Source: Eledone cirrhosa (taxonomy: Eukaryota). From it: a stretch of 64,000 nt of DNA. Position numbers and translations under genes: made by a program. The stretch is from assembly GCA_964016885.1 (NCBI GenBank), contig OZ024740.1:204228001-204292000 (forward strand), in the 5' to 3' direction. Within the stretch, counting starts at the first letter, position 1; each line of letters begins with the position of its first letter. The notes below the pieces were generated by a model, which was not told the origin of the DNA, did not search any database, and saw nothing but the letters and a program-made list of their open reading frames with translations. Below are positions 1-64,000 of the stretch, piece after piece.

Positions 1-3000
1 CTAACAGCTTTGGCTCCCTCGTTATCCAGAGCACGTATTTTACTCCTGACAACGCAGCCCTCGTACTTCGCGTCAAAGAACTGGTCTAGGGCCGTTCTTG
101 ACGCCAGCATGCCGGCCAGGTTGCCACTCCTAATCGCCTCGTCTATTCTATCTATCAATTCCCTTTCAGTTCTATTCCTATCTAATGCTAATTCCTAACT
201 AAAACCTATCGATTCTATTCTAATTGCTCTCTTGAGAGAGCCCCACCACTTGCTGTTGACAATTGCCCCCGTCAACCGCTGCTTAACTAAAGTGCTAATC
301 CGTTTACTGTAAGCTTTGTTTGTCGGTAAGGACAATTTTAACTTCCAGTAACCGGGTCCCTGTCTATGGGTTTTATCAAGGTTGACTACGCAGGTCAGTA
401 ACTTCTGATCCGAATAGTCAACCATGAACATCCGTGGACAGCTTAATATGTCCCTATCCTTATTTTTAACTAGGAACCTATCTAGGTACGACCTAGATGT
501 TCCGCTGTGATTAGTCCACGTCCACAGTGCCACAGTCGGAAAATCTAGTCGATATCTATCGGCCAGATCAAATCGGCCGATTAACCGTTTGAGGCTGTTA
601 CACCCCCCTCTATCGGGACATGCCTCTACATAGTCCCAGCGTGCATCCAGGATACCATTCCAGTCCCCCACTAAAAGCAAAGAGCGAGACGTTCCCAGAA
701 AAGTCTCTAGACGTTGGAAGAAGTCCGGTCGTGGTGTCCCAGATGGGGCATACGCTGCCACCAGGCTGAAGGCTCCACCTTCATTACTGCCGACGTCTAG
801 AACCACCAGTCGACACTCCGGGTCCAGGTGTACCTTCTGTGTTGCGAGACCCAGGTGTTTTCGCAGCAGAACGACAACCCCACCCCTACCCCCGGCTGAC
901 AGAGAGATGCATAGATCTCAAAGTCGTCGAAGATGGGGGCCAGTTGGTGCTCGCTGCTGATCCTGGACTCGCAAATAGCTATTACATCCATTCTGTGCGA
1001 CCTGAGGTCATTTAAGAGTTTGCCCTGCTTCCAGGACATCCCCATGCCGCGCACATTTAAGCATCCAACTCTTATAACAGCCATGTTGGTGGTGAAGAGT
1101 TAAAGTGGAGAAAAAGAAAAGACACCTACCTCTCCGTCTCCTGGGGACCAGGCTGCACAATTTCCATGGGGGTGTTGGGGGGGTTGTTTGGTGGGGGGGT
1201 GTAGTGGGAACATCATTGTGTGTTGGGTGGGGTGTTTGGTTGGGTGGGGGTGTCTGGGGTGGGGGTGGGGAAACATTTCAAAAGGACGCGGTATGAAGGT
1301 CTAGTACAGGGGTTCTCCACGTCCTCAGGAAAGTTTTGTTTGAGCATGGCGTAAGTGTCCCTTGGGACCCTAATCATTTTTAAATGCGGTTTATTCGCCG
1401 CGTTGGTGAACATTTTCCCTTCGGTTTCCACCGAAGGGTCTTTGTCTAGTGTTTGTACAAGTGTTTTGTTGTTTGTGTTGATGTATGTATAATGTTTTTG
1501 TTGTGTTGTGTTTGTTTTTGTTTGTTGTTCTTGTGTGTTTGCGTTTTGTAGTATGTGTTATGTTTTCGGGAGGGGTGGTTTTTGTTTGTGATGTTTGTGC
1601 TGGTGGTTGTGTGTTTGTTGCATTTTTGTTAATGTGGTGCCTTCTTTTCTTTCTTTTTACTGGTTGAAAGGGCTCTCCCTCGTTGTCACTGGGTGACGTT
1701 GATAAGGGGTCCTCGTCCGTGTTGTTGGGGAGGAATATATTTTGGGGTTTTGTTGTGGTTGCGGGTGCTTTTGTATTTGTTTTAGGTGGGTTGGGGTTGG
1801 ATGCGACAGTGTCTTCTGTTGTTATTTTTTAGTGTTGTTGTGGTTGTTGTGGTTGTTGTGGTGGTGGTGGTGGTTGTGTTGTTGTGTTCGGGGTTGGCAG
1901 AAGAGCCTTTTTTTTACTTGTTAATTGAGGACAGGCAGCCCTCAGGTGACCCCTGCTTAAGCAGTGGTAACATGACGGCCGCCTACCCTCAACTGAAATG
2001 TTTATATAGGTTAGCCCGTCCAGAGGCACGCGTCGTGGGATTTTAGCTATTCGTTCTGGGCTCATTTGAACCAGAACTTCTACGCTAGTCCCACTAAATA
2101 CACCTCTGGAGGACTTTCCTATTGAGATTATTCTGTCTTCATCAAAATCAATGAATCCACATAGCATCCACCAAATATTTACATTTGATGTGATACTCAT
2201 AATTTTTTTTTTTGTCCTTTTTCCCCTGTATGTGGGGAAAAAGGTGAAACGGGGGGACACAATGAGTGATACAGCGTATTTTTGTGCCGTTGGCTGGTTA
2301 TTCATTAGCACCGAAATGCTACCAAACAGTTTTCCTCTTTGGATGAAGGTTATGTCCTTCATTGCATCTTTTAGAACCAGCTTAATTTCATTTTCTGATA
2401 ATTGAGCTGGTTTTCTAGTTGGGTTTTATATTGTCCTGAAAACCAGTTTTCAGGACAGTCTCTCTACGTAATACCTGGGGAGAATTGATGCTAAAGGCAC
2501 CGTTTTGTACAAAAGTTACATATTGTTTTGCGTTAGTGATGTCAGTTGGAGTGTATAGTTCTGTTTTTTTTACAGTTTGTGCGAACGACGTTTTGTTGTT
2601 GTCTTTCTTGTTGCTGTTGTTTTTGTCACTGTTGTTGATGTTGTTCATATTTTCCTTGGTGTCGGTGCTGTTATTGTTGCAGTTGTTGGTTGTGGTGTTA
2701 TTGTCATTGTTCTTGTTGTTGGTGCTGGTATTATTTACCGGGTTTGGTTCCGTGGTTGCAATATTTGCAACGTTTTTCGTTAAGGCGAGGGGGGAAGGCT
2801 GCAAGCTTTGTACTCCTACCTTCCCTCCACCACTTTTCTTAGTGGGCGTGGCACTCACTACAATGTGAGAGGTTGAAATGGCATCCATTACTAACTAACA
2901 AGTCTACACAAATTTTTCAGTTGAAAATTTCGCCCCAAAAAGGGGCGAAAATTATTTAACCCAACGTCTGAAGGCCCAATAATAACAAATTCAACAATAA

Positions 3001-3062
3001 ACTCACAGTTTTTTTTACAATAATCCGTAAACAATCCGGATCGAAGTAATACACGTCTACCA
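1..3062 (-). mobile_element. Tx1/L1-clade non-LTR retrotransposon, 5' part (frameshifted ORF1 gag-like plus start of ORF2 AP endonuclease); continues beyond window start
   Basis: ORF1 fragments 2415..2888 and 1829..2362 with zinc knuckle CYHCLSRGHLRAAC. ORF2 fragments 797..1084 (CLNVRG, ICES) and 195..806 (YAP, GDWN, SYLDRF, SDQ, GPGYWKL). 5' end approximate. Confidence 0.88.
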
Positions 3063-3133
3063 ATCACAAAGATAGATAGATATAAAATCCTGATCGCGGC
3101 GCCAAGCGGTTTCGGCTTGTGTGTCAATATATA

Positions 3134-3368
<235 letters not shown>

Positions 3369-3461
3369 GATTGATTGAATTGATTGTGCAAAATATTTTG
3401 ACTAAAAATTATTCGAAATTCTATTTTTATGTGTAACTCTACAAACCGGCTTCATAATATT

Positions 3462-3504
3462 ACATGATACTGATGAGGTCTAATATACTGAAATGTGTCT
3501 ATGT
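3462..3504 (+). ncRNA. Minimal type I hammerhead ribozyme motif, degenerate
   Basis: acatgata-CTGATGA-ggt(ctaatat)act-GAAA-tgtg-TC-tatgt; stems short and imperfect. Confidence 0.45.
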
Positions 3505-4094
3505 TTTTCTCTTGTGTGCAAAGGTCAGATTTTTCTCTAAGAACGTAAATTACCGTTGAGAGATCAATTTTTAACATTATCTGTCATTATTATCTGCCAT
3601 TAACATTATCTGTCATGATTATCTGCCATTTCGTTGTTGCCACTAGTTACTGCCAGAGTTTTTATTTCTTTTACCATCTAAGAGAAAATGTTTAATGAAT
3701 TAAGAATTTTTGGTTATGGTAGTTAATGTTGGACCTCGGTCGGTTCCGACGTCGAGCGTTCCAGTTATTTTATCAACTAGGATTGTTTTCAACACGCTGA
3801 CGCGTATGTCGATATGTGTGTGCGTGTGTGTATGTGCATATGCATACATTTATATGTACGAGTATATAAATATAAACGTGCAATCACAGATATACTTACA
3901 AAAATACGCACTCAGACATACATTCACAGAAACACACACATACATTCACACACACACACACACACAGCATAACAAATGGAACGCCAGCTATTTTGCTATA
4001 GTTTTTCACCGCCCCCCCCCCTCCTTCATTTTACACACACACATACATTCACACAGGCAGCAAGCGTAAAAAGAGAGGAGTAATATGAGGTAGT

Positions 4095-4405
4095 CAAACT
4101 ACGCCTCTCTCATTACGTGTTGTGTCAGAATCGCAGAAATTTATATATAGATGGAACAACCCACTGATATAATTAACGTGGAAATAGCAAAGCATTTCAC
4201 AGATACGTGTACGGGTAACGTAACTCTCGGTGTGTGTCAAAGCTAGTCCATTAAAATATAGGTACAACTCATTTTCTCCAACTGAGTGAACTAGAGCTAC
4301 GAGAGTAAAGTGATTTGTCAAAGAACATAATTCGCTACCAGGAATCGAACTCGTGACCTTACGATCGTCAACTGAACACTCTAACCACTAAGCTAAGGGC
4401 TTTCG
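4095..4405 (-). mobile_element. tRNA-derived SINE (second family; related copies near 10590-11100, 14350-14630, 42016-42320, 42330-42560, 58135-58400, 63270-63570)
   Basis: tRNA-like head (tagcttagtggttag...gagttcgattcc) and shared body; boundaries approximate. Confidence 0.7.
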
Positions 4406-4935
4406 CGTATTGGTATTTCGTCCATTACCCCTTCAAGTTATGTATCCAAATTCATATTATTGGCTTTTTTTATTCGACAAGGGCCACAATAAAATTGGTA
4501 GGAAAAGGGATATGAATGGATCTCCGTCGGATTCCACGATGAACATTACAGTTGTTCTGTTAATGGAACGGGACGGCATGCTCTTAAAATTAACATTCCA
4601 CAGACACGTATACCCTTAATGAAAATGTCTTAGGAAGATTCAACGTGACAAACTTTAAATTACAAGTAAAGCTGACTCTAAATTACAAGTACAATCCATC
4701 CGACGGGCTTTCAAGTGGTTGCCCTCTACCCAAATTCACCGATATGTATGGGTTGACTCGAGACTATGATAAATGACACTTGCCCAAGATTCTCCGCAGT
4801 GGGATTGAACCCGAGTCTTAATGATTACCAAGCGAACTTCTTAACCGTTGCTACATACACTCGATCAACAACCTATCTACACTAAACACATATTTATGTA
4901 AATCGAACTTTAAAAGTATCCCATTTCTTTTTCAG

Positions 4936-5105
4936 GTCTGGTGTTTCTATAATTAATAAAAACACCGTAGATGGTGCCGGAAATATTTTATTGGATGATG
5001 TAACTTGTACTGGGTCGGAGTCATCTATTGACAACTGTTCCCATAATGCCTGGGGTGTTAATAATTGTGGTCACTCGGAAGATACTGGCGTACATTGTGT
5101 AGGGC
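4936..5105 (+). CDS. SRCR exon, second half of domain 0
   Basis: ttcag|G...C|gtaag; SGVSIINKNTVDGAGNILLDDVTCTGSESSIDNCSHNAWGVNNCGHSEDTGVHCVG. Confidence 0.93.
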
Positions 5106-5190
5106 GTAAGTAGACATTAACTTATATATTCTGCCTCCAACTTAATAGAAAGTCAATTTCTGACATTTTTTCTTCATTTTACTCCTGCAG

Positions 5191-5323
5191 AATTATATCG
5201 TATTTCTGGAAAATTCACCAGAGGAATAGCAGAAGTGTATCATAATGGTAACTGGGGAAGAATAGCAGATCCTAATTGGAGTGATAATGATGCGAAAGTC
5301 TTCTGTAAATCTCTTGGATACAC
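5191..5323 (+). CDS. SRCR exon, first half of domain 1
   Basis: ctgcag|AA...AC|gtaag; LYRISGKFTRGIAEVYHNGNWGRIADPNWSDNDAKVFCKSLGY. Confidence 0.92.
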
Positions 5324-5920
5324 GTAAGGAATATCTCTAGCAATATTCTGGGGTCATGTATTAAGATTTCTGGGTTAGTACATCACAACTGTTAATACAT
5401 CACAACTGTTACTACATCACAACTGTTAATACATCACAACTGTTAATACATCGCAACTGTTAATACATCACAACTGTTAATACATCACAACTGTTAATAC
5501 ATCACAACCCAGTTGATACATCGCAACTGTTAATATATTACAACTGTTACTACATCACAACTGTTATTACATCACAACTGTTAATACATCACAACTGTTA
5601 ATACATCAGAACTGTTACTACATCGCAACTGTTAATACATCACGACTATTATTACATCACAACTGCTAATACATCACGTAAGGAATATCTCTAGCAATAT
5701 TCTGGGATCATGTATTAAGATTTCTGGGTTAGTACATCACAACTGTTAATACATCACAACTGTTACTACATCGCAACTGTTAATACATCGCAACTATTAA
5801 TACATCACAACTGTTAATACATCACAACTGTTACTACATCACAACTGTTAATACATCACAACTGTTAATACATCATAACCCAGTTAATACATCGCAACTG
5901 TTAATATATCACAACTCAGT
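5321..5920 (+). repeat. 17-bp minisatellite (acatcacaactgttaat) inside a 354-bp tandem duplication that includes the exon donor site
   Basis: cacgtaaggaatatctctagcaatattctggg occurs at 5321 and 5675, each followed by 17-bp repeats. Confidence 0.92.
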
Positions 5921-6099
5921 TAAGAAGACCCCGATCAAAAAAACTTTTTTTTTTAAGGAAAACTACGATACATGAATAATAAACTTATGATTGCTTCATA
6001 CTCCTGGCAGACAAATAGCAAGTACACTATGTCGTAGTGTGGTGGGGGACATGTGCTTAAAGAGGCAATCCAATTCCAGGGGATCATTCTTGCTGATCG

Positions 6100-6440
6100 T
6101 TATCTCCATCTTGATCGAAGTAACTTGAGATGTAGTTCAGGGACCCAGGACAACAGATGTTTCCACATCTATGGACTCGATGAAAAACTTATCGGAGAGG
6201 TAGCATTGCTTTGTCAGATTATCTGTGTCTGGTGACGAAGCCTGGGACTGATTTCATTTGCTTGCTGATCGAGAAAGTATCACTGCGTGTCGCACTCTAG
6301 ATATGGGTCTTACCACCTTAGAACAGGGAGATTGTCATGGCATACCCTCAGGATAACCCCACTGGTTCCAGCTGCGGTAGAAAGCCAGATATGCCCGGGC
6401 CGCGTATAACAATTTCATTAGGAGTAGCATATCGTGTGAA
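6100..6440 (-). mobile_element. Degraded CRE-like RLE retrotransposon fragment
   Basis: SGFLPQLEPVGL matches AGFPSQLEPVGL of the element at 16900-17810. Confidence 0.5.
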
Positions 6441-7562
6441 GCTTCCAATACTGAGGCGGCTTGACAGAAGGTGGAGTCCAATATTGTTTAAAGACCCGCA
6501 ACGGGTATTATAATCTGTTATCCATAATTTTTCCATTAAATAAATCTGCGACAATATCTCTTGGAGGAGTCTTCGCTTCCAAGCTATATCAAACTTCTAT
6601 CCATAGTAACTTGTGCCAAATATACAGTCTAAATAACTATAAATGATATCCGTTATTAAATTTTTTTAAATCTCATAAAAGGCTGTTAGAGCAGAAATCA
6701 TAGGTAAACAACTTTATGACTATCTAATGAAGAATAGGAAGTGCCGTAAAGCGGAACATAAATACTTGGTGTGATGAGCTCCTGCGACTTACTTTCAATT
6801 ATCTGTGGTATCTAACTGACTTTATATACATCGCTGCTTCAGTTTGGATATACATAAAATTAACAGCTTCCATTTATCTCTTTATCTAATATGATGTGTT
6901 TAAGTAGCCGCTAGCTCATATTTCTAATTATGAATAGTGAAAACTTTGCCGTCAAAATACTTAGCTCAACGATCATTGATCATCTCTCAAGAGATAAATT
7001 CTCATCATCGCTTGGGCCTCATCGCTTTAGGTGTGACCCAAAACGAAATATTTCCCTACCTCTGGGGTGGTGCTGCTGTTCTCCTCACAGGCATTTTTGA
7101 CTGCATCAGAGAAAATTGATTTCAAGTTACTCGCTGATACACTCTGTTCTCTGCCCTACGAAAGTGCCGTCGTTTCTCCCCCTCTCTTTCACCGTTACTA
7201 CAATGATCTCTAATCTTCTGACCTTGCTAGTCTCATGAACCCCTACTCCCTCGTGCCAGCTCCTCCTAACCACTACGCCCAGTGCTACTCGTCTAGAACT
7301 TTGACATTTTGGAACTCCCTCTTAGCTCATGTCTTTCCGAAAGGAGTGGACCTGTAACAGTTTAAACAGAATATCAACGGCATCAATCTCTTCGAAGTGA
7401 CGATGACCTGTGGAGGTCATGAGCACCAGCCCCTTTCTCCAAATCTACTGAGTAGAAAAAAAAAATATGACGAAGAAAAAACAATTAATTACGTTTGAAA
7501 ATTAAAAAAAATTATTAATGATAAATATATAGCAGTAAAGTCTTATTTCTAATTCATTATAG

Positions 7563-7723
7563 GACGGGAAAGCCGCTGAAAAATCTATCTGCTGGCCACG
7601 GATCAATTGCGATTGTCAATGTAAAATGTCATGGTCACGAGAATAATATTATCGAATGTGTTCACAGCAGAGGGAGTAGTAGTAGTAGTCACAAACATAT
7701 TGTAGGTGTTCATTGTGAACAAG
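7563..7723 (+). CDS. SRCR exon, second half of domain 1
   Basis: tatag|G...G|gtgat; TGKPLKNLSAGHGSIAIVNVKCHGHENNIIECVHSRGSSSSSHKHIVGVHCEQ; phases match neighbours. Confidence 0.88.
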
Positions 7724-7749
7724 GTGATAAAAATTTCCTTCATAATAAT

Positions 7750-7965
7750 AGTTTCTGACATAGGCACAAGGCCAGCAATTTTGAGGGAGGGCCACGTCGA
7801 TTCAATCAACACCAGTACTTCACTGGTACTTTATTTTATTGATCTCGAAAGGGTGAAAGGTAAAGCTGACCTCAGCGGGATTTGAACTCAGAAGGTAAAG
7901 AGTCGTAAGCAAATACTAGGAAGCATTTTGTCCGATGCTCTAACGATTCCGCCAATCCATCACCT
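7750..7965 (-). mobile_element. tRNA-derived SINE, major family (other copies near 9990-10180, 19390-19510, 20640-20760, 33266-33480, 60550-60760)
   Basis: Shared ctgagttcaaatcccgccgagg...gcctttcatcc...ggtcgataaaataaagtaccag...ggccttgtgcc core with (TTA)n tail. Confidence 0.85.
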
Positions 7966-8153
7966 TCCTTTCCTTCATAATAACACACTCAAGTTGTAAG
8001 CTATATAATCACCCATAAATGATGTGGATGCAAAATATAAAAACGTTTATCTAAACATATGCAGAGTTCAAATCCCGCCGTCACCAACTTTGCTTTTGAT
8101 ACTTTTGGGGTCGAAAATTAAAGTAACAGTCAAGTACAGAGGTCAATTCTTCG

Positions 8154-8246
<93 letters not shown>

Positions 8247-8269
8247 CTTCTATATATATTCTTAGTTCT

Positions 8270-8566
8270 TAGGTTCTTCCGCGCCCTTCAACACATCGAG
8301 CAGTAAGTACTCGCCAACGATCACGATCAGCGGCGGATTTTTCGCGTCCGTGCCAAGTGATGTTGGCTACCATCAGGTCTTTTTGGAACGTTCGTCGCCA
8401 GGTGATCCTGGGATAACCCGCTTCCGTTTGCCCCCAGGTAGAGTCCTGTTCATCGGTGTTTTCGAGTGTCATTTGTTGGGCAAGCGCAGAATATCCTCTG
8501 CAACGTCCACGACTCGGCTCTCCATAGGATTTCCTCCTTTCGCACTCGGTCGTGCCAAGACACACA

Positions 8567-8568
<2 letters not shown>
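8270..8568 (-). mobile_element. RTE-clade LINE 3' fragment
   Basis: ILRLPN and G.PRITWRRTF...DRDRWRVL, typical of an RTE C-terminus; frameshifted. Confidence 0.7.
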
Positions 8569-8623
<55 letters not shown>

Positions 8624-8631
<8 letters not shown>

Positions 8632-9233
8632 TTGGAGCTCTGAAATAGCAATATATATATATGGATGTATATATAATGTATTTTGCAATACACTTTATGC
8701 TTAATTAAAAGCATTTTGAAGACCGTAAGCTATTGTTTTAAAGTAGTGACAAATTCACTCACTTTAATCTCAGCAAACAGGGGAGATAAGCCGACAAGAC
8801 TTGTTTCGCTTTGGTTGAAGCTTATCAAGGCCAACTACCCCACCCGTCTACTGAGATCATTGATGTTATATTCTTATAGAAATCTAGTAAATAATCAGGA
8901 GCTGATTATGCAGAGCGGTTGTTGGTCAGGCAGAAATTAAAAATTAGAATTGGAGCTCTGAAATAGCAATGACCAACAACCGCTCTGCATAATCAGCTCC
9001 TGATTATTTACTAGATTTCTATAAGAATATAACATCAATGATCTCAGTAGACGGGTGGGGTAGTTGGCCTTGATAAGCTTCAACCAAAGCGAAACAAGTC
9101 TTGTCGGCTTATCTCCCCTGTTTGCTGAGATCAAAGTGAGTGAATTTGTCACTACTTTAAAACAATAGCTTACGGTCTTCAAAATGCTTTTAATTAAGCA
9201 TAAAGTGTATTGCAAAATACATTATATATACAT

Positions 9234-9245
<12 letters not shown>
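8624..9245. mobile_element. Fold-back non-autonomous element in (TA)n: ~270-bp inverted arms with a degenerate hammerhead-like motif
   Basis: Arms ~8655-8928 and 8970-9245 (one mismatch seen). The spacer repeats the terminal attagaattggagctctgaaatagcaat. Motif ggcc-ttgataa-gctt(caacca)aagc-GAAA-caagtcttg-TC-ggct at 9065-9110. Related fragment at 34940-35025. Confidence 0.75.
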
Positions 9246-9271
<26 letters not shown>

Positions 9272-9275
<4 letters not shown>

Positions 9276-9430
9276 TAGTATAAGTTTGGTAGACATATAC
9301 AAGAATAAGAGCACTCAGTCCATAGGACGAATTAAGTATAATTAGTTACAACAGTAACATATACAGGTATTTAAGTTTCGTTTGGTTATACACCCCAACT
9401 CATTCAGTCTCTTATATAAAATAAAAATGG
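9272..9430 (-). mobile_element. PLE-type 3' terminus with degenerate hammerhead (9359-9418)
   Basis: Minus strand ctgaatga-gttgg...ccaaac-GAAA-cttaaa-TA. Tail aattcgtcctatggactgagtgctct matches aactcgtcccatggactgagtgctct near 50696. Abuts (TA)n. Confidence 0.6.
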
Positions 9431-10412
9431 TTACCTCCACTGGTTCATTTGAGGTTTTTATAAAAATACACGAGAGTTCTTCAAGGGCAGGTAATTTCGA
9501 ATTTACCTATTAATTAAAAAAATATTTTAGATAATATAAAGGCAAGTAACTATCGAAAAAACTTCAAAGGAGGAGTGGGGCTTGTGCAAAATTAGCAATT
9601 CAAAAAAATTAAATTCCTTGAAATTAAAATCAGTTAATCTGATATATACCATTTTCTCAGAATGAATTTCGCTTCGTGTGGACAGCGACTAAAACTGTCG
9701 AGGTAGGTATTTAAACAGTTTCTCTGAAGCCAGTTGCCAGAGTATATTCCACTTTTCCATGTTACATAGCCTGCCAATCGCTGTCCACATGAAGTGAAAT
9801 TCATTTTTTGTTTGTGTAGCATGTATATTATTAGCCAATGTTTTGTTACATATATGACTATACTGTGCAATGCTTTTTCTAGTTTTAAACAGTAGACAGT
9901 GATTTGAGGGAAAGTTGACTGCTATTTCTAGCACCTCAAATGATCCCATTATGGACGTTCCTACTTGGTTATTGTTATTTAGCCCCAGTGGACTGGCAGC
10001 AATGTTAGGGTGTCGGACGAAATCTTTTGTGGTATTTCTACCGGACTTTGTCCTTCATCCTTCCGGGTTGATAAAATAAAATACCTGTCAAGTACTGGAG
10101 TTAACTTTTATCGACTTGCAACCCACCCACACACCAAAAGAAAATATCTCGCCTTATGTCTATATTAGAAATTTGTTATTTAACCCTAGATCTGCTCTGA
10201 TTGAAAGGCGTTCCTGCGTGACCTTCCCGTCTTTGTGTGTATCAGGAACTATATTGTCCGATATATCCTTTATTTCAGTCTGTAATGCATGATTTAAGTG
10301 AGCTTTGGCTGCTATTTCCAGCATATCGGCAAACTTTATAGAAGCGTCCTTATAGAACGTGAGGCCAACCGATATCTATTGACGTCATTTTAATTGTTTG
10401 CAAAAAACAACT

Positions 10413-10493
<81 letters not shown>

Positions 10494-10656
10494 ATTTTTT
10501 ATTTAATTCCTTCAGAAATGTGGTTGGTGTAAGGTATGAGTAATACTTCACCTATGGTGTAATGGGGATAAAAGGAAGAGTTTAGAAGAATCGCTTATTG
10601 GTGATAACGATGAGAGTTCCAATTGTTCGAGCAACGGAACAGCTTGCTCATGAAGT

Positions 10657-10770
10657 TTACGTGTACATGGCTGAACATTCCACAATGACGTATGTTACGT
10701 GTACGTGGCTGAACATTCCACAATGACGTATGTTACGTGTACGTGGCTGAACATTCCACAATGACGTATG
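10657..10770 (+). repeat. 38-bp tandem repeat x3 inside a SINE
   Basis: ttacgtgtacRtggctgaacattccacaatgacgtatg repeated three times. Confidence 0.9.
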
Positions 10771-11393
10771 CCCTTAACGTAATTTCTGTGGAGTTTCAGT
10801 GTGACTGTGTATAACAAGACTGAGCCATTGAATTACAACGTAAGGGATTGAGTATTCCACAGACAGGTGTACCCTTAACGTAATTCTCGAGAAATTCTGC
10901 GTGACTTAGTGCATTACAAAGCTTGCTCTTTGGATTATAGATACTGTCCTTCTGGTAGGCTTCCAAATAGTTTCTGCCCACCCAATTTTTCTCACAAGGC
11001 TTGCGTCGATCCGAGACTATGGTAAATGACAGTGAAATCGAACACATAATCTAATGATTGCGAAATGAACTATTTAACCAGTCGGCCATACTACGTCCAC
11101 AAGGAAAGGTTTAAGTTACATATATAGATATTCTTACATTAGCATCAAAAGGTTAAATCAGGAATTACAATTGTTATTTTTTTTTTAAACCTCCCTCGTC
11201 AGGGTGTTGGCCCCATGGTTGAATGACCATGAACTTACTTCTCTGAGGCACAAGTCTGAGCAAGCTCGTCCGGAATTGAACTCATGCCTTTATGATCGTG
11301 AGCCTAGCATTCTTAACCATGGAGCATTCACTGTATAGGGTGCTTGCTATAATTAATGCACTCATGTAAAATCTATATAATCAACTATTTTAG

Positions 11394-11526
11394 CACGTGT
11401 TCGAGTGATTGAAAAGTATATTTTTGGACGAGGAGAAGTATTTCATAAAAATGTTTGGGGAACCATTTGTGATGACGGATTGAAAACTAGTGCGGCGGTG
11501 GTTTTCTGCAGAAGCTTGGGATACAG
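11394..11526 (+). CDS. SRCR exon, first half of domain 2
   Basis: tttag|CA...AG|gtaag; RVRVIEKYIFGRGEVFHKNVWGTICDDGLKTSAAVVFCRSLGY. Confidence 0.93.
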
Positions 11527-11926
11527 GTAAGACTTTTCTTGTTTTGTTGTGTGTTTTTTTTAAACTATTATTGTTCACTAACCCCAAGTCAGTTCGAATC
11601 GAGTCCTATCACCACAATAGTTCTAACCTTTAGCTAAATGTTGTTGTTTGTGAATTCTTTTATTCTTTTATTTTTTAACTGGTTTCAATCATAAGACTGC
11701 GGCCATGATAGGGAACCATCTTGATTAAGTCGATCACACCGACCCCAGTACTCATTTTTTCCAACTCTGGTACTTATTTTATCGATCTCTTTTTTGTCGA
11801 ACATCTATATTACGGGACATAAACACAGACACTGATACAAACTTAAACACAGAAACGGACGGACACATATGCATACACACACATGCCCACATATGCATAC
11901 ACACACATGCGTGCACGCACACACAC

Positions 11927-12005
<79 letters not shown>

Positions 12006-12733
12006 TGTGTGTGTGTGAAAATGATAAAGATTTGAAAAAGCACCTAATGTGTGTTTATATGTCACGTGTACTTTACACGTGACATATAAACACACATTAG
12101 GTGCTTTTTCACATCGAAAAACAATTTTTTTACATAAAAAAGAATAATTTTTGTACTATTGTACTTGACCAGTTTCGCTTAAAACAGCTTTTCAAAAGCT
12201 TTTCCATTTGTAATGTTATTGTCGCTTATGTTTTTGTTAAAACAAGGGACGCAACTGGTTGTATCTTTCACCCTTATGTCGAGGAAAACAAACACAGTTC
12301 TTGACAGGGGACGTAATTCTGGTCTAATTGGCTATTAAAGGTTATGTATGCAATTCGTTCAGCTTTGGCTTAAAATTTTCTATAAAAATTTGTTCTTTCC
12401 CATTGCGTTTTCCTCTGAGGTTGACTGACAACATTGGTAGAATAGGAAGTCATTGAAATTTGGTAATGCTCGCCCTCCATATTCCTCTATATATTGGCTC
12501 TACATAAGTGGGGTCTTCCTTGTGTATGGATTTCTAATTTGTTATCGGTGAACTGTCATTCTTTCACGTAGTGTTAAGTCTGTTTGGCCAATGTAGTGTT
12601 CATGGTAACACGTAACATTTATATATAATAAATAAAAACACATTAGGTGCTTTTTTCAAATCTGTATCATTTTTATGTATATTTTTTGACATGATTTGTA
12701 TAGAAATCATTAATCGTCCAACATTTTGATTTT

Positions 12734-13210
<477 letters not shown>

Positions 13211-13471
13211 GACGGGCCTCTGCAATTTCCGACTTCCAAATTCCACTCAAAAGGCATTCGTCAAACTAAAGTTGAAGTAATACCACGCAACACGACTGAA
13301 CCCAAAGCGAACTCTTTAGTCATATAGCTATTCCTGTGCTGCTATTTTTTCTACGAGCCTCTACGCCACCGTTCAACCAACTAGAAATATCATTCATATC
13401 TCCCTCAAAATCCACCCTACCCTTCATTAAGATATTTGTTTGGTAAAGTACAAATTTCATGTATCCTTTAG

Positions 13472-13641
13472 TTCAGGGGATTTGGTTTTAAACACGTTAA
13501 CTGAAGATGGAACCGGAAAAATTTGGCTGGATGATGTTAACTGTAATGGTGGTGAAAAGACGATAAGTGATTGTAGTCATAGCACATTTGGTACACATAA
13601 CTGTCATCATTCTGAAGATATCGGAATGAATTGCTCAATAG
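13472..13641 (+). CDS. SRCR exon, second half of domain 2
   Basis: tttag|T...G|gtacg; SGDLVLNTLTEDGTGKIWLDDVNCNGGEKTISDCSHSTFGTHNCHHSEDIGMNCSI (within ORF 13440..13652). Confidence 0.93.
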
Positions 13642-15012
13642 GTACGTTATAAATTTTTTTCTAACACAACAAATGTTTTAAAGGCCATTTTCACAGCTAG
13701 AGCAAAGGTTATACTTGCGGGTCCATAATAACCTTCATACTCATCATGAAGTCCTTTTTATGCAATGTTTTATAACTAGAACCCTTTTGGGGAGGCTCCC
13801 TCTCTTATAATCTTCCCTTACAGCATGCAGAGATACGGTGTGCTTATTCCGATTTAGATACACACGTCTTTCTAACAATAATGAAAGCAATGATCTATTT
13901 TTAGAAACGTTGAGCTGATATGTATGTATTTATGGAAAAATAACTTAGGATTAGAAGCTTCAATGCGCGTATTTTTTTCTTTCTTCTTTTATTTTTTTAC
14001 TATGAAAATTTAACCTAACAAGTTAGGCATAAAAGCTCCCTCGACGGAAAAAAGTTAACAGCATCTTACTCACGGTTAATTTCCAATGAATAATGAAAGA
14101 AATGCTTTTTTAATTTAAGTATTTATCATATTTAATAAGTGTCTGCCAACTTTTCTAATTGTTATTTACAATATTCCTCTAGATGCAACTTGTTTAGAAT
14201 AGGTTCACCATATCTAAACGATTGGTGCCAGGAAGGGTATCAGACTAAATTGTTGCCTAAAAAAAGACCACATGATGAGTATGTAGCCTATTATGGGGCC
14301 CTGCTCTTTCAGGGGAAATGGACTTAAAACACTTGTTGTATTGTTAGTCGAGGCACATAATCTTGTGGTAAGGGTGTTGAGCTTACGATCATAATGTCGT
14401 GGGTTCGATTCCTGGACTGGGTTGTTCTTGGGCAAAACACTTCATTTCAAGTTGCTCCAGTATACTCAGCTGAAAATGAGTACCGGCAATAACTGGAGCG
14501 GAGGTTAACCCTGCGATGGACTGGCGTCCCGTTCAAGAGGGGTCTTGTACACTCACTCCAAGAGGAGTCTTGTACTCTCACTCGTTAAACGCCAAGGGAA
14601 CGAGAACCGGTCTTATGACAGACTTTAGACATTTGTCGCATTGTTTACAACAAACTGTATTATATAAGAATAATCTGAGCATTATTGTTCTACAAAGGAA
14701 CGCTAGTGAATTATCTCCAGGAATTTGGTTAATCTTATCGTTTAAATAATTTTGCTGTAAATTCCTGGATGCGTACAAGCGGAGCCTAATACCTATTGCC
14801 ACTTTACACGTCATCATTATCGTTGTTGTCATCATCATCGTTATCACCATCATTGTCGTCATTGTTGTCGTCACCGTCATCATCATTGTCGTCATCGTCA
14901 TCGTTGTCATCGTCATCGTCAACGTCATCGTTAATGTCATCGTCAACATCATCGTCGCAGTCGCCGTTATTGTAGCCTCCATATTAGTTCTAATGAAGGA
15001 AACCTATCATAA

Positions 15013-16795
15013 CACCGTGTAACAAAAACATTTTTTTTCTCTGTTCCTGGCTTGTAATCACTTTTTTGTGTTGCTTAGGTCCCAAATAGATAAATAAAAA
15101 AGTGCTATTAAACAGTTAAAAGTTGGGGTTTGTAAAAATTCTAAGCTATTCACTAGAATTATTTGTATGCTGGATTTTACGTTGTATGTAAGTTTAATTT
15201 GCTTATGTTAAATGATTTTTTATATATGTTTCAGGTTAAATTAAAATTATAAAATAAAGAGTAATACCTAAAGAAAATTATAAAAGTGCAATAAAGTATA
15301 AAATTGTTAAAAAGTGGATTAAAGAGATTTATTGATACTGGGGTACCAGAAAAAGTTCCTCACTTCCCGAACCAAAAAGAAGTCAATGACTTGGTCAGGG
15401 ATATGGGTCTGACCAAGTCCAATGCAGAGCTATTCGTCTCCAGGATGAAGCAGTGGAACTTGGTCAAGGAGGAAGTGCAGGTGACAAGTCAAAGAAGTCG
15501 ACACGAACCTTTCTCAGGCTTTTACACTCTTAGGGAGGGCCTCTGCTTCTGCCATGACGTGCCTGGACTGTTTGACGTTATTGGGGTGCCGTTTGTGCCC
15601 AAGGAGTGGCGGCTATTTATAGACAGCTCCACCACAAGTTTGAAGGCTGTCCTCTTCCACAATGGAAACAAGTTCCCGTCACTGCCCCTAGCTCATTCAG
15701 TCTGCCTGAAGGAAGATTACTACAGTGTGAAAGTCCTCTTGGAAGCTCTGCAATACAACCAGTACAATTGGGAAATCATTGGAGACTTCAAGATGGTGGC
15801 TTTCCTGCTTGGACTCCAAGGATGCTTTATCAAATTCCAATGCTTCCTCTGCCTTTGGGACAGCAGAGCCACCTCTGACCACTACAAAAGAAAGAACTGG
15901 GAGCAGCGAACAGAATTTGTAGTTGGGACCCGGAACGTCATGTGGGAGCCACTGGTTGATCCCAGGATTGTGCTCATGCCGCCACTGCACATTAAGTTGG
16001 GGTTGATGAAGCAGTTTGTGAAGGCTCTCAACCAAGAATCAGCCGTTTTTAAGTACCTTCTTGAGTTCTTCCCCAAATTATCTGAGGCCAAAATCAAAAG
16101 TGGAATTTTTGTTGGATAAATAAGGTGTTTGAGTCTACCGAGTTCTCCAATAAGCTCAATAGGATTGAGAGAACAGCATGGAACTGTTTCAAGGCAGTTG
16201 TTAAGGGCTTCCTAGGCAACTACAGAGCTGACAACTACCAGCAACTGGTGCAGGATCTGATAAAGGCTTTTGGCGCCATGGGATGCAGGATGTCGCTTAA
16301 ACTCCATATGCTGGACGCTCACCTGGAAAAATTCAAGGACAATATGGGCGCCTACTCAGAAGAACAAGGCGAACAATTCCACCAAGATGTGAAAGAGATA
16401 GAGTGGAGGTACTAGGGCCACTACAATGAAAAAATGATGGGGGACTATATCTTGGGGCTAGTGCGGGAATGCGACCTGGACTACAACCGCAAATCCAGGA
16501 AATCCAGTCATTTCTGACGTATATAATTTGCTTTATAAGTGTTATTTGTTTTTACTTGTTTGTTTTTGATACGCTTGTGTAATAAAATAAATATATACTC
16601 TGTTGATTTAATTATATGAACTGATAAATTTTTTTTAAATGTGTTTTTTCTTGAAAAATATGAAAATTTCGAAATATCAAACTCCTGACCACAAACCCAA
16701 ACTTCTGATTAAATAATAGTGTTTTTTTTAATAATAATGGGATATAACAAACCAGTAAATGACACTTAGAACCGATGAACAAAAAACATGTTAAG
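15013..16795 (+). mobile_element. Chapaev3-like (CMC superfamily) DNA transposon, defective transposase
   Basis: ORFs 15304..16119 and 16125..16415 (WRLFIDSS, GDFK, CFLCLWDSRA, PPLHIKLG, SLKLHML, SEEQGEQFHQD). Left terminus CACCGTGTAACAAAAAC; right terminus degenerate. Family assigned from recalled motifs. Confidence 0.7.
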
Positions 16796-16899
16796 TTTTT
16801 AATATGTATATTCTATCATTTCATATTAAACCCACCAAGGAGCAGTAAAATAAGTTTAAAATAAGAGCTAGGTTTTCAGAGTGAAATACTTCATATTTC

Positions 16900-17810
16900 A
16901 TTAGAAATATGGTAATGAAAAGGTTAAGTAATCATATTGATGGCCTCCCCACAGCCCGGCGTACAGAATGGGGAAGGCGTTCCCTCGGAGGATGGTAAGG
17001 TAGATGCGCTGGAAGAGCCATTCCATCTCGCGAGGCTCACACCTGCGGCTGGCCAGCTCAGCGCCTATGGTGGTGAGTAGGGAGGTAGCCCTTGGGCCGA
17101 GGACACCAAAAGTCTCCACTGCCAAGGGTACAACGGCAAACCTGTCGGAGAGCGACCGGTATTTGGAGAGTTTGGCCTCCTCAGCCCGACGTGCAGCAGA
17201 ACCTGGGTTAGTCGCAGACTGCATCAATATGATTACTTAACCAGGTTGCGGCTGGAGAAAGTGTCGCTTCTCAGATGAGGGGTTTTCCACCATGGAACGG
17301 GAAGATGGTCATGCCGTCTGGCCTTTTGCCGTCCCCTCGGTTCAACCCCACCGGCTCGAGCTGGGAAGGGAAGCCTGCAGCGTCCAAGTCATGCTTTGTG
17401 ACCTCGTTGAGGGCAGCATGGCGCGGAAGGCGACCGGCACTGTGGCGATAGGAAAGCGGGTGGAGGCCGAAAGAGTCCACGGTGGATCCACAGCGACATT
17501 TGTGTGGCTCGCAGATCCGGAGGCCAAGCCTCAAGGAAACGCCGATGCGCAGGCTGTTGTTATCCAGCTGCGTGCCAGTGGAGAAGGAGGGCAAGACAGG
17601 GAGCCAGGCACCACTGTGGGGTTTGGAGGCCGCACGAAAACAGGCAAGGCGGTGCTGGTCGAGCTGGCGCGTGAGCCTGTCTGAGGCCAGGCTGCACTGG
17701 ATGACATGACAAATGTTTGGGAGGGAACTTGACGTCAGCAGGGGGAGAAGGAGGAGGGACGTCTACCCAGCCGATCCCATGTCTCATAGGCGACCTCACG
17801 TTCCCTGATC
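16900..17810 (-). mobile_element. CRE-like non-LTR retrotransposon 3' part (Zn finger plus restriction-like endonuclease), frameshifted
   Basis: CRCG...H...RHAALN, RGDGKRPDG, AEEAKLSKY, VPLAVETFG. Confidence 0.75.
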
Positions 17811-17899
17811 ACAGAGGGTTCCATTGTGTTTTTGATACAAATGATGTTATATTCTATCTCTAATTGGTGCTTATAGATAAAATCTAATATGAAACATTC

Positions 17900-18559
17900 A
17901 CTCATTTCAAAGTGAGAAAATCTTCCAATTTATTTAAAAGATTAAAAGAGAAGCGCTGGAAAGACAATAAGGGGATTAATGCAATGGTGGATGAGGTGAA
18001 GCAACAAATAAAAGATAAAACAGCAAAACTAAAGAAGTACGAAGAAAAAAGTAACCAAATCAACCAAAAAGATTATATGAGAAACTGGAAGGAATTGAAA
18101 GGAACAATGATGTAAGGCCATATGCAAAAGAAAGCATTGCTTTTTTGAAAATACATTTAAAGCCAAACTTGTTCAACACTGATAAAACAGATTGGATAAA
18201 GGCGGTTAAGAAACAGGTAACAGGTGTATAGGAGCAAGAAAATATCAAAAGAACAAAAGAGATGGTGAAAACCCAGTTGCGAAAGATGGCAAAATGGAAA
18301 GCAAGTGGGCCAGATCATGTAAATGATACTGGTTAAAATACTTCAGCAACTTACATTAACTACACAGTTAGATAAAGTCATAAGTTATGGAGAAACACCA
18401 AAATGGATAACAAAAGTACACACATGTATTGATACTGAAAGATGAGAGTAAAAGTAGCGAAGCTTCAAATTTCAGACCAATTACATGTCTTCCATTGATG
18501 TGAAAGTTCCTAACAGAAATATTAACTGAGGAAGTGTATACACACAGAGGGAGAGAGAG

Positions 18560-18641
<82 letters not shown>

Positions 18642-19235
18642 TGCTTCCTGAAGAGCAGAATGGGTGAGGGTGTAATAGCAGAGGAACGAAGGACCATCTG
18701 ATGATTGATATACTGGCACTGAAGAACTACAAAAAAAAACTCCCTGATCTATGCTTTACCTGGGTTGATTAACAGAAGGTATTTGATATGGTGCCGCATT
18801 CTTCACTCTTTAAATATTTTTAAGTTATCAGACAACATCAAGAGCCTGATAGAAAAATCAATGGTTAAATGAAAAGAAGAGTTGATATCAGCTGGAGAAA
18901 GATCAGGTGAAGTGAAGATAAAGCAGTGCAGATTCCAAGGGACTGTTTATCACCAATGTTTGTCGTTGCAATGATACTACTACCAGTTGTTCTTAAACGC
19001 ATGCCAATTCGATACAACCTAGAGAAGGATAGGAGCAACTTAAATCATCTATTGTTTATGGATGATTTAAAACTGTACAGTCGTAATGTAGAAGAGCGAA
19101 ACATTTCAGTACAGTCAGGGTAATTTCCGAAGACATTGGGATGGAGTTTTGCCATTGCAAAATGTGCGATGATAGAGATGAAGCTTGGAATAATGGTAAG
19201 GAGTGATAGAATTGAACTGCCAGTCAACAAGTAGT
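17900..19235 (+). mobile_element. Degraded Dong/R4-clade LINE fragment interrupted by (GA)n
   Basis: NHLLFMDDLKLY, WKASGPD and FRPITCLP remnants similar to the element at 29731. Confidence 0.75.
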
Positions 19236-19559
19236 TCAAAACGTGTTTTCGCCCTCTCAGTTATTCACATTTCAATAACAAAAACATTTAAAATGGTTTT
19301 CTCTCTTTAGTCAATTCAATAATATTATTGAATGTATCAGTTCTATTTCAATTTAAAGATATTTTTATATATTTTTTAAATGTGAACTTAATAATTGTTT
19401 CTACTTTTGGCACAAGGCCAGCAATTACCCAGTGTATTACTGGTACTTTATTTTATCGACCCCATAAGGATGAAAGGCAAGGTTAACCTCGGCGGGATTT
19501 GAACTCATTAATAATAATAATATTCCACGCTACTCGGAATTATTCAGATAATTCATATA

Positions 19560-20420
19560 AAGATTATTGCTGAAGTTTATCTCCCGAGAAAGGATATATT
19601 CAGCGCTAGCATGGCTAAACAATGTCTTAGCTGATAAAGAATACTGTTAATTATCAAAGAAATAAACAACCAGTTATCACTCTTAAATGACTGGTATTCA
19701 GCAAAGAAGCTTTCTCTGAATGTAGATAAAACTAAGTACACTCTTCTCTGCTCACCAGCTAATGACGACGATCTGCCTTTAAAGCTCCCAAAAACTTCAT
19801 TTGGGCTCAAAAGAAATCAAATGGTCCAGATATACAAAGTTTTAAATTGAAAATTGTACATTCAAGCAATAGAATTCAAACTATCGACACAAATTGGAAT
19901 AATCTTTAGAGCTTATAAGTTTTGGACAACAAAGCGATAAAAATGTTACATTTTTTCTTTTGTTAATCCATATTTAATATATGGTAACCTAGCTTTGGGT
20001 AATGTCAAGAAGACAAAACTAAGTAAACTTCATACTTTACAAAAAGTGCTGTCAGGATTGTATCAAAGGTTCCCAGAGGCTCCCACTCTCGGCCTTTAAT
20101 GCTTGATAATAAAATCTAAACATTTATTAAATAAATTTGGCTGCTCACTTGAAACTAATGTTCAAAGTTTATCACAAATCTACACAAAAAGGTGCTCAAG
20201 AAAAATTTATAATGAATAGTCGCAAATATCCGGCAAAGTTTTCTAGGACAACATTCAAATGTAATAGCTACACCATAACAAAACTTAATAAATTCAGCTA
20301 CCTCTGTTATGGACCAATAATCTGGAATTATTTTGTGTGTAAAGATACAACTCTTCCAGATTCAAAAGATGTAAAAAATATATTAAAAAGATGCTGTTGA
20401 GTAAATAACAAACCTGTTTG
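19560..20420 (+). mobile_element. Degraded CR1/L2-like LINE 3' fragment
   Basis: LNDWYSAKKLSLNVDKTKY and YGPIIWN remnants. Confidence 0.55.
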
Positions 20421-20997
20421 TGGAAAAAAAAACCTACCATTTTTAGTAACGTTAAAAAACTATTTCAAAATTTCTATACCGACGAAGGTCAAATGTATAT
20501 TTATGTGAAAAAACGTGGAAACGTGAAGGATGAAACATGAAAACTTAAAAGCTTATATAAAAGCTCAAATGTCATTTTGCTGAAATGTTTGTATATGATA
20601 TTTCTTTTATTTATAAGGTGACAAATTAGAAGAGGTGTTATGTAGAGCGTCGATTAAATGCCTCGATATTTGTTTCAGGTTACTGTGTTCTGAGTTCAAA
20701 TCCCACCAAGGTAAACTTTGCCTTTCACCCTTTCAGTATCGATAAATAAAATAGCAGTCGAGGAGCGGCGGATTGGCGGAATTGTTAAAATCGGCCGAGA
20801 TATTTTGAAGTACCTGATTCGGCTGAACGTTTTAAGTTCAAACCCCAACCTGCTAGAAGTTATCATCTGCAGATAGTATCAGCAATAGAAAGACCAATGG
20901 AAACATTGTTTCTTTACTACTATCTAACACTTTTTTCTTTTTCTTTTCCTTTAATAATAAGTTTTTCTAATGGAAAATATATATGTTTATGATTCAG

Positions 20998-21118
20998 CGG
21001 AAAAGCGCCTGCATAATGGTTACGCCGAAGTATTCTATAAGGGAGCATGGGGGAGAATATGCGATGATAATTGGAGCCTTCAAAATTCATTTCTTTTCTG
21101 CCATGAGCTCGGATACAC
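20998..21118 (+). CDS. SRCR exon, first half of domain 3
   Basis: ttcag|CG...AC|gtaag; EKRLHNGYAEVFYKGAWGRICDDNWSLQNSFLFCHELGY. Confidence 0.92.
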
Positions 21119-21166
21119 GTAAGAGAATTTACATGATATTTGAAGGAAAAATGTATGTATGTATGT

Positions 21167-21895
21167 ATTAGATGCAGATTTTTTGGAATGTTTTACATTT
21201 TTTTACTGTTCCATTAATTGATTGTACTTGTAATTTCCTAACTAGTTGTGTTCCTTCTGTTTCTGTGAAGCCCAGCTTCTCAAGATTTGTATTGAGGCAG
21301 TTACTAACATATCCCAGTGCCCCAATAATCACAGGTATAAATCTGGAGGTATAGTCAGGATGGAGTATCTGCAGATTTCTCATTAGTTCTGCATAGATAT
21401 TCTCCTTTTCGCTAATCTTTGATATTATATTGGCATCTGCTGGGCAGCTAACTTCCCTACTGTGCATGCCTTCTTTTCCCTGTCCCATATCATTATATCT
21501 GGTCTGTTATGCCTGCATTTTATTGGGGTTTTTACTGGAACATTCCACCAGTACTCTTTCATGTTATGTATATGTATGTCTTCCACATTGCTGTAGCTTT
21601 TAATGTGTTTATTATCTTTTCTATGGATTGCATTGTAGTGTTTTGACCACTACATCATGCCTCGTAGGTAGATAGTACTGCGATGACATCTTTGGACAGC
21701 TGCTTATGACATGGGTGACATCTTCGATGTTAGTTCTGCAGAGTCTGCACTTGTCACATCTAGGTGTTTTGCCTGCATCCCTATCTCTTTTATGAATCAG
21801 GTATTTTGTGTTGATTTCCTGTTCTTGGATTGCAAAGGGGTATCCTTCAAAGTGGGAGCCAATATAGCGGTTGTTGGTCCAAGATAGACTACTTT
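21167..21895 (-). mobile_element. R4-like LINE 3' fragment inserted in a (TATG)n/(CATA)n microsatellite
   Basis: CRLC...H...C, HNRPDI, EVSCP, FIPVIIGALG; (TATG)n on both sides. Confidence 0.8.
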
Positions 21896-23513
21896 GTATG
21901 TATGTATGTATGTATGTATGTATGTATGTATGTATGTATGTATGTATGTATGTGCGCGTGGACAGGAAATACTCAATTTGGTGCCTGAGCGTTCGATTAG
22001 CCTATCGGGAGTGGTGGAATCCTAGTTCTTGTTACGACATCATTCTAGGAGAGGGAAAACTCTGATGTAAAACCTAAGACTTGATGGCAACCAATGATGT
22101 TGTCCTGTTCTTTTTAAGTAACAGTCACCGTTGTTCAGAGAGTGGGACTGGTCCAGTGCAGGCCTTTCTTCACTTAGAAAAGCTTCAAACACAGACATCA
22201 CTTAATCTAAACGACTTTTACGTGTGTTGAATGAGCATAGCCTTTTCTTTTTTCTTTCGCTTCAACATATGCAGAAATGAATTTAAATCCTTGGAAGAGC
22301 TAAAAATTCATGTTCATGCCACCATGTATGAGGAAAAGGTCAAGGGATGACAATTCTTGAAACTGAGATGCAGCCATTATGTATATGCGCTGTTTGTTCG
22401 ACTAAGTGAGGATTCTTACAAAGTGTAAACATAGATAACCGTAGACCTAACAGGCGACTCAGGTTAACATTGTCCCTCGTTTTTAGCGGAGCTTTTTTTA
22501 TGTTATAAGAATTCTGTTTAGATCCCAAGGACCTTGCTTTTCCTACAAACCTTCATTTACAGGTGTTTATAAGCTGAATACCAACCGCATTAATCTCACC
22601 AGCCTGGGAGAGATTGCAAAAGTCATGGGCACTGCCTCACTTCCCATGATTTTTCTTATTCTTTTATTCTTTTACCAGCTTCGGTCATTAGACTGCGACT
22701 ATGTTGGGGAACTGCCTTAAAGAAATTTAGTCGAGAATATCGACTGCATTACTATTTGTCGAACCGCTAGGTTATGGGGCATAATATAAACATAAACACA
22801 CACGCACACACACACATTGACACATATACACATATATATATGAAGGGGTTCCACACAATTTCTGAATACCAAATTTCACTCATAAGACATTGGTCAACCT
22901 GAGGGTACAACAGAAGACCTGCCCACGGTGTCGCGCAGTGGTAGTGAACCTGAAATCATGTTGCAAAGCGATCTCCTTAACCACAGCCATATTTGCATCT
23001 AATGACAAGTTTATTTAACGAGTTATTTACCTAATCGTGAGATCTCGTAGTTAATTGTTTAATTAATGAGATTTCTGCCTCCAGCCTTATCGCTTCGGTC
23101 ACAAACCCAAACATTGCTGCCCGTAACACAGAGGAGCAGAAGATATCCAAATAACAGGACATGACTGGCCGTTTCCTTTTCATGTTGGTCGAAATCGAGA
23201 CCTTCAGTACTCTCGGTCCCCCAACTGTCGTGTTCCTCTGCAAAATTAGGGGGCGGTGCATCTCATTTATGGAAGAATCCCCCTGAGGTAGAATGGCTGA
23301 TGCAGCGTGTGTCACTAGCTGTTCTAGGAAAATCTTTCGCCAACTTACTCGCGGGGTGCAGCTGAGATATACCGCCAAACTAGAGTGTAGATCTTGCCCC
23401 TCTTTGCCCCTTTTTTCATTATTCTGCCCAACCCTTTTTTTCTCTTCTTTTCTCTCATTCTGTTTATTATTTTAATACTTTTACTTTTCAAATATTATTG
23501 AATACTAATTATA

Positions 23514-23745
23514 TAGGGTGTCCCAAAAGTCACACAGGGGTCGCAACTGTGTATAATTTTTTTTATTTTATAATATTTTATAATATTTTATAATATTTTA
23601 TAATGTAGAGGTGTGACAAGGATTGACGAGTGCAAAATAATTTCCATTATGTCCTTTAAGTTGTATCAAGATTTCATACATCAATCTGTACAATTCAGGA
23701 AGTTAATAAAAACTAAAACCCCTGTGTGACCTTTGGGCCACCCTG
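23514..23745. mobile_element. Tc1/mariner-type MITE
   Basis: TIR agggtgtcccaaaagtcacacagggg / cccctgtgtgacctttgggccaccctg; TA flanks. Confidence 0.85.
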
Positions 23746-24249
23746 TATAATATCAAATTAATTATGTTTGAATTGATGGAGTCATAGGGTACAGTAGTGA
23801 CAAATGGCGAGTTTGGGGCATTTTAAACCCATAGAAGCACATCCTCCCTCCTGTACACAGCCAATTTCTTCCTGTGAAGGAGAGAGTGGTGAAGAGGAAG
23901 TGAGGAAGGGATATAGAATGAGCATCAACTCCCAGCACTGGACACGTACATTTTTATCGCTTCCAAATGATGAAAGGCAAAATAGACCTTGGTGGGTTTT
24001 GAATTCAAATTGCTGAGAGCCAGAAGGAATATCGCAAAAATCATTTTATCCGACGTGCTAACAACTCTGCCGATCGACGGCAATGTTGGATTAGTACTTT
24101 ATCTATCGACTCTGAAACAGCGACACGCAAAACTGACTTCGGTGGTATTTGAACTTAGAGGGTAGTGTGTCGGAACAAATACGACTCTACCAATTAGCCG
24201 TCTTTATACAATCACGATTATATAAATGTGATTTTTATATTAATTTCAG

Positions 24250-24416
24250 GTTGGGAAATAAACTGAATCAATTTATGCCAATGGATTCAACAAGAGCTTG
24301 GCTTCGGAATGTACAGTGTTCAGGAAGAGAATCTTACCTCGATGAATGTAGCCATTCTGATTGGAATCACCAAACTTGTACAAGTGGAAAGCATGTCAAA
24401 CTAATTTGCTTCAAAA
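24250..24416 (+). CDS. SRCR exon, second half of domain 3
   Basis: ttcag|G...A|gtaaa; LGNKLNQFMPMDSTRAWLRNVQCSGRESYLDECSHSDWNHQTCTSGKHVKLICFK. Confidence 0.92.
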
Positions 24417-24624
24417 GTAAATAATTTTATCACCATAGTGTATGGAAGATTAGACTAACAGCTTTTATTGTTCTATTACAGTTTAGGAATCAGCGTATAA
24501 AACCTAAATTTCTGTATTATGATTAAGAATGGTTTTGTGAAGTGGAGCGGAAAGAAATCACAAGTAAATGAGATATGAGATATTTAATATATTCTCCAGA
24601 GAAGGTACATCACTCTCTCTCTCC

Positions 24625-24669
<45 letters not shown>

Positions 24670-24675
24670 CCTCTC

Positions 24676-24761
<86 letters not shown>

Positions 24762-24882
24762 GGAGGTGAGTTTTATTGTAGCACAATAAAGCAATGCAAA
24801 TATCGGATAAGTAACACTCCACAGTTTATAGGACTGGAGTATAAATAATATAAGATCAAAAGATGGTTAAAAGAGTTCCAAG

Positions 24883-24953
24883 TATTTTATTATGCGTATT
24901 TCAAAAGCAAGTATCATCATGGGATGATATTTGCGTTCTCATCAGATAAAATA
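24883..24953 (-). ncRNA. Type I hammerhead ribozyme
   Basis: tattttat-CTGATGA-stem II (gcaa.tatcatc/gatgata.ttgc)-GAAA-tacgca-TA-ataaaata. Confidence 0.82.
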
Positions 24954-25919
24954 GGGAAACATGATATGAAGCTTAAAAAACACTTGTGAGCAGTGAAGTT
25001 TTAAATCAACATATGAAAAATAAAGTAAGATGGATTTATGAGATTGGGAAAAAAAGGAGGGGGTAGGAGATGGTAAGAAAGAGGAAGAAAGAAAATAAAT
25101 GAAGTGGGAGGATTATAGGAAGGAAGGATGAGAGAGGAGGAGAAATGAGTGATAGAGAGAGAGAAAACATTGTTTCACAGAGAGAAATTAAAAAACCGTT
25201 GGAAGATAATAGATAATTTAAAAAGATTTTGAAATTAAAAGTTAATGAGGTTATGGATGTTGATGTTTATGATTAAAGAAAAGGAATTAAGAATAGTATT
25301 AAAGGTTTATATATTGAAGGGTTTAATAATATGTGCGAAAAAAAGAATTTATTAATATGTATTATTAGAATAAAAATATTAATGATATTAAGGATATAAT
25401 GTGAAAGAAGGAGAAGAATAAATGAATTATGAACTTAGAGGAATTAGTTAGGGTTTAAGTTTGTTTTTATGTATTGTAATATGTAAAAGTAAATAATAGG
25501 TTTAAAACGAGCGCGGAAGGAGAGAAGAAAAAAGAAAATTTAAGGAAGAAAAAATATCTAACGTCAAAAGGTATATATGTTTACAAAAATTTCTAATGGT
25601 AATATTATTATGTATTAAAAAAATATAGTTTCTATTGCCAAATGGAAAAATGGAAAAATGGAAAATGCTGTAGTGAGTAATAATATGAATTGAGAAGTAA
25701 TTGGGAAGTAAAGGTTACAGATTAAAGATTAGAAATTAAAAAGAAAAAAGGGAAGAAAAGAAAAGGATAAAAGAAGAGAGATAGTGGACCTCTAACGATA
25801 TAGAATGAATAAATTGTATAATATAATATAGTGAAATAAGGTAGAAAGATGGGTATATTTGTAATAGATATAAAAGCCTTTGAAAAAAAAAGATTTTAGA
25901 CTAAATACGTATTGAGATA

Positions 25920-26795
25920 TTAGCTGTATACTTTATGGAAAGTTCTAAGGGATTTATGCAAGCAGAGCGAGAATAAATCCGTACGTCTATTTATTATGGA
26001 ATTAAAATTAGATATAATGGTAAATTTCTCAGCTAGGCAGAGATTACATGTTCTGGATAGGGAAGAATTCCGGTAGGGAAAGGCGTTGCAAACCTCCCTC
26101 CAAGAGATGTTATAGTTAATATTTTTGGCTTTTAAGGACCATATGAGTTCCGTGAGTGCCGTGTTAGTTCTTTTGAGTTGGTATTTAAAAGACGATTTGT
26201 GATTATAAAATCTTGCTTTAAAGGAAGTGGAAGTGGAACCAAAATAGGTAAAAAAATTAGTACCAGTTATAACCTTACATTCATACACTAAGTTTTTGTC
26301 AAGACATTGGTTATTAAGAGGACATTTAGATCTAACAGGGCAATTACAATTACGATTAGAGAAATTAACAGAGTTATTAACAAGTGACCTAGTATTATTT
26401 GTGGAAGGAATTGGATTGGAGAAGTTATTTACGATAGGAACTATAGTTTCCTGGTTTAGATTGGTATTATGAACATTCAACGAAGTTACGTTTGACGTCG
26501 TATTTAAATTTACTGAATCTATCCTAGAATTAATGTTGACGTCGGGTATACTACTGCTATTATTATGACGCTCAGTGTTGGAAGGATGTAATTTATTATT
26601 TAATATTTTATTATTGTGTTTAGAGATAATGTTAGAGCTGTTGGAAGTGGTGGAATAAGAGAATTTGATTGTATGTTTGTTAAAGATTTTACTATAGATA
26701 TGCGAGGGAGGGAAGCATTTATCTAAGGCCCTAAAGAATAGTTTAGGAATATTATTAGTGATAGATAAAGAAAAAGGAGCATTATACCAAATCAT
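25920..26795 (-). pseudogene. PLE linker plus GIY-YIG endonuclease (C-terminal part of RT-EN ORF)
   Basis: 291-aa ORF; upstream RT-thumb remnants at 26800-27170 (FLAISLNL, YVNFKSNHP) are frameshifted. Confidence 0.85.
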
Positions 26796-27791
26796 ATTTT
26801 TGTATCTAGGTCTTTTATTTAATTTATTGGAATGATCATAATTAACTGTTTTACTATAAGTCCTTCGATGATTGGTTTCTTTACTGTATTTAATTTTATC
26901 AGGATAACCGGCTTTGGAAAGCGCATTATTATAGTAATTGGCATTGGCGTCGAAGATAGCTTTATTAGAGGATAGATTTGAGGTTCTTTTTCCAATATTA
27001 CTGACTATAGCATTTTTAACGTTAGTGGGTGGTTAGATTTAAAGTTAACATAATTTAGATTTTCATTGTTTTTATAGTAAGGGTAATATAGGCCAGTGTC
27101 AAGATTAAGGGATATAGCCAAGAAATTAGCTAGTTTGACGTTATTATCAAATTCAATTTTAAGGTTATGTTCTTCCCTATCCAGAACATGTAATCTCTGC
27201 CTAGCTGAGAAATTTACCATTATATCTAATTTTAATTCCATAATAAATAGACGTACGGATTTATTCTCGCTCTGCTTGCATAAATCCCTTAGAACTTTCC
27301 ATAAAGTATACAGCTAATATCTCAATACATATTTAGTCTAAAATCTTTTTCTCAAAGGCTTTTATATCTATTACAAATATACCCATCTTTCTACCTTATT
27401 TCACTATATTATATTATACAATTTATTCATTCTATATCGTTAGAGGTCCACTATCTCTCTTCTTTTATCCTTTTCTTTTCTTCCCTTTTTTCTTTTTAAT
27501 TTCTAATCTTTAATCTGTAACTTTTACTTCCCAATTACTTCTCAATTCATATTATTACTCACTACAGCATTTTCCCTTTTTCCATTTTTCCATTTGGCTA
27601 TAGAAACTATATTTTTTAATACATAATAATATTACCATTAGAAATTTTTGTAAACATATATACCTTTTGACGTTAGATATTTTTTCTTCCTTAAATTTTC
27701 TTTTTTCTTCTCTCCTTCCGCGCTCGTTTTAAACCTATTATTTACTTTTACATATTACAATACATAAAAACAAACTTATATCATGTTTCCC

Positions 27792-27862
27792 TATTTTATC
27801 TGATGAGAACGCAAATATCATCCCATGATGATACTTGCTTTTGAAATGCGCATAATAAAATA
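27792..27862 (+). ncRNA. Type I hammerhead ribozyme with palindromic stem III
   Basis: tattttat-CTGATGA-long stem II-GAAA-tgcgca-TA-ataaaata; 8-bp stem I. Confidence 0.88.
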
Positions 27863-27892
27863 CTTGGAACTCTTTTAACCATCTTTTGATCT

Positions 27893-27993
<101 letters not shown>

Positions 27994-28000
27994 TGGGAGA

Positions 28001-28079
<79 letters not shown>

Positions 28080-28144
28080 TATAGAAATGGCTTCTACAGG
28101 ACTAGAGCTGTCTCATTATAAAGAAATCATGATGCTTGAACCCA

Positions 28145-28260
<116 letters not shown>

Positions 28261-29730
28261 GGGGGGAAGAAGACGCACATGGTGGATAGAAGGTCGTGAA
28301 ATCGCTCCCGTTAGTTTTGATTTTTTTACATATTTAAATCAATTGTGAAATAACAATTCTTAGTACAAATGATGTATAAAGCATCCGGCTTGAGTCCCCA
28401 AAAAATTCGGATCCATAATATATTGTTATATCGCTCAAATATTCAATTTTGTATTATACATTTTATATTCAAAAAAGAAAATGGTTATAAATGGAAGAAA
28501 ACCCCCTCTGTCTACACTATATAGAACAGCCAAAATAACAGCAATTTCACCAACACCAGAAACTAGATACACCACCTACCCCATCACCCCTCTGTGTACA
28601 CTAAACACAACAGCCAGATAACGGCAATTTCACCACCACCACCACCAATCTCAGCATAATAATAATAATTACTATTATTATTGTCTCAAGTTTTAACAAA
28701 ATGTTTAATAACAAAATGTTTAATTCCAATATCAAAGAAATATATCAACACATATACGCGTCTAACCCCATAGATTCTCCGATCAAACAAAAATACAGTC
28801 TATTTAACAAAACTCAGTAACGACAACGCCATCACTACAGTCACCGCCTCCGCCACCCATCCATCATTACTACCACTATCCCATCACCGCCGCCACCACT
28901 CCTTCATAGCTACCACCGCTATCCCCCCATTACCTTCTGTTAACTTACGAAAGGGGAAGATGGCGGTATCACTAGACAATATTAATAAACAAGATTAATA
29001 TTTAATTTTGGATCAGGAATGTTAGAGTCGAAAAGGAGGAAAATGACAAAATGACTAAATAACTAAAGATAATTTCACCACCAACACCACCACCACTACC
29101 ACGATGAAAACTCTGGTTAAGTCGACTCAACCGCTATTTCTACTCCAACTTCAACACCATCACTACAGTAATACGATCACACCACCACCACCACTGCCTA
29201 ATAATGATTTATCGCTACCGCCGCTATTCTCTCCCACTACCTCCTGCTAGTTGCTGCTAGCACAGCACCGCCACCACCACCACCACCACTGCCTCATTAT
29301 CCCTACCGCCGCTATTCTCTCCCGCTGCCCCCTGCTACATTGTAGAATTCACACTAAAAGAGGAAGGCATCAAAATATATAAATAGACTGAATTGATGAC
29401 CCGGTCAAAATCAAAAAAACAAAAATCAAAATCAAAGCAGCACAGCAACAACGAAAAACGTAAAGAAAATAAGAATGAAGAGAAAAACAAACAGACGGAC
29501 AGAGAAGGGAAGGGAAAAATTAAGTCAGACATTCAAACACTACATTACAATGAAACTTATGCTTATTCATTTTGGGGGTTTTTTTTGCCTGTTTGTTTGT
29601 TTATTTATGTTCGTCTACAGCGTGATAATGCCACACAAAAATCACGTGGAGTGACGAAACCACCGGAGATGATAAATTCACCGGTGGTTATGTAACCATA
29701 CATTCGCCAATCCTCGATAAGAGTGTTTAA

Positions 29731-32700
29731 ATGTCGAACCTAAACAGTTCGAATAACGGTGAAATGGAGACTAGAATGTCATGTGACAGACTCTCACCCA
29801 ACAGGTGCTCCCTGGCTCAGCAGCAGGGACCTGGCTGTCAACCAAATACTGCTGGTGTCGGAGGAAGAAGAAGAAGGAAAGGGACCAGAACCAACTGGAC
29901 GAAAGAATTGAATAGAACTGTTATGCAATGTTACCTGAAGAGTAACCCCAAGGAGAAAGGCTATAGGAAACGGATGCATAACATCTGGAACGAGATTTGT
30001 CTATTTAAATTAGATGAACAAAAATTGGCCGGGCAGGCTCGGGTAATAAGAACTAATGGGTGGATAAGCGAGCTGGAACTGGAGGAACTGAGCAGAGAGA
30101 TTAGCTTAGAGATGGAGAGTGGAGTATGCCAGGCAAACGAGCCAGTGGGAAATGAAGGTGAAGAGGTCTAGAGAACGGAGGAACCACCCGAAGCAGACAA
30201 TGATCTGAATGCTGAGATAAATAATACCTGGAACAGAGATACGGCCACTGAGGAGATGAATGCTGACGGGCTAGGACAAGATTTGGTTGATATCCTAAAC
30301 TTAGTGGTAGATGAATTGAACAATGATAGTGGGAGACCTATGAACCTAAGATTTGTAGACAGGAAAAAGTTAAAAGAAACAACAGCTAAGGTAAACAAAG
30401 TCATCCCATACCTTGAGGCGAGGAGCCTTCACCAGTGCAACAATATCCTCAAAGCAACAGCAAATACGGTGAGGAAACTACTTGGTATAAAAGCCAGAGG
30501 AAACAACAGACAAGAAAGAGCAGAGCCTTGGTGGAAGAAACGACTGAGTGGTCAAATCAGGGAAATGAGAAATGACATTGGAAAGCTTGAGTCCCTACTG
30601 AATGGGACACTAAAAAACATAGACACTAAAAATAGACTGGAAATAAAGTACAAAACTAGGAGGAAAAAGCTAAATATTATCATAAAGGAACTGAAGCAAC
30701 GCATTGTAGCAAAGAGTGCAAAAATCAGGCGATACGAGAACAGAGTCAGTCAGTATAGACAGAACCGCATGTTCGACAACAACCAGAAGATGCTGTTTGG
30801 ACAGCTTGGAGGGAAAGAAAGAGGCAACGACTTTATCCCTGAGGCGGAACAAACTAAAACATTCTGGAGAGGAATATGGGAGCAGGATGTTAAACATAAT
30901 GACCAGGCAGTGTGGATTGAGACAGTACAGAAGGAGATTGGTGAACAGGCACACCAACAAATTGATTTGAGTATCACAGTTGAAACTCTTAAGGGACAGG
31001 CCAAAAAACTAACCAACTGGAAATCACCAGGCCCAGATGGTGTGCAGGGCTATTGGATTAAAAATATAACATCCCTCCACCCGAAACTGACAACCATGTT
31101 CAATGACTGCTTGATGCCAGGTGAGGTACCAGAGTGGTTGACAAAAGGTACCACAGTTCTGATAATGAAAGACCGAATCAAGGGTAATGATGTTACCAAC
31201 TATAGACCTATCACATATCTGTCCGTAATGTGGAAACTGTTGACAAGCATTATGTCTGAGGAAATCTACCATCACCTCCACACAAACAACTTGTTACCGG
31301 ACGAACAGAAAGGATGCCGAAAGAAGTCACGTGGTACAAAGGACCAATTACTTATTGAGAAGATGGTAATGAGGAATTGCAAGAGGAAACACACTGGTCT
31401 TGCCATGGGATGGATAGACTACAAAAAGGCATTTGACATGGTGCCTCATTCTTGGATCACCAAAAGCCTGGAGATCTTCAAGGTGGCAGATAACATCAGA
31501 CAGTTGTTGGGCAAAAGTATGAAGTCCTGGGAAACAGAGTTAACATCAACTGGAGAATCCTTGGGAAGCGTGAAGATCAAGAGAGGTATCTTCCTGGGAG
31601 ATAGTCTGTCCCCTCTGTTGTTTGTCCTTGCCCTGATGCCCCTGACCAGTGTACTGCGAAAAGTGAGAGCAGGATACAGGTTGGGAAAGGGAGGGCTTAC
31701 CATCAATCACCTCCTCTTCATGGACGATCTTAAGTTCTTCGGGAAGAGTGAGAAGGAGTTGGATGTGCTTGTTGACACTGTCCGTATTTTCAGCAATGAT
31801 ATATGTATTCAATTTGGTATTAGTAAGTGTGGAGTCATTGTGATGAAGAAGGGTAAGTTGAGCAGAAGTAACGGAATCCAGGTACCAACAGGTGAGATGA
31901 TAAAGGAAATTGACTCTGAAGAAGGATACAAGTATTTGGGCGTTCTGGAGGCTGATGACATCAAGAACAAAAAAATGAAGGAATTGATAAGAACTGAATA
32001 CATTCGGAGAATAAGGAGCGTATTAAATCACATCTGAACAGTAGGAATGCCATAAGTGCAGTAAATTCCCGAGCTGTGTCTATTATTAGGTACAGTGCGG
32101 GAATTCTGAGATGGAATTTTGCTGAACAAAAAGAAATGGATAGGAAGACTAGGAAGCTATTGACTATCTACAACATGTTCCACAAGAGGAGTGATGTCGA
32201 TAGACTCTACTTAAGGAGATCTGAAGGTGAAAGAGGTCTTATCAGCATAGAGGACTGTGTTCAGATGGAGAAAAACAACCTACACAAATACGTGACTGGT
32301 AGTAAGGAGCCAATACTCAGAACTGTACTGAAGGAGGGGACAATAGGCCAGGGGATGTCCAAGGAGGAAATAACATCAAGGATAAAGAGCAGCCTTCAGG
32401 AAAAATCCCTTCATAGTACCTTCTTTGAGAAAACTAAATTTAGAGATCCACAGACATGGAACTGGTTGAAAAGAGGAGACCTTAAAAAGGCTACAGAAGG
32501 AATGTTAATGGCTGCGCAGGAGCAGGCCCTCAAAACGAAATGGTTGAAACACCATATTTACAAGGAGGAGGCTAGCCCACTGTGCAGGATCTGTGGAGAG
32601 AGAGAGGAGACTGTGGCTCACATTGTATCCGAGTGTAAACACCTAGCCCAGACTCACTATAAGGGCTGGAGACATGATGTGATGGGCAGGGTGATCCACT

Positions 32701-33265
32701 GGCACCTATGCAAAGTAAACAATTTACCACATTCTGAGAAATGGTATGAGCATAAGCCAGAGGCTGTGATAGAAAACGATCAGGTGAAGGTGCTGTGGGA
32801 TTTTAGGATACAGACGGACAAGAAACTGGAACACAATAGACCTGACCTGGTGGTTGTGGACAAAGAAAAAAGATCGTGCCTGATTGTGGATGTGGCCTGC
32901 CCATTCGACACGAGAGTGCAAGAGAAGGAGAAGGAGAAAATTAACCGATACCAGGACTTAAAGTGGGAGGTAAAGAGGATTTGGAACGGCCATGAAGTCA
33001 AAGTGATCCCGATTGTCATAGACGCACTAGGGACTATCTCAAAAAGTTTCCAGGGATGGTTAAAGAAAATTGGCCCCTTCACGCTTTTTGGAACGCTTCA
33101 AAAGGCATGCTTGCTTGGAACAGCAAGAACCCTCCGATACGTCCTGAATATCTGAGGCTGCAGGTAGTGGCTTGATATTCATTCCAACGGACTTTCCAGT
33201 TAACTAACATCAATGACTGAGACTCAAAGAACAATAATAATAATAATAATGATAATAATAATAAT
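29731..33265 (+). mobile_element. Near full-length Dong/R4-clade non-LTR retrotransposon (RT, CCHC, restriction-like endonuclease)
   Basis: One ORF broken by an in-frame TAG at 30169 and a frameshift near 32030. Motifs KSPGPDG, DYKKAFD, LLFMDD, CRIC...H...C, HNRPDLVV, VDVACP. (TAA)n 3' tail. Confidence 0.92.
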
Positions 33266-33821
33266 GGTTTCTTATATAGGCACAAGGCCAGCAATTTTGG
33301 GGGAGGGGAAAGTCGATTAAATCGGCTCCAGTACGTGACTGGTACTTTATTTTATCGACCTCGTAAGGATGAAAGGCAAAGTTAACCTCGGCGGGATTTG
33401 AACTCAGAATGGAAAGGGCCGTAACTTTATGCGTCAAAGCATGGCGTCCGACCCTCTACCGATACTTCCAATCCAATAATAATAACTATGGACGAGGTGA
33501 TAAATTTTCATTAATTTTGTTCAGGTGTAACGCACGTTTCGCGATTGATCATCTCAAGGTTCGATCTCTATCGATCAGGTCCGACTCTGGAATGAAAAGC
33601 TCATCAGACCTCTGTTATCTTAATAATATTACATTCTCGTTAGTACATACTGGAGACTATGTATCGAGTGCCCACTTTAGTGAACCAACAATAACCTGAC
33701 GTTATAATCCCTAAACTATGTCTATGTATATATATATATATAATCTACCAAATCATAATATTATAAAATTAAATCAAATTGTTTAGAACTACAAGTGAAG
33801 TCATTCTTTTCCTATTTTTAA

Positions 33822-33890
<69 letters not shown>

Positions 33891-33894
<4 letters not shown>

Positions 33895-34692
33895 AATTTT
33901 AGTACAGCATTAACGAAGCTTTAGGCTGCGGCTAAGCTAACGAATACAAATTCGGTATGTTGCTTTAGCACTCGATAGAGAATAATACCCCAGAGTAATA
34001 ACAATACGTTTAGACAGCTTTGCAAATCAAATATAGCGATCGGCAGTCCAGCCGCATTGCCATAGCAACGAAAATGGTTGGACTCAGGAAAAGATTTTAG
34101 ACTGACCTGGACCATCGCGCGGAGACCGAATGCAATATATAATGCATATCGTATAGCATACGATATACATCACATACAACATACAACATCCACGTTAGGT
34201 TTCTGTAAATCCGAGATCGACTAATTCCGCTTGCAGGGGTCTACAAGTTAATGGCCTTTGACGACAGAACAAAGGATTTACTTCTTCAACAAGTCTTGTG
34301 TTCTTTAGCCTCAGCGGGTGTGTTCTAGCAGTAAATTTCGCTATAGACACGTGGTTTTCTCCAAGGGAGGTAACCCACGTTTTGGCGGTGAATTCGAAAT
34401 TTGTGACAAAGGAATGAAATTCCTTTAGACTAACCGAATTAAGCACTCAACCAGAAGTTATCAAACAAACATAAACAATTAATCAATCAATAGAATTGTC
34501 TAATTAAATTAATCAGTTAATCGTTAATTCTAGGAGTTAAAATACAAATTTTAGTACAGCATTAACGAAGCTTTAGGCTGCGGCTAAGCTAACGAATGCA
34601 AATTCGGAATGTAGCTTTAGCACTCGATAGAGAATAATACCCCAGTGTAATAACAATATGTTTAGACAGCTTTTCAAATCAAATATAGCGAT
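33891..34692. mobile_element. Non-coding element with 150-bp terminal direct repeats (652-nt period) in (TA)n
   Basis: 33891-34040 matches 34543-34692 with few mismatches; (TA)n on both sides; GAGTGCT motif on the minus strand. Confidence 0.7.
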
Positions 34693-34708
34693 ATATATAT
34701 ATATATAT

Positions 34709-34906
34709 GAAAAAGTATGACCCCGACGGCAGAGCTCAAGCCGTTTCGACGGCTATTTCTGGACTGAAATACCAGTCCAGAAATAGCAGTCCAGAATGAG
34801 CTCTGCCTTCGAGGTCATACTTTTTCCTATTTCCCACTCTACTACCCTAAGTATTGAGTACTCTGGTGCGTTATGGTCCATCTGGTTCCTTACCACAATT
34901 CCTTTG

Positions 34907-34908
<2 letters not shown>
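34709..34908 (+). mobile_element. Fold-back mini-element containing the 3' half of a hammerhead; second copy at 52109-52289 (-), tail fragment at 52356-52409
   Basis: Hairpin 34709-34826 plus tail with gagtactc; GAAA-cggc...gccg-TC in the arms; (TA)n flanks. Confidence 0.7.
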
Positions 34909-34942
<34 letters not shown>

Positions 34943-35053
34943 ATTAGAATTGGTGCTCTGAAATAGCGATATATATATGAATGTATATATAGTGTATTTT
35001 GCAATACACTGTATGCTTAATTAATATATATATAAACTTTTTAATAACAACTA

Positions 35054-35990
35054 CGCAGGTGGGCTGAAAAGTTTATAAGCTGACTATAAAGGAGTGATGC
35101 TAGAGCTGTGAAATATTGCATACATTAATTTCAACTCTTCTTATTAATTTCAACTCTTCTTATTAATAACTGTATTGTTTTTTCAGGTAAACTGACATAT
35201 GACTGTTCAAAGAAGACTTCAAAAGTAATTAGCAGTGACAAAATTTGGCATCGTGGTGTTATCAAATACCTGCAGGAAAAGAGTTTAGCCCCTAAGGACA
35301 TTCATGCTGACATGGTTGCTACATAAGGGGATGATTCTCCAGCTTTATCAACAGTGCAAAAGTTGGCAGGTGAATTTAGAAGGGGAAGGGAGAGTCATGA
35401 AGATGACCGAAGGTCTGGATGTCCTGCAATTGCCACACCGAGGAAAACATTGATCGTGTTCACCACATGGTGATGGATGACAGCCGATTGATTATAAATC
35501 AAATAGTTAATGCTATTAGCATATCCTCTGAGAGACTTGAGAATATTCTGCACAATGAACTTGGCATGATGAAGTTTTCTCATTGGAGGGTACCACGTAT
35601 CTGACACCTGTTCAAAAGTGCACCAGGCTGATCACATCATGGGAAAATCTGATATTGTTTGAGTCAGATCCAACTGGTTTCCTTGAACATTTCTTAACCC
35701 GGGATGCGTGTTGAGCCAGAGACAAAGAGACAATCCATGCAGTAGAAACACCCCCTCCTCACCTGCTCCAAAGAAGGCCAAGGTCGTGTCGGCTGCAGGG
35801 TAGGTGATGGTCTCAGTTTTGGGGGATGTAAAAGGAATTGTGTTTATTGACTATCTTCAAAAGGGCCACACCATCAATGCAGAGTGCTATGCCAACTTGC
35901 TGAGGCAGTTACAAAAGGCTATCAATACCAAACGCCCAGGAAAACTGACAAAAGTGATCCTATTTCATCAGGACAATGCTCCAGCACACC
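35054..35990 (+). mobile_element. Mariner transposon, degraded and 3'-truncated
   Basis: TA-cgcaggtgggctgaaaagtt left TIR; WRVPR, GIVFIDYLQKGHTIN and FHQDNAPAH motifs. Confidence 0.85.
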
Positions 35991-36648
35991 TTTATGTCAT
36001 AAGCTGCCGAGGTTGCCACGAATATTATATATGACAGACGAGCTGACTCTCCGACAAATAATGGCAGTTCATAGGCAGCAAATCAGAACCCCGTATACTA
36101 GAAAGATCCCTCTAAGCAAACATATAGAAGATATTTTCCTATTGTACCAATGTAGTTATGAAATCACAGAATAAGGTTGAAATAATAAAGATAAAATGTT
36201 CATCAGAAAATTAAAACAAGTTTGAACTCACTTGCAACATAAGTTTTTTCAACACTAAAAGAAGGTAGAGTCACGCCCCTTGTCACAGATTTGAAAACAA
36301 ATTTACACACAAGCGACAACAAAAAAATCAGTTGTATCCTTTACTTTAGCAAGGACAGAAACGACCCAAACCATGTAATCTAAAATCAGCATGCAGGAGT
36401 TTTAACGAAAAAACAATTTAACTCAATAATAAATGTTTTGAAGATCCAAAACGGAGAAAGCAAGCTTTGCTAACATCAAATTTTTGTACACGCTATAAAG
36501 ATCATTTATATATATATACCAGGTGCTCTTTTTGAACCCTTTTTTTATTTATCATGTTCCTTATATATGTGTGGTGGTGGTAGGGGGGGGGGTGATTAAG
36601 TTGAATAAATTACTGAAGTATTTTTTTATTGTATTTTTTTCTTTCTAG

Positions 36649-36796
36649 ATAGATATATAATTGACCAAATCAAGGTTTTATTAGTGGAAGGTACAAAAGG
36701 AACAGTAAATATTATTACAAATGGCACTAAAGCGATATTAACTCAAATCATATCTAACCGTATAGCAGAAGCACTCTGTAGGTCAAATGGTTTTAG
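36649..36796 (+). CDS. Divergent SRCR-like exon, first half of domain 4
   Basis: Strong polypyrimidine tract ctttctag|AT...AG|gtaag; RYIIDQIKVLLVEGTKGTVNIITNGTKAILTQIISNRIAEALCRSNGF; phase 1 in, phase 2 out; A..LCR..GF ending conserved. Confidence 0.75.
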
Positions 36797-36829
36797 GTAA
36801 GTTATGACTTTTGAATCTGTTGGCGATGC

Positions 36830-37200
36830 TGGTGTTGGTGGTGCGGCGGGGGGTTGTGTTTCGTAGTGTGACCCCTCCTCCCTGGCCCCTTCACAGTGTG
36901 GTGGTGGCGGCGGCAGTGGTGGTGGTGGTGGTGGTGGTGGTGGTGGTGGTGGTGGTGGTGGTGGTGGCGGCGGCGGCGGCGGTTTTGGTGGTGGGGTTGT
37001 GTTTTGTAGTGTGAACGCTCCTCTCGGGCCCCTTTACAGTGTGGTGGTGGTGGTAGTGGTGGAGATGTAGGGATTGTTGTGGATCGTGGTGTGAACGCTC
37101 GTCTCTAGCCCCTTCGCAATGTGGTGGTGGCAATAGTTTCTTGGCCTCTTCATAGTGTGTGATGGTGGAGTATGGTTTGTTGTTGGTCGTGAAGTGAATG
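36830..37200. repeat. (GGT)n microsatellite with degenerate longer units
   Basis: Repeated gtgtgaacgctc...gcccctt...gtgtggtggtgg. Confidence 0.7.
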
Positions 37201-37369
37201 CTCCTTTCTTAGCCCCTTCACCGATTCCGAGAGAGAGGAGGTACAGGCAGACAGACAGAGAGAGGGACAGATAGACAGGGAGAGGGATTAACACTAGTAT
37301 TTGGGTCGTACTTCATTTATCGATCTGGGAATTATGAAAAGCAAAATTGGAATTGAACACGAAGCCGGA

Positions 37370-37872
37370 ATCATTCTATCTGATGCCCTAATGAATACCG
37401 CAGATCTTTCTATCTGATGCCCTAATGAATACTGCAGATCATTCTATCTGATGTCCTAATGAATACCGCAGATCTTTCTATCTGATGTCCTAATGAATAC
37501 TGCAGATCTTTCTATCTGATGTCCTAATGAATACTGCAGATCATTCTATCTGATGTCCTAATGAATACTGCAGATCTTTCTATCTGATGTCCTAATGAAT
37601 ACTGCAGATCATTCTATCTGATGTCCTAATGAATACCGCAGATCATTCTATCTGATGTCCTAATGAATACTGCAGATCTTTCTATCTGATGTCCTAATGA
37701 ATACTGCAGATCTTTCTATCTGATGTCCTAATGAATACCGCAGATCATTCTATCTGATGTCCTAATGAATACCGCAGATCATTCTATCTGATGTCCTAAT
37801 GAATACCGCAGATCTTTCTATCTGATGTCCTAATGAATACCGCAGATCTTTCTATCTGATGTCCTAATGAAT
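37370..37872 (+). repeat. 34-bp minisatellite, ~15 copies
   Basis: gatcWttctatctgatgtcctaatgaatacYgca head-to-tail, no spacers. Confidence 0.95.
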
Positions 37873-38789
37873 TCGCTGTTTTTGTCTTTGTTGCGATGCT
37901 TATATTTTTGCGGTAGCTTATCTTTAATAAGAATAGATTGTTGTTTTATTTCATTTGCAATGCTGTTCTATTTCAAAATGTTGAATCTTATTATTGTTTG
38001 TTATAAATCTCCGTATATAGATAGGAGCTTCTCAGAGAGGTCCATATAGACCCCTAAGGGTGAATAAAAGCTTAGTGGTCTACATGGGGAGAATTTATTT
38101 GTTTAGATTTATTAATTCCTTTATAACGGGAGAAAAGCTCACTGGATCATGTAGACTAGCTGTCGTATACTATCGTATACTATTAATGTCGTTCAAAGAT
38201 TCAGATTTTTTCGGCGTCGTTAACGATGCATATAACCATATTTTCATATTATCGTGAATGATAGCCGCTGGGTTTAACGATATGCATTATTTACTAAGCA
38301 GAGAATCACTTTGAACATAGAACGTGGTGATTTGCGACTCAAACTTATAATCGTACAATCTAATATTTGTGATGTTCGTGCCCACAATACCTATCCCTCC
38401 CATAAAAAAATAATCCAAGCATTAACGCTACGTTTACATTAATAATTTACTGACTCTTTTCTCATCTAAGTTGTATTAAATGTTTGTAAATTAGATATGT
38501 TATATAATATTATATTCGATTAATTTCTTTGGAGATGAACAAAAATTGGAGATGTTGCGGCAGTGACATCCTTAAGAACAGACAGATACACTAGTTCTGA
38601 CCTGACTCTCACTTTTGGCACCGAGACCTTTCTCGGCCAAACCCCAGTAGCTACTTTTTACTAGCCTGCTACATTTAATGAGGTAGAATGAAGAAGGAGC
38701 AATGAGAAGACGAAGCAAAACAATCCCGGCCCAACAACATCAATGACTGGACAACACCCTCCAGTCACAGGTCACCAATCCGTGGCTGA

Positions 38790-39875
38790 TGATACGCAAA
38801 AAGGCTCTGAAACTTCACCATTTGCGTATATTTCTTGACGGTGGATAGGTAATGTCACCATTTATGAGGCACATCTTTCTGCAGCTCGTCTCTTTGACCG
38901 AACTGCAGTTGTGGGTCAGGCGAAGACCGAGACTGAGCGCCTGGCGTCTGGAATGTTGTCAGGTGCTCACAGCCCTCAACCAATCGGGCAATGCAGTCAG
39001 TGGAAATTCCACCTTAGCGTTTTTATAGAGGGTTAGTGGTGGCCATGTTCAACAACGATTTCGGGAGACTCTAAGTGTCGATGAGAACGAACTAACCAGT
39101 CAGTTCCAGAGGACGTTTGGTTTTGGCCTGTGGTTAATTTCCAGGAATACCCTGGCTTGGTATGCTACCGGAAGCACTGCTGGAGCCAGATAAACTTTAC
39201 AGGCCCAGAAGTGCTGTTAGATGGACCTATCCGAGATGCGGGCAGACCGACGAAACCATTCTACACGCACTCGCCCAGTGTCGGGACATCGCTGGCTTGT
39301 GAAGCTTTGTCAAACAACTATTTTTGCGTGTGAAACGGATCCGGCTATCAGCTGACTCCACCGCCATCTTATTTTGGCTGGCAAAGGCATATAGCTTTCC
39401 TCTGTCAGGTATCTGCAGAAATAGAAGCTGTGTGGTGAATGCGACTGGAAGGACTGAAGACAGGCACTTCCTCTTCGGCCAAGCCCTCATCAACTTTTTC
39501 CAAGTTCCACTTGGAAAGAAGGTGCGGTTGAGGGAGGGGGTATTGGCCTCCAGTACATTTGTTAAAAGGTGGGTGAATGAAGTGAGGATGTCTCGAGTAA
39601 ATGGCCCTACTTTGAGCATGCGTCTGTAGACTGGAGAGTTCAGAGAAGAAAAGGACACCTTCCTCTGGTGATCTTGATGATTAAGGGGGCTTCGGATCTG
39701 TGGAGTTCCCAAACTACCCCTGAGTGGTTCACACTCCTATCGGGGAATTCTCTTGATATTTATTTATTGTTAATTGTTTTGTTTTCCTTGTTTTACACGT
39801 TTTATGTAAATCCTCAGTCCCTGCCCTTTTGTCCTGTATATTTCGGCCTTTGTGGCCAATAAAGAAATAATAATA
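38790..39875 (+). mobile_element. Tx1/L1-like LINE 3' fragment
   Basis: PRCGQTDETILHALAQC zinc-finger remnant near 39230-39290; T-rich 3' UTR; aataaag plus (TAA) tail. Confidence 0.6.
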
Positions 39876-39984
39876 CTATTATTATATATATATATTTTTT
39901 TTATTTCGTGTTGTTATTGCATTACCGAACACAATTCTGTGTGCCACCAAAACGTATAGTGTCATTTTATTGTTATTATTTCTA

Positions 39985-40370
39985 GGCAGTATCGGTAGAG
40001 AGTCGGACGCCATGCTTTGACACATAGAGTTACGGCCCTTGCTATTCTGAGTTCAAATCCCGCCGAGGTTAACTTTGCCATTCATCCTTACGGGGGTCGA
40101 TAAAATAAAGTACCAGTAATGCACTGGGGTAATTGCTGGCCTTGTGCCAATAGTAGAAACAATTATTTCTAAAGGGCGATGGATTGGCAGTATCGGTAGA
40201 ACGTCAGACGCCATGTTTTGCAGGATAGAGTTTTGGCCCCTTATGTTCTGAGTTCAAATCCCGCCGAGGTTAGCTTTGCCTTTCATCCTTATGGGGGTCG
40301 ATAAAATAAAGTACCAGTAAAGCACTGGGGTAATTGTTGACCTTGTGCCAAAATTAGAAACAATTATTTC
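39985..40370 (+). mobile_element. Two head-to-tail SINE copies
   Basis: ggcagtatcggtaga...agaaacaattatttcta occurs twice. Confidence 0.85.
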
Positions 40371-40399
40371 TATTGAATTGAGAGTACTCTTCTTAATAT

Positions 40400-41130
40400 G
40401 TGTGCAGTGCCTTGTAGTGATATTTTCTGTATGCTGTATATATTTGTTAGTCCTGGGGTTTTGGTTAGGTATATGTCTTTTGTTTTATCATTCCTAGAGT
40501 ACCTATTATTATAGGGATTGTTTCTGTTTTCATCATCCGCATTCGTGTTATTCCTACCTTCAGATCTTTATATTTGAATAATTTCTCAATTTCCTTGATG
40601 GATATATTGTCATTGATGGAGATAAATATATCAACTAGAAGACATATATTTCTTTGTGGTCTTTGACTATAATATCTCGTCGGTTGGTTTTGCTATCCCT
40701 CTCTGTATGTATTGGTATATGTCAGAGTATGGTTGCTTTGTCATTCTCTGACACCTTTTCTTGTGTATGTTTCTACCATCATTTTTATGTTGGTATTTCG
40801 TAGTGTTGGCATACATTCCAATGAATGTAAATCTATCATGGCTGTGGATATATTCTATTCTTTTTTTTTTTTTTGGCTAAGAGTGGACAGCGAGAGATAA
40901 TGTGGTTACTTTTTTCTTCCCTATCACCGCATATTCTGCAGTTATTGTGTTGATTCATTATGTACTTTTAGAAGTTGATCTTGTGATGCAATTAGATATC
41001 CTTCGGTCTCAGCTTTTAGTAGAGTGATCCTTTACCAGTTTTATGAATTTTACTTGTCCACACCTCCCTTTTCAGTTTTTTCGGGCATTGACCATGTAGA
41101 GATTTTTTGTCATCATTTTAGCATAGCATT
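40400..41130 (-). mobile_element. Degraded Dong/R4-like 3' fragment
   Basis: NRRDIIVKD...LLVDI and CRICGD-like remnants on the minus strand. Confidence 0.55.
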
Positions 41131-41139
41131 CTACTTGAA

Positions 41140-41820
41140 TTGGTAGTATCGATAGAACGTCGGAGAACATGCTTTGCAGCATATTGTTACTGAAGTTAGC
41201 TTTGCTTTTCATCCTTACGGGGTTGATGAAATAAAATACCAGTAATGTACTGGAGTCGATTTTATCGACTTTCCCATCCCCTTCAAATTCCTGGACTTGT
41301 GCCTAAAGTAGAAATCATTATTATTATTACTATTGCTGTTGGAGGGCGGTGGATTGGCAGTATCAGTAGAGGATCGGACGCCATGCTTTGCAGCATAGAG
41401 TTACGGTTCTTTATGATTTGAGTTCAAATCCTGCCGAGGTTAACTTTGCCTTTCATGCTTATGGGGTCGATAAAATAAAGTACCAGTTACGCACTGGGGT
41501 CGATTTAATCGACTTTCCCTTCCCCCCAAATTACTGGTCTTGTGCCTATATAAGAAACCATTATTACTATTGCTGTGACAGGGCGGTGGATTGGCAGTAT
41601 CGGTAGAGGGTCGGACGCCATGCTTTCCAGCATAGTTACGTCCCTTTACGATCTGAGTTCAAATCCCGCCGAGGTTGACTTTGCCTTTCATCCTTACGGG
41701 GTCGATAAAATAAAGTACCAGTAATGCACTGGGTAATTGCTGGCCTTGTGCCTGAAGTAGAAACAATTATTACTATTGCTGTTGTTGTTATTGTTATTAT
41801 TGTTGTTATTATTATTATCT
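41140..41820 (+). mobile_element. Three head-to-tail SINE copies ending at a splice acceptor
   Basis: SINE core at ~41140, 41342 and 41580; the (TTA/TTG)n tail runs to ttcag at 41825. Confidence 0.85.
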
Positions 41821-41825
41821 TTCAG

Positions 41826-41977
41826 CACTGGTTCTACAATTTCAACAATGCAGGTGGAACTGACTAAAAAAGAATTGTGTATTGATTATATCGAGACAGA
41901 TAATGACGCCTGGTTCATCCACCGCAAACAATGCCAATACGGATATGCAGCTATTCCGCGTATTAAATGTGTAAATG
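41826..41977 (+). CDS. Divergent SRCR-like exon, second half of domain 4
   Basis: ttcag|C...G|gtaaa; TGSTISTMQVELTKKELCIDYIETDNDAWFIHRKQCQYGYAAIPRIKCVN; phase 2 in, phase 1 out; terminal I.C conserved. Confidence 0.7.
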
Positions 41978-43312
41978 GTAAATAATGATTTAAAACTAAA
42001 TATGAATGTTTGTGAAGGCGCGTAGCTTAGTTCTTGGGGTGTTCGGATAACAATCGTAAGGTCGTGAGTTCAGTTCACGGTGGCGCATTTTGTCCTTCAT
42101 TGAGCAAGGTACTTTATTTCACTTAGCTGGAAAAAGAGGTTGTATCTGTAATTCAAAGAGTCAGCCTTGCCATGCATTGTGTGAAGCTGAATCTCCCTGA
42201 GAATTACATTAATGGCACATGTGTCTGTGGAATGCTCAACCACTGGTACATTAATTTCACGAGCATGCCACTCTGTTGGTCGAATGACTGGAACACACGT
42301 CGGAACCGACGGAAATCCACCAACATGAATAAATGTTTGTCTCCACCCATGAGGCTCATCAGGCCGTTAATTGACTGAGAGTACAAGACTCCCCATGGAC
42401 AGGACGCCAGTCCATCGCAGGGTTAAACCCCCAGCTATTACTGGTACTCAGTTTTAGTTGAGTATACTGGAGCGACGTGAAATGAAGTGTTTTGCTTAAG
42501 AACACAACACACAACCCAGTCCAGGAATCGAACCCACAACATTATGATCCTAAGTCCAACACCTATACAACAAAACAATATAAATGCTTTTAAAAAAAGA
42601 AAGTTAAGTTTCTTTCTCGAGTGTATTACAAAACTGTTGGGGCCATACAAATTAATTACAGGCACTTATGTAAAGAATATGATATTCTTTTAATCTTTTA
42701 TGTTTTTACTAGTTTAACTAAGACCTTGGTGAGGTACTATCGTAAAGAGTTTGGTTAATCATATCGGCCTCAGTACTATTTTCCAGGTCTGATATTTATT
42801 TTATCAATTTTATTTTATTTTTTGTAGAACCGCTAAATGTGTGTATGTGAGTGAATAGAGAGAGGGAGGAGAGGGAGTGGGTGTCAACAACAAACAAAGA
42901 GCGCTCAAAGCTAATATTTATTTACATACGGTATCACATTTGCTTTTCAAATTCTTATCCAGAAGACTATCTCCAGATCCCGTTTATCTCACCTGCTATC
43001 GCTTGCATTTCTGCACTCTTTTTTAGTTCATGAAACCATTGGATGCAGATGTTATAATATCGTGCATAAAAGGGATAAAGGGTCCCTTCGGTCACGAATG
43101 ACCATGGGATTTGCACCTAGAAAGTTCCCCAAGTCCGGGAAAGGTTGTTTGTGGAATACCAGCAATCACTCATGCATACCAGCCTTCCCTATCCACTTCA
43201 CCAATGTTATCCAAGGAAAAGGCAAAGGCTTGACACCAGTGACGTCGCAACTTGTACTCTCAGCCGCTTCACGCCATGAAATGAGCCTTCTGACTTAAGA
43301 CAGACTTTAGAC

Positions 43313-43380
<68 letters not shown>

Positions 43381-43406
43381 CACACAACACACACACACAT
43401 GAGGCT

Positions 43407-43845
43407 TGTTTGCATCATTGCAAACGAATCAAATATTATTATTAGTATTCGAAAAACTCAGATTATTGTATTCAGTCATGTTGAGAGAATTTTTTTTTTT
43501 TTTTATGTGGCAAAGTCGGCCATTTATCGCTCGTATACAGGAAACTGACTGGCCAGTTTGCTGATATGCAAATCTGGCTGATCAGTGGATCTGCTAATAT
43601 GCAGATCTGACTGATCAGCCAGTCTGTTAATATGCAAATCAGGCCGATCAGTTAGTAAGTAAACAGTGAACTGTACTGATGAAGGGTAATACCCAGAAAC
43701 ATTAGTGTCTGCAGTTCTGTTTACATGCCAACACAAGAGCAAGAATGAGGGGCTCATTCTACTGACATGGCTTTAAAAATGTGGCGTGTTTGCATAATTG
43801 CAAACGATTCGAATATTATTATTAATATTCGAAAAACTCAGATTA
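43407..43845 (+). mobile_element. Retrozyme-like 1.15-mer (380-nt period) with an internal hammerhead
   Basis: 59-bp direct repeats 43407-43465 and 43787-43845; flanked by (CA)n and (TA)n. Confidence 0.78.
43661..43722 (+). ncRNA. Type I hammerhead ribozyme, predicted GUC cleavage after 43709
   Basis: aaacagtgaactgta-CTGATGA-a-gggt(aat)accc-a-GAAA-ca(ttag)tg-TC-tgcagttctgttt. Confidence 0.85.
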
Positions 43846-43849
43846 CATT

Positions 43850-43884
<35 letters not shown>

Positions 43885-43887
<3 letters not shown>

Positions 43888-45110
43888 GGAAACTTTAAAG
43901 ACTTTTTATGTACAAACTCTGTCCTCCTCACCCTCCTCACCACTCATGACATAGCTCCTGTAAACAACTCTAGCTAACATCTGCAAAAGTACTTTGATGC
44001 TCTAGCTCAGAGGTTTTCAAAGCGGGCGCTACCACCCTCACCCCCCGGGGGCGTTGAGAAGATCCAGCGGGTGCTGGGGCCTAAAGGGGCGGAGAGAGAT
44101 GATATAATAGTATATTAAATATTAAATGATATATATTACATATAGATATAGTAAAATAGTGAAGGAGCGTGGCTGAGTGATTAGAGAATTAGATTCGCAA
44201 TCGTGCGGTTGTGAGTTCCATTCCCGGATCGAGCGATGCGTTATGTCCTTCGGCAAAAAACTTTATTTCACGTTTCCCCTTCTACCTTAAGGAGCAACGA
44301 TAGAGAGTATCAGCAATCGGAAAGACCAATGGAAACATTGTTTCCTCGGTCCTATTTGACGAAAGTCGATCGTAAAATAATAAAATATATATTTATTTAT
44401 ACATAGTATATATTATATTATTTATTATATATAAATTAACGTTTTTATTTGTTATATATCATTTACAATTTGCGTGTAGGCGGATTTCTTTGGAAATAGG
44501 GTTGGAGGCGCTGAGGGCATTACGTGGCATTGAGGGGGACGATGGCGTGAGGGGGGGGGGGGTGATGGTGGCAATGACCCAAAAAGTTTGAGAACCTCTG
44601 CTCTAGCTAGACATGCAGCAGAAGTGGAACTATTTATAAACGTCTCCAAAACTAAATATATCTCAACAGATAAGAATAACCAGCCTCTACAATATATGAT
44701 AAACCCATCAACACATTTCAGAATTTTTCTATCTAGACCAGAAAATGTTAAGCACTAATGATAGCTCTGTTGTAGTTCATCACAGAATAGGATTAAGCTG
44801 GGTAGCTTTAAAGAAAAATAAGGAAGTTTTAACCTTAAAACGGATCCTACTTTATATCAAATGTAAAATCTACAACTCGTATGCTGTACCGTTCGTCCTT
44901 TATGGTCTTGAATGAGTGAACTCTACCTCATCTACGATTAGTAAAATTGAGATCTTTCCAAACCATATTTCGAGGTTCGTGACAAATAACAGGCTTACTT
45001 GACCATATAAAAATTGAGAATCTGCTAAAACTTGCGAAACTAGTTCCTATAATGTGCATCATCGAAAATAAAGTCCTGAAGCTTTTTGGTCACGCAAAGC
45101 GTTCATAAAA
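43885..45110 (+). mobile_element. Degraded RTE-like LINE fragment split by a hAT insertion
   Basis: LARHAAEV.LFINVSKTKY and YAVPFVLYGLE remnants read through across the TSD. Confidence 0.6.
44008..44600. mobile_element. hAT (Charlie-like) non-autonomous element containing a SINE fragment
   Basis: TIR cagaggttttcaaa / tttgagaacctctg; perfect 8-bp TSD CTCTAGCT at 44000-44007 and 44601-44608. Confidence 0.9.
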
Positions 45111-45164
45111 ATGTTAATAAATACAACATAACGGTTTATCAATGTAACATTTTTTTTTCTTTAG

Positions 45165-45300
45165 AGATCTACAGAATGGTTGGAGGGGGTAATGATGACG
45201 GTCGCCTGGAGGTCAATATTAATGGACAATGGGGTAACCTATGCAGTGGTATATGGAACAACTCTGGTGCAAAGTTAGCCTGCAATGCTCTTGGATTTCA
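45165..45300 (+). CDS. SRCR exon, first half of domain 5
   Basis: ctttag|AG...CA|gtaag; IYRMVGGGNDDGRLEVNINGQWGNLCSGIWNNSGAKLACNALGF. Confidence 0.93.
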
Positions 45301-45628
45301 GTAAGTAATGTCATGTCTTAATACTTTCATAAGAGTTTTACTGTTAATGTAATGCAGTATGGTCAGATTCTTAACAAGTTAACTTTGCAATTATTAGGTT
45401 CCGGATTTGATCCTAATGTGTGACATATTGGGCAATGCTAGAAAGAATTATTATTATGATACACTTCGTATTTACGGTCACAAGAATTACTCAATGCCAT
45501 AGTAGAAATTAATATATTCTTTATTAAGGCCAAGTTTGAATTTTGTTACTCCAGGGTTCCTCCTGTGTACTCAAAGAGACAAATAATATGCGTACATATA
45601 TATATATATATGTATATATATATACTCG

Positions 45629-45927
<299 letters not shown>

Positions 45928-45967
45928 TTCAAAATATTAACAAAATAGATATTCTTGTGATCAATTA

Positions 45968-46034
45968 TATTTTATTATACATATTTCAGAGGTACTGAGT
46001 TAAGTTCAACAGTACGTCCTCATCAGATAAAATA
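45968..46034 (-). ncRNA. Type I hammerhead ribozyme
   Basis: Reverse complement of the 48180 motif. Confidence 0.8.
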
Positions 46035-48179
46035 AGATGATGCATGACATGCCCTGACATAGTAGATAGTAGATGGTTAAGATTCAGTCATGGTAGTGAT
46101 TAACATATGACAAAACTCAATATTTATACCCTAATATTGAGAACATGAGAAAAATATATAATACAAACAATAGAGAGGGTGCGTGTAATACAGCTTAAAA
46201 AATACATGGCATCAATATAACAGTTAAAAAAATTTTTTTTAAACTACTGAAGAAAGAGGAAGGAAAGAAAAGTATAGAGGAAGAAACAGCTGATGTGATA
46301 ATATATTTAGTAGGTGGCTCGAAAAACAGATGAAAGATGATTAAAGAGAGAGAGAGACAAAGGGGAGTAATTTATGTTCAAGTTTATAGATAATTACCCA
46401 TATATGCAATATATATATCCAAATTTATTTATTTAGTTGGCCGTTAATATTCAAAATATTTAATTGAAGTTATTTCAGAGTAATGAGTAATATTTTAGGT
46501 TTTAAAAGTTAATAGGTATTTGTATTAATATTTTAATTATACTATCAAGTTTAATTTCTAAAATTCAAATTTTATGAAAACAAATTTAAAGCATTTACGA
46601 AACACGAGAAAGAAAATATATAATGCTTGTATACTCTCACGAAGGTAATCTTTACCAAAATTATTTATAATATTGACAACAGTTTATATAATATAGTTTA
46701 TAAAATAAATATAGTTATAATTATTAAAGACTTTATGGTTAAATAGTTTGAATGCCTAAAGGATCAACCGGCCTTATAACTAAACTTAAAGAAGTTTGAA
46801 TTTTTTATTATATATATGTGTTAATCAAAAAATATACAAGGATTTTAATGTCTAAAGACTTAAGTTGATACCTTTCCAATATATATAATATAATACAATA
46901 ATATAATATAGTAAATAAGTTACTGAAAATATTGTTAAAAAATATATATAGTTAAAATATATTGTTAAAAAATATTGTTAAAAAATTAATGTTTTATACC
47001 AATTATTTTCATTTAGTTGATGTATACTATAAACATATAAGTCAAAACTACATGAGTCCTAATGATAGGGGCTAGATACTATAAAGACAAAAAATAAAAA
47101 TAATGAATTTTTTGCGAAACTTAAAAATGCCCAATATTAAAAATATATTATAAATGTAATAGGGTTTTAATATATAGTAGACAAAAGATACGTCTAAAAT
47201 ATTTTAGCTAATGCGATAGAAAGAGGAGCTAAATATTTGAAAAAGCCGAAGGTAATCTAAATTTAATTAAAATAAATTAAATTAAATTAAATTATATTAT
47301 ATTAAGTAAAAATTATTATATAAATTCGAAGACTTATAACAATATAGAGTCATTTGAGTATCTAAATTATTTATAAATGTAACTACGAGTATGTTATTTC
47401 ACTAGATAAACATATTTGTACAACTATATAGAGATATTATTATAGGTATTAATGAAATGGTATACATTTAATAAATAAATAATTATTAGTAATGCTATAA
47501 TTGTAATTTTACCTCCAGTTCAGTGGAGAGAGAGAGACCAATATTTGTCGACTATTATGGTTTGTTATATTTATACCTAGATATATATAAAAAATAAATA
47601 AATGCAAATTTAACTTTCTGAATCCCCAAAACATATTCAAAATGAGTAAAATATGCAAACGCATGAATTATTATAATCGGTTCAATTATAATCGGTAAAT
47701 TTACAAGTTAAATATCCAAATTATATATTTAAAATAGAGACAGATAAATACAGAGCTGAATCAAAATTATAAATATCTAAAAAAAAAAAAAACCTAAGGT
47801 GTGCATATTTATCAAGTAAACAAGTTATCAAAAGAGTATCCTTCATTCTAACATTAATTCTAACATTAATTCTAACATTAATTCTATCATAAATGATTAG
47901 AAGATAAAGTATTATTAAAGTTTTATGACATCAGCTGTTTCTTCCTCTATACTTTTCTTTCCTTCCTCTTTCTTCAGTAGTTTTTTTTAAATTTTAACTG
48001 TTATATTGATGCCATGTATTTTTTAAGCTGTATTACACGCACCCTCTCTATTGTTTGTATTATATATTTTTCTCATATTCTCAATATTAGGGTATAAATA
48101 TTGAGTTTTTTCATATGTTAATCACTACCATGACTGAATCTTAACCATCTACTATGTCAGGGTCTGTCATGCATCATCT

Positions 48180-48246
48180 TATTTTATCTGATGAGGACGT
48201 ACTGTTGAACTTAACTCAGTACCTCTGAAATATGTATAATAAAATA
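48180..48246 (+). ncRNA. Type I hammerhead ribozyme
   Basis: tattttat-CTGATGA-ggacgtactg...cagtacctct-GAAA-tatgta-TA-ataaaata. Confidence 0.82.
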
Positions 48247-48373
48247 TAATTGATCACAAGAATATCTATTTTGTTAATATTTTGAATTAATATTAATAAC
48301 TCTGGAAAACCATTACTGTTGAGTGCTTCCAATCTATTGTAAAACTCATTCTTTGATGTATTCATTTAAATTT

Positions 48374-48426
<53 letters not shown>

Positions 48427-48478
48427 TAAAGAAAATGCGTAGATCGGTGTAGATGTTAAAAAGCGCTTTATTAACAAA

Positions 48479-48556
48479 GCTGTGATACATATTTCAATGG
48501 CGATCGTAGCTACGTGATTGATCAATCATACGAGTCACGTGATATCAACAGACAGC
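48479..48556 (-). ncRNA. Degenerate type I hammerhead (core CTGTTGA)
   Basis: gctgt-ctgttga-long stem II-GAAA-tatgta-TC-acagc, ~55 nt from (TA)n. Confidence 0.55.
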
Positions 48557-49164
48557 ATCTTATATAGTAAGGTTACGTTTCCAAGGCAATCCAATCTAAA
48601 GACAAGGGAACGGAGAGGATTAATGTTTTCATAGCCGAAGTCCGTTCCGTTGTGAACAGATTTGCACAAACGGAGAGTTGGGGGACTGGCTGACCATCCG
48701 CCTATCACCAACTCCCTGTCAGTAGCTAGTGCCACAGATACTTGCTATCTCACATATCAAGCCTCCTCCACCACAACCGGTGAGATACTACGGTCACAGA
48801 GTTCAATTCATCCTAAGATGTTTTAGTGTACTGCGAGGCTCTCGCCCAGCATACACCAACACCAGTAAGCTAATAATCCTGTGGTGGCATGCATGCATCT
48901 CCCCACCTACTACCACTATTTTATGGTGGGACAACTCATGTCATCACGTTGGCCGCAAAAACTTATATTGTTGAGTGAATTATTGTTTAACTCCCCATCA
49001 CAAAAGTGGATAGATAAATTAATACTAGGGTCTAGAAATTAGAATTCCACATTGTAAATCAAAAAAATTAAAACTTCAGAATTAACATTTAAAAATAAAT
49101 AAAAATAAATTTTAAAAAATTAAAAAATAACTGGAAAAATGTATAAATTAGTGTTAGAAATTAG

Positions 49165-49575
49165 GCCAACGAGGTCATAAAGCATGGCTTGGATGCTGCA
49201 GGCTTCCCCTCCCAGCTCGAGGCGGTGAGGCTGGACCGAGGGTACAGCAAAACGCCAGACGGTATGACCATCTTCCCGTTTCGCGGTGGCAAACGTCTAG
49301 GATGCAGTCTGCGAATAACCCAGGTTCTGCAGCACTTCGGGCTGAGGAGGGCAAACTCTCCAAGTACCGGCGACTCTCGGACAGGCTTGCGGTCGTACCC
49401 CTAGCAGTGGAGACTTCTAGTGTCCTTCACTCTAGAGCTACTTCCCTACTTACCAACATAGGCGCTGAGCTGGCTAGCCGCAGGTGTGAGCCTCGCGAGA
49501 TGGAATTGCTCTTCCAAAGCATCTCCCTTACCATTCTCCGGGGAAATGCCTTCTTCATTCTGTCCGTTAAGGTGT
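49165..49575 (+). mobile_element. CRE-like RLE 3' fragment
   Basis: ORFs 49189 and 49302 are close paralogues of ORFs 17271 and 16901. Confidence 0.75.
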
Positions 49576-49609
49576 GATTTCCATGGGTATGTCATTATTT
49601 ATAAAACAA

Positions 49610-49672
49610 ATTTTATCTGATGAAAGCGCACCAAGTTTTGGTTGGTCGCCCTTGAAATATATATAATAAAAT
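49610..49672 (+). ncRNA. Type I hammerhead ribozyme in a solo PLE-type terminus (~49580-49810)
   Basis: attttat-CTGATGA-aagcgcaccaa...ttggtcgccctt-GAAA-tatata-TA-ataaaat; tail with gagtgctc ends ctcctacata-(TA)n, like the 24758 element. Confidence 0.8.
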
Positions 49673-49824
49673 AAATATGGTTTTATAAATATAGTTTCCA
49701 TTTATTATTATCTTGGAATATTTACTCCAGTAACTTGTTGAGTGCTCTATATCAGTTATAAACATTTATGTTTGTCGAAATTCCAACAAATTAAATACAA
49801 CTCCTACATATATATTTGTATATA

Positions 49825-50460
<636 letters not shown>

Positions 50461-50477
50461 CACCGGCCGATTATTTT

Positions 50478-51556
50478 CAACTAAAAAATTTTCGGGTTTT
50501 CGCAGTTATCTCCCTTACACTTCTCGCACGCATTCTAGTATTGCCTGTGTGAAGTGACCGTGTTTCTGCGCCTGCGCGTTCGTACCATTGTCCTTCTTGT
50601 TCCAATAACCATGCCCATTCCGAGCTGAGGATCCGCTAAGGTGAAACAATTGTTCTCGGTATGTTGAACTAACTGTTGTGTAACCACTTCTACCTAACTC
50701 GTCCCATGGACTGAGTGCTCTACCACTACAGATATTACCTTCCTGTGTTCTACCACTATATATATATATATATATATTTATAACCGACACAAAGTAAAAC
50801 TAGGATACTCCTGTGCTAAGAACATGAAGGCCCACATCACCAACAGCCCTAAGAGCAACACCCCACCAGAGTGCTCTTGCCGTAAGCCCGAAGCTTGTCC
50901 CCTTCAACAGCAATGTAACACACATGCTGTAGTTTATGAAGCTGTGGTCATTTCCAACCGACCAAATCAACCACAGGAGGTCAAATCCTATGTGGGTATG
51001 GCGGAGGGCCGATTTAAGGAACGCTTCCTGAACCACCGGTCGACCTTTAGGTACCCGGACAGACGTTCATCCACGAAACTCGCGAACCACGTATTGTCCC
51101 TCAAGGACGCAAGTATAGACTACTCCATTCAATGGAAAGCCATCACTAAGTCCAAGCCATACGCAAGGGGAAATCTGTCGTGTGGACTATGTATTGATGA
51201 ACGAATAGATATTCTAAAGAGATTATACAATAGCGATTGCCTAAACACGAGAAATGAATTCTTCACATGTTGTCCACACATATTGAAATACCTCTTACGT
51301 AACTAGAAAGCTCCGGATTGAATTACAACAGCATCCTAACTTTCTTATCAACTAGAAACTTTTCGGACTTTCGCAGTTATCTCCCTTACACCTCTCGCAC
51401 GCATTTTAGTATTGCCTGTGTGAAGTGATCGTTTCTACGCATGCGCGTTCGTACGGTTGTCCTTCCTGTTTTGTATAACCATATCCATTACGAGCTAAGG
51501 ATCCGCTAAGGTGAAACAATTGTTCTCGGTATGGTGAACTAACTGTTGTGTAACCA

Positions 51557-51558
<2 letters not shown>
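50478..51558 (+). mobile_element. Second PLE family: solo 3' terminus (50478-50757) and a GIY-YIG-encoding fragment with 3' UTR (~50780-51558)
   Basis: ORF 50824..51306 has CSCRKPEACPL...VVYEA...YVGMAEGRFKERFLNH...CGLC; 50478-50688 is similar to 51348-51558. Confidence 0.85.
50616..50663 (+). ncRNA. Type I hammerhead motif (GUU site); core-mutated copy at 51485-51534
   Basis: ccgag-CTGAGGA-tcc(gctaa)ggt-GAAA-caattg-TT-ctcgg; the second copy has CTAAGGA. Confidence 0.72.
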
Positions 51559-51608
<50 letters not shown>

Positions 51609-51729
51609 GGAGGTGAGTTTTATTGTAGTACAATAAAGCAATGCAGATATCGAATAAGAAGCACTCTACAGTTTGTGGGACTGGAGTATGCATAATATAA
51701 GATCAAAAGATGGTTAAAGGAGTTCCATA

Positions 51730-51800
51730 TATTTTATTATGCGCATTTCAAAAACAAACATCATCAAACAATAATATTTGCGTTTTCATCAGATAAAACA
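51730..51800 (-). ncRNA. Type I hammerhead ribozyme
   Basis: Reverse complement of the 51920 motif. Confidence 0.78.
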
Positions 51801-51919
51801 GGAGAACATGATATGAAGGCTAAAAAAACACTTGTTGATAGTGCAGTTTAAAAACAACATATGTTGTTTTAAAACTGCACTATCAACAAGTGTTTTTTAG
51901 CCTTCATATCATGTTCTCC

Positions 51920-51990
51920 TGTTTTATCTGATGAAAACGCAAATATTATTGTTTGATGATGTTTGTTTTTGAAATGCGCATAATAAAATA
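51920..51990 (+). ncRNA. Type I hammerhead ribozyme
   Basis: tgttttat-CTGATGA-aaacgcaaatattatt...gatgatgtttgttttt-GAAA-tgcgca-TA-ataaaata. Confidence 0.8.
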
Positions 51991-52020
51991 TATGGAACTC
52001 CTTTAACCATCTTTTGATCT

Positions 52021-52110
<90 letters not shown>

Positions 52111-52286
52111 CGAAGGAAATGTGGTAAGGAACCAGGTGGACCATAACGCACCAAAGTACTCAATACTTAGGGTAGTAGAGTGGGTAATAGGAATCAGTAA
52201 GACCCCGACGGCTGAGCTCAAGCCGTTTCGACGGCTATTAGCCGTCGAAACGGCTTGAGCTCAGCCGTCGGGGTCTTACTGGTTCC

Positions 52287-52357
<71 letters not shown>

Positions 52358-52405
52358 TATTGAGTACTCTGGTGCGTCCACTTGGTATCTTATCACACCC
52401 TCTTT

Positions 52406-52471
<66 letters not shown>

Positions 52472-52525
52472 GAACATATACGTTCATTATTTACTGTTAA
52501 TAAACATGCATATTTTTTTTTTCAG

Positions 52526-52695
52526 TGATGGCGTTTCAGTAGCAGGGAGAAACTTCAAGAGTTCGATAACTAAGAGCTGGGTGTCGGATGTCAATTGCAC
52601 AATACAATCAAAATCGTTAAGTGATTGCCAACATATTCTTCTTGATCACCAGACATGTCCAGTCGCTAAATTAATAGGAGTCAAATGTTTCAATG
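52526..52695 (+). CDS. SRCR exon, second half of domain 5
   Basis: ttcag|T...G|gttag; DGVSVAGRNFKSSITKSWVSDVNCTIQSKSLSDCQHILLDHQTCPVAKLIGVKCFN. Confidence 0.92.
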
Positions 52696-52734
52696 GTTAG
52701 TAGTTTTATAATCATGTTTTATGATACTTAGGCG

Positions 52735-54140
52735 GCGTATTGACAATCTGCATTCAGCAAATATTGAGCGATAACATCTCCACACAAGACATCAACGCGC
52801 AATTTCAACATTTCATGACATCAATACAAACCATATGCCGGAAAAAAAGGCCGACAGACACCAAAATGTTATTCCCAGAGGCACGAACATCTTTATAAGA
52901 TGAAAAACAAAGATCTCAAATCTGTTAAGAAAGAACCCCATTTGAAACAGGCACTGCTTGAAATTGAATCTTCACTCAAATTTTCTCATGAAAAGGAGAG
53001 GGCAGAGAGAAAGGATGGTACCATAAAAAATATTAAAACAAACCCTACGGCCTTCTTTAAATTTGCCAAAATGACTGCCTCGGTACACTGCAAGATTGGG
53101 TCACTTTTCCATAAAAATAGCTCACTGGCCGAGGATCCTCAAGGAATACGTGAAATACTGAATGAACAGTATAAAAGTGTTTCCACCCACCCCCAATGAA
53201 GCTCATGCAAATAACAAAGCCAAGAGAATTATTTGATGCCACAGTAACACAGGGAGAAATAGCGACCATCAACCACATAGGAAGATGTAATATCAACCAC
53301 GGAGGAAGATGTAATATCAGCTATGGAAGAAATGAGAGCCAACTCAGCTTCTGGACCTGATGGATTCCAAGCAGTCCTCCTAAAAACATGCAAGCGTATC
53401 TTAGTAAGACCTGTGAAGATCTTCTTCAGAAGTTCTCTGGCGAGCGGTAAACTACCCAGAGAGCTAAAAAACAAAAGGGCATAATATGTCTTATCCATAA
53501 AGGAGGAAGCAGAGCAGAGGCTAAAACTACAGGCCGGTCTCCCTGACTTCACATATAAGTAAACTGATCGCGTTCCTCGAGGAAAATGACCTAACTAACA
53601 CACAGCACGGCTTTCGTCCGGGAAGAACATCCCTTAGACAGCTTTTACAACACTACGACTGAAACAGCTGCGGGACTACTCAAATGTGGATGTGATATAT
53701 CTTGACTTTGCGAAGGCCTTCGATAAGGTCGACCATGGAATATTACACAAACTACACAGATTCGGCATAGTTGTAAAATTAGGTGAGTGACTGCATGACT
53801 TCTTAAAAGACAGGAGCTAGACTGTTGCAGCCAACAAGATGCTCTCAAAGGAAACATCAATAACAAGTGGGATGCCCCAGGAAACTTCTTGGGACCACTA
53901 CTGTTTTTTTTGTGTGTGGCTCACTCAGACATGCTCTCTGCAGTACATACAACATCCCTCACTAGCTAAGCTAAGCTAATGACACAGATATAACACAGGC
54001 AATGAAGAAACCGACTGATGCTACTCTTTTAAAACAAGATCTGGACGTCATATACAAATGGGCTGAAGACAACTATATGCAATTTAATGTTCGAAAATTT
54101 CAAGCCCGTCGATATCACCTGCAAACACAATGACAGTACA
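52735..54140 (+). mobile_element. Degraded CR1-group LINE fragment
   Basis: SASGPDGF, QHGFRPGR and DVIYLDFAKAFDKVDH remnants with many stops. Confidence 0.75.
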
Positions 54141-54155
54141 ACAAAGCTACATGTT

Positions 54156-54237
<82 letters not shown>

Positions 54238-54240
<3 letters not shown>

Positions 54241-54514
54241 AGTATTTTCGTAGAAAACGTAAAGGAAAAAAGAGTGCTCGCTGTATTGTACAGAGCTATC
54301 TAATTACAGAATAAACAACACGGTGTAATTATTTCATTACCGAAAGTTTCGAGATACTAGATCATTCATACAGAAACATTTAGCTCGGTGGTCAGTGAAA
54401 ATAACTATAATTGTTTTCACTGACGAACGAGGTAAATGTTTCTGTAAGAATCATCTAGTTTCTCGAAACTTTCGGTAATGAAATAATTACACTGTGTTGT
54501 TTATTATGTAATTA
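54238..54514. mobile_element. Fold-back mini-element (~107-bp arms) with a degenerate hammerhead (54408-54489, +)
   Basis: Palindrome 54301-54514 centred at 54407/54408; ttttca-CTGACGA-acgag...ctc-GAAA-ctttcgg-TA-atgaaataatta; gagtgctc at 54272. Confidence 0.65.
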
Positions 54515-54539
54515 TATATATATATATTATATATATATA

Positions 54540-54709
54540 CAGTAAAATTCCGTTATAACGAAATTCACGGGGTATAAAAAAATTCGTTGTAAGGGAAAAT
54601 TCTTTATAACGAAAGCGACCTGACACATTGAGTGTGTGGCCGGAGATTGAAAAAAATTTCGTTATACTAAAATATTAATTATAATGGTATTCATTATAAC
54701 GGAATTTTA

Positions 54710-54712
<3 letters not shown>
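54540..54712. mobile_element. Tigger/pogo-like MITE in (TA)n
   Basis: TIR cagtaaaattccgttataacgaa / ttcattataacggaattttac. Confidence 0.75.
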
Positions 54713-54741
<29 letters not shown>

Positions 54742-54744
<3 letters not shown>

Positions 54745-56080
54745 TGAACTCCAATCACCATGGTTTCCGTAATGGAAGGGAGTGCCTAACGCACCTCCTG
54801 CATCACCTTTTGATGATGTTTTGAGAGCTTGGAGAGAGGGCTCCAACACTGATGTCATCTACCTTGATTTCAGCAAGGCCTTTGACAGGGTTGATCATAA
54901 GATTCTATTGAAAAGACTATCCAACATTGGTGTCTCTGGAAAGTTACTACAGTGGATCAAGTGTTTCCTGACAGACAGAGCCCAATATGTTGTAGTCGGA
55001 GGAGTAAAATCAAGCCCAGCCAAAGTCAGCAGTGGCGTCCCACAATGCACTGTGTTGGGCCCGCTTCTTTTCATCATCTACATTAATGACATTACTGACA
55101 TCATCAAACACAGCAACATTAGAATCTTCGCAGATGATTTCAAGCTCCAAAGGGTCATCAATGAGGTGGGTGACCGGACTTGCCTTCAGTCAGACTTATT
55201 GGCTGTTATCCAATGGGTGGAAAAGAACAATATGCTGTTGAATGAGGATAAGTTCGAGTTAATCCACGAAAAAAGGATGGCCTGAAACTCCCATACTCTC
55301 TTCCTTCAGGTGAAACTCTCGTGGCATCCAAAAACATCAGAGACTTGGGAGTAATTGTGGACAACAACATAAGCTGGGCCACTCATATAAACAGCAAAGT
55401 TGACATGTCCCGCAGAATGTGTTCCTGGATTCTCAGAACCTTCCAGTCGAGAACTATCCACACTATTATCCTTCTCTTCTCCACTTTTGCCCGACCCCAC
55501 CTTGAATACTGTTGTCCACTGTGGTCTCCCCATACGAAACAAAGTATCATGAAAGTTGAAGAACCCCAAAGGTCAATCCCCAAAAAATAGATGGCATGAC
55601 AGGCCTTGACTATTGGAGTCGATTAGAAAAGCTCAACCTTTATTCTCTCTAACGTCGCCGTGAGCGCTACATTATCTGCATGGTGTGGAAAATATTCCAT
55701 CAGCATTGCCCAAATGATGTTGGCATTACCTTTAAAGTACACCTAAGGCTTGGGTCCCGTGCTATCCGCCCACGACAAAAATCTCACTCGCATCTCATAA
55801 CAACAATACGGCACAATTATTTCACCTCAATTGGACCCGCTCTCTTTAACATTACACCAAAACACATTAAAACAAAAACAGACCCCATAAAGTTCAAGAA
55901 GTCTTTGGACAAATTCCTTCAAGAAATCCCGGATAAACCCGGATATGCCTCCGTAAACAATAACTCTCTACTTGAGTGGGCCATGGTGCCCCAATCCTGA
56001 TTTGAAAGACTTCGCCAAGTTAGACATGGCCTGGGCCAATACTGACTGAAACCTATCAAAGTTATCAAAGTTATCAAAGT
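54742..56080 (+). mobile_element. 5'-truncated CR1-group LINE, RT to 3' end
   Basis: YLDFSKAFDRVDH, SGVPQ..VLGP, IFADD, RPHLEYC..LWSP; 3' tail (AAGTTATCA)n. Confidence 0.88.
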
Positions 56081-57473
56081 TATATATATATATATATATA
56101 TAAAATATAATATAAATCGATGTAGCCAGGTCCGTTGTCTCACAATCTTTTCTGCCATTTCTAAAAATGACTGCTAATCTGCTGCTACAGTCCGTACTGC
56201 GTCTGTATATGCATATTGTCTTCTCTTTGTTGGGGCGGCACGCGCAACATCAGCATACTTCCGGGGCAGTGACTCTATGTGCTGTGTCGTGTGTTTGTAT
56301 TGGTTTGGCTGGAATATTTGGGATACAGCTCAGCAAAGCCATGTGTAACCCTATGTGGACATAGGCCCACTCAATTTCCTTTCATTTCTTCTTTATCTGT
56401 ATCAAAGTCCTCAAAACGCCATAGCTCTTCAAGGTCTCCGCATTTATTTTGCATGTATACAGGCGTAAACATATTGTTTAGAAACCTATACATGGGCTCA
56501 TCAAGTTCATTTGCATATAGAGCTATATATATATATACATGGTGGCTGCCAACTCGTTTTCGGGTACGGCCACTACTTTATATCCATGTAGGAGAACCCC
56601 TACCGATGCGCTGAACGAGTGTGACTTTTTAGTCCAGTCAGCCACTTGAAAACTCTGGTACAAACACTACACTTGTGACAATTATTGACACATAGTGTTG
56701 GGCCCATGGTACCATGTGACGACAAGTGCAGAGAGATCTCCAGATATAAAGCAATGCCTGTGCTGTGAAGCTTTTATAGTGAGCAAAGGCACTGCACAAA
56801 GCCAGTCCCACTCTCTTAACGAAGATGCTATTTACCAAAAAGAAGAACAAGTCAACATCATTGGATACCATCAGGGTTGCAGGTGTTATATCAGAGTTTT
56901 CCTTCTCCTAGAATTCCTCCTTGACGAAGGCTAAGGGGTCATCTCTCCCAGTGATTTTGGACGGCCATTGACTCTTAAGAGCTCCTTTGCCCTTTGACAG
57001 GTTTTGTTTTTAGTCCTGCAGGATATCCAAAGTCACCCTCCTCACCAAGAAACCTTGGTGGGGTTGCCAGTTTAATCGCCAACGACCCAACCATATACAT
57101 ACATAAACATACATATATACATTTAATTCGTGATCACATCACATCTCCCTCAGTAATCATGTGAGAACGCCAAATCTCGTTTTTCAAGAGCTTTATCTAT
57201 CTTCAGTGACGTTAACTCACTCGGTCCTGAGGCAAAATCAGTTGATAGTTTATATATAGTTAATTGTGTATGTGTGCGTGTGTGTGTGGAGGGGGGGTGT
57301 ACGCGTCGAAATAGAATTTCCACTGGTTCCAGCTCATATGAACTGTCTCTTCGTGAACTTTTAGTGGAAGTTACTGAGGATTTCACCAACATTTCACCAA
57401 CCTTTAACGTAATCGCCATAAAGTTTCAGTCTAACGCTGTGTAAAAGCCGGTCATTTGAAAAATATTAGAAGA

Positions 57474-57849
57474 GGCTATGTAGCCAGTCCCGGTAAGAGT
57501 GTCAGACACCATGAGTTGCGGTCCGAGTTAAAATAATTATTAAGACAATTTGAAATCTTTCCCACCATCAATTGTTAAAAAATAAGTTAAAATCATTTAG
57601 TCATCATCTTATTATAATTCTGCTTAATAATTTTAGCAGAGTCAAATATTTTCAAAATTAAGAATTTTAACAGAAAAGCACGACTTGGGTTAATGATAGT
57701 AGTCACTACCTGGGTTCTAAAACACTATTTATTATTTAGCAGCAAAATAAGATTCCGGGACACGGCTAGAGTTGCGTCCCTTTAAGGTTTACCGGTAAAT
57801 TAAGCTTAAAAAGCATGCTTGTCTATTTTGTAGGGACCGGCTACGTAGC
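57474..57849. mobile_element. Possible MITE with ~18-bp terminal inverted repeats
   Basis: gctatgtagccagtccc / gggaccggctacgtagc; no clean TSD. Confidence 0.4.
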
Positions 57850-58500
57850 TTATTCCAAAACTATTTTGTTCTACGTTATGAATTACAGGTATAATCCATC
57901 AAACTGAGTTCAAAATAGTTTTCGTCTACCAATTTCCCGGAAATAAAAATTGTTTTTAATTTCTGATTTCATGATGATGGTGGTGGTGGTGGTGGTGGTA
58001 CATGAAAGTTGACTATATCTGATTTCACTAAACATTGAGGATGAAATATATCTTCTTATTTCAATAATATAATGAGATATGCTAAACTTTAATTGACATA
58101 AATGTTATTTGCTGTCTAGTATATGTAAAGTGGATCTGCGTGGGGTAGTGGTAAGGGTGTTGGGCTTATGACCATAACGTCGTAGGTTCGATTCCTGGAC
58201 TGTGTTGTGTTGTGTTCTTGAGCAAAACACTTCATTTCACGCTTCATTGCTCCAGTAAAACCCCAGCAATAGCTGGGGTTTTAACCCTGCGATGGACTGG
58301 CGTCATGTCCAGTAGAGGAGTATTGCACACTCAGGTGCTCAACGCCATGGAAAGTACTGGGATAAGCCTGATGAGCCTCTGGGCTTGAGACAGACTTTAG
58401 AGTATATGTAAAACAATATTTTCTCGATAATATATATTCCATTAGTCTAATTACAAATATTTATTTTTATTACAATTTCATTTCAATTTCTTTGTCTCAG

Positions 58501-58633
58501 TAAAAGCTCGGTTTCTTTCCGGTAGCGACAGAGGTGCTGTTCAAGTCTTCTACGATGGAAATTGGAGATTTATTAGTTATAACCATTTCGTATATGATGC
58601 AGGACGTGTCATCTGCAGAATGTTGGGATTTAC
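58501..58633 (+). CDS. SRCR exon, first half of domain 6
   Basis: tctcag|TA...AC|gtaag; KARFLSGSDRGAVQVFYDGNWRFISYNHFVYDAGRVICRMLGF. Confidence 0.9.
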
Positions 58634-59867
58634 GTAAGTAATCAACTGTTAATAATTTCATATATATAATGTAATTAATATATAATATATAAAGTAAAAA
58701 GACTCCCCCCTTCGGTTACGAATTACTGAGGTTTTTGCACCTAGAAAGGCACAAAACCGAGCAAGGTGATCTTGTTGAAGACCAACAGTAACCTATGTAT
58801 GCCACCAATGTCATCCAAGTGAAAGACAATGGCTGATACAGCTTGGCACCAGTGACGTCGCAACAGTTGAGTGAACTGGAGCAACGTGAAATAAAGTGTT
58901 CGATTATGAAACCAATACACTAACCACTAGGCCACACACCTCCACATATATATTATAAGCATAACTTTCTGTGAATGTAGCCATGGCCAAAAAGAGTTGA
59001 CGTCATCAGATTATGTCGAACATTCATTGAGTGTTTCGATCCTGAACTGTAACACCCTCTAGTTTCTGGGTCGGCAATGATGGTCAAATTGCTATCTATC
59101 TCCTCCTGGCTTCCAACTTATTTCCTCTTTCTTGTTAACATAACTGGTAAGAGGCTTCTACCTTCTCTCTTCCAATAGTAGTGGATATTTTATATACCGG
59201 TTGGGCTGGGTATAGCCATGCCTCACACCCTTTTCCTCTGTATAATACAATTGATATAATATAATATTATATGTGTGTGTGTGTGTGTGTGTGTAATTCT
59301 TAGATGTATTTTCTAAGGTTGCTACTATATAAAGATATATTTTCGGCAACACAACAAATGGTCTTCAAATCAAAATATTCTTTTATTACTCAAATATAAA
59401 TTTCTGTATTTCCACCTTGGTTTCGTAATTTCAGATGACCATAATAGGCAATAGCACCTATTGACCTCTACAAAGACTTCTCTGGCTGCCTCTAAATTAT
59501 CATGGCTGCGTAAGAAATGCATTTTAATACTTATATTGCATTCAAGATTCTTGGAAGGAAAATATAACTTATTTATTCGATCATCCTAGTTTTCGGATTT
59601 GATATTGTCCAAAACGCTTTCACATCTTCTGTTAATGCAACCAAAATATTTTTCTTGAGTAAACTCATAAATAGCACGTCCTTCATTAATATTCTTGGGC
59701 ACATCAAAGATGCCTTCAATTTCTCTGGATTTAGAGTTGGAAATATTCCACGTAGATATTTGCATAGATATATGTCGGCATATTAATCCCCGAAATATGT
59801 CGATTTCTCTTTAGTAATCAAACATTTGTAATCTTACATTCTAACATTTTGCGCGTCTCTCTTACAG

Positions 59868-60031
59868 GCGATTTGAAACCAGTTATAGCTATGGTGGTAG
59901 TAACGTGAACACATTTCAATTGAAGTCATTTGATTGCCATGGAAATGAATCTGTGATAACGGAATGTACTAATCTGCAGTGGGGAATGGTCGCAGCTAAC
60001 GTGCAGTACACCTGTGTGAGATGTTCTTCAG
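59868..60031 (+). CDS. SRCR exon, second half of domain 6
   Basis: ttacag|G...G|gtatc; RFETSYSYGGSNVNTFQLKSFDCHGNESVITECTNLQWGMVAANVQYTCVRCSS. Confidence 0.88.
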
Positions 60032-60230
60032 GTATCTTATATCTCTTTTATGCCACAACTAACGACAATCTAGTCTAAGTGAGTTATTCCCCAGGTAGTT
60101 ATTTCTTTAATGCCACAGTTAACTACTATCGTGTCTAAGTGAGTTATTCTTCAGGTCATTTCTTTAATGGCACAGCTCACGACAATCTAATCTAAGTGAG
60201 TTATTCCTCAGGTAGCTTATATTTCTTCTT
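60015..60230 (+). repeat. ~60-bp degenerate tandem repeat (3+ copies) that includes the exon donor
   Basis: gtgag.t.ttc..cag|gt recurs with GT at 60032, 60095, 60155 and 60212. Confidence 0.85.
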
Positions 60231-60934
60231 ATATTCTTAAATTATAGAACCATTACTAGCAGAATCAGTAGAGAGACAGAGTAAAATCATCATGGACATA
60301 AATACTTATAATATGCAGTTTCATCTTTTAAAGATCTACTTTCAAATCCCGCTAACACTCGTCAAATAGTGAAGTCGGTTCTATCAAATATATCGATTCC
60401 CTAAAATGTACTGTTTTGTCGATTTATTGCTTCAAATCATTATTACTAATAAAGTCGTACGTTTTCGGAAAATATTGAACATCCTTCTGTATTTCGACGT
60501 TTTATTCTATCATCTGGAATTTGTTGAATATGTTTCAGTTAAATAAGGGTTTCTGATTTAGGCACATGGCCAACAATTTTATATGGAGGGAGAAAGTCGA
60601 TTAAATCGATCCCAGTGTATTACTGGTACTTTATTTTATCGACCCTGTAGGGATGAAAGGCAAAGCTAACCTCGGCGCGATTTGAACACAGAACGTTAAG
60701 GGCCATAACTCTATGCTGCAAAGCATGTTGTTCAACGCTCTACCGATACTGCTAATCCACATGGCCGATTCAGACAGCTATACGTACATATCTTCTAAAA
60801 TTTGCAGCATTTGACTCTTTTACTCTCTTATTGATTTCAGTCAATAGACTGTGGCCATACTAAGGCACTGCCTTTCGAATCCAGTACTTATTCTTTGAAG
60901 ACTGCTACTTATTTGTCGAACCGCTAATTTACAG

Positions 60935-60985
<51 letters not shown>

Positions 60986-61665
60986 GCGCGCAAATACAGA
61001 GAGAGTATGTGTGCTTAGAAGACAGCAAGCCTTTAAAAATTGCCTCGATACTCAATTCGTGAAATAAAGAGTTATTCAAGAACACAGTACGCCGAACCCA
61101 CGTCATTACGATTGTGAGCCCAACACTCTAACCACGCCTACACCAGTAAGATAGATTAGCTCCCAATTAATAAACTAATTTAGAATTAGAATTTAGCTTC
61201 GACATAGTTGTATATGTACATGTATGGAAATTTCGTACATCTAAAGATATACGGTATGTTTGATAAATAGACATTTTGAAAGCCTCAGCTATGAATTGAA
61301 GGCTGACGGCCAGCACCGTCTAGTGGAATCCAGCAGAAGAAAGGGGGATAATTGTCTATGAATTTCTAACTTAAATGATTCTGGCTACGACTGGAGTTTG
61401 AGACAGGCGAAAATATATAGTTTCTTTCGCCTGTGTAAATGGGCTGATTAGCCTCATTTGCATACGAAGCTGTATAAGTTGGTTCAACTTAAAATAGAAT
61501 TAGAATTTAGCTTCGACATAGCTGTATACATACAAATATACGGTATCTTTAATAAATAAATTTAGAATGTTTCTTCGAGAAATTATAGATATATCTTTCA
61601 GTTACAAACTTTGAATATTGAAGTAAAAACTTTTACTCATACAATTTTGTTTTCTCTTTAAAAAG

Positions 61666-61798
61666 ATATTCGCTTCCACAATAGCAGAAGACAAGTTGGC
61701 GTCATTGAAATTTTGCACAACAAAGAATGGGGTGGCATTTGTGGTCGAGGTTGGACAAGAAACGATGCCATTGTAGCCTGCAAAACCATGGGATATTT
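61666..61798 (+). CDS. SRCR exon, first half of domain 7
   Basis: aaag|AT...TT|gtaag; IRFHNSRRQVGVIEILHNKEWGGICGRGWTRNDAIVACKTMGY. Confidence 0.9.
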
Positions 61799-62182
61799 GT
61801 AAGTTCAAGTATTTCAGTTGTCCTTTTTTTTTATTATTCTTAATTAATATTAATGATATTACTTTTATTTTGTCATTCCTGATAATTTCAAAACATTCAA
61901 TAATATACAAAATATTTGTTTGAATTTGAAATAAAAGCATTGTACAGCTCGCATGACTTTCGGAAACATTTTTTCCCGCCCAGAGTTGCTGAAGCATGAA
62001 ACAAACTACCTGTATCTGTTGTTAGCTGTCGAGACACTGCATCAATCAAAACTTCCATGCTTCCCGAAATTCGCCAACACTACACCTGATATTCACCCTC
62101 CATACACACGCACGCATTATTCTATGTATTATACATGTACCTTTGATGAGTTGTAATGCACCTGAGCACTGCACACCATAAC

Positions 62183-62565
62183 TTGGCAGTATCGGTAGAG
62201 GATCGGACGCCATGCTTTGCAGAATAGAGTTACGGTCCTTTACGGTCTGAGTTCAAATCCCGCCGAGGTTAACTTTGCCTTTCATCCTTACGGTGTCGAT
62301 AAAGTAAAAGTACCAGTCCCGCACTGGGGTCGATTTAATCGACATCCACCTCCCCCCCCCCCAAAAAAAAAAATTGCTGGCAGTATCGGTAGAGGGTCGG
62401 ATGCCATGCTTTGACGCATAGAGTTACGGCCCTTGCCATTCTGAGTTCAAATCCCGCCGAGGTTAACTTTACCTTTCATCATTACGGGGTCGATAAAATA
62501 AAGTACCAGTAATGCACTGATATAATTGCTGGCCTTGTGCCAAAAGTAGAAACAATTATTATTAA
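62183..62565 (+). mobile_element. Two head-to-tail SINE copies
   Basis: Same SINE core as 41342. Confidence 0.85.
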
Positions 62566-62879
62566 AGTATATATAGGCCTTGTGCCTATGTATACTTATT
62601 AAATCATTATTAAAGTATATTTTGAAATACCTTGCAGCATGTTATATTTATACTTGTTTTAAGAAAAAAGCTAGTGTTCAGCAGTTAATATGCAGTGGGT
62701 TGTCTTTTGCAGAGGGAAGAAAACATACGAAGAAATTTTCGTCCAACAACTTTTGTTGGTTTTCTTGAGGGGACGAGTGTCTCAGTCTTCGCACAGCGCT
62801 GATTTCCATTCCAGCCGTACAGCACTCAGCATCAAACCTATCAAATGTATGCCGGACATCACCACGATCGCGAATATAA

Positions 62880-63181
62880 CGGCCGAAATGGGGTTCCTCC
62901 GAAGGGTTTTTGGAGTCATGTTACTCGATAGAGTGCGTAGCTCGGAGATGAGAGAGTCACTTCAGGTAGAACCGCCACTTCTCTGAATTGGGCGATCACA
63001 GCTCCGATACTATGGCCATGTGGTTAGAATGTCTCAGGAAAGAATCGCTGGACATATTTTACGGGTAAAACCAGCCTGCAAGAGACCCAGGGATAGACCC
63101 TGAGCAAGGAGTGTTTCAGGACTCTTCCCCCACAGCCCTCTCCGAAATAAGTGCGTGAAGAAGAAAATAAAGGAGAAGGAT

Positions 63182-63246
<65 letters not shown>

Positions 63247-64000
63247 AGAAGAAATTTTGTTAGTTGACATTTCAGAGTTATTTTTTTTGCATCGATATAT
63301 GAATGAATGGATCTCCGTCGATTTCTACGATGAGTGTTCTAGTTTTTCGATCAACGGAACAGCCCGTTTCATGAAATTAACGTGGAAGTGGCTAAGCATT
63401 CCATCGACATGTTTACCCTTAACGTAATTCTCGGGGAGATTCAGCGTGAATTAGTTCATCCTACAATTTCCAGTACATGGGTTGGGCCAAGAGGCCTTGC
63501 ACTTGGATCGAACCCGGGAGCTAATGATTGCGAAGCGAACTTTTTAAACATTCAGCCATGCTGCGTTCACCGTGAAACTCAACGACAATATAAATTATAG
63601 TCCACGGGAAAAAAAGAAATTCTTTAAATAGAGCAGGCTACTTAAAACATTTGTCTGGTCCAGGGGAGATTACTTTGTGCTATTAGAGAAGTTAGTAACG
63701 TCCCTTGTCAAAATAAATTGTTAGATATATCCATATATGAAAGCAGGTAGAGAAGTTCAAGTGTCTCGGGGCCGTGTTCACGATTGGTGGAAGGCAGGAG
63801 GCTAAATTACGTGCAAGAATTGCTTTACCTGGTGCAGTAATGCGCCAGCTTCAGCATTCAGTAATCAGAAGAAGGGGGGTAGGCATAAAAGCCAAACTCG
63901 CTGTCTTCAATTCAGTTTTCGTGCCAATCCTCACCTATAGTCATGAATCTTGGGTAATGACCGAAAGAATACGATCGCGAATACAAGCGGCTGAAATGGG
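62880..64000 (+). mobile_element. RTE-like LINE remnants (62880-63110 and ~63590-64000) separated by (GA)n and a SINE
   Basis: AEMGFLRRVFGVMLLDRVRS; FVPILTYSHESWVMTERIRSRIQAAEM. Confidence 0.7.

Follow-up and report, generated by a model that had tools for sequence, protein, structure and literature searches.

A greater-than-unit copy of an abundant noncoding hammerhead repeat in Eledone cirrhosa: a likely non-LTR retrozyme, likely mobilized by PLE machinery

In this work, we analyzed a 64,000-nucleotide stretch of the Eledone cirrhosa genome (referred to below as the window), with a focus on an element at positions 43407 to 43845. We conclude with good confidence that this element is a decayed, slightly greater-than-unit copy of a high-copy, ca. 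430-nt noncoding hammerhead repeat, which is likely a non-LTR retrozyme and likely mobilized in trans by a Penelope-like element (PLE). The unit is closed and noncoding, its ribozyme fold is conserved, its 3′ ends recur at TA repeats, and arms and tails of the PLE type are present. Retrozyme circles are already known elsewhere, and PLEs have been put forward as partners of retrozymes. An initial annotation, made from the sequence alone, had proposed a 380-nt circular-RNA retrozyme. We agree with that reading insofar as it describes a noncoding unit that bears a type I hammerhead and closes head to tail without an ORF; however, neither the 380-nt circle nor free circular permutation is supported by further analysis. 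The size is wrong for the family, whose unit is ca. 430 nt, and the 3′ ends, rather than being freely permuted, are concentrated at a small number of AU-rich positions that adjoin (TA)n, while depth declines in the 5′ direction. The features on which this account is based are collected in Table 1.

Table 1. Features of the element, its relatives and the PLE-type fragments (positions in the window)
Feature	Position	Strand	Remarks
PLE-type ORF, 3′ part (C-terminal endonuclease region)	25920..27032	-	between inverted hammerhead-bearing ends
(CA)n microsatellite, 5′ flank	43317..43399	.	
Upstream terminal repeat, the extra 0.15 unit	43399..43465	+	6 nt lost after 43465 versus the family; 43854 A>G; loose ends behind 43857
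Unit start	43466..43543	+	T-tract hairpin and short motif common to paralogue H
Three 33-nt quasi-palindromic repeats	43544..43652	+	long hairpin, -61.7 kcal/mol
ATATGCA box in each 33-nt repeat	43564, 43597, 43630		two are full octamers, ATGCAAAT; candidate internal promoter element
Break point of ca. 48-nt deletion	43649..43653	+	private to this copy; a CAGT microhomology on each side
Canonical type I hammerhead	43660..43723	+	6-bp helix I and distal helix, with a 3-nt bulge opposite U; 3-bp helix III inside a 10-nt self-complementary segment
Post-ribozyme segment	43724..43778	+	small hairpin; motif in common with paralogue H
Downstream terminal repeat/tail	43779..43853	+	two hairpins; probable reverse-transcription starts at ~43791, 43824 and 43852
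(TA)n microsatellite	43853..43881	.	presumed target, joined to the 3′ end via TTTAT microhomology
Copy 2, truncated, PLE-type scar	45735..45886	+	flanked by (TG)n and (TAT)n(TA)n
Paralogue H, diverged family, same layout	49928..50473	-	type I hammerhead, core at 50231
Second PLE-type fragment	50471..51562	+	ORF 50698-51306 between ~220-nt direct repeats

The layout first described for the locus was borne out in most respects. The terminal direct repeat (43407 to 43465 versus 43787 to 43845) is identical at 55 of 59 positions and is in fact longer than claimed, reaching up to 67 nt at 91% identity (from 43399 and 43779) with a spacing of exactly 380 nt. The element does slightly exceed one unit (1.15 units at the locus), it is free of an ORF (the longest wholly internal stop-to-stop frame is 82 aa), and its flanks are microsatellites, namely, (CA)42 and (TA)14. 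The 380-nt period is exact here but private to this copy. The flanks being two different microsatellites, the site is unlike the 4-bp TSD of a plant LTR retrozyme. A single ribozyme is present, and it lies outside the terminal repeats. The GC content of 38% and the unit size (380 nt here, ca. 430 nt in the family) fall within the values given for non-LTR retrozymes (ca. 150 to 450 bp, below 50% GC). The element is strongly self-paired (linear z of -8.8); a predicted circular fold of the unit at 43466 to 43845 has an energy of -132.4 kcal/mol with 69% of positions paired, to which the 33-nt repeats contribute part.

The ribozyme has its CUGAUGA core at 43676 to 43682, GAAA at 43696 to 43699 and a GUC ending at 43709, with the predicted cut at 43709|43710; stem I is long, as annotated (14 bp with a bulge). 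The earlier description of the motif as well formed holds for its sequence, but an A·A mismatch occupies positions 10.1/11.1 at the base of helix II, and the predicted minimum fold is inactive. In that fold (-20.0 kcal/mol, versus -13.8 kcal/mol for the active shape), the core is paired with the helix III segment; the probability of the active fold in the monomer is 7e-6 by nearest-neighbor energies, which leave core contacts unscored. Nor is the minimum-energy fold of two copies the active dimer. The helix III segment is perfectly self-complementary over its 10 nt (duplex energy, -8.8 kcal/mol), and a self-complementary helix III has been described as a trait of hammerheads that cut as dimers (PMC4209133). 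The same report calls the G10.1-C11.1 pair highly conserved; the axolotl ribozyme HHR_Amex2 is reported to cleave despite a U·U at the base of helix II (PMC7229834). A descriptor for type I motifs found 10 in the 64-kb window; 100 dinucleotide shuffles yielded 0.02 on average, and 0 of the 100 contained a motif as complete as this hammerhead. The Rfam hammerhead models gave no match to the element, even at E<=10. Subthreshold matches of the element to miRNA-type hairpins in the Rfam scan were dismissed as chance, as were the two loci that pattern scans returned elsewhere (0, 1, 1 and 0 loci in metagenome, prokaryote-genome and viral collections), both of which match over only 18 to 20 nt.

Four of the 15 sequencing runs listed were aligned to positions 43385 to 43862 at 80% likeness. 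One of these, X13, carries the same species label as X1, which possibly stems from the source of the window itself; X4 and X5 come from other organisms. No RNA run was among those listed, a result without bearing on whether the family is expressed. The family was represented by 9,315 contigs in X1, 44,599 reads in X13, 2,929 contigs in X4 and 28 contigs in X5, and it is high-copy in at least two organisms. Our guess at the copy number is ca. 2 × 10^4, obtained by setting 350 to 390k over a single-locus depth of ca. 15; depth is not copy number, and the figure is an order of magnitude only. Of the 238 substitutions in the tables behind the following statements, 40 were listed; for loose ends, the listing covered 24 of 1,126, and for pieces, 24 of 12,706.

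At 43652|43653, other copies have ca. 48 extra nt; loose ends behind 43652 were seen in 47 contigs of X1, 50 of X4 and 6,917 reads of X13, and these ends overlap with the loose ends before 43649 and 43662. Past 43845, the family runs via 43846 to 43857 into the unit start (71 X1 contigs, 1,583 X13 reads and 1 X5 contig). Because the tail thus leads into the unit start, the unit closes head to tail without an ORF, the left terminal repeat is short of 6 nt relative to the family, and the true right end of the element lies at ca. 43852/3, directly behind which (AT)n follows in 71 contigs of X1 and 1 contig of X5. Since this copy has lost ca. 48 nt and a further 6 nt, the family unit is ca. 430 nt. 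The initial annotation had asked whether copies always extend into an RT ORF. The pieces listed (24 of 12,706) have a maximum length of ca. 190 nt, with none spanning the stretch, and none of the loose ends listed (24 of 1,126) leads elsewhere than to the noncoding unit start; no such extension was found among either. Nor did a copy with two hammerheads, or a tandem array, turn up among the pieces listed, which counts against the retrozyme reading.

In X1, depth is 42k at 43513 and climbs to 220k at 43593, 390k at the ribozyme and 817k at 43817, a gradient as expected of 5′-truncated copies with common 3′ ends. Three things confound it: the divergence of this copy at 43465 to 43512, contig edges and the double counting of the repeat. 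Depth passes the cut site without a clear step (352k to 391k), and therefore few copies begin there; most continue through it. Among the 40 of 238 substitutions listed, none falls in the core or the octamers, and the family letters at 43654 and 43656 lengthen stem I. The majority letter differs from this copy at ca. 20 listed positions (4 to 5%), in line with the 7% by which the copy's own two repeats differ, so the repeats were probably identical at insertion. This is compatible with a circular and a tandem template alike. Two features of X13 deserve separate mention. Read starts at 43724/43727 were ruled out as ribozyme cuts, as they lie 14 nt off the cut site at a CATG site in a restriction-based DNA library. 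Joints reaching back 245 nt (43835 to 43591, 119 reads) and 262 nt (43766 to 43505, 128 reads), with one start each, may reflect single loci that hold shorter head-to-tail variants or underwent template jumps.

A second, diverged family in the window (paralogue H) is built in the same manner. It is a 533-nt 1.27-mer (49928 to 50460, minus strand) with a period of 421 nt and a 113-nt repeat with 3 differences, and its 5′ end lies next to that of the second PLE-type fragment. Alignment of H to the unit beat 300 of 300 shuffles, as did alignments of both segments flanking the ribozyme. As controls, 16 comparisons were made with other families or ends of the window, and 0 of the 16 stood out. Both ribozymes have a helix I of 6 bp and a 3-nt bulge that faces a U, and in both the base of helix II is mismatched (A·A in the element and U·U in H). 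In this copy versus H, all 15 of 15 ribozyme pairs are kept, 7 of them by two-sided and 1 by one-sided change, in a count for which the register was set by hand and the first 3′ hairpin was left out. Because compensatory change has kept the helices between two diverged families, the fold matters at some step; judged from these sequences, it appears to be under selection. H is younger: its 113-nt repeats are near identical. Its loop II is closer to the textbook form, and it is a better candidate for cleavage than the element itself.

In copy 2, an inverted arm (45735 to 45777) has a 3′ end equivalent to 43791, and a forward arm (45776 to 45886) starts at the equivalent of 43712 and ends at that of ca. 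43824; this leaves a 33-nt tail on one end only, and both arms face out into TA-containing repeats. The forward-arm start lies 2 nt after the cut site, but this is a single case, and 0 of 3 inverted hammerhead insertions elsewhere in the window (8651-9247, 51692-52028 and 54297-54518) turn at their own cut sites. H ends at TTTAT|(TA)n on its 3′ side, and on its 5′ side carries a ca. 15-nt inverted piece of itself whose 3′ end lies ca. 25 nt further on, i.e., a ca. 25-nt tail. The element's own copy is without inverted arm and tail; the scar is found in copy 2 and in H. TA-containing repeats adjoin 4 of 4 3′ ends examined. As H ends at a different register of the unit from the element, start sites vary among a few AU-rich points, and permutation is limited in this sense. 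An inverted truncated arm with a tail on one end is the layout of PLEs (Craig et al. 2021), and the PLE tail has been attributed to the use of two internal start sites by the RT once AT-rich DNA has been nicked (PMC11167929). Copy 2 also has one (TA)n tract in common with another hammerhead-bearing inverted insertion (45919-48295).

PLE-type sequence is present in the window itself. Both ORF fragments (Table 1) match the C-terminal part of three proteins of ca. 700 aa; by features, RT and GIY-YIG families are among the clusters nearest to these proteins. A Pfam search gave no direct match, and a PDB search with a PLE-type homologue gave none. We read the fragments as PLEs, and their clade as presumably that with a Neptune-like cysteine linker. 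They show that a source of RT and EN has been active in this genome. Against a PLE partner stands the finding that no autonomous PLE end among the window families has sequence in common with the element.

Taken together, these results suggest the following sequence of events. A locus with two or more units, or a read-through RNA, would be transcribed, possibly from an internal promoter at the paired octamer-like boxes. The hammerheads, probably paired via the self-complementary helix III, would cut at GUC and yield unit-length RNA, which, as in the retrozymes of coral, mussel and axolotl, may be ligated to a ca. 430-nt circle. A PLE protein would then nick a TA-containing microsatellite and prime reverse transcription internally, at AU-rich sites 80 to 145 nt downstream of the cut site. 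The ends and targets of this step are observed; the enzyme, and internal priming by microhomology, are what we infer from them. Most cDNAs would stop early and leave 5′-truncated copies, some with an inverted second arm and tail (copy 2 and H). In the present copy, the cDNA passed both the cut site and the unit junction and reached 1.15 turns. After insertion, ca. 48 nt and 6 nt would have been lost by microhomology deletion, with ca. 4 to 5% drift from the family. Because of its single ribozyme and its decay, this copy is probably a dead end.

As to the template for the 1.15 turns, we put the chances of a circle at about even; an uncleaved tandem RNA is a plausible second choice and a template jump a rather improbable third. 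A circle and an uncleaved tandem are indistinguishable from DNA, and a greater-than-unit copy, as the initial annotation had itself allowed, is equally left by internally primed PLE RT on uncleaved tandem RNA (PMC11167929). The strongest rival therefore keeps the family and the PLE machinery and dispenses with the circle: copies would derive from an uncleaved tandem or read-through linear template, with a ribozyme that is weak, protein dependent or incidental to insertion. We consider this a serious possibility, albeit the lesser one. That the cut site is read through in most copies and that the core is predicted to be sequestered would be natural under such a scheme, whereas the compensatory changes that keep the helices between two diverged families would not, nor would the start of the copy 2 forward arm 2 nt from the cut site (one case). 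Moreover, both full-length examples are just over one unit (1.15 and 1.27), a lone single-ribozyme copy could not regenerate the unit, and circles do come from comparable mollusc, coral and amphibian units (PMC7229834). Two reports on related systems weigh against activity: 8 of 9 predicted Xenopus retrozyme dimers were reported to be uncleaved in vitro (Li et al., bioRxiv 10.64898/2026.07.22.740005), and ribozyme cutting was reported to be dispensable for PLE insertion in vitro (PMC11167929).

It is unlikely that the element is instead a pseudo-LTR end left stranded by an autonomous PLE, with no ORF present at this locus, and not a separate nonautonomous family. The tail of a PLE is the ORF start (PMC11167929), whereas here the tail leads to a noncoding unit start in the data of three organisms, and no ORF-ward loose end occurs among those listed; as these are 24 of 1,126, rare ORF-linked copies could be hidden. 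The family does show every insertion trait of a PLE, and 24 of 57 Xenopus retrozyme families are reported to be homologous to known elements, with 21 of 22 being PLEs (Li et al.). However, the ribozyme here is canonical (6-bp helix I, bulge and short helix II), as opposed to the long-helix-II, palindromic-loop motifs at 24945 and 27800 on the ORF-bearing fragment. The three PLE-type proteins gave no tblastn match inside the element. Finally, a satellite-like or local duplication spread by DNA-level recombination, with the terminal repeat a chance local duplication, is highly improbable: the 33-nt repeats are a local tandem expansion, and Li et al. consider how satellites arise from units of this sort, but the copies are dispersed, with common 3′ ends, truncated 5′ sides, inverted arms and targets in microsatellites, which are marks of retrotransposition, and the same greater-than-unit layout occurs independently in H.

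The interpretation that we favor, a non-LTR retrozyme mobilized in trans by a PLE, has clear precedents. Non-LTR retrozymes with circles have been reported from coral, mussel and axolotl, with PLEs as candidate partners (Cervera & de la Pena 2020, PMC7229834), a PLE origin of non-LTR retrozymes has been argued by Li, Clavereau & Pollet (bioRxiv 10.64898/2026.07.22.740005), and greater-than-unit copies from circles have already been proposed (PMC4209133). For cephalopods, a squid genome paper counted 235 hammerheads, while a repeat annotation of Octopus vulgaris leaves hammerheads unmentioned in text or supplement. Our literature search, which had most subscription papers and repeat databases outside its reach, found no description of a cephalopod retrozyme or of a retrozyme with a PLE scar.

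Like the animal non-LTR retrozymes of PMC7229834 (the 350- to 390-bp repeats of Mytilus galloprovincialis and axolotl HHR_Amex2), the family has a type I hammerhead in a noncoding unit of a few hundred nucleotides, a GC content below 50%, a highly self-paired RNA, a head-to-tail junction and cooccurring PLEs (two fragments in the window); with HHR_Amex2, it also has in common the mismatch at the base of helix II. Unlike the published elements, which are defined by tandem arrays, the copies seen here are dispersed and are either 5′ truncated or single-ribozyme 1.15- to 1.27-mers. The paired octamer-like boxes are conserved here, and the published circles are known as RNA, whereas for the present family a circle is a prediction. 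Li et al. likewise name a PLE as the partner and count solo monomers as likely inactive offspring; however, their active element consists of two consecutive ribozyme units, and the locus here has one. Their case is built on cooccurrence and pseudo-LTR homology, mostly in vertebrates, whereas ours is built on an insertion scar, with no homologous pseudo-LTR found in the window. EN+ PLEs (Neptune, Poseidon and Naiad; Craig et al. 2021; PMC11167929) resemble the family in the partial tandem that gives terminal repeats, the inverted truncated arm, the 25- to 33-nt tail on one end, the TA-microsatellite target, the absence of a clear TSD and a hammerhead upstream of the RT start region, but here there is no RT or GIY-YIG ORF, the hammerhead is canonical and not minimal, and the unit is only ca. 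430 nt. Newt satellite 2 and the schistosome hammerhead SINE-like repeats are also hammerhead units with an internal promoter (for the present family, a motif-based guess) but form tandem arrays with demonstrated transcripts. Plant LTR retrozymes are noncoding, self-paired as RNA and equipped with terminal direct repeats and a hammerhead; they differ in having type III ribozymes in both LTRs, a PBS, a PPT and 4-bp TSDs, in contrast to the one type I ribozyme outside the repeats here.

SRCR exons at 24137-24421 and 45080-45301 bracket the element, which is oriented in sense and is probably intronic; we saw no sign of a host function for this decayed locus. An active ribozyme at this position would cut the pre-mRNA. 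Six plus-strand SRCR half-domain exons within 11381 to 61799 score above the Pfam cutoff, and at least six are present; N- and C-terminal halves alternate in the first four. This is a multi-SRCR gene or gene cluster, with introns filled with repeats. Among these repeats, one PLE-type family occurs twice, at 24716-27920 as inverted ends around the endonuclease-region ORF and at 51563-52049 as a 338-nt palindrome, with hammerheads at 24945(-), 27800(+), 51792(-) and 51928(+); the two plus-strand hammerhead copies flank the SRCR exon at 45080-45301. A further, unrelated family is represented by a 600-nt inverted insertion between (TA)n tracts at 8651-9247, with a hammerhead in each arm and an asymmetric center; its arms give weak HH9 matches (8772-8842 and 9056-9126; 24.6 bits). 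Three more hammerhead-bearing inverted or solo insertions lie in TA repeats (45919-48295, 49617 and 54297-54518). Short palindromic insertions in TA repeats at 34683-34937, 52046-52468 and 12029-12115, in which no hammerhead was detected, are possibly very short PLE-type inverted ends. The window also holds a nearly complete non-LTR retrotransposon ORF in pieces (29731-33155, plus strand; RVT_1, E of 2.6e-23), with what by eye is a C-terminal restriction-like endonuclease region. A ca. 200-nt SINE-like repeat occurs at 7742-7968, 19389-19507, 33227-33485, 39985-40372, 41192-41807, 60542-60760 and 62183-62567, several copies being head-to-tail dimers or trimers.

Octamer boxes mark snRNA-type promoters. 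The ATATGCA box occurs 27 times in the window, and pairs within 40 nt are confined to the element, H (boxes at 50313 and 50285) and one low-complexity repeat. Conservation of the paired boxes in both families hints at an internal promoter. According to a review (PMC7761336), retrozymes seem to be without a promoter and without a motif pointing to the partner element; for newt satellite 2, a Pol II promoter of the snRNA type has been reported (cited in PMC2220036). One speculative extension, which we hold to be rather doubtful, is that the family is a lineage with its own snRNA-type internal promoter, whose ca. 430-nt circles are primed by a PLE RT at several AU-rich sites through microhomology to (TA)n. 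If this were true, the dispersed scars would record both cleaved linear monomers (as starts at the cut site) and circles (as 1.1 to 1.3 turns), and would amount to direct genomic evidence for PLE-driven rolling-circle retrotransposition. The mobilizer of animal retrozymes, and whether their template is circular, are still argued from cooccurrence and homology. Here, two related families bear the PLE scar itself together with a conserved promoter-like motif, and their copy numbers allow a census of ends.
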